Below, piece after piece: positions 1-64,000 of a DNA stretch of 64,000 nucleotides. Location: the NCBI RefSeq assembly GCF_006345805.1, contig NC_043003.1, positions 111,972,001-112,036,000 on the forward strand. The letters are read 5' to 3'. Position 1 is the stretch's first letter, and each line of letters begins with the position of its first letter. Position numbers and translations under genes: made by a program. The DNA is from Octopus sinensis (lineage: Eukaryota). The notes beneath the pieces are model-generated. The model was not told the origin of the DNA, ran no database searches, and saw only the letters and a list, made by a program, of their open reading frames with translations.

Positions 1-1517
1 TACTGATGATGTTGACTTGTTCTTCTTTTCGGATTGTGGCTGTTGTTGCTTAGTGAGTGGGATTGGCTCAGTGCACAGCCTTTCCTCACTTTAAAAAAAA
101 TCTTCTGGCACAGGCATTGCACGATAACAACATTGCTTAAGCTTCGTGCAATGGCCATACTCGATAACGAGGGGGCAACCACCATGTATGTGTGTATGAA
201 TGTATATAAATACATTTAAAATATTTACTCACGCACACACGTATAAATAAATGAATACATATACCTACAGCCAAAAAGTTCTGATTTTAACAATTTTGAC
301 ATAGACCTTCCTTTATCAGGAGGATTTAATTGGTGTGAAATTAGTCTGTATTTACAATTCATTATCTTTCCAGAACAATTGAGTGTTAAACTGTAGATTC
401 TACTTCAATCAATCGCCTTTGAATAACCCAGTATTTTGTCATAAATGTTTCTCTTACCTGCTAATCTAAATCTTTAATCTACAATTTTCACCTGTCTGCT
501 GAAACACACTAAAAGTTTCGAGACTTGTACAAAAAGAAAACATTTCCACTGTTTCTCTTATTTACATTTCCGTTTATACATTGACATTTATATTTACACT
601 TCTATTTGCCATATATGTTTACTGGAAAACGTTTCACTATATTTTCTATTGCAGGAACGTTACGCGACCTCAACTGCTAATCATCTGGTATAGTAAAAAA
701 ACAAAAACAAAAGAAAAACAGAACAGAGCTATGTTGCATTGGTTATTGATGTCGTCGTGTTTGGTTAAAGCAGAGCAATACTGAGCATCTGAGACTTAGA
801 ACGGGTGGACCGATTTCAAATTGCTTTTCAAGCGTTTACACTTCATTTTCTTCTGTAATTCGCGTGTGGGAATGTCTTTCTTCCGATATAGAAAAAAACA
901 ATTAATAATGATGTTTGATGTGTAACGGGTAATATTTACGAGATATTCATGGCCTCGAAGTTGTGAGTTCGGGGTCACTGGCTCGTTGTATTAACAATTA
1001 ATGATGAATGTTATGTGCAGCAATAATGAACTAATACTTAGATCGATGAAGATTTCAGACGCAACATCTATAACTAAGTGTATGTGTGTGTGTCTGTGTG
1101 TGTCTGTGTGCCTGTCTCTGTGTGTGTGTGTGTGTGTGTGTGTCTGAGTCTACGTATGTACCTATGATGTAGTGCTTGTCTCTGCTTATGTGTGAGTACA
1201 CAAAATAGTGATTTTTTATACGTGGGTATCCGAGCGGATAACATGTAAATGTATTTGGAGAAAAGGAAAAGGGGTTTATTCAAAATGCATTGCGCTACTG
1301 AATGTGTCAGATCAAGAATTTCAAACGAAAGAATATAAGCTACACACATCTGATATATGCACAGATGCTCCAAAGAAACTAAACTGCTAATTTATCACAT
1401 TCATCGTTTGATGGTTTTTATATTAACAAATCATATATATAAATGTGCGTGCGTGTCTATGCGTGCGGCGTGTCCGTGAGAGCGTGTGTGATAGTATGTA
1501 TGTGTATATAAATATAT

Positions 1518-1549
<32 letters not shown>

Positions 1550-1572
1550 TATATATATATATATAAATGTAT

Positions 1573-1619
<47 letters not shown>

Positions 1620-1652
1620 TATATATATAAATATATTATATATATATATGTA

Positions 1653-1726
<74 letters not shown>

Positions 1727-2026
1727 AGAGCGTAATCTATATTGGGTCAAACAGTGTAAGTCTGGAAACAGGCTGTACCTACAGCTGCGAATCGGATAAC
1801 GGTCAATGGTTATTGTTTGCGAACCCCTTCGCTTTAAAAATGTACAAAATGCCATTGAACTGCATGATTTATTATATAAATGTTTCACATAGTTACATTT
1901 CCTTTCTCTACTATCCTCTGCCATTTCTATCCTTCTTTGAAGAAAACAGAATTAGGATACAGGAATTAGTTCTTACTGTGCAAACATATTACATATTTCT
2001 ATTGACATTTACTTATTAATATACCC

Positions 2027-2106
<80 letters not shown>

Positions 2107-2257
2107 ATTTATTTATTTATATATATATTATATATATTTATTTATTTATATCTGTGTGTGTGTGTGTATATGTATGTAAGTATGTATTTTGCATAAAGGG
2201 TCGTGGCGAAGGCCAGAACAATGCGAAGAAAACGAATGCGAAGGAAACAAATACGTT

Positions 2258-2490
2258 AATTAATGTAGACTTACCTTGCATTCAATATTTCGGGGTTATG
2301 ACCTCATTTTCAAGAAATTAACGAATATTGCCGATGTGCGTGTGTGTGAGCGTGTTTGGAATGAACATGTGCGGCAATGTTTTGCTATAGCAACCAGCAA
2401 GCTTCCTGTGACATCGGTAATATTCGTTAATTTCCTGAAAATGGGGTCATGACCCCGAAATATTGAATGCAAGTCGAGTCTACGTTAATT
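2258..2490. mobile_element. Foldback/MITE-like element with ~80-bp terminal inverted repeats
   Basis: Arm 2258-2337 (aattaatgtagac...tattgccgatgt) is the near reverse complement of 2411-2490 (acatcggtaata...gtctacgttaatt); 73-bp spacer; no ORF. Confidence 0.75.
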
Positions 2491-2607
2491 CATAAATTTG
2501 TTTTCTTGTGGTTTGCCTTGTGATTGGCCTTACCCATGATCCTTTGTACAATATATGCTACACAAAGCGTCGTAGTAATTATTCCACACACACACACATA
2601 TATATAT

Positions 2608-2703
<96 letters not shown>

Positions 2704-2719
2704 TAATATATATATATTA

Positions 2720-2768
<49 letters not shown>

Positions 2769-2916
2769 CATACACATAAACTGAATATTTCGAAAGCCAA
2801 CACCATGAATTTGTTGACTTTCAAAAGTTTTGAATGTTTTTGATTCATGTATCCACGTCATGGAATAACGTTGGAAATAACTACTGGATTTACACATTAT
2901 CCATCTATTGTTATAT

Positions 2917-3052
<136 letters not shown>

Positions 3053-3054
3053 AT

Positions 3055-3946
3055 AAACTTAGATAAACTTAGATATGTTTCGACCAAGATTGGTCCAGGC
3101 CATGTCTAACTTAATAGTGACACCTGATAGGATTATTCGAATCCTGTTTAAGTCAAGTTTTGTTTATGGTCCATTCAAGTAGTGAGTTTTTGTTGGGTGA
3201 GTTGTATCCAATTATGGGTGGCTTATCTGGTATTCTTTGAAGGAATATATCCAGACTCCGATTAAAGTTGATGGAATCCTTTTCCTCTTTGAACTCATTC
3301 GAGACAATGTTAAATAGGGCAGGGCCTGTTGAGGAAAAGAAATTATGTTGCAGTGTACATGTATGCTGTGATCTTGAATTGGGCAGGGTACGTATGTTCC
3401 GTCGTCCCAGTCCTAGATGAACCTTGAAGCTAATCTTCAGGTCGTTTGGGCAAAGTTGGCGGTATATTCTCCACATCGTACAAATGACGTACCGCTCACG
3501 GCGACGCTGGAGAGAGTAAAGTTTCAAGGCTTTAAGGCGATCTCAATAATCGAGAGCAGCCATGCCTTCACTTCGTTTAGTGAGTGCCCTCTGGGGTGAC
3601 TCAATCCTGGATATGCTTTGTCTTGTATGGGGATACCACAGTGGGCAGCAATATTCAAGGTGTGGCCGTACAAAAGAGAACAGTGGCATGATGACACCTT
3701 GTTCTCTGGACCGGAAAGTTCTTAAGATCCAGGAACTCATCCTACGAGCAATATCGACCTTCTTGTTTATGTGTGCACTCCAACTGAGATCGTCATCAAC
3801 AATTATACCCAGATCCCTGATATTGTTAGAAGCTGTGAGCGGTTCCCCTGAAGGAAGAGAGTATGGCTGTTTTAGTGAGGAATTTCTTCCAAAATGCATC
3901 AACTCAAATTTTCCCTCGTTCAGTTGCATTTTGTTTCTGTCTGCCC
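3055..3946 (-). mobile_element. 5'-truncated CR1/L2-group LINE (RT C-terminus + 3' UTR)
   Basis: ORF 3543-3929 has CR1-type motifs (RDLGIIVDDDLSWSAHI, VRPHLEYCCPLWYP, IESPQRALTK) and continues after a frameshift as LYSLQRRRERY. The 3' end has a short tandem (atctaagttt)x2; both flanks are (TA)n. Confidence 0.9.
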
Positions 3947-4036
<90 letters not shown>

Positions 4037-4699
4037 TGTGTGTGTGTGTGTGTGTGTGCGTGTATGTATGTATCATTTGTATCACCGTATGAAAGTATCG
4101 ACCAGGTGTCAGATACTGTTGCACATTGCTGGTCACCTCATTTCCAATTTAGATGAACTACCCACTAACTAATATTTTCATCTGTCATTTGATTTAGATT
4201 CCAAAATTTTCTTTTCTTTTTTTCCTTGTTATGCCATTTCTGCCATGGCTGGTTTGATGTCTCATTAGTTGCGAGAGAAAAAGCAAACGGCATTCAGGTA
4301 ACAAAGACCTGAAGATTAACTAAGCTGGCACTTTGTCTGTTGCAACTTACGTAACAGACTTCAGCTTGCTATAAAACTATTGTGGTTCTGTGCTTCACGT
4401 TCCACTGCTTACCTTCCCGATTTTAATTTACATTTTTATCAACTTTAGTAGCAAAGCTGCAAGATGAATGGTGATCATCAGCTTCTCGAAATTCCTTTTA
4501 ATTTCGAGACGGGAGAAAGTAACTTACGATGTTACTAAATATATTTTCTTTGTATATTATCAACATTTTGCCATCTGTACTAGCCGTGGAATTGTTTGAA
4601 GCTTACTAAATTACTACACTTGGATCTTACTTGCCTACGAAAATTGTTGACATTTCAAATTTCCTGCATGTCCATCGTTTGTGTTGGATGTTATTTACT

Positions 4700-5495
4700 A
4701 CAGTATAGTAGGTTCAGTTGGGCACCATCTTTCAGAAAACATCAACATGTGTCAATTCATTCTGCCAGAAATGTGGATGCGACATGCTGTACTGCCCGTC
4801 ATTCGCACCTGAAGCTCTAGTACGAACATTTCAGAATGTCTGGGTGTCAATATAAGGATAGAACAATCTCAGGACATGACCCGAGATTGATAAAAATCAA
4901 ACATCCAGTCAACATCATAGTGTTTGTAGAGCTCACTAGCGAATGGTAAAGTTATACCTCCATTCACCTTCCCACACAGCCCCAGACTCAGTACGGAGAC
5001 CTACATCAAGTGCCTGAAGCAGGTAGTGCCGCCCTGGATCAAGAAAGTGGCTGCTGGAAAAACTATATCTGGCAACAGGACTCTGCACCACGCCTCACAA
5101 GCAAGAGAATAGAGTCGTGGCTGTCTGACAATTTCTGCGCCTACATCAGTCCTGACATCTGGTCACCTAAATCACCAGACAACACCCCCTGGCTTATTAT
5201 ATGTGGTACACAGTTGAGCAAGAGACTCCTTGTAACACCAAAGATGAACTGAAGGCAAGAATTATAGCAGCATTCACGGACCTAAATATAGAGAACGTCC
5301 AAAAGTGTAGCAGGAGATTCCTAAGTCGTCTGGAGGCCGTGGTTGAAGCCAATGGCAATTTTATTGAATAAATTTACTCTTTAGGATTTCAAAATATTTT
5401 TATGTAATTTTGGTAAATATATCAGTTAAAATAACATGTCAGTGTTATTTTAATGTTTGTGTAAGTTAGAAGACAGTTTATTCACCGAGCCAGTA
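4700..5495 (+). mobile_element. Decayed, internally deleted Tc1/mariner transposon (maT/DD37D-like)
   Basis: Frameshifted transposase pieces: KHPVNIIVF, YIKCLKQVVPPWIKKVAAG, YIWQQDSAPRLTSKRIESWLSDNF, IWSPKSPD. Boundaries are approximate and the subfamily call is inference. Confidence 0.8.
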
Positions 5496-5514
5496 CATAT
5501 ACATACATACACAC

Positions 5515-5799
5515 ATAATTAATAATATCATGGTAATAAAGATTTTAGAATTTTTTACTACCAATGGACTAGAGTATAGAAAAATTAGTCAATACACAAT
5601 ATATTATTCATATAAAATACAGTGTACATTTAAACACATTTTTTTTATCGGCAGCATAAAGATGCCGGCAATTTCTTCGAACGAATCTTCAAGAAATCAT
5701 TATATATAATTAATAATATCAGTGTAATAAAGGTTTTAGAATGTTTACTACCAGTGGCCTAGCTTATAGAAAAGTTAGTCAATAGACAATATATTATTC
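5515..5799. repeat. Diverged direct repeat (~95-bp copies, ~190-bp period)
   Basis: taattaataatatca...aatatattattc occurs at ~5515-5609 and ~5705-5799. Confidence 0.75.
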
Positions 5800-5959
5800 T
5801 TAAGTCAGAAACCACGTTCCAGGAAAGAGATGGCAAATGTTCCATTTACCAAAACATAATGCCCCCCTCCTCAGTATGACTTCCTTCGTGATGAAATCCT
5901 ACACGATAATAATTTGATAGATTAAAGAAGGAAGGGATCATATAATAATTTTCATAAAT

Positions 5960-6295
5960 GAATTTTTAGAGCTCATATGCAAATGAAAATATACTGCCTA
6001 GAACGGAAGTATCTAAATTTTATAGTCAAGATAATCAAACATTAATAAGATAAGTTTTAATAGATTTAGTTACCGGTTCGAATTCTATATATATCCTTCG
6101 AGTTGGTGAATACAACTTAACGGTATATTTTTTATTAGTAGTAGTAAATTTAAAAAGCTCATGTGTAATTGATAACGTACTGGCTAGAATTGAAGGATCT
6201 ATGATTCACGGCAAAGAGATTCAAATATCAATACGTTTTAATAGACTTAGCTGGTCAAATTCTATATGTCCTTAGAATTGTTGAATAGAACTTAT
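5960..6295. repeat. Old tandem duplication (~185-bp period)
   Basis: The blocks agctcat..tactg(c/g)ctagaa..gttttaataga(t/c)ttag..aattctatat..tgaata(c/g)aactta recur at ~5965-6119 and ~6157-6294. Confidence 0.6.
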
Positions 6296-6904
6296 GGGTG
6301 CATGAGGGAATCGCATCTGAAAATTTATACAGCATATTAGCATTAAATATTTTAAGAATTAGATACGATTCCCTAAATCATAATTTACATATATCCGGTC
6401 TATTACCAAATGGAGTATCGCCGGCAATTATGAACCATGATAGTTCATACGTTAAACTTCTGTCTCTAAGGTTATTCACAGAGGCCGCTAAAGAGGTGAA
6501 TGATTGCATCTAGTGTTTGTGAAAAAATTCATGAGAGCTCTATAACTCCTTTTGTATTCGGTCATGCTCCCAATATATAAATTCGTCTAGCTATTAGATA
6601 CAGAACCCATACATTTATAGACAAGGTTGTAGCGGCAACATGAGACTGCAAATGAAGAGGTGCCAGAGACCCTAAAATTACATAGTCTATTGGATGTTAT
6701 GGTGTATTTGTGACTCCTACATTCGGTATGTTAACCAAACGGACGTGATACATAGTTTTCATATATAACTTTTATATGTAATTGTATTCATTTATTCATA
6801 AAAATTTATATGTATATTTATTTCGTTGTGTGGTTTAAATGCTTTGGAAGTTGTATTGATTGCCTAGATGTGTCCCTTCTATAATTTCTCTTATAACACA
6901 CACA

Positions 6905-6993
<89 letters not shown>

Positions 6994-7946
6994 ATGTTAT
7001 AAACAATAGAGATGGAAAATGGAATAAGCGAGAAATTTTAATTGTATGTATATCGTTATTCAGTTTTCTTTCAAGATTTCTTTCCAATAGAGATAAAGCC
7101 GGTTTCTAACCTACTTAACTGAGATTTCTACAACATCAAAAATATATTTTTGTATGTATGTATTATACACATGTGCAGGTTTGCATGTTTTGTTGTATGC
7201 ATGTATTCCCATGCATATAGTTGCATATCTAGACGTCATCATATATACGTAAATGACAAGGGATTGGAAATTTTACAGATTTATAGAATTCAGGTGATGG
7301 CTTGAATCTGTAATCTTCGAATCACCTTCCTCTTTTCTGGTTTTCAGAAGCCTAGTTTCTCAAGAACCCCAATAATTACATGTATAAACTGGTACTTCTA
7401 ATCTGGATAGAGTAGCTGTGGATTCCTCAATAGATAAGCGTGGATATTTTCTTAAAACATAAGTATGTATGTATGTAGTTATCGATATGTAAATACGCTA
7501 TTTGGATAAAAAGAATTATTTTACATAGTGCAAAAATTATATGATAAAGTATAAAGTATGAAGGATACAGTTGATATATATATATGCCCATTATAAATAC
7601 TTTTGCTAGCCTACTCAAATGACATACTGAGTGGTGCTGTTCGCGATACTAGAGAAGTGTAAGTGGCTCTCAGTGTTTGTAAGGATGGGTAAAAGTGTTC
7701 CACAAACAAATCATATTTAGACACGCTTTTCTAATACAAAACCTACATTATTTAATTACTTTTCAAAACACAAATATACCAGGGCGACGTCCATTGTGCA
7801 GACTTCAAAAATTTAATCCACCCCATAATCGTAAACGGCGTATCTCTAGGTGAAAATCAATGAAGATTCGGAAGCAATCACATAATAAAGTCTTTGAGAT
7901 GCTAACATGTGAAATTGTTGATAGACAGACAGAATAATAGACAGAG

Positions 7947-8037
<91 letters not shown>
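7947..8037. repeat. (GATA)n microsatellite
   Basis: Direct reading. Confidence 0.98.
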
Positions 8038-8038
<1 letters not shown>

Positions 8039-8282
8039 GGTTGGTTGGTTGGATGGACGGATAGACAAATAGATATATGCATACTTACAAATATAAATGC
8101 ATACCAACATACATATAAAGATTATATTACACTCAGGCATGGTCAGTTTACATTTCAGTAGACACATGGGAGAAAAAGAGCACGTTTACATTTCATTTTA
8201 TTTCTGCAGATTCTAAATTCTTGTTAATCTTCTTAGTAAATAAGTTATTTTTATGATTTGAATTATACCAATCATAAGCATA

Positions 8283-8325
<43 letters not shown>

Positions 8326-9769
8326 TAATATATATATAGAAATATATATATTATATATATATACATATATATATAATATATATATAATATTTAATATATA
8401 TATATTTAATATAATATATATATATATAATATTTATATATATATATATATATGTATATTTATTTATATATATATATATATGTATGTATGTATTAGCACAT
8501 ACATGTGCCTACATACAAGCATATATGAATATGTGTTTGATGTATATGTATGTTTGCGTGTATATAATGATAATAATAATGACGCAAAGAACTATTTCGT
8601 TTTATTGAACGAAGATGATTATATGTATTTATTTTAAATGTAGTTTACTTTCATACATCATAAGCTTATTTGCGATTCATAAATATATTTTTACTTACTC
8701 TTGAATATGAAACCATTATTGAATAAAATATGTGTTAATGCACATATATCTACAAAGTTAAATCTATGTTCTTTAAATTTTTCAGTTGGAAATAATACTA
8801 AAATATGAAGGAAAAATTATTGTGCATTTAATTTTTGCTTTTTATTTTATTAGGTTTAATATTGCATTGGTTAAAAGTAGTTTAATTTTCAAATACTTTT
8901 ATAGTTGTAAATATGTCTGTGACTACACCGGAAAATAAAAGAGGAATGAAAGCTATTTGAATTTATCGAGACGAGTCGTAATTAATCTGAGAATGTGAAC
9001 GGAGATTTCCTAACGAACTTAGATTCTTATTTGTAACACACAATACGATATATTTAAAATTGACGTGGAAGCTTTCTGAAAACCAAGACAAACTCATGGT
9101 ACCATATGAGGCCAAGAGTAATATCAATAACCACACTTCGGTAATCTTTTATGTAACTATAAAAGTAGTGCCTTGTGCAAACGCCAGTAAACTTTGAGTA
9201 AGTGCCTTGATAATTTAAGAATACCAAGTTTGGAGAGAAAAGCAAAACTGTAAGTTCTTTAACAAATAACTTTGAATCAAATAAATCTGGAGCTCGGCAA
9301 TTTTATTGGCGCGTCTATACAAGGATATTCTTGATTTATTTAAAATAGGCGCATTGACAATTTGTAATATAAGAGCTGTAATCTTGAGGCAATAGATAAA
9401 CGCAGTCAACGTTTCTTGTAGTATCGATATTGGTAGCATATCAACACACGCCTCAAAAGAAAATTATATCTGCCTCCGGATTTATCTTCAGAAAGAGATG
9501 TCTTAAACAAAATAGCAAAGGAGACATTGGTATCTACAGTCATGTCAACAGACTGAAATACATAGAGATGGTATGTAATTGAATCGTGGAGACATCTTTA
9601 AAATAATAAATGATGATTGCAAATGATCAAGGCAACATAAAAGTGAAATTATTAATTGACAAATGTGAATTTCTGCTCGCGTGTAATTTTAGTGTATTTT
9701 CCCCGAAATATGTATAATCCATTTTCCTACTTGAAACAAAATAGAACAAAGGAAAAAAATATTCGCGCG

Positions 9770-9800
<31 letters not shown>

Positions 9801-9891
9801 CAGTTTATACGTGTGCGAACATATATTTCTGAGGAAGTTTGATAATCTTTGAAATGCGTACATTCATACAGAGACATATGTGTTAAGACAG

Positions 9892-10273
9892 ATCGTCATC
9901 GTGGCACTCCGTCGGTTACGACGACGAGGGTTCCAGTTTATCCGGTCAACGGAACAGCCTGCTGGTGAAATTAACGTCCAAGTGGCTGAGCACTCCACAG
10001 AGAAGTGTACACGTAACGTAGTTCTCGGAGAGATTCAGAGTGACAAGGAGTGTGACAAGGCTGGCCCTTTAAAGTACAAGTACAACAGAAACAGGAAGAG
10101 TAAGAGAAAGTTGTGGCGAAAGAGTACAGCAGCTTTCGCCACCACCTCTTGTCGGAGCCTCGTGGAGTTTTTAGGTGTTTTCGCTCAATAAACACTCACA
10201 ACGACCGTTCTGGGAATCGAAAACGCGATCCTACGACCACGAGTCTGCTGTCCTAACCACTGGGCCATTGCAA
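9892..10273 (-). mobile_element. tRNA-derived SINE, group B head with alternative tail
   Basis: Reverse complement starts gcaatggcccagtggttagg (A box) ... tttcgattccc (B box). The head matches 39896-40080 but the 3' part differs. Confidence 0.85.
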
Positions 10274-11911
10274 CTCCACGTTAAAACTGATATACACGCT
10301 ACAAATATGCAATTCATTAACTACATTCAGCGGTGCTCTTGATATTAATTTGTATATACATTTGTATATACGCTTAATATGTATATACATAAATACACAA
10401 AATGTTTGTGTGCAGGTGTATTTGTGAGAGAAAGAGAGAGAGAGAGAGAGAGTGTGTGTGTGTGTGTGTGTGTGGTGTGTGTTCGTGCGTGCGCGCGTGC
10501 ACACGCGCATCTATAAGTTGTCGAATGTAATGATTGATAGCATTATTATATCATTTTATATAATTAGATTTCCGTGAGTTGAGGAAAGTGTATAAAGCAT
10601 CAAGATTCGAAGCAAATTATGCTCCTAACAGAACATTACAGAAACGGCTACTACTTTTATTCCTTGTTTACATATACCCATGTAGGCTGTCTATTCAAAA
10701 CTCTGGGGATATGATATTATGATGCAACAAAGTAATTAAATATCGATAAACAAGTGTCATTTTATTTGGTTGCAGCATAGTTTACTTCAGGACTGAGGGG
10801 GGGGGGAGGGCTTACATTTTGGGGCTTTTTAAACTAAAGTCTTGTGTTTAATATAAATCTAATTTAAAAACAAAGAAAGAACAGTGAAGTAAATGTTGAT
10901 ATTAGGGAAGAACAATACATGTGCTTCTAAGATAATATGTTATATAAAGTAAAAAAAAACTTGAAGCTGATATATTTTACAAGTTGTCAGCAGCACGTGA
11001 AGGGTATGGGAATACAACCCTTGTATTAATTGTCATCGAATAATATGGAATTAAATTTCAGCGATGCATTAAAAGTAATTACAGAAATGGGTCGGACAAG
11101 TGTCTTTATCAGCTTTGTCAAGAATAGCACAGATAATGTAAACGAGAAAGCAAATACAGGAACCGTTGCAGACGAGAAAGGTAGATGATGATCTGTACTG
11201 TATAATTTCCCAGTAAAATCAGCAGGACGTGTATTCATTTGTGTGTTTCTTTTAGAATTTCTCTTCAAATTGTTCGTGTATTCTTTTCCCTCGTGTATCT
11301 CGAGTATTTGATCGATGATAGTAATTTAAATAATTATAAACGTAATCATTCCTTTCCTTGCTACGGAAACAAATATCGATTTAATAATATAATCAGCATT
11401 TTATACAATATATAATCCGATTCCGTATCTTTCAAATTAGAAAATAGCCAGATATCACAGCAGCTCTTTAATTTGATTATAGAAATAGATATAAAATGTG
11501 ACAGCATAAAGACTAAAGGCAGTTAGATGTCTGCGTTTTGTTGCAACTTTTACTGAGGCCGCTATATTTTATCAATGATTTTATTGGTGCTTTTGTCCCT
11601 AAATTCCACCAAGAATTAATTTCAGTAGATCAGACATTGCTTCTACATCAGATGATGTTAATTTGAGATTTTTCTGGGCACTTGTAATTTTACTACTATC
11701 AATGGAAATTCACCAATATATAAAAAATATGAGGTACTCACCTCTTTAAAAGAAAATCATGCTTGCGATGTTGATTAAGTCACAACAGAACAGGGGTTTG
11801 CAGAAATGTTTAGTGTAACTTTTTCATGCGTATATTATATAGTTATTTAACTAGCGACTACGTTTGCATTTTCTTAACGTTATTTTTAAAATAAAGACTA
11901 TGTTTTGCATT

Positions 11912-12126
11912 GGGTGGTAAATGGGGGTCCACATAGCCACCGGATGTTGATTAGGTGAGCATCATACTGGGCTAAAACGTCCAAGGAGTGACGCAAACCC
12001 CAAATCCGACTTTGATTTCCTCGTGGTACAACCTGAATCTAAACCAACAGGAGATGATCACTGCGGGTGTCTGACCCAGTATAACCAGACCGCTCCGAGT
12101 AGATGGGGCTCGATAGCTATGATCGG
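11912..12126 (+). ncRNA. Candidate decayed HDV-like self-cleaving ribozyme at the RTE 5' end
   Basis: P1 GGGTGGT (11912-18) / ACAACCT (12028-34), 6 of 7 pairs including G1.U; P3 ATT/GGT around L3 TCCTCGT (12018-24); partial P2 CCGA(12006-09)/TCGG(12123-26) after GCTA. Confidence 0.5.
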
Positions 12127-13610
12127 CCGCCTCTGTAGGATATAGACACGCCGATATATAATCTACGACCCGAAGACACATTTGTAATCGTCCTAGATAG
12201 CTGGGTCACAGTAGATAAACCCCGGGTGTAAAGGATGTGCCATATTCTGCGCAGACTGCACTTCACCTTAAAATCCCATCGCGCAGGCCTAAGGACATGT
12301 CCACGTCCACGAATACGACAACGATCACAGTACTCCAAGCCTTGTAACGATGGAAAGCGGTTGAAGATGTCACTGGATTCCGTATCTCCCAGCCTGGCGG
12401 TTCGGGACATTAGTCGACTAGTGTTGACCCGGAGACGACATCAGTCGTCAGCATCCTGAACGACCAAGCAGCTTTATCTAAGGAGAGCACTGCTTGCTCT
12501 GCATGGAGAGGGGCCAACAAAAGAAAGCTTGTCTCCTACACACCCAGTTGGCAAAACGCGGTCAAAGGGCGTCTTCTTAAGGCGGCTGAATACACACAAT
12601 TACAAAAAGTAAAGACTCCACACAACCTTCAAATGTTGCCAAGGGTATGAAGATCACATGTCGGAACGACAGAACCATACATGACTTAGGTGACAGAGGT
12701 CACATAGAAATCTGATCTGTTCTCATTGCACATGAACTGTCCAGGCTAGATATTGATATCGCAGCCCCTAGCGAAGTCTGGCTCCCAAGGGAAGGCAGCT
12801 TGAAATAACATGGTGCCTAATATACCCTATATTGGTCAGGCAAACCGGAAATACACCGTTCAGGTGTTCGTTTCATGATAAGAAACTCTAAAGCTGGGAT
12901 CCCAGCTAGCAGGTCATTCTGACCACATCATCCATATGTATCTCCCTCTGAAAAACAAGTAGTATTACACGATCTTCAGCGTTTACTCTCCGACCCTCCA
13001 GAAAGACGTAGCAGACAAGGACAGGTTCAACTCAGACCTGTGCAGACTCCTCCAGGGAATCCCCTTCCTGTCGATGATAATGACATAATCCCAGGAGATT
13101 TCAGCGCCATAGTAGGCTGAGATTCAGAAACCTTGAAAGGAGCCCTCGGCAATCAGGCGGTTGTGAATTGCAAACGACAACGAACGACTCGTGCTAGAGT
13201 TGTGTACCGAACATCAGCTCGTCATCACTATACTCTATTCCCACAAAGAAATAACCTGGATGCATCTCCAATCAAAATACTAGTTCGCAAACGAGGCCGG
13301 TCTGATGGCATGCAAGGTATCATTCTGCGCAGAATGTCATACTCACCTGGTCCGTTACAAACTCAAACCCAAACTTCAAGACCAAACCAACAAGAAAGAC
13401 CAGACCGACCAACAACAAGAAAATCATGTACACTAGCGGTCTGAAGTTAAACGAAGTGAAACTAAACTTCCAGGCAGGATTACAATTATAGACAAGCCTT
13501 GATAAATCCAGTTGCCCCTCAGATCCATCACCAGAAATCCTATAACAACAACAGAAAGCCGCCATCGTACAGACCTCTCCTGAAATCATCGCATTTACGA
13601 AGAAAATAAA
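11912..13610 (+). mobile_element. RTE-clade LINE, 5' UTR + decayed APE endonuclease (3' part missing)
   Basis: From ~12647 it translates (with stops) to MKITCRNDRTIHD..SVLIAHELSRLDIDIAAPSEV..GSLK*HGA*YTLYWSGKP..SVYSPTLQ..GDFSAIVG..TWMH, the RTE APE signature. GC-richer 5' UTR from 11912. Confidence 0.88.
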
Positions 13611-14375
13611 CGAGGATCTCCGAACAACTTCATGATATTAACCACCGAAAGGCGTTAGCACGCCGGGCGAAATGCTGAGCGGCATTTCGTCTGCCGTTCA
13701 AATTCCACCGAGGTTGACTTTGCCTTTCATCCTTTCGGGGTCGATAAATTAAGGACCACTTACGCACTGAGGTCGATGTAACCGACTTAATCCGTTTGTC
13801 TGTCCTTGTTTGTCTCCTCTATGTTTAGCCCCTTGTCGGTAATAAAAAAACAGATATTGGCCACCTGCTAAGAGGTTGGTACCCATCTCAACCGCACAAC
13901 AAGGGGGAATAGGAGGCCAGAAATTCTTTGGCAACGTTGTCTAACTCTTTCTCGAGGTATGGCGAGGAGATGAATCCTGCTGCTATACAAGTTTTCCAGT
14001 AACAACCCTTTCCGGTCAAAAATTGAACACAATCTCCAGCTTCACATAACATGAACCTAAGGCCCTGTTCAATGACTTGGTGATGGATTTTCGGCGTGTT
14101 GACGCTGCCAGAATGTCTCCGTGTCCTTTTTGCTAGCAACGGCTTCGTTTTATCAGCTACAAGTAGTTTGTGGCTGGGTGATAGCAGATTGCTCAAAGCT
14201 GCTGCCCTCAAGTTTCCTCTACGGTTATTCAATCCACGTTTTACACTCTTTACGGTATCCACGGGACATTGATCAGCATTCATGATGTCACCATTTTGAT
14301 ACCTGACATGAATTATCATGATACAGGTAATGCTTTTCCAATATTCCCGCAGCTTTCAGTTCTCCATGTCAGTCG
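13610..14375 (-). mobile_element. Decayed Tc1/mariner (maT-like) transposon remnant interrupted by a SINE
   Basis: Minus strand ~13990-13905 reads V*QQDSSPRHTSRKS*TTLPKNFWPP, matching the WQQDSAP.HT...WPP motif of the 4.7-5.5 kb element. Boundaries are approximate. Confidence 0.65.
13650..13858 (+). mobile_element. SINE group D (Nin/Deu-like central domain)
   Basis: gttagcacgccgggcgaaatgc...gaggttgactttgcctttcatcctttcggggtcgataaattaag; homologous to 44614-44838 and 48890-49117. Confidence 0.85.
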
Positions 14376-14474
14376 CCTTTTTTCTCAACTACAACTGTAA
14401 TCTTTAGCTTCTCCAATACATCGAGTTTTCTTTTTAAAGTAGACAAAACACTAAAATATAGCCCGAACGCCCAG

Positions 14475-14477
<3 letters not shown>

Positions 14478-14540
<63 letters not shown>

Positions 14541-14692
14541 TGTACAGACAAACACACTCACACATACATATACCTGCACATGCATACGTATATAAATTTA
14601 CATATATACATATATATATGCATATATATATATATATGTATATGTATATATATATGTATATATATATATATATATATGTATATGTATATATA

Positions 14693-14765
<73 letters not shown>

Positions 14766-14766
14766 T
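14478..14766. repeat. Compound (TA)n/(CA)n microsatellite
   Basis: Direct reading. Confidence 0.95.
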
Positions 14767-15519
14767 GCACTAGTTGTTGCTGTTTTATATAGTCTCGTAT
14801 TTCGAGCATTTAACAACGCTTGAATATTTTATAGTTCTATGCAAATTTATGCTACTACTATGATTTGCTGCATTTCCCATGTTTCATAAGAAAGTCTAGA
14901 GATAAACAAGTGATTAATCCTATTTAATTTACGAGAGTTGACATTTGTCTCATTATGCAAATGAAATCATTCTGTATTTGCTTTGAGCAACCCCAAAGGA
15001 GAATTCGAACACATCATATGAAGATAATGAAACATTCATAGGTAATAAACAAATCAATAGTCTAAACACATGAGACATAAATCACACGACATTACCTACG
15101 TATTTGAAGTGAATTGATGTAAATGAACTATCAACACATATTTCATTACATCGACTGTATGATAAAGCTGTATAAGTATTATATGAATATTGTGAAAATA
15201 CCCTGAAACAGATACATTAATACAGCCAGTACACTCATTCTCCCCTTTGTCTCTTGAGGTTAAACATCTTGTAATGAAAATACAAAGAAATACAAGAACG
15301 TTTTAATTACGATAATGAGGAACTGGAACTGAAGTAGAAAGCATGAAGGAGGGTTAGAAGAGACTTATGCGCAAAGACGAGTTTGGCAATAAAAAGTGTA
15401 ATGGAATCTAAATTTACATAATCATATTTCCATATGCGAATAGAAATTAGATACACCTTTATACACATAGACATATATAAGAATATATTTACATGTTTGT
15501 GCGCGTAAACCTCTGCATA

Positions 15520-15872
<353 letters not shown>

Positions 15873-18800
15873 TGTAGGATAACATTTTTCGAAAACATTC
15901 TATCAATGGCCAGCATATTAAAAAAAACTTTATATATATATATACATTTACATATGCACACATGAATATATGGGGAGAGGGATAGGAAGAGAGAAAGAGA
16001 GATGGAAAGCGAGGGAAGGATAGAGTGAGGGTTCTGCCTTCAGAATTAAATATATCCATGAAGCAGTTCTGTAAACTGATATCTGCGAAAATAACGTAAT
16101 TGCTTTCAACAACACACACAGAATGTGATAAGGTAAATTGGCTGGTCATTAATAACAGTTATTTCCAATAAGCACTTTCAACAAGAGAGAACTTATATAA
16201 ATTAGACTGTAATTTGTGTTCATGCGTGCGTGCGTATCTGCGTATGTGTTCGTGTGTATTTGTACACACAAGTTTGTGTATCTGATATTTATGTGTATAT
16301 CATGGATCAATTAGAGACATTAATAAGGTGAATGAAAAACACCCTGTTATCACATGTCATGGAATAACATAGCCTGTGATTTTATCGTTACTTAGTAATG
16401 AACAGTAATACATAAATACTTAATACTGTATACTTCGTACACTTACTTCCAAATCGATGTTTGTTATTTGTCTTTTGTTGCATTTTTGTTGTTAGTCACA
16501 GAAGAGACTACAAAAACTTGATAAATATATCTACGTGGGCGTGATTAATAGAGATAATCCCGGCTTTTAGAGATTTGCTTTTAGTCATTGGAGTAAAGAG
16601 CAGGAATAAAACAATTAGTCTCCTCCAAATAGAACGGTTCATATGAGTTTCTGGCAAGTGAGACACAAAGCTAAATATTATTTTTAGCGCTCCACCCACT
16701 CTGACAATCCATCGTTTTTATTCTGATTAAGTATTTTGATTATACATATTTTATGAGGTACGTAATAATCATTTGGCTTCCAGGATTACAGATAGAAATG
16801 GTGAGGTAGGGAATGCAAAATGCTGATTACTGAAAAACCTGCTACTCATTTGGGTAAATGTTACAACTTTAGATTATTTTCGTATACAGTATTGTGAGTC
16901 TTCAAATCTAATGCTACAGAATAAATTGTGAAACCTCAACATGTGTGCATTTTAGAAGAGCATATGGCAAAGACAGTTTTATACATAGTATCCTTAAATC
17001 CTCGAAGCACTAAATGAGAGGACAATAAACATGATACTAGCTCGAATATGTCTGAGAGATATTTGAACTCGTAAAAATGCTTTTGACTGCAGATTATCAT
17101 GGAGACATATTGATGAAGACACAGTTCGTTAAAAACACAATTGTCAGTTGAGAGCGGTACCCTGTTGGTTTGGTTGACACGTCATTTTCGAAGTAATTAT
17201 TCTCTCGTCAGCACCTGATACGAAAGAGAGTCAATTCTAAACTGCGTAAGGGAAACGAAACAAAATTGTAGACTGGTGGCGTATTTCTTTTGGCAGGCTA
17301 TTGTAAATTCATCAGCATATGCATTAAGTAGTAACTGAGAGAAAAATAAACTTTCTATAAAGTGAGAAGTATTTTCCCTGGTCTAAATATATCTCAAACA
17401 CTCTTGAAGCGGTATCATGTTTTTAGTACCTGCATTTAGAATACGATTGCTTTACAGTGCGGTTTATGACACTGTATTTTCCAAATGGCAGGGGTGACCA
17501 TGATACTTATGTGTTTATTCTAAGATTAGACTATTTTGTAAAATATGTTATTGAATTACTTGGGCATAAAGTTAAACTTATGTGTGTATGTGTCTATATG
17601 TGTGTTTACGCATGTATGCGTATGTGCGTAGGTGCCTGCTTATATATGTGTATCGTTTTATTCTACATGAAATTTTACAGCATTAAAAAAGCAAATGTAA
17701 AAAAATGCATATATGAAGTTAAGTATATTAATTTATATTATTGAAATTATAACAATTAATTATTCTGTCCTAAGAATTCGTGCCGTCTAGTGGTGTGCTT
17801 TCAGATATATTGTCAATAACCTGTGTTTCTCTCCCGAGACAGTTCTTGGAATGAAGGTCTTTAGGCGTTTCAGTGTGCATGAAAATGTTAAATATAATTT
17901 CTACACATCGATAAGAATACCTAAAAGAATTAATAATGTGAGTAGATAATTCTAACAGTTTTACATATTTGAGAAATTTCTTGTGAGAAATATGTGATTT
18001 ATATTTAATTCATCGTATTAATTCCGTTCAACACGATACGGTTGAAGAGGAAGTAAATATCAGTGACGGCGCAACAGCATGGCTTCAGCCCAATGACTAA
18101 AGAGGTATAGTAAACTAATAGAATTAGCGCACCATTTATAAGTTTCTCCTCCATAACACAGTTTTCTATCTCTCCTTCCACGCTCAAGACACTCAAGATT
18201 CTTTGGCAGCATGTACTAACCGTTATTGCTTTCCTTATGTCATTCAAACATGTCAAGCCTTGAATAAATTATGCAATTGGCCAAAGAAGCTATATCACGT
18301 ATAAGATCACAATCCAGCATTGGATTTCATGAGATGTAAAAAATATTTGTGTGTGTGAGAACGGGGCCACACAAATGGGTGTTTGTGAGAGGAATAGATA
18401 CAGTGGCCTAGAGAATTAGAATGATATGTGTATAAATTACCTTTTGTGTTTCAGTTTTATACCGTGGCCGCGCTGGGGAATCACCTTGATGGTTATTCTA
18501 GTCGAACAAATCAACCCCAAGGCTTTTTCAACCTAATACCTAACTTATGGATCTCTTCTGCTTTGGGTGAATATGTACTGCACTTGAACCAACTAAATGC
18601 ATATAAATGTCAAAGGACATTAGGACACTTGTCGGGCAGAGACACGTGTTGGATTGAAATTTGATGTAAATTTAATGAGAATTCAGTAATAAACCAATTT
18701 CTTCTTTATGATGTGTTATTATTCTCTGCGTGTTGTATGAGATTCAGTGAAACGAACTCAGGATTTACATGTCGAGTAATGTACCGCCTAATTGCTTATC

Positions 18801-18970
18801 TTAAACGATTTTGTATTCTTCTTATCTTTCGATACGGTTAGCCAGATCTGGATTGTATCGGACGGCTAATAAATTACAGACACTTCCTTCAAATCCCTAT
18901 TATTTTATGTTATATATGAGCACGTGCCTGTGTATGTGTGCATGTAGATAAATAGATAGATACATACACA

Positions 18971-19038
<68 letters not shown>

Positions 19039-19710
19039 CATATGTACTTACAACGCGTGTACATACACCCACATACGACATGCCAGCCAATCATCAATGT
19101 CAGTAGGGCATTGATCGTCCCGTGCCGATAGAAATATTGCCATGGCACTATGAAGTGTGACAGAACCAGAACTTACGTGCCTTCGAAGGAAACATCTGAA
19201 CGAAACATTTGCAAATAAGAATCGGACGTGAATATTTGGTTATCGAACTAACAAGATTAGGAAACCAAGTATATTTACACTATTAGATTACAAACACTTT
19301 GTATGAATGAATTGCTAGATAACTGTTACTTCCAAGAATTAAATATATCGGTAGATATAGAAAAATGTATAGTGCCGTTGCGGTATCTGACGACACGAAT
19401 AAATTACAATAAGAGAAAATGCAGCAAAGGGAAATAGAAGGGAAGAACATAAAGTTATCAGACATAGTCAATAAAAAGTTTAGGAATAGAAAAATAATAG
19501 GGGACAAAAATATAGAAATGTAAGTCTGAAAGAATATGAGGTGCGAATGGTAATTAACAAATTAAGAATACATACAGATAGCTAGCTAGACAGATAGATA
19601 CGTTTGTATAAAAATATCTCACTCTATCTCTTACTATCTCTCCCTCTCCCCCTCTATATAAATATTTACACACACATATATATATATTTGTATAAATACG
19701 TATGTATATG

Positions 19711-19781
<71 letters not shown>

Positions 19782-19930
19782 ATATATAAATACGTCTATA
19801 TATATATATATATGTATGTATGTATGTATATACAATCTCAAATAACAGTGTATGTGCGTCATATGAGAGAGAATTATTAATTAATTAACCCGGCTATTGA
19901 TTTTACTCTCCACTCAGCCCGTACTAAGAG

Positions 19931-20340
19931 AAGTGTAGGCCGATGTGGTTAAAAACTTTTCTTCCGTACCACATGGTTCTGGGTTCAGTCGCTATAAGTG
20001 TTCCCTTCGGTAAGTATTTTCTACTATAGCCCTGGGCCGAATAAATTCTTGTAGGTGCACTCGGTAGATGAGAAATTAATGAATCCCATGGTATAGAATT
20101 GTATTCATACGTGTGTGTTATGTGTTTGTGTTTTCCACCCTCCACCGCTTGGCAACAGGTATAAGTGTGTTTACATACCCGTAACATAACGGTGCGTCAA
20201 AAGACAACAATAAAATAAGTACCTTAGCGTAAAAGAATAAATAATGGGGTCGATTCGGTCGACTAAATTTCTTCAAGGTGGTGTCCCCGCATGACCGCGG
20301 TCAATTGACTAAAACAAGTAACAGACAAAAGATAAAAGTA
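19931..20340 (+). mobile_element. SINE group A, diverged copy
   Basis: ccacatggttctgggttcagtc (B box region), cttctactatagccctgggccga and tail ctaaaacaagtaacagacaaaag; homologous to 54821-55257. Confidence 0.8.
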
Positions 20341-20821
20341 ATTACTAACATCGCTGACTCAGAGTCTCCACCTCTTTCTTCCCCATCTGTCTCTTTCTCT
20401 CTCTCCTTCTCTCTCTCTCTCTCTTTATGACTTCTCTTGTACTTGTTACTATTACCGTTGATACGATAGGTGTATCTACTGAGTTATGTTTTACTTCTGT
20501 TTAGCTTTAAAGTATCCCTATCATTTGATTTCTGGACTATCGCCAGAAATCAGTTTTTCTCTGTAAAAATAAAGGTAAATCTTAAACTGTATCAAAGATA
20601 AAATGTTCATGAATTAACATCACCACGATACGATGGCGATTTAAATCTGTTAAATTCTTCAAATATTGATGCAGTGATAAATGTAACAAACACTCTCACT
20701 TATACACACACACACACACAAACATACAAATGCACACATATATATACACGTGCTATAACTTTATTATTAGGTTAGAATGCAAGACACAATCTACCAACAT
20801 AACATGCATACATATGCATAC

Positions 20822-20852
<31 letters not shown>

Positions 20853-20858
20853 CTTATG

Positions 20859-20920
<62 letters not shown>

Positions 20921-20970
20921 CAAAAACTGTCCGATGAACGGCAACGGGAAACTCAGAGTAACAGGTTTTG
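20921..20970 (+). ncRNA. Minimal type I hammerhead ribozyme motif
   Basis: Stem I caaaaactgt/acaggttttg (9 of 10 pairs), core CCGATGA, stem II a-cg-GCAA-cg-g, GAAA, near-palindromic ACTCAGAGT, GUA triplet. Confidence 0.65.
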
Positions 20971-21068
20971 TTGAATTTTCTGCTGCTTTAAATAAAGCAT
21001 ATTACTCTACCACTGGTATTTGAGTACTCTTTTTTCCCCCTTGTTTCACATTTATGTGTTTACTCCGG

Positions 21069-21134
<66 letters not shown>

Positions 21135-21141
21135 TAGATAC

Positions 21142-21188
<47 letters not shown>

Positions 21189-21225
21189 TGCATATATAAT
21201 TACATATATATATATACACACACTA

Positions 21226-21299
<74 letters not shown>

Positions 21300-21723
21300 C
21301 CGGATTTCTTTCAGTTTCCGTCAAACAAATCCACTCATAAGGATTTGGTCGGCTCTAAGATATAGAAAAGATGAAGAGGCCAGCCACATCGCCAGCTACA
21401 CCGACGCGAAGGGTTGCACCTTGAACATACATGTATAGATTCCTGTTAAACTTTACTATGTGGTTCATCAAGGTGATTATAATGCTAGCCTTTATTGCAT
21501 GTGCAATCTTTCATTTTACCTGATTGTTGTTCTCAGGGTCTTGGGTGGGTACGGTCTAGCCACTCCAGCACTGAAGACTGATACACGTAACAGTATACAC
21601 ACACACTTCCCTTCACACAAGGACACATTTGGAGACACACATCCATTCATAACAGACACAGTACATAGTCACAAAACCCACACACAGACACACTCATACA
21701 TACACACAGAAGGAGATAGAGGT

Positions 21724-21756
<33 letters not shown>

Positions 21757-22113
21757 CACACACACGCATACATACAAACAGACGAACAAGAAAACACAAA
21801 AACATCATTATGCTGAATGCATTCATACAAACGTAGAGTCATACATATTTGCAAACACACACATACATGCATACATACATGCATATCTCTATGCGCACGC
21901 ACACTAACACACACGCATGCGCACAAACAAACAAACAGAACGCAGTTCGGATAAGGGACAGATTTGCAAGACGGAACGAAAATTTTAGAGAAAATAGATA
22001 TGTAAAAGAGTGAAAACTTAACTGGGGAGTGTATTAAATAACAAGGCACTAAAAGAGAATTCCTCTCCCCAGACACAATAAAATATGCTTGAACACACGA
22101 ACTCACATAAGGA

Positions 22114-22150
<37 letters not shown>

Positions 22151-23563
22151 ATATATATATAATTAAATCAAGTACAAGGAGAATAGGGATGAAAACATCT
22201 TTCACTGGTTCCACGGTTAAATACAATATTACATACAGATATGTATGTATATGCATTTTAACGCATCTAGGAAATAACCTTCTTATATATCTGCACCGCT
22301 TTAACCCCAACCTAAAATAGCATTGAGAATCATTTTTCTTTTTTTTCTTTTTTTTTTTTGGCATAACTTATAAAATGTGTCCTGTTTACCAATGGACCAA
22401 TATTATTTTCGTTTCGTTTTGTTTTTCAAACAAAAGACGATTCTATTTTCCCGCAAATTCTAAAATTATTCCCTTACACTCTGATACTGCTACTCGGCGA
22501 ATTTTCAACCAAAAAAGCATGTTTTTATTGTTCTCTTTCTTTAAATTAACTCTATTTTATTCCTGTCACGTTATACAAGACACACGCGCGCACATATGTG
22601 TGTGTGTGTGTGTGCACATATCTGCCTATACCTACGTGTACATATGTGCATATTTATATTTGCGTATGTGTATATGTACATGTACATATGTATGTTCAGG
22701 TAATTTCTTTAAGGTTATTTTATAAACCCGACAAGCACACGAGTTTATTTTTCAGATTTTATATGCCTATTTCGTGTTATGCTTTGGTTACTATGACATT
22801 AACTGTATTCAATGTATAGATACAATACATGAACTTCAAGTGTTAGGAAATCAAAGTTTCCTTCATTCGGGGAAATATTTTTATTTGTATTTAATCTGCC
22901 ATTTTGACATTTTGTGAAACAATGAAAATTAAAAGGACGTCCTGCGGATCTAGGTATGTGTTCCTACGTGTGCCATGCATGAAAATCGAGAGGAGAGAGA
23001 AAGAGAGAGAGAGAGAAAGAAAGAAAGAAACAAACAAACAAACAAATAAAGCGAAAGGGAGAGAAACAATATGAGAGAAATAAAAATGTATTGTATTTAT
23101 GTATGATAAATGGGATTGTATTTTCTTTTTCAGGTTGTATCAATAAATCAAATTTCCATATTTTCTTTATGTTATTTGCCGTATATCCATGAATAAAAAG
23201 ACACAGCGCACATTAATAATCTACATTGTCGTGAGGAAGCAAATAATAAAATCTGAAAGAAAGTATACAATATGTTTTAATCAGGTTTATCAAATAAAAA
23301 TATTAAACAATAAACATATCTGTAGTGAAGTAGTGAGTCTTATATTCCTTTCATTTTTCTGTCGCAGTCTATCTGCCCGTTCCGCTATCTTACATTATCT
23401 ACCTCTTTGAATCTTTTCCTCCCTATAAATCTGTCAACCTCACCATATGACGATCTCTTTGACTCAAGTGTTTAATAACAACGCTCATACGTTGTTGCTT
23501 TATCAATAAAAGTGTACATACGTGTACACATGTATATGTATATATGTATATATGTTTATATAT

Positions 23564-23660
<97 letters not shown>

Positions 23661-23843
23661 ATTATATATATATATATATATGTATATATCAATATACGTA
23701 CATGTGTATGTACATATATATGTGTGTGTCTGAGTGTGTTTATATTTATGTGTGTGTGTGTGTGTGTAAGGATAAGATCGTTAATTTAACTATCAATCTG
23801 ATCAAGTGGGCAACGTGGGAATAAAGACCTCCAAAGTTAATAA

Positions 23844-24008
23844 TAATTATAATTTAGGTTATCTAAGTGATACCACCACGCTGGAAATAGCAGCCAAAAT
23901 TTGAATCTAAAACCACATTAAATGTTCATTTAACGTAGTTTTTAGAGTCAAGCTTTGGCTACTAAATCCAGCGTGGTGGTATCTCTTGGATATGCTAAAT
24001 TATAATTA
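23844..24008. mobile_element. ~165-bp near-perfect palindrome (foldback/MITE-like)
   Basis: 23844-23924 is the near reverse complement of 23927-24008 (e.g. gataccaccacgctgga / tccagcgtggtggtatc); 2-nt centre. Confidence 0.8.
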
Positions 24009-24611
24009 TACATATATATATATATATATATGCGTGCCTGTGTGTGAGTGTGTGTGCCTTTGTATGTCTGTGTGTCTGTCTGTCTGTCTGCGTGTGTGTC
24101 TGGCTGTTTGTCTGCTCAAATGGCTTCTTTCAGTTTCCGTCAGCAAAATCCACTTACGCTAATTGGTTTCACGTTGTGGTTCGGAAGTAAACTTCTTACC
24201 ACGTAGCCACACCTGCGACTATACCCGTGTCTTGATACATAAATATGCATACATTCTTTACAAAAACTATATTAGTTTTCTTTAATGAGAAAGCAAAAAA
24301 AGTGAGAGTGAGACAGAGAGCGAGAGCGATATGATTTTGAAGAAACGTTTTTTTACTTACTGATGTCGTGAACTTAGGTATTTTAGAAATGAGTGCAAAG
24401 TGCGATTGGTGTCAGGCTCAGGCAGGTAATATTTCTTGGAGATGAAGATTTAAAGCATCAGCACAGCTGTCAGTGAACCACTTCAGGAGTTCGTGAGCAT
24501 AAACATTTTGTTTTATTTGTGCAGGATTTGAGGGTATAATTGAAAGTAGTTTCGGTCCCTTGCCTGATTATTTTTGATGGATCGATCCGACAAGTCGGAT
24601 GGCTATATATA

Positions 24612-24633
24612 TAGACAGACAGACAGACAGACT

Positions 24634-24727
<94 letters not shown>

Positions 24728-24740
24728 TAGATAGATATAG
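24612..24740. repeat. (GACA)n/(GATA)n microsatellite
   Basis: Direct reading. Confidence 0.95.
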
Positions 24741-24822
24741 ATATGCATGCATATATATACATATATATGTGTGTGTGTGTGCTTGTGTGAATGTGTGTCT
24801 GCGTATACTTATGTGTGCGTGC

Positions 24823-24882
<60 letters not shown>

Positions 24883-25530
24883 AAATACTCAAACTGAGAC
24901 ACGAAGAATTGAGGAAACTCAGTCAATTATTCAAAAGATATTTACATTATCCCCTTTATTTGGTTAGTTTTTTTGTTTGTTTTTTTGTACCAGCCATATT
25001 CAACTTTGCTCAGTGTATTCTTTGATTCTCTTACTTAACTCCTAAACATTCACTTTTATCTCTCTTACTATATCTGTCTCTCTATCTATATCATTGAAAA
25101 TGTGAGCATATATATTTGTTGTGTGTGTGTGTTTGTGTGTATATGTGTGTGTTTATGTATATGTGTGTGTATGTATATATATATATATATTTATGTTTCT
25201 GTGTGTCTCACGATGACAAATATATATTTATTACCGACATAAATATGTACCGCTACGACATCAAAAGCATATATTATCTTTATAGAGTCTGCCAAAATAA
25301 ATTCCAAAGTGTGGTCAAGTGAGCATAGTATATGAAGAAATAATGCAATTAATGTCTAGATACTAATTTTGTTCTCACTGCACAGTTAGCTTTTGATTGT
25401 AAAAATACGATTTTAAAAAGATGACTACGATTCACTATAACTTTTATTGAATTTATTCCGCAATGCTTCAAGTTCGGTATTAATAATTATGAAAATGATC
25501 CTAACTGAAACTTCAATGATTTTGTAAGTG

Positions 25531-25581
<51 letters not shown>

Positions 25582-25587
25582 ATATAC

Positions 25588-25979
25588 TCATTTACTCATT
25601 TACTTGTTTCAATCAATGTGACTGTGGCCATGCTGGAGCACCGCATTTAGTCGAGGAAATCGACCCCAGGACTTATTCGTTGTAAGCCCAGTACTTAATC
25701 TATCGGCTTCTTGGGCCGAACCGCTAAGTTACGGGGACGGAAACACACCAGCATCGGTTGTCAAGTGATGGTGGGGTGAACAACACAACACATAATCATG
25801 CACATATATATATACATATATACGACGGGCTTCTTCCAGTTTCCGACTACTAAATCCACTCACAAGGCTTTGGCCGACTCGAGGCTATAGTGGAAGACAC
25901 TTGCCCATAGTGCCACGCAGTGGGACTGGAACGGAACCATGTGATTCGTAAGCAAGCTACTTACCACACAGCCACTCCT
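25588..25979 (-). mobile_element. SINE group A (tRNA head, internal microsatellite)
   Basis: Reverse complement starts aggagtggctgtgtggtaag (A box) ... gttccagtccc; body matches 32401-32816 and 54821-55257. Confidence 0.9.
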
Positions 25980-25980
25980 A

Positions 25981-26062
<82 letters not shown>

Positions 26063-26071
26063 TTTTTTATT
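25980..26071. repeat. (TTA)n tract, start of the RLE-element cluster
   Basis: Direct reading; further (TTA)n/(TAA)n tracts at 26618-26778, 27277-27290, 29011-29133, 30217-30277 and 30617-30722. Confidence 0.95.
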
Positions 26072-26617
26072 GAGTGAGAGAGCATTGCATGCCATCAAAG
26101 TGACACTGAGGTAAACTATACGAAGCCCGGTATACCCATCATGACTAGCCATCTGATAAGGGTACACAAGGCACATGCATCACAACCATATGTGCGCGAC
26201 ATGGTGATCTCATATCAAGATGAACAGCACATGGCCTTGCAGGTGGGGCCCAGTTAGAATTTTCTTCAGGTTGAGTAGCCCATTCCGCTCAAAAGGCCCC
26301 TGAATAAGGGTTGTTTAAGGATGTTGAAAAAAACACCTATGTTTCCATAGGTGAATTTATTCAAATTCCAAAGGATCCCTCTCAACACATGGCTATCATG
26401 CTCCCCCACTACTTCTGCTCGTGCTCAGAGATGCACATATCGTCAGCCACTAAGGGACATGCTCAACTGGTTAAGGTCAAGCAAATCTGTGGTATTGAGC
26501 AGAATATTTGCTGTAGCCCATCTTTTATACCAAGACAAAACAATGTACATGATAACACATCCAATCAGTTAAGATCAAAAGCCATGAGAGCCACTGCCTG
26601 GTACTGCATCAGGGCAT
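26072..26617 (-). mobile_element. Non-autonomous (TAA)n-associated element X, copy 1
   Basis: Flanked by (TTA)n on both sides; highly similar to 26779-27276; no intact ORF; vestigial RLE-like translation on the minus strand. Confidence 0.8.
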
Positions 26618-26653
26618 ATTATTATTATTATTATATTATTATTATTATTATTA

Positions 26654-26757
<104 letters not shown>

Positions 26758-26778
26758 TATTATTATATTATTATTATT

Positions 26779-27276
26779 GAGTGAGAGAGCAGTGCATGCC
26801 ATCAAAGTGACACTGGGGTAAACTATACGAAGCCCAATATACCCATCATGACTACCCGTCTGATAAGGGTACACAAGGCACATGCATCACAACCATATGT
26901 GCGCGACATGGTGATCTCAAATCAAGATAAACAGCACATGACTTTGCAGGTGGGGCCCAGTTAGAATTTTCTTCAGGTAGAGTAGCCCATCCCGCTCAAA
27001 AGGTCCCTGAATAAGGGTTGTTTAAGGATGTTAAAAGAACCACCCATGTTTCCAGAGGTGAATTATTCAAACCCCAAAGAATCCCTCTCAACTCATGGCT
27101 ATCATGCTCCCCCACTACTTCTGCTCGTGATCAGAGATGCACATATCGTCAGCCACTAAGGGACATGCTCAACTGGTTAAGGTCAAACAACTGACAAGCA
27201 AATCTGTGGTATTGAGCAGAATATTTGCTGTAGCCCATCTTTTATACCAAGACAAAACAATGTACATGATAACACT
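26779..27276 (-). mobile_element. Non-autonomous (TAA)n-associated element X, copy 2 (5'-truncated)
   Basis: Same 3' end (ctctctcactc + aat repeats on the minus strand) as copy 1; lacks ~60 bp at the 5' end. Confidence 0.8.
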
Positions 27277-27290
27277 TTATTATTATTATT

Positions 27291-29009
27291 TTTTTTTTTC
27301 TTCTTTCAAATTTTCTTCCATTTCTTGCCGAGTGTCTTCCCGACTCCTAGGGCAAAGAAACTCATAGTGTATATTGGTAGGCCATTAAACCAAACTCAGT
27401 AGTTCGTTAATTTTTTTTTTTTTTTTTAAATTAAATTAAAATACATGAGCAGCAGCAGTTCTCACATCGACAATGCTCTTCTCAATACGTGTGATGTACC
27501 AGTTAAGACAATCTTTTGCACTTCTTGCAGGGATGGTAAGCCAGGGATCATTCTCATATAATTTTCGGTTCCCTTCTTGATCAGTCCTAGTGCTCCTACG
27601 ATCACTGGTATTGTAACCGCCTTGAGATGCCACATTTTCTCAATTTCAATGAGAATATTTTCTGAGCTTGTCAAACTCTTTCGCTGAGATATTATGATCA
27701 CAGGGGATGCTCATGTCGATCAATAAGCAAACTTTATTGTTTTGGTCTTTCACAACAATATCTGGTTTATTGGCCTTGATGGTTCGGTCTGTATGTACTG
27801 GAAAGTCCCACAGAATGGTTACATTTTCTCCTTCAGTTATAGCCTCAGGGTGGTGATTATACCACTTGTCGGCAGTTTTGATATTGTAATGCCGACTTAT
27901 TAGCCAGTGGAGATATTGGCCAACTCTGTCATGTCTTAATTTATACTCCACTGGTGCTAAGACTTTACATCCAGAGATTAGGTGGTCCACTGTTTCAATC
28001 ATGTCGTTGCAGAATCGGCATTTTGGGTCTGCTCCATTTTTCATCACATTGGCCTGGTAGTTCCGGGTTGAGAGGCTTTGGTCTTGAGCAGCCAGGATGA
28101 AACCTTCGCTCTCTGCTTTTAGCCCTGAGCTCCGCAGCCACTGATGGGTTTGCTTCTGGTCAACATCAGCTTGTTTGCTGCGGGTCACATATTTGCCGTG
28201 CAGAGGTTTCTCCTCCCACCTATCAGCCAATTGCTCGTGCGCTTTTTCATTGCCATCATTTTCACCTTCTTTGCAACAATAGTTGCCGTACTTTCCTCGG
28301 GTTGTTCAGTTTGGGTATCCTGCACGAGATCAATAGCAAATTTTTTGCTTTCCTTGATGATAGAATGAAGCTTCTTTCGTCTCTCGTGATTTTCCACGAG
28401 CTTTAGCATCCAGTCATTCGATATTTCGAGATATTTGGCCAGTCCAATTGTGGTTGTTTTGTAAGCTAGTTCAAATTGGATCAGGCCTCGACCTCCTTGG
28501 GGGTCTGGGAAGGTAAAGGCAATCTACGTCTGCCTTTGGGTGGTGCATCCTATTACAACTCAGCAGCTTGCGTATTTTTCTATCTATATTCTTTACTTCA
28601 CTCATATTCCAGTTCAACACATTGTAGCTATAAGTAACAACTGGAACTGCTAGGGAATTTATAGCTGACACATTGTTACGTGCATTTAGTTCAGATTTCA
28701 GGACTGCACGAACTCTCCTATAACATTCCTTCCTGATTTTCTCTTTCAAGCTTGCATGCTGAATACCAGAGCCTTCATTTATCCCTAAATATTTGTATGT
28801 TTGTTCTTGCTCAAGCTCTCTTATGACTGTGTCAACATCTAACACGACTGAATTTGTGGTCTTCACTTTCCCTTTCTGGAAAGTGGCCTTGGCACACTTC
28901 TCAAGTCCAAACTCCATCCTGATGTCATCGCTGAATGCTTTCAAGGTGCGCAATAGGCCTTTAAGTTCATTATTGTCTTTACCATAAAGTTTTAAGTCAT
29001 CCATATAAA

Positions 29010-29011
<2 letters not shown>
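27291..29011 (-). mobile_element. R4/Dong-like RLE LINE family 1, copy A (5'-truncated at YMDD)
   Basis: ORFs 28471-29004, 27646-28230 and 27462-27701 give YMDDLKLY, YKYLG, CRFC..ETVDHLISGC (CCHC), RHD, KPDIVV..IDMSIP and VQKIVLTGTSHVLRRALSM; flanked by (TTA)n. Confidence 0.95.
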
Positions 29012-29082
<71 letters not shown>

Positions 29083-29133
29083 TGTTATCATTATTATTAA
29101 TAATAATGATAATACCATTTAACAATAATAATG

Positions 29134-30213
29134 ATACCACCTAACAATTAAGAAGAAGAAGGAGGAGGGGGGAAGAAGAAGAAGAAGAAGAAGAAGAAGA
29201 AGAAGAAGAAGAAGAAGAAGAAGAAGAAGAAGAAGAAGAAGAAGAAGAAGAAGAAGAAGAAGAAGAAGAAGAAGAAGAAGAAGAAACAAAAGCTATAAAA
29301 CAAATGAAATCCAAAATAAAACTAGAACGACAACGGACCATGTTAAAACGATGGCCAGAAAATATCATTCATGCCAAATACTGGACTAAACTAAATGCAA
29401 AAGAAATAGACAAAGAAAAATTCCAGCAATGGTTGAGAAGCTCAGGACTCAGAGCAGAGACAGAGGGATTTTTAATTGCAGCACAAGACCAAAACCTCCC
29501 CACCTGAAATTACCAAAAACATACAATGAAAAGAAACATAACCAGTAACTGCAGAATATGTGGAGATGGAGAAGAAACAATAAATCATATTATCTCTAGC
29601 TGCCCAGTCCTGGCTAAGAAGGAATATATTCACAGGCACGACAGAGTAGGGACCTACATACACTGAAAGCTATGCCAACACTATGGAATAACAACAGAAA
29701 AATGATGGTATAGGCACACACCAGAAAAGGTCACAGAAAACGAGAAAGCAACCATACTCTGGGATATGCCAATACACAGAGATAGAGAAATTAAGGCCAA
29801 ACAGGCTAGATATAGTTGTCAGAGATCATGAGGGGAAAAATACATTCTAATAGATATATCGATACCAGCAGATGACAACGTGTCTCTAAAAGAAATAGAG
29901 AAACTTTCAAAATACAAAGACCTGGAAATAGAGGTAACTCGAATGTGGAATTTAAAAACAGAAACAATCCCTATCATGCTAGGCGCATTAGGTATGAAAA
30001 AAATTATTAAACAAATATATAACAAAAACACCAGGATTTAGAAACACATATAACATACAGAAAAAAATTGCACTATGGGCACTGCACACATCCTACACAA
30101 AACCCTTTCAATACAGTAACCATCAGAGCATCACAACAAATTACAGCACATACCCAAGGCACACAGAGCTGCGCTCGGTAGTGAATTGAAACCACGCTAT
30201 AACAATAAAACTA

Positions 30214-30216
<3 letters not shown>
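29134..30216 (+). mobile_element. R4/Dong-like RLE LINE family 2, 5'-truncated copy
   Basis: WLRSSGLRAETEGFLIAAQDQ, CRICGDGEETINHIISSC, RHDRVG and KLSKYKDLEIEV, with stops and frameshifts; ends ctactg + (AAT)n. Confidence 0.92.
29150..29285. repeat. (GAA)n microsatellite
   Basis: Direct reading; its 3' end is in frame with the LINE ORF (EEE-TKAIKQMK). Confidence 0.97.
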
Positions 30217-30277
<61 letters not shown>

Positions 30278-30279
<2 letters not shown>

Positions 30280-30616
30280 CGTGTCTCTAAAAGAAATGGA
30301 GAAACTCTCAAAATACAAAGACCTGGAAATAGAGGTAACTAGAATGTGGAATCTGAAAACAGAAACGATTCCTATCATAGTAGGTGCATTAGGCATGATA
30401 AAAAAATGTTCAGACAAATACATAACAAAAACACCAGGACTTACAAACACATATAACATACAGAAAATTGCACTACTAGGCACTGCACACATCCTACGCA
30501 GAACACTTTCCATACAATAACCATCAGAGCATCACAACAAATCACGGCACATACCCAAGGCACACAGAGCTGCGCTCGGTAGTGAAGTGAAAGCACGCAA
30601 AAAAATAAAACTACTG
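30278..30616 (+). mobile_element. R4/Dong-like RLE LINE family 2, short 3' fragment
   Basis: ORF 30281-30520 SLKEMEKLSKYKDLEIEV..IQKIALLGTAHILRRTLSIQ plus the same 3' UTR as 29134-30216; between (AAT)n tracts. Confidence 0.92.
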
Positions 30617-30635
30617 AATAATAATAATAATAATG

Positions 30636-30666
<31 letters not shown>

Positions 30667-30680
30667 TAATAATAATAATA

Positions 30681-30724
<44 letters not shown>

Positions 30725-30802
30725 GACATAAAAGAATGAATGACACCTCGATATTATATAGAGCAATTCATCTATAATATGATGTGGGACGATTAGTTGG
30801 CA

Positions 30803-30852
30803 TAATAAAAGTCCGAGTTTCGGATGTCGAGCCGGCATCTCGTCAGTTATTA
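30803..30852 (-). ncRNA. Minimal type I hammerhead ribozyme motif
   Basis: Minus strand taataa CTGACGA gatg-ccggctcga-catc c GAAA ctcggac TT ttatta; 6-bp stem I; one mismatch in stem III. Confidence 0.55.
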
Positions 30853-31158
30853 AGACAAACAAAAATGCTATGAAAATGACCGTTAAATAAATGGAAATAA
30901 CTATGAAGATGACCATTATTAAGACAAAGAAAAGAGCAATTAGAATTACTATTAAAGAAAGAGAAATTACTCGAATAGGGAGAGAGTAAAAAACTCGAAG
31001 AGGGTAAAACCACGCTCATAGAATCCACGTATGCGCGCATGTACATACATGCACATGCGCGCACACCCACCCACGTACATGTGCATATATGCATATGCTC
31101 ACTCACACTCGCGTGAAGTACATACATGCATTTACAAATATGCAAGGTGAAAGGAAAG

Positions 31159-31282
<124 letters not shown>

Positions 31283-31352
31283 GTATGGATGTATATAAAA
31301 CAATAAAATATATAAAATATATATATACATATGTATAAATATACAAATATAT

Positions 31353-33900
31353 ATGTAAGAAATGAAATTGCTGTACGTGGGCACAATATAAAAAGCAGGT
31401 TCTCTGATCTTGGGGGCGCGAAAGACCTAACAGGTATTTAACCATAATTGGACATGATTCAAATAGTTCAGTTCTTAAATTTGGACATGTGACGGGGTCT
31501 AAACTGCTTTTCCAGATGAGCCACCCTTCCATATCACAAAGACCGCACTTTTAACTGTCATTCGTGTAAGTGTTACACTTGGCTAAGATCTTGCAACGGA
31601 TGTTATAATTGACACCTTTTTTTTCTTTTAAGGACCATATATAACTGGATAATCTTGTTGTTTTTCTTTTTACCCAGTGTCTGAAGCTCAAGGTGTGATT
31701 GTTGAACCTGGCTTTGAAATTCCCCGCTGTGAGACCCACATATTTCTGTGACGAAACTATGTCCTTGGTGGTCGTAGAGTCTACGGTGGCTTCATAAATG
31801 ATGGTCTCAGACATGGAAGCTCCATTTAGCGGGCATACTTTTTATCCCTGCACGAGCAGAACAGCTGGTTTCATTTTGTTGTTTTCGTGTGTTTCAATTA
31901 TATTTTTAAAATTAGTAGTTAAGCTAAAACTATTTTTTTAGATTGTGCCTATTGAAGAGCTTTCTATAATTATGATTGACTGGAAAATGCCTATCTATAA
32001 CTGATAAAAAATATTTACCTATGTTAAAGGTCAATTCTGGGGAGTAAGGGGAATGTGAACCAGATAGTTCCTATGTTTCCTTTTCTTTATTACTGGACTA
32101 ATGACAGGTGTATAGGTTATTTCCTCGCTAAATCCCCTATCCTTTAGAGCTTTATTATATACTGGCCAACACTATTAAAATGTTTCTATCGGAGGAGAGG
32201 CTAGAAATTATTTTGCTAATATTTAAACTAAATTCTTAGACATTATGGGGGGATGGTAGGAACCTACATGAATATAACCAAGTCTATCGTTGGGCTTCCT
32301 GTAAGGTTTGTAGATATTCTTATTTATATTTACGGATACATCTAGGAAATTGACAAACGTCAGATTGGTATCTGTTGTAATGCTAAGACCCATGTTTTCA
32401 TCATTTACTCTTTACTCTTTTACTCTTTTACTTGTTTCAGTCATTTGACTGCGGCCATGCTAGAGCACCGCCTTTAGTCGAGCAAATCCACCCCGGGACT
32501 TATACTTTGGAAGCCTAGTACTTATTCTATCGGTCTCTTTTGCCGAACCGCTAAGTGACGGGGACGGAAACACACCAGCATCAGTTGTCAAGCAATGCTA
32601 GAGGGACAAACACAGGCACACAAACATAGACACATGCATATATACATATATACGACAGGATTCTTTCAGTTTCCATCTGCCAAATCCACTCACAAGGCAT
32701 TGGTCGCCTCGGAGCTATAGCAGAAGACACTTGCCCAAGATGCCACGCAGTGGGACTGAACCTGGAACCATGTGGTTGGTTAGCAAGCTACTTACCACAC
32801 AGCCACTCCTACGCCTGGATAATTTTCTTTCTTAAACTGATCTTGTGCTGTTCCATTGGTATTTGTGGTTACATCTAGAGCATCATCTTTGTAAATGGCG
32901 AAATGTACACCAGGAAAAGTCTTACCCAACGTATCAAATAGGAATAGTCCAATGAAATCGCATATGCCTGCTCCATCATATGACCCCATGGTCGCATCGA
33001 AATCACCCTCTGTATCGGTAGTCTTGACCCTCTCTGCGTTCTCACTGAAGAGTAAAGTCTTTTTAGCATGGAAGATTGTGTCCTTATCTTGTGTACTAAT
33101 TTCTATAAATTTTCTTGCGAAGGTGAGGGCTTTATCTAGCAGTCCTGAGAGATAGAGGTATAGAAATCTACAATATCGATTTGTGTAAATCTTTATTCTT
33201 ATTCTTAATGGCTTTAAACCAGTCAACGACTTCTATACTATTCGACCATTGTACTAGCCTAGTAGCATTTCAGACTTTCGCATCGATTTTTCCTAAACTT
33301 TTACTAACAATACCAAATTCTGATTTAGGTGGGTTAATAAGCCTACGTTTTGGATTAGATAGGAAGTACTTTTCATGGTCTTTAATAGTTATAAAGGCCT
33401 ATTTTTTTTTTAGAAGGACTACAATTTTTTAATCTGATTTAAGCCTAGCAGTGATGATGATCGTTTCTTTATAAATTACTTTATAAATTTGTGGCCTAGC
33501 TTTAGTGTAATTATTAATAATGTTATTATGTAGGAGTTGTGACTATGTTCTGTTGCCTACGAGCTCTAAGTTCTTGGTTTCATCAGAAAAAATGATGCCG
33601 TTTTGGGGAAACTCTCTATGTATTTGATATCTTTATCCGTTTCTGTTAGAAAGTGTTAAAAGTCTTACTCGAAATCTTTCAAGCCGTTGATTTTTGGATT
33701 GCGATCTTTGTGATATGGAAAGACGGCTCATCTAGAAATGCAGCTTAGACCTCGCTACATGTCTAAATTCAAGAATTGAACTTTTTGAATCATGTCCATA
33801 TATGGCTAAATATTTGTTACGTTTTTGGTCCCCTTCCCCAATATCACAGCTAGAAACTACTTTTTATATTATCTACATACAAGCATTTCATTTCTTACAT
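31353..33900 (-). mobile_element. Penelope-like element (Naiad/Neptune-type RT + GIY-YIG), decayed, with inverted 3'-end copy
   Basis: RT FDATMGSYDGAGICDFIG..IYKDDAL (32792-33226); VNFLDV; GIY-YIG IIYEA..KYVGLT..FKARFNNH preceded by CSC..CPLNG and followed by CGLC..TELFESCP. 33700-33900 is an inverted copy of 31353-31547. Confidence 0.88.
32401..32816 (-). mobile_element. SINE group A inserted in the Penelope-like RT
   Basis: Full head-to-tail match with 54821-55257; interrupts the PLE reading frame. Confidence 0.92.
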
Positions 33901-33935
33901 ATATATTTTATATTTATATATATATATATTATATA

Positions 33936-33984
<49 letters not shown>

Positions 33985-34547
33985 TATATATATATATATA
34001 TATAGCAGCATCGCAGAATGAATCTTTTTCGTCTAACTTCTTCATTATGCTGTTACATGCTCTGCTTTTTATACAATTCGAATTGCACGTCTAACCGAAT
34101 ATTTCCAAATGTTTTAAGGTCTATCAAAAATTCTATATGTTTTTGTGAATGTTCGTGGCTTAGCATGGCCATATATAGATTATTTAAATCATCGTAAACT
34201 TTATCACTCCAAGTAGCTTTTTTTCTAAACTAAATAAGAAGCATGGCTAACAGAATAATGTATTCAGCTTAGTACTTGCAGTTAACCATATGTTCCCTTC
34301 ATATGGATTAGTCTGAAATTGTTGAATATATTTCTTGTTGGAACACCGCAGCTTAGGTAATTTAAGCGTTAGTCTGCCATCATTTATAATTGATTGTTTC
34401 CGTTCAAAGTCAATTTTTTAAAAACTATTTTTCAAGTACTTTTCTATAACGCATATTTCAGTCATTTGGACTAATATTTCGAAAGTTGAAAAGATTTTAT
34501 AAAAGAAATAGGCGCATGTGTGTGAATATGTGTGTGTGTGTATGTGT

Positions 34548-34611
<64 letters not shown>

Positions 34612-35015
34612 GAATTGAATGTCAATTTGAATAAAGCGAAAAATAATCTTAATAAAGCAACGAAGCAACGAAAGATTACGGTCAAAATGAAGAAACTTCA
34701 ACAGATAATCAAACAAAAAAAAACCGCCCTGCAATGTAACAATAGACATTGAATATCAAAGTGAAAATAAATAAATTTGTTCTGTTGGCAACACTTTGGT
34801 CCTGAATAGCAGAACCGATCTAGCTGGCAAAGAATTTTGAAAGGGCTTTTATTTTTAGACCGCGGTCAAACGATCAAATCCATTCAATCATGTGGTCAGT
34901 CTTTAGCGACACCAATTACAAAGAACGTAGAGAGTAGCAAATTACTTAATTAAATTTACTTTTTCATTTATATAAAAAATAAATGCCCATGCACTGTTTG
35001 ACTGATATATATATA

Positions 35016-35058
<43 letters not shown>

Positions 35059-35589
35059 ATGTATGTATGTATGTATGTATGTATGTATGTATGTATGTAT
35101 ATTTGTATGTACGCATTTATGTATATACGTAAACACACATACAACGGTTTGCACAAAGTATCCATCTACAAAATCCACTCACAAAGCATTGGTCAGCTCG
35201 GAGCTATATAGCACAAGCTATTTTCCAAAGTTTGTCCGCGCCCATTCGTTCCTCCATCTCTACCTGCAAAAGAACACTTATAATCCTACTGGCATTGTCA
35301 TTATTGTTATTATTATCACTAACATTCATATGGTCGCTCTCTCCTCCACTGACTCCAAAAACACCTAACAACAGACACACACCAAGGATCATTCATATAT
35401 GACCTCCACCTTAAAATCCTTTAATGCATGCTCCTCCACTATCTTCTTCGACACTATCCTCACCCCTGCTTTCTCGCTACTATACACTGCCATGATACAT
35501 TCATCTATTTTACCTACACGACTGTCTTCCTACCTAACTCTCGATATACCAAGCTGAAAGTTTGTCCTCGGGGAAAACAAGATATTTCG

Positions 35590-35910
35590 TCGGACTCAGA
35601 GTTAGAAATTGTGACTCCAATATTAGATTATTGTTAGAGGCTGCGTGTTGTGTTCTCGAGCAAGACACTTTATTTCACGTTGCTCCAGTTCACTCAGCTG
35701 TAGAAATGAGTTGCGACGTCACAGGTGCCAAGCTGTATCGACCTTTGTCTTTCCCTTGAATAACACTGGTGGCGTGGAGAGGGGAGGCCAGTATGCATGG
35801 GCGACTGCTAGCCTTCCATAAACAACCTTGCCCGGACTTGTGTCTAGGAGGGTAACTTTCTAGGTGCAATCCCATGGTCATTCATGACCGAAGGGGGTCT
35901 TTACCCTTTA
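35590..35910 (+). mobile_element. SINE group C, copy 1
   Basis: Core gagcaagacactttatttcacgttgctccagttcactcagctgtagaaatgagt is shared with 40488-40735; different tail ending ggtctttacccttta. Confidence 0.75.
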
Positions 35911-37650
35911 TTGTTTAGTGTGTTTCTGTGTGTGCATGTGTGTGTTTGCGTGCACGCGTGTACGTGTAAAATTAATATCACTCCGAAATTAAATATAACC
36001 TTATCTAAGTTATAATACTTATAGGGAAACGAACCAAATTGGAATAAAATTTAAACATTGATCTGTTGAGCAAAGTTGGTGAAGTAAATAAAGCATTATA
36101 TAAAATGGTTCAATGAAGAAACATACATTAATTTCAAGGTCACAGTACATGATATATAATCTATTTACTGAGAAATTAATAATTAAATTAAAATTGTAAT
36201 TAAGGGCAACCTAAACTGATAAATGAAATAGAAAAGTTTCTTTCTTTGGAATGATTAATTGCAGTTAACTGTATAACACAAAGATGAATATACACATGGG
36301 GACAACTTCGGTGCGTACGATCTTTTATATTTTACCTTTATATTTACATAATTGGAGATACAAATGCAATAAGAGTTCGAAATAATGATATCACCTAATC
36401 AAATGCGTTATAATTAATCACAAGAAAAAGATGACAGTAAATGATTGGAAATTTGTTTCAAGGGATAGTTATATGACGATAATCTCGAATAGATTTTGGG
36501 ATTATGAATTTCTGAAAATGTTAAATTTAATCACGTGATAAAGATTGTATAATAAAATGAAGGAAGTAAAATAAGCTAACTCTTTATTTTAAATGATTGA
36601 ATTAATGAATGATTAAATGGTAGAGCAGTCATTGGTTCTAAATTTATCAGCTTTGTGGGAGATAAAATGCGTGTTTATGTTTATTTTTGTATATATAAAG
36701 ATGAGTATGTCTTCCCTTAGGATTAGACAACAAACTATGAAACGATTGTTTCCGTTTCTTTTCTCCGTAAATATATAGGACGAAACGTTTACCATTCGCA
36801 ATGCTATTTAATGTGCTGTAGGGCATTGTAATGTTTACTTTCGTTATTCAGATTCATTATGTGGACATAGGATGGCATTGGAAAGGATTATTAATAAACT
36901 CAAATGAATCAGCATGAGGTTATTTAATAACAAGATACTCAATGATATTAGTGTTAAGAATAACATCAAGAAGACCACTAAGCTACGACAATAGCTGTAA
37001 TGATTTCATCCGTTGAATAAATTTTAATTGAAGATAGAAATAAAAATGCAGATATCATAATGGATATCACAAAAACCACTGTTCGTTAAGTAGTTCACCT
37101 TAGAAAAAAAAATCTAGCGCAATGGGTTAGAATATATGCACTAAGTAGCTTTATACCTTATCGATGTACTCAATAATGAAGTCCCTGCAATGCACTTTGG
37201 CTTGTAAAGTGATGACGTATTAGCTAAAAGGAGAATCGCTTGGGATGACACTTTTTAAAGTTCAGGATTCACGTTTAATTACTTGCGACATTAAAATAAA
37301 ATATCGCCATTAATTTAACAATGTTCTGATATTACACTAGGCTGAACAACATAATTTTATAACCTGTTCAGCAAAGCCAAACAAAATTTCTGATATTTAG
37401 ACCAGATTTTAAATATCATCAGAATATATCTTGTGTTACGTCCAGAAGGTAAATATTTCAGATAACAAATATCTAGTTGTAATCAGGCATTAATATCTAT
37501 TGGACTCAAAGATAAAATTTCACACTCATATGACTGAAGACATTCTCATAGGCGCTTTAGTTGTATACTATAGAAAGCAACTTTCATATAGTTTTAATTC
37601 TAATATAGAAAAGGAATTCTTTATAGACTAGCAATTACTTATTAAACATA

Positions 37651-38729
37651 TATAGTGAACTCAGGATAAAACACAACACCTTCACCATGAAAACTATTCA
37701 GTATATACATGAAAAAGAATCCAATACGCATAAAATAATCCAAGATAAAAAAAATATCGCATAAAACCAAATAATAATTCACAGTTCTGGCAAAAACTTC
37801 CTCGTCGAAACAAAATTCTGGAAGAAAACCGAAACTTTCAAATAGGGACGTTAGGACTTTTATGCGAATTCGTAGACATGATCACAAAAGTACAACTCCC
37901 CAAATTACTGCAGACCTTAATGACCACGTCGAGAACCCAGTATCCACAAAAACTGTTCGCCGGGAGCTGCACAAACCGGACTTCACAAAAGGGCTGCAAT
38001 CAGAAATCCACTACTTTCAAAAAAGAACATTGCAACGCGTTTAGAGTGGAATACAAATCTATAGAATTGGTCCTTGGAGCAGTAGAAGAATGTTATTTTC
38101 TCGGACGTGTCATCCTTTACATTCTTTCGAATCACCGACCGAGTATACGTGTGAAGATAGCCAAAAGAAGCATTTGACCCATACTGCTTTCTTCCGAGTG
38201 TCACACATCGAGCATGATATGTGATGATCTGGGAGCGGGGCTATATAATGGAAATCCGCCGGCCTAATGCTTTCCTTTCTTAGTAGAAATAATAGTCAAG
38301 ACTATTTAAGCATTTTATATGATCAAATTGATCCTATGGTTACGGAACGGTTGCCGGAGAGAAACGCAATCTTTCCGGGTGATAAGGCACCAATCCACAC
38401 AGCTAAAGTTGTTACTGAACGGCACGAGGAACATTCTAGGGAAGTTGAACATCCTATCTGGTCACCACTGTCCTCAGATCTGAAAATGATAGAACATTTA
38501 TGGTGCATCTTAGAAAAACCAAGCAGAGGGCCTCCACCATCACCACACAAGAACTGGAGACTCTTTTAGCTGAAGAATGGACAAAAATTATTTTGGAAAA
38601 AATTCAAACATTGTATGAGTCCATAGTTCGCAGAATTCAAGCTGTAATTATTGGCAAAGGCGGTCCTACTCCATATTGAAATTTGTTTGGAATTTTAAGA
38701 CGTTTCTATTATTTTGCCCATCCCCTGTA
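37651..38729 (+). mobile_element. Tc1-family (DD34E) transposon, decayed
   Basis: SGRKPKLSNRDVR..VSTKTVRRELH (HTH region); FPGDKAPIHTAKVV..WSPLSSDLKMIEHLW. The right end attttgcccatcccctg-TA resembles a Tc1 TIR; the left TIR is degenerate. Confidence 0.88.
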
Positions 38730-39032
38730 TATATATAGATATATATATATATATATATATATATAACGACCTCGAACCCACAAGTGCAAACAAGAGAGAC
38801 AGAGAAAGGCAGAAACAAGGAAAATGCCACTTATATTTGAACACTATACAAATATTCTTTTAAAAAAACTTTCATTTTAATTTTTCTAAATTTAATTATT
38901 TAATCGTTACAGTTAAAAAGGTCTCAAATGACTGAAACCGGTACTGAAATGTTCTTTATAAAATTATTTTAGCATTTTCTCTCTTGACTTGTTTTTTCAT
39001 ATATATCAGCTCGTGTGTTCCTTTTCATCCTT

Positions 39033-39073
<41 letters not shown>

Positions 39074-39484
39074 AAAAATGGAAAAAAGAACGCAACAGAC
39101 GATAATAAAACATCCGGACATATAGACGATGCGAAGACGGACAGGAAAAACAATGACGGGTCATTCGCAGCCTCCTCTCATTAGTCAAGTTACCAAATTA
39201 TCCTTACAGTTTCAGGCAGTTACACTTGAGACTCTTCAAATCTGGCTTCCCTCACCCCAGACCTAAGCTAAGGGCATTAACTTTTAGGGGAGAGAGCAAG
39301 TGACTGTTACACAATTACAAATACGAACAAGAAAACATTAACAGGGCGTATTTCGCCTAATAAAGACCAATCGGTTTGAGCTAGCGTGTGCAGAACGAAT
39401 GTCTTGAGGCAGGAATATAGGAGATGAACATAAGAGACAGGAATACAAGAGATGCATCGCAGCCGCGGAAGAAATATCATGGCC

Positions 39485-39515
<31 letters not shown>

Positions 39516-39523
39516 GTATGTAT

Positions 39524-39765
39524 ATCTTTCTTTTACTCTCTTTTTACTTGTTTCAGTCATTTTTACTGCGGCCATGCTGGAGCACCGCCTTTAATTGAGC
39601 AACTCGACCCGGGACTTATTCTTTGTAAGCCCAGTATTTATCCTATCGGTCGCTTTTGCCGAACCGCTAAGTGACGGGGGACATAAACACACCAGCATCG
39701 GTTGTCAAGCAATGCTAGTGGACAGACACACAAACATACACGCATACACACACAGAGACATACAC

Positions 39766-39770
<5 letters not shown>
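39524..39770 (-). mobile_element. SINE group A, 3' half only
   Basis: tacttgtttcagtcat..gcggccatgctggagcaccgcc..gccgaaccgctaagtgacgggg; stops at the internal microsatellite. Confidence 0.88.
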
Positions 39771-39805
<35 letters not shown>

Positions 39806-39807
39806 AT

Positions 39808-39858
<51 letters not shown>

Positions 39859-39895
39859 TGTGACTTTACATATGCATATATGTGGGTGTGTGTTG

Positions 39896-40194
39896 AGGCG
39901 CAATGGCCCAGTGGTTAGCGCAGCGGACTCGCGTTCGTAGGATCGCGGTTTCGATTCCCAGACCGGGCGTTGTGAGTCTTTATTGAGCGAAAACACCTAA
40001 AGCTCCATGAGACTCCGGCAGGGGATAGTGGCGATCCCTGCTGTACTCTTTCGCCACGACTTTCTCTAACTCTTTCTTCTGTTGGCCTGCTCGCTTAGCC
40101 AGCGGGGTGGCGTCATTTGAAGGTTAAAACTATACGAAGCACAGTGTGATCAGCGATGTGTATCAACATCTAATAGCCTGGTCGGTCATGTGAT
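39896..40194 (+). mobile_element. tRNA-derived SINE group B
   Basis: aggcgcaaTGGCCCAGTGGttag (A box) and ggtttcgattccc (B box); its tail matches the reverse complement of 47405-47528. Confidence 0.88.
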
Positions 40195-40426
40195 AGTGAC
40201 AATGAGAAATATATATATATGTGTGTGTTTGTGTGTGTGTGTATGTGTGTGTGTATGTGTGTATGTCTGTGTGTACACACAGATTTACACGCACAAATAA
40301 ATATATCTAGAGAGATGGATACAGAATTATAAAGATAGATAGAAACATATATCCATAGAATCCTAAACCTATGCACAGCTAATAGCACATCAAAAACCAT
40401 ACCCTCACATATATATATATATATAT

Positions 40427-40475
<49 letters not shown>

Positions 40476-40487
40476 TTGTTTGTGTGT

Positions 40488-40735
40488 GGAGATAGTGGTT
40501 TAGTGATTACGGTGTCAGCATCATGATCGTAAGATTATGGTTTCGATTCTTGGAATGGGTGATGCGTTCTGTTCTTGAGCAAAACACTTAATTTCACGCT
40601 GCTCCAGTCCACTCAGCTGGCAAAAATGAGTAACGCTGCGATGGACTAGCGTTCCGTCCAGCTGGGGAACACATACGCCATTGAAACCGGGAAGCCGGGC
40701 CCATGAACCTGGTTAGGCTTTGATAGGACGCATTT
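40488..40735 (+). mobile_element. SINE group C, copy 2
   Basis: tggtttagtg..ggtttcgattct (A/B boxes), core shared with 35590-35910, then ctgcgatggactagcgttccgtccag. Confidence 0.75.
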
Positions 40736-41305
40736 ATTATATATATTAACATCTATGCGAGATCGAGTGTATGTGTTCATGTGTCATTATAAGTATATTC
40801 ATAGATATTCATAGCGATGTATAAAATGATATCGATGTTTATAAATAACTACGTAAGAATACACGTATACGTACATACATACATACATATATGTGTGATT
40901 GTGTATATGTGTATGTATATGTACACACATATATACATACATGAATACAGACATATTTTATAATACGAAATAATCTCATGCTATAATGATCTTTCCCTGA
41001 CAATACCTCCAATTCTCAATTTCTTTCTTATGCTCCAGGAGAAACAACTTCGTTGCGAATCTAATCATATTTTTGGAAACCTTTTAATTAATTTCTGACA
41101 AAAACTTAATACTGACTTTTCCGCTACATTCTGACTATTATTTGCTTTTTTTTATATCTGGTTACAACCACTCGTTACGTAAGACAGAAAAAATCGTAAT
41201 AAGCGTTAATGTTAATATCTCTTTCTTTCTCTTTCTCTTTCTACCTACCTACCTATCTATTTATCTACACATAGATACATCCGTACATGCATATACACGT
41301 ATAGG

Positions 41306-41366
<61 letters not shown>

Positions 41367-41447
41367 TGAATGTATACATGCTTTTATATTACGTATAAAT
41401 ATACATATATGTGTGTGTGGTTCTCTATATATATATGTGTATGTATG

Positions 41448-41531
<84 letters not shown>

Positions 41532-41819
41532 GTTTTATTGTTATAGAAGTCCTTGAAATAAATCAAAAATTCGCAGCGTTAAGATGGAAAAAATGCTGAA
41601 TACAAACAAGAAAATAAATATAAGAATGTGATGCTGCTGAAATACAATATTCCACATGGCGGATTTCTTAAGTACACAATCCAAATATTTTGATTGTATG
41701 AGAAAATGAAATGTATATATATCGACATATATATGTAATAAGATTTTGTGCCTTACGTCCATTTATTAATATATATAAAATATATTAGCCCAAAATATGT
41801 TGGCAGATGTATATCTTTC

Positions 41820-41859
41820 TGTCTGTCTATCTATCTATCTATCTATCTTTCTATCTATC

Positions 41860-41955
<96 letters not shown>
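41820..41955. repeat. (TCTA)n microsatellite
   Basis: Direct reading. Confidence 0.97.
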
Positions 41956-42178
41956 GATCTATCTCTCTGTATGTCCGTCTTACTATCTATCTATCTATCC
42001 ATCTCTCTGCCTATCTGTCTAATTGTCTACCTATCTATCTGCATCAAACTATTTCTGTATTTATTTGTATACCGATATATCTCGCTATATAATGTGTTGA
42101 ATGTGGGGGGTTGAGTGTGTGAGTGTGTAATGGTGTATATTTAGATAGATAGATAGATAGAGATATATAGATATAGAT

Positions 42179-42233
<55 letters not shown>

Positions 42234-42244
42234 CATATATATAT

Positions 42245-42297
<53 letters not shown>

Positions 42298-42298
42298 C

Positions 42299-42330
<32 letters not shown>

Positions 42331-42348
42331 ATATAATATATATATATA

Positions 42349-42381
<33 letters not shown>

Positions 42382-42400
42382 ATATATATATATATATATA

Positions 42401-42990
42401 ACAATTTAGGAGTGACCCTTAACAGGCCATTCGTCCACAAGAAAGAGCAGCCATAACTCACACCGCCAAGTAGTAGTAATTCAGAAATTAGGTGAAAATT
42501 TAAAAACATTTACCCTAATTCAACTTTTAGACGATGCATCGTTTCTGTGTATTAATGATTAAATTAGCTTAATTAAATTAAATTAAGCTAATCTACCATA
42601 GGTCACACTTCATCAGTAAAAACCTGGGAGAGACAAATATACACGAGGCGTCTGTATCGATGCCTCCGGAATATCTGTCTTAAAATTTTCAAGACCGACG
42701 TATTCGCGCCAAACTTATCAGCAGTAAATATAAACTGCCGATTCAATCTCAGAATTATTCAGAAAATTATCAATTAGTCAATTTAGGGTAGCAAGAAATT
42801 CAATAGAAATTTATCGCTACCAGCGGCCTAGTGGAAAAGAGAAAATAGTCAAAGACTAAATATATAAATATAACAATTTAGGAGTGACCCTTAACAGGCC
42901 ATTCGTCCACCAGAAAGAGCAGCCATAACTCACACCGCCAAGTAGTAGTAATTCAGAAATTAGGTGAAAATTTAAAAACATTTACCCTAA
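42401..42990 (-). mobile_element. Retrozyme-like partial-tandem non-coding element (472-bp unit, 118-bp direct repeats)
   Basis: 42401-42518 equals 42873-42990 except for one substitution seen; flanked by (TA)n; internal hammerhead; no ORF. Confidence 0.75.
42523..42623 (-). ncRNA. Type I hammerhead ribozyme with extended stem II
   Basis: GTTTTTA CTGATGA A GTGTG..AGATTAGCTTAATT-taattt-AATTAAGCTAATTT..TACAC A GAAA CGATGCATCG TC TAAAAGT; intact core and GUC triplet. Confidence 0.8.
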
Positions 42991-44613
42991 AATATATATA
43001 TATATATATATAATTATACATATAATTGTAGATATAAAGAGTGAGAGGAAAGCTGTAGAAACCGACTGATACATAGATAAATGAATAGATGTTAGATAGG
43101 GAAAACGTTCCTTCGTTTTATGACGATACTCTGCCCAACACAACGTATCGATGTAGAAGATCATGCAACACAAATGTTTCGACATATTCCGTCTCATTAC
43201 CCAGAAATACTTACCATGACATTGAGACTAGCGAAGAAGTTGGTTTTTACTGATAATTTTAGCGAATAAAAAGTTTGCTGGACATTGCTTATATCTGCCG
43301 ATATATATATTAAATTTATATTTGCGTCTCGTACAGCGAGGTCTTGAACGAATATTTAACATATTTATACTTAAACTGTCTTCGTAGGTTCAGAGTGAAG
43401 TATGGCAATCGTTTTAGCGCGCGGCGACGGAGAATAAGCCCTTCCTTTCATGATAAAGTGTAAAATACTCAAGTTGTTGCAGAGGATTCTGGGACACCGG
43501 TGTCACCCCTGCTATAAGTTCTTCGGACTTTTGAGTCTCGCTAAGGAGCTGGCCTTTGTTTTTGTTTTTTCACTTTTAGGGAACATTATATTTGCAGATC
43601 GGTGCTATTAAATCCAGCAATTGATTTTAAATCATATTTTTATATACTGTCTACTCCTTATCTTCATCAACGAGAAAAGATTTTGTCTTTGGACTAGTAT
43701 ATTTTGCCTCTTTATCTCCCTAATCATATGAAATGTGTAAGTTTTCGTTCCATATCTCTCTCTACAGGGTTTAAATAACGGTTTCTATCGATTAGCAGAT
43801 ATAAGAAACGATCAGCAAGCATGTTGGTCGCTGAAAAAATAAACAAAGCACAGCTTCTTGGCTAGACTCCAAGATCTGAGGAGCATCTGGCTGATGAGGC
43901 ACCCATGACGGAAAACAAGTGTTCCAGAATTCTCTGCGGCATGTGCGGAGAAAAATCTCTCTCTTTCATGTCAATATTTTGTTGAATACCATATTCTCAT
44001 GAGAGAGGTTTTTCTCTTTTGATATTCATTACACCGACAAGCTTACTTTGCGACTTAGCATATCTAGATAGATTAATAGACTTAGTTCAGGCTGGCGAGA
44101 GATGTATTTTGCTAGACTCCAAATACTAAGACACGCTATGTGCAACTTGAACAACATCAGGTAAAAGATGGCGTGAAAATATAAAGAGAGCGGTAACTGA
44201 TATCATGGGTGGAAAATAGAGTGTCCGAGTGATGTATTGAGTATATTTGTTTAGTACGGAACAAAGGGTATATGACACAACATAGTGACGAAAGGGCAGC
44301 TGATCTGAATTAGGGGTGTAAACGCAACCAGGTCCGGGATTCCGTGGCCAATGTAGATACTATATAAAGTGCAGATACAATAAATCCTACATCAATATGG
44401 CAAAAATATAGTGCAAAGCTATAGTTCAGTACCGCAAATAGAAAATGAGCCTGTATATGGCTGTGCAGCCTGCTAGATATATTCGCTAAGTTCCATTAAA
44501 CACACCCTCATGTCTTAGTACAAATGATATAATACATTGTAGAGTATGATTCAATGAGTGTCATGTTCTGCTCATAAACCAACTGAAATCTTATCATCGA
44601 AACGGATATATAT

Positions 44614-44838
44614 ATTTCTTTACTACCCACACGGGGCTAAACACAGAGGGGACAAACAAGGACAGACAAACGGATTAAGTCGATTACATCGATCCCAGTG
44701 CTTAACTGGTACTTAATTTATCGACCCCGAAAGGATGAAAGGCAAAGTCGACCTCGGCGGAATTTGAACTCAGAACGTAGCGGCAGACGAAATACGGCTA
44801 CGCATTTCGCCCGGCGTGCTAACGTCTCTGCCAACTCG
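44614..44838 (-). mobile_element. SINE group D with target-site duplication
   Basis: Homologous to 48890-49117; cggatatatat occurs at 44603-44613 and 44837-44847. Confidence 0.9.
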
Positions 44839-47235
44839 GATATATATGCTTTTACTGAAATACAGTTAATATAAGACAGAATGAAACTGTTCAGGGTCCA
44901 ATTCCGGTTTCTCTATTGCCATTCACACTTCAGTAACTTTTAAAGTAATAACTACTTGCCTTTGTTGTTTGATGTTGCTATTGTTTTATTTGTTGGTTTA
45001 CTTGTTTTACTCATTTGTGACTGAGTAAAACAAAGGATACAACCATTTCAGCTACGGTAATCAATTCTTTTTGTATAATTATGACTACACAAATATATGC
45101 TTGCTATTTCAAACAAAAAGAGTGTTCACATTGATGAGTTCTGTTTGATCCGTGAACTACGCGTTTCTATTCCGTACCAGGTTAGCCTGATTCAATGTAT
45201 CCGGCGTTTTCTTTCAGACTGCTATTTTAAAAACAGTTATCGAGATATCGAGAACCTAGACGCTCGTAGGACAGATTTCGATAAAGACTGCTTAGTTGAC
45301 ACGTACTAGAAATGCACCGAGTTGAATCAATGGTAAGTTGATTAATTGTTAATATTTTAAGGAGATGCTGTTATAGTTATTCATCTGTGGAAACTATAAC
45401 GGCGGGGGCTTAAGTAAAAATATCATTGAATTAAACGTAAGGGGATAGCATACTGACAATATCCAACTATATTACAGAGATAAAATTTGAAATCGTCTTT
45501 ATTTGATAACAGGACACTTCAGAAAATTTTCAAGAATTGTGGAACGAAATATTATAGTGGATAGCATTGAGTTGGAGCTGGGATAAATGACCAGGTAGTT
45601 ATAATCAAATTTGATCTGCAATCTAGAGATGGGAAATATTTATTTAGAATAGTTTATCTGCTGTAAGTATTCGCTCTAAATTCTCATACCACCAATCTCA
45701 GACACCTTTTTATGCTCACTCTAGTTCCTTATTTGAATAAGTTATTTACAAGATATAGACTATACAAAAGCCATGGCTGTTAGAGTCAATATCCCTACGG
45801 ATAACGACTAAATGTCCCCTCTTTGAACTGACACTGGAATTATCTAGTTATATTATAGAATCATTAATGCTTCCAGTATAGATTTCATGATCTTGTGATG
45901 CACTTTTAGTCTCGTTCTTGAGGCCTGACTATCATTCAACAACTAACATTGCTACCAAAAACTTCAGTGTTTGCCATTCTATGGCGACAAATATTTGATT
46001 GAAGGTGAAGTGAATTTACATAATCAATAAATATTACATCACAGATAAAGAATCAGAAAATAAAATACAAAGAGCGATATATAAAGTGTACCAACATTTC
46101 TCAGACATGTACCAACATTTCTCATGATCAGACACTTAAATTGTCAAGGTTAAGTTTCCCAGCGTAGATGGAACACATATTCTAAATTACACTTTTCGCA
46201 AAACATATAGTAACGGTTGACAAATACGTGTTACAAATGATTATTAAAGACGTAAAGTGACATACAATTTTACTCAGAAAATATACTACGTGGGAGAAAA
46301 ATATTTCGACTTTTGAAATATAGGATAAAGAGTGAGCAATCATGAATTTTACAGAAAATATTTAATATTTGGTACATATTTTTAACCGTTTAATAAACCC
46401 ATTGGGATTGTTTTCTGTGCAAATGTAGGCTGGAACCATAGCTAAACGTTGTTTTTCTCAAATTAGTGAATACTAACACAAACAGAGCACGTACCAATAT
46501 TTGTACAATAGTACAAAGTTTAAAATTTAGACTACAAAGTAACAGATGCGAACCACTTCACCCTAGTTGTGTATGTGTGTGTATGTGTGTATGTGTTTAC
46601 ATACATGCATACATACATACATATATTTTTGTTTCTTTATTGCAACGAAATATTTACATTTTTTCTTAAACAGACTATCTTAGAACTGAAAAAACGACTC
46701 AGATACAATAAACAATTACGACTAAAATAAATAGGCTATTATTGGGAATGTATTTCAACATAAGACTATATACATTGAGTAAATTCAATACAGTGCGGTA
46801 CACAAAGACGTGACATTACGCAAATAATGAGAAATTCAAACAAGCGTAAAGAAAAGAAATTCATGAATTGTAAAAAAGCAAGATATCACCAGGAATTCGA
46901 ATAGTAATTAAAATTAGAAAGATTTTCAGCCAATGAGAAAAAGAACCGATACAACGTAGAAATGTTCAGATATTTAAAGAGACATAATGATACAGAATCT
47001 TGACAGATAAATAAAACGGCTATTTCTTTTTTAACGTCTAATTTTCTTGACATCCATCTAAGACAGTAGATGGGCGAAGCATTCGATAAAAATATTCAAG
47101 AGATAAAAAAAAAATTAGAGGAATGATACATTACATGAAATAGACAGATAATTTATATAAATAAATAGGTAGGCAGGTAGATAGGTAGGTAGGTAGGTAG
47201 GTAGGTAGATTGATAGATAGATAGATAGGTAATGT

Positions 47236-47279
<44 letters not shown>

Positions 47280-47404
47280 TTAGGTATAAAATATATACAT
47301 ATCTAAATAACATATATGCATATATATTATGTAAAAATATATACGTATAAATGTATATATACATGTATTTATATGCATATATATAGATACATATATATAT
47401 ATAT

Positions 47405-47523
47405 ATCACCGTGATCACCGTGACCGACCAGGCTATCAGATGTTGTTACACATCGCTGGTCACAATGTGCTTCGCATTGTTTTAGCCTTCAAGTGACGCC
47501 ACCCAGCTGGCCAAGCGAGCAGG

Positions 47524-47528
<5 letters not shown>
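47405..47528 (-). mobile_element. SINE group B tail fragment (or 3' end of its partner LINE)
   Basis: Reverse complement of ~40081-40194; ends in cacggtgat tandem. Confidence 0.8.
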
Positions 47529-47605
<77 letters not shown>

Positions 47606-47630
47606 TACATACACACACACATACATACAC

Positions 47631-48165
47631 GTGACCTGTGGTGGTTGTAATAGTGGTGATTGGAATTCTGAATAAATTCATGGGTAGTGACTGAATATAT
47701 CGTTTTTAATATTTGTGTGGGTATTATTCTAAGTCTTTGTAGTAGTATCATCTGTGGTGAACGCATTCAAAAGGGGTTTATATTTTGTGATATATTATGA
47801 CTCTTTGCTAATGCGCTGATTACAGGTTGCATCGACTCTGAATTTATAGAGGGGGAAAATTCTGAAACTGAGTTGTTCGTTAGTGGAGCAAATATCAATG
47901 TGTTCGCTAAATGCTATTTTTCTGTAGCTGTTTTTGGTTTCGCCTATGCATTGCTCTCGATAGCCTGAGCATGTATTAACTTGCACCGTCAACGCATCAG
48001 CAAAGAATCCTCTTTCTAAAGGGGGTCCACCTCACATGACACTACTACAAGGGCCTTAGAATAATACCCACAAAAATATTAAAAACGATATATTCAGAAC
48101 AGTTACTACCCATGAAATTATTCAGAACAATTCCAGTCATTACTCTTACAACCACAACAGGTCAC
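47631..48165 (-). mobile_element. Penelope-like GIY-YIG 3' remnant with inverted terminal copy
   Basis: TCSGYREQCIGET..SEHIDIC..FRIFPLYK..RISKES*YITKYKPLLN; 47631-47775 and 48013-48165 are inverted repeats. Confidence 0.78.
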
Positions 48166-48261
48166 TTTTTGGTCACTTGAACATTTAAAAGGATTCCACC
48201 AACATCCTACTACTGTCATACCACTCCAATATTTTTCTTACTCAGTCTCTTCTTTCCCTAC

Positions 48262-48355
48262 ATCTTCTTCTTCTTCTTCTTCTTCTTCTTCTTCTTCTTC
48301 TTCTTCTTCTTCTTCTTCTTCTTCTTCTTCTTCTTCTTCTTCTTCTTCTTCTTCT
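48262..48355. repeat. (TTC)n microsatellite
   Basis: Direct reading. Confidence 0.97.
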
Positions 48356-48619
48356 CCGTCTTCTTCGCCGCTGCCGCCTCCTTCCTCGGCTACTGCTGAT
48401 TAAACAATCAAAACCAAGAAATTATATCAAAATATTCTGCTGCTGCTGCTACTACTACTACTACTACTACTACTACCTACTACCAAGAGTTCACAAGCGT
48501 AAAAAAAGACAGACAGACAGAAAAAAGGGAAATGGCCCATGCATTTGAAATCTATAGAGATATTTTTTAAAACATTTCTTTTCTTTGTTTTTCATGCTTT
48601 ATTCTCAGATGAAAATTTT

Positions 48620-49195
48620 TTTAGGTAGATAGGTAGTTAGTTACGTAGGTAGGTAAGCAGGTAGGTAGGTAGGAAGGTAGGTAGGTAGGTACGTAGGTAA
48701 GCAGGTAGGTAGGTAGGTAGGTAGGTAGGTAGGTAGTAGGTAGGTAAGTAGGTAGGTAGGAAGGTAGGTAGGTAGGTAGGAAGATAGGTAGGTAGGTATG
48801 CAGGTAGGTAGGTTGGTAGGTGGGTAGGTAGGTAGATAGGTAGGTAGGTAGGTAGGTAGGTAGGTAGGTAGGTAGGTAGGTAGGTAGGCAGGCGGTAAGC
48901 TGGAAGGAACGTTAGCAAGCCGGGCAAAATGCTTAGCAGTATTTCGTCTGCCGCTAGGTTCTGAGTTCAAATTCCACTGAGGTCGACTTTCATCCTTTCG
49001 GGGTAGATTAAATAAGTACCAGTTACGCACTGGGGTCGATATAATCGTCTTAATCCGTTTGTCTGTCCTTGTTTGTCCTCTCTGTGTTTAGCCCCTTGTG
49101 GGTAGTGAAGAAATAGGTAGGTAAGTAGGTTGGTTGATTGTTTGTATGGTTGGTTGGTAGTTAAGTAGGTAGGTAAGTAGGTAGGTAGGTAGGTT
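48620..49195. repeat. Imperfect (TAGG)n tract, interrupted by a SINE
   Basis: Direct reading. Confidence 0.95.
48890..49117 (+). mobile_element. SINE group D
   Basis: aggcggtaagctggaaggaacgttagc..gagttcaaattcc (B box)..tttcatcctttcggggt; homologous to the other D copies. Confidence 0.9.
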
Positions 49196-50112
49196 CGGTA
49201 TGCGTGTATGTTTGTAGCACAAACCAGTAATGCTACAAAATATACTTGGTTTCCTCAAAAACAAATTCCGGTGTATTGAGATTGTTGTCAGTGTTTAATT
49301 TACTTGTCAAAATGCCATTGTGCTTCAAGTGTGAAAATAGATTTGCCTGTTTCTTTATAAATGTTACTTATGGATTGCATTTAGGATTGCATTTAGTTCT
49401 ACAACAGTATGCGTTTGTTATCATTCCCATGAGATATGATGAAGTGCTTTCCATGCACCATCACACATACACACACACACACACACAATACATACGCATA
49501 CACATACATGTTTACACACGCACATATTTATGACGGATTAAATGTTGGAGACATCGAAGACACTGTCATTTCTGTCCTTGTTAAAGAATATTTCTTTTGT
49601 TCTCTACCAAATGTATTGCGTAGTCTTCACTTTAATTTAAAATCTTGCATTATGATATAAAAAAATATCAAATATGCTTTTAGGACTGACATTACCTACT
49701 ATCAAGCCTCATAAAAGATGTATATATATATATAATATAAATAATATATATGCATATATACACACATATGTACATACATATGTATGAATATAGGTATACA
49801 TATATGGGTACAGGATGTCACAAAACTTTAACTACGTGAAATACGGAAATAACGTTGGGTACGCAAAGAACGAGTGGAACTAATGAAAAACAAGACAAGT
49901 AAGATAAAAATGACTCTTTTCTGTAGTTTCCAGCTATCCTGCTACTCCTTACGTCGAGCAATGGACGACAAGAGAAGACTTTGAAGGCAGTTGCTCCTGC
50001 GAACCAAAAGAAAATTTGGGATTTGCGGAGAATCAAAGTTAGTAGCAAAAACAGGACATACAATGAACCAAACCAAACGAATACAAACAGGGAGATCCGT
50101 TACAACATATTT

Positions 50113-50490
50113 AGGCGCAGTCGTGGCTCCGTGGTAAAATGCTTGCTTCTCAACCACATTGTACCAGGTTGTGTCCCTCTGCGTGGCACCATTGGCAACT
50201 GTCTTCTGCCATATTTCGGCCCGACCATAGCCCTTTGGTAGACAGAAACTGAAAGACGCCCATACATGTATATATTTGTTTGTGTGTGTCTGTCATTTTT
50301 GCCTCCCACACCATCGCTTTGCAATCGATGTTAGTGCGTTTACGTCCCAGTAACTTAGCGTTTCGGCACAAGAGGCTGATTCAATAATTACTTGTCTTAC
50401 AAAGGAGTCCTGGGTTTGATTTGTTCGAGTAAAGGCGTGGGTCAGCATGGCCACAGTCAAGTGACAGAAACAATAAAAGAATAAAATAAT
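50113..50490 (+). mobile_element. SINE group A, diverged copy
   Basis: aggcgcagtcgtggctccgtggtaa..ggtagacagaaactgaaaga..taacttagcgtttcggca..cagcatggccacagtcaa. Confidence 0.85.
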
Positions 50491-50547
50491 AAAGCAATAT
50501 ATATCTTTATGTACGTATGTATGCATATATGTGTGTGTGCATGTATA

Positions 50548-50581
<34 letters not shown>

Positions 50582-50758
50582 CGATTTCCTTTCTCCCTCT
50601 TCCTTTCTTTTGACTTTTTCTGTACTTCTGATGAAGAGCTCCGTTCGAAATGTGAAATCCGCTATCTTTTTGCTTTTCTGAGCGTCCAAGAACACTGTAC
50701 TTATTCCACGCCCTGGAGTTGTTGATTTCTTTCCTTGCTTGTTCATGTTTGGATTGAC

Positions 50759-50814
<56 letters not shown>

Positions 50815-51313
50815 CAGTATATAGGCCATACAAAATATACCTTCCGTAACAGGATGGCGGTGCATAAATCACAAATTAGAAACCCTGAATAACGGAAAAT
50901 ACCGGTCAGCGGACACATAGATAGATGTGCTGCAAATGTAAATCCGAAGTTTACAACTTACCCACTTTATAATTTAAGTGACAGCGTAACCTTCACGCAA
51001 CGCCAAAATAAAGAACTTTATTTCATAAAAAAAAATTTAGACCAAGTTTGAACACCCTGGGCCAGGAATATTAAAACAAAACTTTGGTCCTCCGATAAAG
51101 AGAAACGAAATTCTACCACAACCACTACGACTGCCCCAACTCGCACTACTACTACAACCACCGTGGTCACTGTTGCTACGGCCACAGTGAGAGAATTATA
51201 ATAATGGAGGTGGGGCAAATTACAATTTCTCAGATCCTTAAACAGTCACTCACGCTGACAGTGATATGTCTTAGGGAAGGAAAAATTTATAAAAAGATCT
51301 CTTTCTCTACGAG

Positions 51314-51618
51314 CAGATCTAATCCTGATTCGTGAAAAAATTGATGACGTATTACCTCAGTGGTCAAGCTATTGTCACCCTGCTTGGTCGGTTTCCTCAC
51401 ACGATACAGCTATGGGTCAGACCCGATTCTGATTCGTCAAAAGCATTGATGACGTCTTTCTTCCGTGGTTAAACTACTCGTTCTGCTGGACTAGCCACCT
51501 AACAGGATACAGTCATGGGTCAGATCTAATTTCGATTCGTCAAAAAAATGATGACGCATTTCTTCCGTGGCCAAACTGTCGTTCCGCTTGGTTGGTTTCC
51601 TAACAGGATACAGTTAGG
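51314..51618. repeat. Minisatellite, 3 diverged ~103-bp units
   Basis: Units start at ~51314, 51418 and 51521 (caga..gattcgt.aaaa..tgatgacg..gatacag). Confidence 0.85.
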
Positions 51619-51840
51619 AGTATTTTCACTATATTCGTTGAGACTGAGTTTTGATTGGTTTGGAACTATATGACGTCAGTGAAAAGTGCAAGTGACCACA
51701 GCTTAGCTGAGCTGATATAAATCCAACAATCACAAAAATTACCAAAATTATGCGAGCAGACACCGACCAAAAATCATTACTGTTGCTCCTATTGGAACAC
51801 AAGGTAAAATCTAAAATGAATTCCTCGCCTTTTCGAGAAC

Positions 51841-52172
51841 ATGATTTTTTTATATTTGACTCTATTGAATGTATGTCACAATTATGAACTATTACATCAT
51901 ACTCTTTAAACATATAGCATGGACTCTCTTTATTATATATGATTTTTTTATATTTACTCTATTGAATATTATATTTGATTTTTTTATATTTGACTCTATT
52001 GAATATATGTATCAATTATGAACTACTACATCATACTCTTTAAACATATAGCCTGGACTCTCTTTGTTATATATGAATTTTTTATATTTGACTCTATTTA
52101 ATATATGTCACAATTATGAACTATTACATCATACTCTTTAAACATATAGCATGGACTCTCTTTATTACATAT
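51841..52172. repeat. Minisatellite, ~97-bp units x3 plus a partial unit
   Basis: tttatatttgactctatt..attatgaacta(t/c)tacatcatactctttaaacatatagc.tggactctcttt is repeated. Confidence 0.9.
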
Positions 52173-52303
52173 AATATTTTTTGATAAGGTTCGTCATTTC
52201 AAGAACCGAAACCTGTTAAATTAAAATTTGTGTAATATAGCAGCATTTTCAAACTTCATTTTTTACAAATATATACCCACTCGTATACGAACTAATCTTA
52301 TTG

Positions 52304-52403
<100 letters not shown>

Positions 52404-52782
52404 CCGCACGAATGCAATTATATATGAAAGAAGGTTTGAAAATCCAATTTTAAAAGATGTTTATTTATTTTACCGGTTTCACTTTTTTAGAAAAAATGGT
52501 CAAAAGTAAAATGTAAACGCTTGATTGTGTTAGTTACTGTTTGTCACAAAATGCTACAATACTTATATACATTCTTTGATAACAAGACCATGTTAAGAAC
52601 AGTTTACAAAGGAAAATCTTGGAAAAATATAAAAAAGTTTAACAAGTTCATCAAAATATTGGTCACAAAAGACTAAAATAGTCTTTTACGATAACATGGT
52701 GAACCAGGTCAGTTTAAGCTGTAAACATTTTTGAAATTAGTAAATAAACAGTTTTTAAAATTGCTTTTTCAAACCTTCTTCC

Positions 52783-52825
<43 letters not shown>

Positions 52826-54820
52826 GTGTGTGTGTGTGGTGTGTGTGTGTGTGTGTGTTACAATCTCTCCGAAAATAGTTTTGACTATATTGTGTAAGCT
52901 CTATGAATATCTTACACTTAATTTTCGTTTTCATCTCTACTATCACTCAACTGTATGCTGCCAGAGTTTTAAAGTGTCTTAGTGGTTAGCAACTCACTTC
53001 ATAAGTATAAATATGTATTTATGCATAAGCAATCGTCTGTTCCTTTGCGTGTCTATTATACTATTACATGCTTGAGATCAATGAACTCACCTGGAATATT
53101 TCAGATTTCACGAAACCGCTAATATCACTTTGTTGTATTGTATTTAATAATGTTGTCTTTGATAATTGGAGTTCATATCCCACACACGATATATTATCGG
53201 ACAAACTTTTATTTTCTTTGTGTCTGGCTATTGCGTTTCATGTTTATATATCTTTGGGGCATACCACTCGCAAATAGTTTCTATCAAAGGATGTCATATG
53301 TCCATAATCATATTTATTATTTAGAACACATAATAATCAAAACATGAGTTACTCTTACATGCAATCTTACTGTTGAATATCAAATGATGATACTTCGTAT
53401 TACACTTTAACTAGCAGTTAAGCGATAAATGAAATGCATTATTAAACACGATAAAAGCATATTAATCAAACACTTATGTGTATTGTTTAAATCTATATAT
53501 CTATTTACTACAAGTTATGAAAGGTATGTATGTGCTACGATGAATGGTTTGCAAATAGCGGACTCTCGAAACCAGTAGATTGGAGCAGTTATATTTTATA
53601 GTACTTTATTTCACCCTTCTCGTCAATGAGATCACGATTTGAACGGTAAGTCATTGCCTTGTATTCTCACGAGGATGATGAAATACGTACTAAGGAAATG
53701 TCTCAAGCGATTATAAGTACTCCTGCTTATTCATAACCACTGCAAGACTCCCTTAATGTCGCTGCTTATTTTATTACTATCATTAGTCAAGTATGCACTT
53801 AAAATACTTCTAACTCAATATTAAAATTATATTTATTGTATAAAATGTATTTGCTAATTTATTTTATGTAGCAAAATACTTCAGCTGAAATTAATAAAAA
53901 TTGCCCTCAAAAATTTAAATGTCTCATGGGTTTACTACGTCTTTTTTTACAGTGATAGTAACGCGTTCCAAAACAAAGTAATTCTATACTGCACTTTAGG
54001 TTATTCATGCCAAAAACGGCAAAAGTTGGTCACTAATTGAAGATAATTTGTGTATTACACCCATGCCAATACATATATTATCAACACAATTGCTTTAAAG
54101 AAACTTGCTAACATTTAACAACCGTTGTGAGTTATGACTTTTATAATACTCATAAAGTAACACCCACACCTAAAAAACTAAAAACAACGTGATTTAATAC
54201 CAGTATTAAAATTATATTATTGCACATTGAATTTGATATTCATTTTAAATTGCTTGAAAAGTATTATTAAAATTAACATTCTGAATTTACAACTTACATA
54301 AATACTTTCAACTGTCTAAGTGTTAAGTATAATGACAAGGGAGAAAAAATAAGATAGGATATATTTTGATGAGTAGTATCTTTACGTATGTAATTTGTTT
54401 GAAGAATTAATTAACACTTGAAATACTAAAAACCAGTTGACTCAACCTGGTACGTTTGACCACATTGAATATATTTGTTAAAATGATGTGTGATTTATGA
54501 CATTCAAACCCTAAGTCTCGAACCATTGTTACCATAATTGTTGAGAGACTTGCTTATCACCAGAACTATATCCGAGACGTATATACATGATATCACTGAA
54601 CATGATCAGTGCGAATCCTATCTATATGTAATAAGGTTCTTTTTTACAGTTCTTTAAACGGACATTTGCGTACGCTTACTTTTACGCCATCATGAAGTAT
54701 GGCAAGTGATAGATGCATACTGTTTAGAAGCCTGACATAAGAAATTAAATTTGTGTGCAATAACATTATAAATTCGGGTCGATGGAACACCGATAGCTAC
54801 TTACATGAAAAATGTACGCC

Positions 54821-55048
54821 ACTCTTTTACTCTTTTACTCTTGTACTTGTTTCAGTCATTTGACTGCGGCCATGCTGGAGCACCGCCTTTGATCGAGCAA
54901 CTCGACCCCGGGACTTATTCTTTTGTAAGCCCAGTACTTATTCTATCGGTCTGTTTTGCCGAACCGCTAAGTAACGGGGACATAAACACACCAGCATCGG
55001 TTGTCAACCAATGCTTGGAGGACAAACACAGACACACAAACACACACA

Positions 55049-55099
<51 letters not shown>

Positions 55100-55257
55100 G
55101 ACGGGCTTCTTTCAGTTTCCGTCTACCAAATCCACTCACAAGGCATTGGTCGGCCCGGGGTTATAGCAGAAGACACTTGCCCAAGATGCCACGCAGTGGG
55201 ACTGAACCCGGAACCATGTGGTTGGTAAGCAAGTTACTTACCACACAGCCACTCCTG
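54821..55257 (-). mobile_element. SINE group A, well-preserved copy
   Basis: Reverse complement gcaggagtggctgtgtggtaag..ccgggttcagtccc; internal (TA)/(TG) tract; (AAGAGTAA) tail. Confidence 0.92.
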
Positions 55258-56161
55258 CTAAAGATTTTTTTCTTATCCTCGTATTGCTGTTTTAAATATT
55301 CAAACTGAGTTTTAAAAACAATGTTATTTACAGTCATTGAGAATACCAATGTATTTCATGTTGAAACGATCAAGATACTAAACAGTCATGCATTAGCAAA
55401 ATGTATAGACAGACTTTGTTTTTTTCTTTATATATTTACTCAACGTTACTTAAAAATGGAACGTACAAAGGGAAATTACATTTACATTTTGTAAAATAGA
55501 ATCGCATTTCTTTCGAAAATCTACAGTGTACTCGAGCTGTTAAAACATATCTGTCACTGCTTTTGTATATATATATCTTGCGTTGACTAGAGATGGCCAT
55601 TCTGTCAATAAAAATTTAAATACATGCATGCACTAGTTCAATACCACTTATTTCTTTTACCAACTAACTATTGAATGCATTGACTAATGTGTTGATTGAA
55701 CAATCAATCGACGTTTCTTTGTCGGATTTCTTTTGTCGCTGTTCGTGAACTAATGAATGACATACCCTTATTCTTCATGGTCTGCTTTGAGTTCGTCTGA
55801 GAACTAGCATTATACCCATGTGCCAGTTTGCATAATTGCTCTTCTTAAAGACAACAAAATATACGTGACCTCACGCGGTGTGTGTGTGCATGCAGATTTT
55901 TTAAAGTGGTGTACACATTTTATATGTTAAAAAAACAAGAAGTAGTAAAATTTGGGAAAATTATCTATTGAACTCTTTCATGACGTTTCGGAGGTTGATA
56001 AGAAATGATAATTATAAAGGCATACATTTTATGAAAAAAATATCATTCCTGATGTGCACGGTAACACCCAACTTTTATTTATTTATTTATTTATTTTTTT
56101 ATTTATTTATTTATTATTATTGTTGTTGTTATTATTATTATTATCATCATTATTATTATTA

Positions 56162-56204
<43 letters not shown>

Positions 56205-58998
56205 TTTTTTTTTTCTTCTTTCAAATTTTCTTCCATTTCTTGCCGAGTGTCTTCCCGACTCCTAGGGCAAAGAAACTCATAGTGTATATTGGTAGGCCAT
56301 TAAACCAAACTCAGTAGTTCGTTCATTTTTTTTTTTTTTTAAGTTAAATTAAAATGCATGAGCAGCAACAGTTCTCACATCGACAATGCTCTTCTCAATA
56401 CGTGTGATGTACCAGTTAAGACAATCTTTTGCACTTCTTGCAGGGATGGTAAGCCAGGGATCATTCTCATATAATTTTCGGTTCCCTTCTTGATCATTCC
56501 TAGTGCTCCTACGATCACTGGTATTGTAACCGCCTTGAGATGCCACATTTTCTCAATTTCAATGAGTAGGTCTTTATATTTTCTGAGCTTGTCAAACTCT
56601 TTCGCTGAGATATTATGATCACAGGGGATGCTCATGTCGATCAATAAGCACACTTTATTGTTTTGGTCTTTCACAACAATATCTGGTTTATTGGCCTTGA
56701 TGGTTCGGTCTGTATGTACTGGAAAGTCCCACAGAATGGTTACATTTTCTCCTTCAGTTACAGCCTCAGGGTGGTGATTATACCACTTGTCGGCAGTTTT
56801 GATATTGTAATGCCGACTTATTAGCCAGTGGAGATATTGGCCAACTCTGTCATGTCTTAATTTATACTCCACTGGTGCTAAGACTTTACATCCAGAGATT
56901 AGGTGGTCCACTGTTTCAATCATGTCGTTGCAGAATCGGCATTTTGGGTCTGCTCCATTTTTCATCACATTGGCCTGGTAGTTCCGGGTTGATAGGCTTT
57001 GGTCTTGAGCAGCCAGGATGAAACCTTCGCTCTCTGCTTTTAGCCCTGAGCTCCGCAGCCACTGATGGGTTTGCTTCTGGTCAACATGAGCTTGTTTGCT
57101 GCGGGTCACATATTTGCCGTGCAGAGGTTTCTCTCCCACCTATCAGCCAATTGCTCGTGCGCTTTTTTCATTGCCATCATTTTCACCTTCTTTGCAACAA
57201 TAGTTGCCGTACTTCCCTCGGGTTGTTCAGTTTGGGTATCCTGCACGAGATCAATAGCAAATTTTTTGCTTTCCTTGATGATAGAATGAAGCTTCTTTCG
57301 TCTCTCGTGATTTTCCACGAGTTTTAGCATCCAGTCATTCGATATTTCGAGATATTTGGCCAGTCCAATTGTGGTTGTTTTGTAAGCTAGTTCAAATTGG
57401 ATCAGGCCTCGACCTCCTTGGGCTCTTGGAAGGTAAAGGCGATCTACGTCTGCCTTTGGGTGGTGCATCCTATTACAGCTCAGCAGCTTGCGTATTTTTC
57501 TATCTATATTCTTTACTTCACTCATATTCCAGTTCAACACATTGTATCTATAAGTAACAACTGGAACTGCTAGGGAATTTATAGCTAACACCTTGTTACG
57601 TGCATTTAGTTCAGATTTCAGGACTGCACGAACTCTCCTATAACATTCCTTCCTGACTTTCTCTTTCATGCTTGCATGCTGAATACCAGAGCCTTCATTT
57701 ATCCCTAAATATTTGTATGTTTGTTCTTGCTCAACCTCTCTTATGACTGTGTCAACATCTAACACGACTGAATTTGTGGTCTTCACTTCCCTTTCTGGAA
57801 AGTGGCCTTGGCACACTTCTCAAGTCCAAACTCCATCCCGATGTCATCGCTGAATGATTTCACGGTGCGCAATAGGCCTTCAAGTTCATTATTGTCTTTA
57901 CCATAAAGTTTTAAGTCATCCATATAAAATAGATGGTTTATTTTTTTATTGGCAATTTTATACCCATACCTTGTTCTGTTTAATTCACTTGTAAGGGGTA
58001 TTAGGGCTATGCAGAATATTAATGGTGAAAGTGAGTCACCTTGAAAAATTCCACAGTTGATGTTTATATTTTCTGAGGCAAGTACTCCATTAGAGTGGTA
58101 TAATTGGAGATTCGTATTCCACAACGACATATTGTGCTTCAGGAAGTTTGAAATCACAGGGGAAATTTTGAAGATGTCCAGCGATCTCAAGATCCATGGA
58201 TGCGGTATACTGTCGAAGGCCTTTTATAGTCAATCCATGCGGTGCTGAGATTTCTGCGCTTGTTGTGACAGTTCTCAAGGATCATACGATTGACTAGCAG
58301 TTGATCTTTGCATCCGTAAGAGCCTCGGCGGCACCCTTTTTGTTCAATGGGGAAAATATCGTTCTTCTCCATGAATGCATATGTTTTCTCCGCCAGGATA
58401 GATGTTAGGATTTTATACGTGGTGGATAGACAGGTTATAGGCCGATAGTTTTTTGGAAGGTTGGTTTCGTTATTCTTTGGGAGTAGGTAAGTAATGCCAC
58501 TTGCTAACCATTCACGTGTTTTCTTTGGGTCTCTCATAATTCCATTGAGCAGCTGATCTAGCTTACCGTGTGCGCATGGGAGCGATGCGAGCCAGAAATT
58601 CGGCACCCTATCTTTACCGGGGGATTTCCAATTATGGGCCTTCGTGAGTGCGTTTCTTAGGTCTGCTATTGTGATGTCTTCCCATGCTTGTTGTTGTAAA
58701 TTTTGGTAGGATCCTTCAGTTTGTATAATCCAGTCTGCATTTATGTTGTACGTCTTCTTGTCACTCCAAATCCTTTTCCAAAAGTTTTGAACTTCTTCCA
58801 TGGGAGGGGTGTCTTTAACGGTTACTTTCTCCTTCCCTATTTCTCTGTAGAATTTTTTGGCATTGGATGTAAACAGCTTATTTTGCTTGTAAAACTTGTT
58901 TCTCTTCTCAAATCTTCGTATTCTTTGGGCTTTTGCTTGGACTTTTTGTTTCAGCGTTTCTTTTATTGATATCAGTTCTTCTCTTGGTGAGGATCCAA

Positions 58999-59000
<2 letters not shown>
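56205..59000 (-). mobile_element. R4/Dong-like RLE LINE family 1, copy B (2.8 kb, RT + RLE)
   Basis: WKSPGKD, NYRPITCL, EQKGC, AWIDY, GIFQGDSLSPLIF, HLFYMDDLKLY, YKYLG, CCHC knuckle, RHD, PD..D and K..KY; (TTA)n on both sides; near-identical to 27291-29011. Confidence 0.96.
56375..58999 (-). pseudogene. RT-RLE polyprotein ORF broken by three single-base frameshifts
   Basis: Consecutive ORFs 58187-58801, 57783-58190, 57106-57816 and 56375-57139 join at short homopolymer/low-complexity sites. Confidence 0.85.
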
Positions 59001-59064
<64 letters not shown>

Positions 59065-59089
59065 CATTATTATTATTATTATTATTATT

Positions 59090-60060
59090 CTATGTTTGAC
59101 TTCTGCTATATGTTTGTACAAGTTGGCTCCAAGTCTCACCCAGAGCCCTCAAGAGACAACAGGTTGGGAGTTCACGTTGTTGTTATGCCTAGTGTGCCAT
59201 ATATTTGGGTTTGTTTTTGGGTTTTGAACTAGATAATGTCTAATAATTTTTTTTTTTTAATTTTGTTTTAAACCTTGGGATTACATAGAGAGTATTTTGC
59301 GTAGGATATGAGCAGTTCCCATGAGCACTATCTTTTGAATTTCTGCCATTTTGGGGTTTACTGGTATCTGAGTTAGGTAGCAATCAGCCCCTTTCGCTAT
59401 CATTCCCAGGGCACCTATGATAACAGGTATTGTTTTAGTCTTCAGGTTCCACATTTTGCTGATTTCTATTTCAAAATCTTTATATTTGCTCAGTTTTTGG
59501 TAGGTTTTGACAGATACGTTTATATCGATTGGGACAGTCATATCAATGAGGAGGCATGTTCTTTGTCCGAAGTCTTTCAATATGATGTCTGGTCTATTTG
59601 CATCTATCTTTCTGTCAGTTTGAATGGTGAAATTCCAGAGGAGTGAGATGTGGTCATTTTCAAGCACTGGGGGTAGATTGTGTTCCCACCAGTTTTTTTT
59701 ATGGGGCAAATCCATGTTTTTGCAAATTACCCAGTGAATATATTGTGCAGCTCTATCATGCCTGTTGAGGTACTCTGCGGGCGCTAGAAGACTGCATTTG
59801 GAGACAACATAATCAATGGTTTCATTTCGTTGTCGACATACACGACATGTTGGGCTACTGCCGTTCTTTAATACGTTGGCCTGGTAATTTCTTGTTGGTA
59901 GGCATTGATCTTGAGCTGCTATGATAAACCCCTCTGTTTCAGATTTTAAGCTAGAGGCCATTAGCCATTGATGGGTCAGGGCTTTGTCAATATCTGCATT
60001 ATTCGCTCTCTTTGGGTATTTGCCATTGAGCGGTTTTTCTTGCCATTTATTATTCAGAAT
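59090..60060 (-). mobile_element. R4/Dong-like RLE LINE family 3, 5'-truncated
   Basis: ORF 59281-59961 ETEGFIIAAQDQ, CRVC..ETIDYVVSKC, RHD, RPDIIL..IDMTVP and IQKIVLMGTAHILRKILSM; distinct 3' UTR; (TTA)n on both sides. Confidence 0.94.
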
Positions 60061-60127
60061 ATTATTATTATTATTATTTTTATTATTGTTATTATTATTT
60101 TTATTATTATTGTTATTATTATTTTTA

Positions 60128-60209
<82 letters not shown>

Positions 60210-60249
60210 CACACACATATCCACACACATAGGAAAGCATATGCATGTT

Positions 60250-60520
60250 TTAGACACTCTTCACAGAAACAGAATTACGGTGGTACCATACGAAAAGAAG
60301 AGCAAAGTATATACGAACATTTCTATAAAAAAAAGGAACAACAAACGAATGTCTTCACTAGAGGGCCTGAATATATCCCGAGTTACTTATACCATAATCA
60401 GAAAATCTGCACAAGTTTATCGGATAAAGTCATCCATGAAAAAATACTTGAAATATTAAAGGGTGTCCTCCTAGACAATGATTATCCACTGTCCCTAATC
60501 GATAAATTCAATATCTAGGA
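60250..60520 (+). mobile_element. Penelope-like RT thumb remnant
   Basis: From ~60402 reads KICTSLSDKVIHEKILEILKGVLLDNDYPLSLID, resembling the PLE IC..(E)L..L...L..N.YP...I motif. Confidence 0.55.
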
Positions 60521-60930
60521 ACCAAACATACAAATAAAGAAATATATATGAGTGAGACTAATATAGCAACTAATAGTACGGTTCCTGCGACTGCTACTGT
60601 TGCAAGTAGCAACAGCTTAGTCCCGACATTCCTAGTAAGGCGCAAAGGATGGTTGCTTCTGATAAAATTATTACTAATATTACTACATCAGCCGTGACAA
60701 GGAAGCCAACTACCAGCACACCGCAAATTATAGAAGAAAAGAAGATATGTGAACACCTTGAAATTAATTTCTTTCGATACATATCCACTTCACGTACAGA
60801 ATGAAGAAATAATTTTATAAAATGATTACAACTCGTAGCTTCTATGGATAAAATACTGTCTTTCTTGCGTGCTTTAACTATACATACATACATACATACA
60901 TACATACATACATACATACATACACACACA

Positions 60931-60982
<52 letters not shown>

Positions 60983-61023
60983 TATATTTATATATACATG
61001 CACTTATGTAGATGTACATATAG

Positions 61024-61080
<57 letters not shown>

Positions 61081-63351
61081 ATATATATACTCACACACAT
61101 ATATATTCATATATATACATATATATACATAGGCATACATATATGTGTGGGGGTGTACTATTTTAAAAAGAAGAATTGCGTAATGTGACACTGAGCATTT
61201 GTAGAGGGACCTCTTTTACAATAAAATAAAGAATCATTATTACGATAAACTATAGAAATTTTGTTACAGCTATATACCATATATTCATTAGTTGTATCAA
61301 TTTTGTTTTAACGCTTTATTGGAATATAGAATACTTTTGTTACCTTTTTTTATATTCAACTTAGAAAAATCTATTTATGTATTGGAGTTTTTACCAGACA
61401 GTCCTTAGAATTGAAAACATTGCAACGGAATAATGGTTGAATATTTCTATGTTATATGAAAGGTGAAGAATTCTGCATGTTAAAGGATAAAACTAACTTT
61501 TTGTAACTTAAATTTATATTATGGAAAAGAAATGATCAATTGCTATCTTATTCTTTTTTGTTTAAAATATTCGAATGAAGTATACATACTCAATATTTGG
61601 AGAGTTATGCCGTGTTGAAATAAGCTTGTACATGAGAACTAACACGGGATAATAAGTACAATATAATACGCTTATTCAGCATCAGTGTACTACGAAGGAC
61701 ACACGTATGGAACCCCGTATAATTATACCCAATAATAGAGTAATTTTTTTACTTAAGAAGGTGTTCAGACAATAATCTAGATTGAATTATTTTTTACTCC
61801 AAGGTAAATATTATGGAAATATAAACACGATATTTTTTCATTTAATACTGTACCTATTTTTGAGTTGACATACATTTTGAAGATAGCTGAAATCAGCACT
61901 GATATATGTATAGCTCTGAAGAGAATGCCACACCATTATTGTCCATGCAAGGCATTGGCTATGATTTTAAACCTACAGCTTTGTTTCGCTATCCTTTGAC
62001 AGCAGAATGCATTCAATGCGACCCATTACTCCTAGTTTCGTGTACAGATAATAAACACATGGAATATATGGACAGCGATATGTTTACAAGTAAAGATGCC
62101 ATCCACATACTAATAGAAAGCCGGAGCCAAAAAGTAATATCCGGAAGTACTGGGTGAAATTGTAACAAGATTTCTGTTAGGAGCGTGTTCTATATTTAAT
62201 TACTTATTAGGTTATTTAGAAAGTGCTTAGATGGCAATGGAAAGGATGGCCTAAGAAGAAATTAGCAGCAGCTAGTGTTTGCCATCAATCAAATATATGT
62301 CAGTTGAAACTCATCAATAAAACGAAAGACGTTCAGAAAAGAGATATTATCTACATTTAAATATCTGACATTATATTTATGGCACATTAAAATAATTCTC
62401 GATATTTTGCAACCTCTTCAATGATCCATTGTCCCTATAAACTAAATCGAAAATAAACTTAACGATGATATTATCTCAAACGGTAAGTGCTTTTGTTTTA
62501 ATCGTTCTGTAAATTACTGAAATCCTATTCGATCCGACATCTGTGCAAGAAATGTTACATTAATCCTCCGACTGCGTGTACCAAGATATTAGTTTTCATT
62601 TATATTCTCCTATAAATAATTCAATCATGTTTTATTTCCCTATATTAGCTCAATGTTATACATTTTCTCTTTTGATAATTCCATTACTATAAAATATGTT
62701 CCAAATATATGAAATATACTAAGTGGTATTTTACAATCAAGAAGTATGTTATGCTCTCTAGCTACATATACTCTGTACTTATAATGCCTTTCGTCTGCAA
62801 ATATAATTTCAATGCAGAATTTAGGTAATGAATAATTTTTAATCTTCACTGCTTAAAATATCAAATGAACAATTTACAAAATAAACTTACACAAGTATAC
62901 ATAGACTATAAAATTGACAGTAATATGAGATTCCTAAATGTGTTTCATAAGTGTACTGTTACACATTGTTTGCAAATCATTAACTGAATATATTTTAAAA
63001 TATTGGATTTGATATTGAAGGGTTTGCTATGTTATGCGGCAACTTTCAGGTATGTCTTTGGCTTGCAACGTGTTACATATCTCTCTGCTTATCTCTATGA
63101 TAGACAGAATCAGAGAGAATGAATAGTGAATCACTAGAATTAAGCAAAGTTTTCAATAAGGAGAAAGGGGACGGATAGTTAACGAAGTCCTATATTAGGT
63201 ATTGCGATGGCAGCATACATTGCTGATTGATGCATACAAAAGACAAAGGAAGATGAAGTTGGACACATGCTCGCACAAATGATTTCAAAAATACTAATAT
63301 TATATTTGCTCGTGTGCATATAAGTATGCATATAAATATGTATATATATAT

Positions 63352-63412
<61 letters not shown>

Positions 63413-64000
63413 CATTGGACTCAGGCGGTCGTTGTATTCTTTGTTGTCTTGAGGTTCACAGCCAAACTGCTGGGTGGATTCGCGTGAAATATGGCACATA
63501 GATGTAGACGGGTGCATAGATTTTGCTGCGGTTTGTCTTTTTTCGTAGCCCCCATAGTTACCAAGAAAATCGATTAAAACTTTTCTAATGGAATTCCCCT
63601 GTTTGTTCTGCCATTAAAACAACCAGTTACTCACACAGCTGGCACATACCATTTCGCTAACAACAAGGAGAGTACACGATAACAGTCAGCTAAAATGTTC
63701 GCTATATTGTCTCTCTTCTTTCACCTGTTTGTGGAATTAATAATCTTAATCTTTAGGTACAGTTTCTCATTCAAACTACATTATAGACAGAATTGTCGCA
63801 TTAAGACAGTAGGGTGTTTTGAGGGAGATTTGGCTGCTATTTCTTCCAGCTATAGCTACCATGTAGAGGTCTGAACTTAATTTTCATTCACATATTTGCA
63901 TTTCAAAAATTTAACATAATCTTTTCCATAAATGAACTATCGTAAACATTTTATACAATGACCTCACCTTTCCTATGTATGTGTGTGTAACTTAAAAGAC

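Follow-up and report, generated by a model that had tools for sequence, protein, structure and literature searches.

The window analysed here is a 64-kb stretch of the Octopus sinensis genome, and at 42401-42990 it holds a 590-nt element, read on the minus strand, that is a 1.25-unit copy of a 472-nt unit. As the initial annotation had it, direct repeats of 118 nt each (42401-42518 and 42873-42990) lie 472 nt apart and differ by one mismatch (42439, A vs C). On the minus strand, the 5' copy of this pseudo-LTR-like repeat (42873-42990) starts 11 nt past the position equivalent to the predicted ribozyme cut. It is followed by the noncoding unique part of the unit, 354 nt long (42519-42872) and predicted to be highly structured on that strand, and then by the 3' copy (42401-42518), whose end adjoins a degenerate (TA)n microsatellite at 42190-42400, the 3' flank of the element and its presumed target. 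The 5' flank is a short (TA)n run at 42991-43013. An earlier description of the element as embedded in (TA)n holds in that TA lies on both sides, but the flanks are unequal (a degenerate stretch of about 210 nt to the left, one of about 21 nt to the right), and a target-site duplication cannot be discerned in them. The insertion may be recent, the sole basis for this dating being the single mismatch between the repeats. A blastn search of the element against the window returned no second copy.

The element had been described as free of open reading frames, and this was borne out: over all frames, also with units placed head to tail, the longest stop-free stretch is 61 codons and the longest from a methionine is 41. 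The reverse transcriptase and GIY-YIG endonuclease ORF of an autonomous Penelope-like element is absent from the unit. Furthermore, the element has no Pol III A box (B-box-like words occur on both strands, with one mismatch each), no AAUAAA on the minus strand and no poly(A) or LINE-like tail, and no tRNA gene was called in the 64-kb window. A bacterial promoter scan of the element gave chance-level results and is irrelevant here. No LTR/PBS/PPT layout is apparent; what is found is a short, multicopy, noncoding unit with one type I hammerhead per unit, as in non-LTR retrozymes.

The rest of the window is rich in other repeats. LINE copies with reverse transcriptase and zinc-binding domains lie at 27277-29011, 56192-59089 and 59281-60129 (minus strand), beside (AAT)n runs. 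Two of them are 97.6% alike over 1,744 nt, and the LINE protein has 289 relatives, the best about 72% over the full query; we take these LINEs to be R4/Dong-like. The frame at 3543-4031 (minus strand) is presumably similar to the C-terminal portion of a reverse transcriptase from a CR1-type LINE. A SINE-like repeat of about 400 nt, which we assume to be a common Octopus repeat, is present in six copies 65 to 87% alike (19944-20341, 25544-25980, 32407-32810, 39485-39805, 50113-50530 and 54821-55258), and a second dispersed repeat of about 220 nt in three copies at 80 to 88% (13650-13857, 44608-44836 and 48898-49119). Local tandem duplications measure about 580 nt (25981-26558 and 26690-27275) and about 400 nt (29877-30678). 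A broken frame at 60207-60515 (plus strand), flanked by simple repeats, has by eye a putative likeness to the thumb of a Penelope-like reverse transcriptase. It has no relatives in Pfam, two protein searches or the atlas, and it is not taken as a Penelope-like partner of the element.

The minus strand of the element carries a type I hammerhead at 42522-42624, with the CUGANGA/GAAA/UH core, three helices and an open end at stem I. Stem I pairs 42624-42617 with 42529-42522; the core CUGAUGA (42616-42610) is followed by a 64-nt stem II region (42609-42546), then by GAAA (42545-42542) and a palindromic 12-nt stem III (42542-42531), and GUC precedes the predicted cut at 42530/42529. The core, the long stem II, the palindromic stem III and the cut site are as initially annotated. 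Stem I, given there as 7 bp, is present but counts eight pairs, of which the outer three are G.U wobbles, and the claim that the 5' boundary of the element (42990) falls almost exactly at the equivalent cut was slightly generous, since it lies 11 nt downstream, just beyond the 3' strand of stem I. The A.A at positions 10.1/11.1, flagged from the start as a caveat, forms the first pair of stem II in the window copy, which has neither the canonical G10.1-C11.1 nor any other Watson-Crick pair at the stem base. A hammerhead-topology scan gave a single match in the 64-kb window, against 1 in 2,000 dinucleotide shuffles of the 590 nt and none in 30 shuffles of the window. Among 26 Rfam matches at E values up to 5, none was to a hammerhead family, and only low-complexity microRNA-type and chance matches appeared; the long stem II may account for this.

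Predicted energies bear on whether this copy would cut. The active fold of the window copy is predicted at -21.6 kcal/mol against -27.5 kcal/mol for the best monomer fold, a gap of 5.9, and a double hammerhead at -59.9, which is below two monomers (-55.0) and above the inactive dimer (-68.7). By default, then, the predicted structure of the window copy is an inactive one. At the scale of the whole unit, a minus-strand circle is predicted at -124.9 kcal/mol, compared with -94.4 for shuffles (standard deviation, 5.6; n = 40; z = -5.5). The plus-strand circle, at -92.6 kcal/mol, is no better than shuffles, so the predicted structure is strand specific.

Public contigs place this copy within a family. 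Twenty listed runs from 8 studies, with 3 organism labels, contain part of the stretch, and 4 of 24 listed runs (X1, X6, X10 and X19, from at most 4 studies and with two organism labels) were compared over 42489-42990. All are contigs; the kind of run is unknown for X1 and, by the guess of the tool, DNA for X6 and RNA for X10 and X19. Strand, ends and circularity cannot be read from contigs, the figures for variants are contig counts without phasing, and summed depth is no copy number. The rows described here belong to a record that holds a further 60 substitutions, 22 indels, 84 loose ends and 1,705 pieces. The pieces that match 42489-42990 number 1,533 in X1, 108 in X6, 69 in X10 and 18 in X19, and they cover 30 of 30 bins in each run, including the 32-million-letter X6. 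By identity, the X1 pieces divide into 420 at 99% or more, 511 at 95 to 99%, 486 at 90 to 95% and 116 under 90%. So many variant pieces imply many copies, and the possibility that the unit is single copy, which the initial annotation had named as fatal to its reading, did not materialize. Pattern scans of viral contigs, metagenome contigs and prokaryote genomes found no copies. Coverage depth dips at 42540-42556 and 42846-42896, near the predicted ends, in records that are filtered, so that a hole there proves nothing.

Variants in the family preserve the hammerhead helices, as judged from unphased contig counts. At position 42523, 329,339 of 329,580 depth in X1 differs from the window, and this change together with listed changes in the 5' strand makes the family stem I Watson-Crick where the window copy has wobbles. 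A double change in stem III that preserves the palindrome occurs in single loose ends in X6 and X19, and position 17 varies from C to A only. None of the 40 substitution rows listed falls in the hammerhead core, and among these rows nothing bears out the earlier concern that the core might not be kept across copies. The A.A at the base of stem II is the majority state where that position is covered, and hence no private mutation of the window copy; an A-U pair there has 219 of 8,288 depth in X1, 15.3 of 33.9 in X6, 6.1 of 11.5 in X19 and 0 of 132 in X10. Over the unit as a whole, predicted pairs are not spared by the 40 listed substitutions beyond what chance would give (15 broken vs a null of 17.0; P = 0.29). 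The ribozyme looks selected, to judge from its helix-preserving variants, and its activity is putative.

These observations also bear on the idea that DNA-level processes spread a satellite-like tandem array of which the locus is a stray fragment, its hammerhead being a relic that has lost cleavage. Head-to-tail joints in the contigs (see below) suit arrays as well as circles, the active fold is predicted to be disfavoured in the window copy, and most tested vertebrate dimers failed to cleave (bioRxiv 10.64898/2026.07.22.740005). However, random array fragments would not be expected to give a lone 1.25-mer that ends at the best TA-like site of 472 on one side and near the cut on the other, and selection on RNA is suggested by the helix-preserving variants and by structure confined to the minus strand. 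We consider a satellite origin quite unlikely.

In the contigs, the unit closes on itself. At least one of 32 listed pieces spans each position of 42519-42959 with a minimum of 31 letters on both sides; with pieces from X1 and X6 by themselves, eight gaps are left, the TA site among them. Joints that lead back by one unit were found in X19 (one contig, depth 6.1) and X10 (depth 20.2), and they fit 1.25-mers, arrays or circles alike; the window copy has one complete hammerhead. The share of pieces that continue into unlike sequence is 0 in X1, 0.02 in X6, 0.19 in X10 and 0.36 in X19, and no cluster of loose ends at one internal point appears among the 24 rows listed.

This continuity bears on a second alternative, namely, that the locus derives from a long and abundant coding element of the Penelope-like kind, as a gutted copy of it or a by-product of its ends, with the repeat as its pseudo-LTR, the unique part composed of 5' and 3' untranslated ends joined across a deletion, and the 472-mer itself not propagating. 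Coding Penelope-like elements have the same layout of a repeat, an intron-like segment over the repeat boundary and a hammerhead some 130 nt from the 3' end. One X19 contig (depth 2.1) leaves the unit at 42697, inside the unique part, for 144 letters, and the X1 pieces listed, at 94 nt or less, are too short for long continuations. Against this, no position of the unit lacks a bridging contig, the listed loose ends do not gather at an internal point, head-to-tail joints lie one unit apart in two runs and no ORF remnant is present. Closure of the unit on itself, with no single deletion junction, argues against a one-off gutted copy, and the earlier caveat that the unit might always be the terminus of a long coding Penelope-like element is disfavoured, although a coding parent has still to be allowed for because the contigs are short and further rows lie beyond those listed. 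Overall, we judge this origin unlikely.

The intron-like segment just mentioned, a doubtful 106 nt at 42828-42933 on the minus strand (GUGAGU donor, pyrimidine tract, YAG), spans the repeat/unique boundary. The 5' UTR intron of Chlamys-3 has a like placement, and that of Penelope is close to it. The donor G is altered in 103,530 of 510,089 depth in X1 (20%) and in 576 of 763 in X10 (75%), the acceptor sits within a predicted helix, and no exon-joining contig joint over 42828-42933 is listed. With a variable donor and no skipping joint in the contigs, the intron reading lost support, and that the segment is a retained intron seems to us rather doubtful.

Metazoan non-LTR retrozymes are known from coral, mussel and axolotl (PMC7229834; bioRxiv 10.64898/2026.07.22.740005), so the class as such is already published; the preprint treats retrozymes as nonautonomous derivatives of Penelope-like elements and proposes their origin from pseudo-LTRs. 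The octopus element resembles them in its noncoding unit of a few hundred nucleotides, its one type I hammerhead per unit, a GC content under 50%, a strongly self-paired predicted circle, head-to-tail continuity and many variants per genome. By its unit, motif and copy number, it would work like a metazoan non-LTR retrozyme. Its mismatch at the stem II base has a precedent in the axolotl retrozyme hammerhead HHR_Amex2, which has U.U there, still cleaves and does so better as a dimer; cleavage was seen in only one of nine tested dimers in the preprint.

There are also differences. At 472 nt, the unit is longer than the tested retrozyme circles (170 to 400 nt) but within the 51- to 972-bp range of the preprint, in whose terms a dispersed 1.25-mer with one ribozyme is a "monomer" and not "active." The 64-nt stem II and the 12-nt palindromic stem III contrast with the short helices of the canonical retrozyme motif. 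The internal TA-like tract at the 3' end belongs to the octopus element and is not described for retrozymes in the portions of PMC7229834 and bioRxiv 10.64898/2026.07.22.740005 drawn on here. Expression of retrozymes yields linear and circular monomer RNAs, whereas the octopus element is known here from contigs and sequence alone. No paper on an octopus or cephalopod hammerhead or retrozyme family was found by title or abstract start, and the family may well be catalogued in repeat databases or supplements. The element would add a cephalopod to the animals with retrozyme-type RNAs.

The second set of likenesses is to Penelope-like elements. Those of the Hydra clade insert into (TA)n and carry hammerheads near the 3' end (PMC8557442), and Penelope-like hammerheads are marked by an additional base after A9 (PMC4209133). 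An origin of partial tandems from circular templates was put forward in 2014 (PMC4209133). The element is like the Hydra clade and Neptune in its (TA)n context and its partial-tandem pseudo-LTR layout (PMC8557442 and PMC4209133), in a hammerhead that several of these families place about 100 to 150 nt from the 3' end, and in an unpaired first stem II position or an extra nucleotide after A9. By our count in File S2 of PMC8557442, the first stem II position is unpaired in 15 of 25 Hydra-clade families (14 U.U and one U.C) and is A.A in none of the 25. The element differs from these groups in that its A.A is not among the mismatches listed, and also in lacking an ORF. Noncoding Chlamys elements such as MRC1 offer a further parallel, with pseudo-LTRs, head-to-tail insertions and the need for a Penelope-like partner; unlike the octopus element, they are algal, mostly lack canonical hammerheads and have a partner known by 3' similarity (PMC8557442).

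Candidate partners exist in Octopus. Penelope-like elements are reported to make up 6.83% of the Octopus vulgaris genome, with 31 recently active families and 190 families in the repeat library, and (TA)n-preferring Naiad and Hydra families are recorded for Octopus. The Hydra clade includes one Octopus family, Hydra-1_Obim (PMC8557442), whose hammerhead sequence, by eye, differs from that of the element. When three short motifs of the element were compared with the portion of the PMC8557442 consensus files covered, two were absent and the third matched once. As a separate observation, a 12-letter word just after the cut site (42975-42986, minus strand) recurs near the 3' end of the Naiad_Ovul consensus (PMC8557442, File S5), where it is preceded at a short distance by a 9-letter word that resembles the beginning of the hammerhead core; the likeness was seen by eye and may be AT-rich chance.

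The ends of the element bear on how it was copied. Directly after the end point of the genomic copy, the unit has an internal TA-like tract (42857-42872, minus strand), which matches the TA flank at 14 of 16 positions and ranks first among the 472 positions of the unit. A 3' end at such an internal tract is what is new in this copy. Its position at the most TA-like 16-mer of the unit suggests priming by annealing to a (TA)n target, with the tract as the putative anchor. The copy also crosses an intact ribozyme junction, which implies a template that was circular, multimeric or uncleaved or else a template jump, and these are indistinguishable from sequence; a cleaved linear monomer primed at the tract would yield the repeat only, not a 1.25-mer. 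Only one genomic copy with flanks was seen, and family-wide fixed ends and TA targeting cannot be read from one copy.

A mechanism can be proposed that starts from what is directly observed (the unit, the motif, helix-preserving family variants, head-to-tail continuity and the 3' end at the internal TA-like tract). Minus-strand transcripts of more than one unit would be cut at the hammerhead, probably by two ribozymes paired via the 12-nt palindrome, and the product would be ligated into a 472-nt circle or would still be partly multimeric. Nicked genomic (TA)n may then anneal to the internal UA tract of the RNA and prime cDNA there. The enzyme would copy 129 nt to the ribozyme junction, read through it and circle once, and on the second round synthesis would end 11 nt before reaching the cut site, leaving repeat, unique part and repeat with one complete ribozyme.

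We attach a probability of about 0.7 to the reading that the family is a nonautonomous non-LTR retrozyme-type retroelement inserted in (TA)n by a Penelope-like reverse transcriptase/endonuclease. The original reading, a copy of a self-cleaved or circular RNA made possibly by a Penelope-like reverse transcriptase, is in this sense partly supported: two of the four findings that were to speak against it, a single-copy unit and an unconserved core, were examined, and neither refuted it.

The same kind of nonautonomous hammerhead element could instead be mobilized by a LINE, for example, a microsatellite-targeting R4/Dong-like or RTE element. LINE copies share the window with the element, some beside simple repeats, the recently active LINEs of O. 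vulgaris are most often of the Dong-R4 type, and LINE involvement is left open in PMC7229834. However, the element has no tail of the poly(A) or LINE type, its blastn comparison with the window gave no match to the LINEs there, and the traits that mark Penelope-like elements include partial-tandem ends, (TA)n targets and a type I hammerhead. Mobilization by a LINE is, in our estimate, very unlikely, and a Penelope-like enzyme is the preferred agent.

A fuller version of the Penelope-like scheme is put forward tentatively, at well below even odds. In it, an octopus retrozyme family would move via a 472-nt circular RNA whose UA tract serves as a telomerase-like anchor for (TA)n, so that a fixed start and a near-junction end would produce stereotyped 1.25-mers; a dimer-dependent hammerhead with a long stem II and A.A would gate cleavage, and the structured RNA would be A-to-I edited by the host. 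Priming, microsatellite preference and the circular templates of pseudo-LTRs are still unsettled for Penelope-like enzymes in PMC4209133 and PMC7229834. With the clean geometry of this copy (3' end at a TA-like tract, read-through of the junction and termination 11 nt before the cut), such questions can be put to the test on an RNA of 472 nt. If a circle with an internal TA anchor is indeed the template, it would be a minimal natural substrate for Penelope-like microsatellite choice and pseudo-LTR formation.

Some minor observations concern the RNA itself. In X19, 20 of 55 places are T>C when read on the plus strand and A>G in the hammerhead strand. The corresponding counts are 4 of 41 for X1 (Fisher P = 0.004) and 7 of 45 for X6 (P = 0.024; eight tests, uncorrected), and X10 has no excess (11 of 69). 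The X19 excess hints at A-to-I editing of minus-strand RNA or at a divergent subfamily. A predicted hairpin at 42787-42821 (minus strand) is a speculative recognition element; it overlaps the bins of greatest depth in three runs and a deep bin in the remaining one, summed depth being a poor measure. Finally, a near-perfect AT-rich palindrome at 42560-42595 forms the tip of the long stem II and is a possible second intermolecular pairing site or DNA cruciform.
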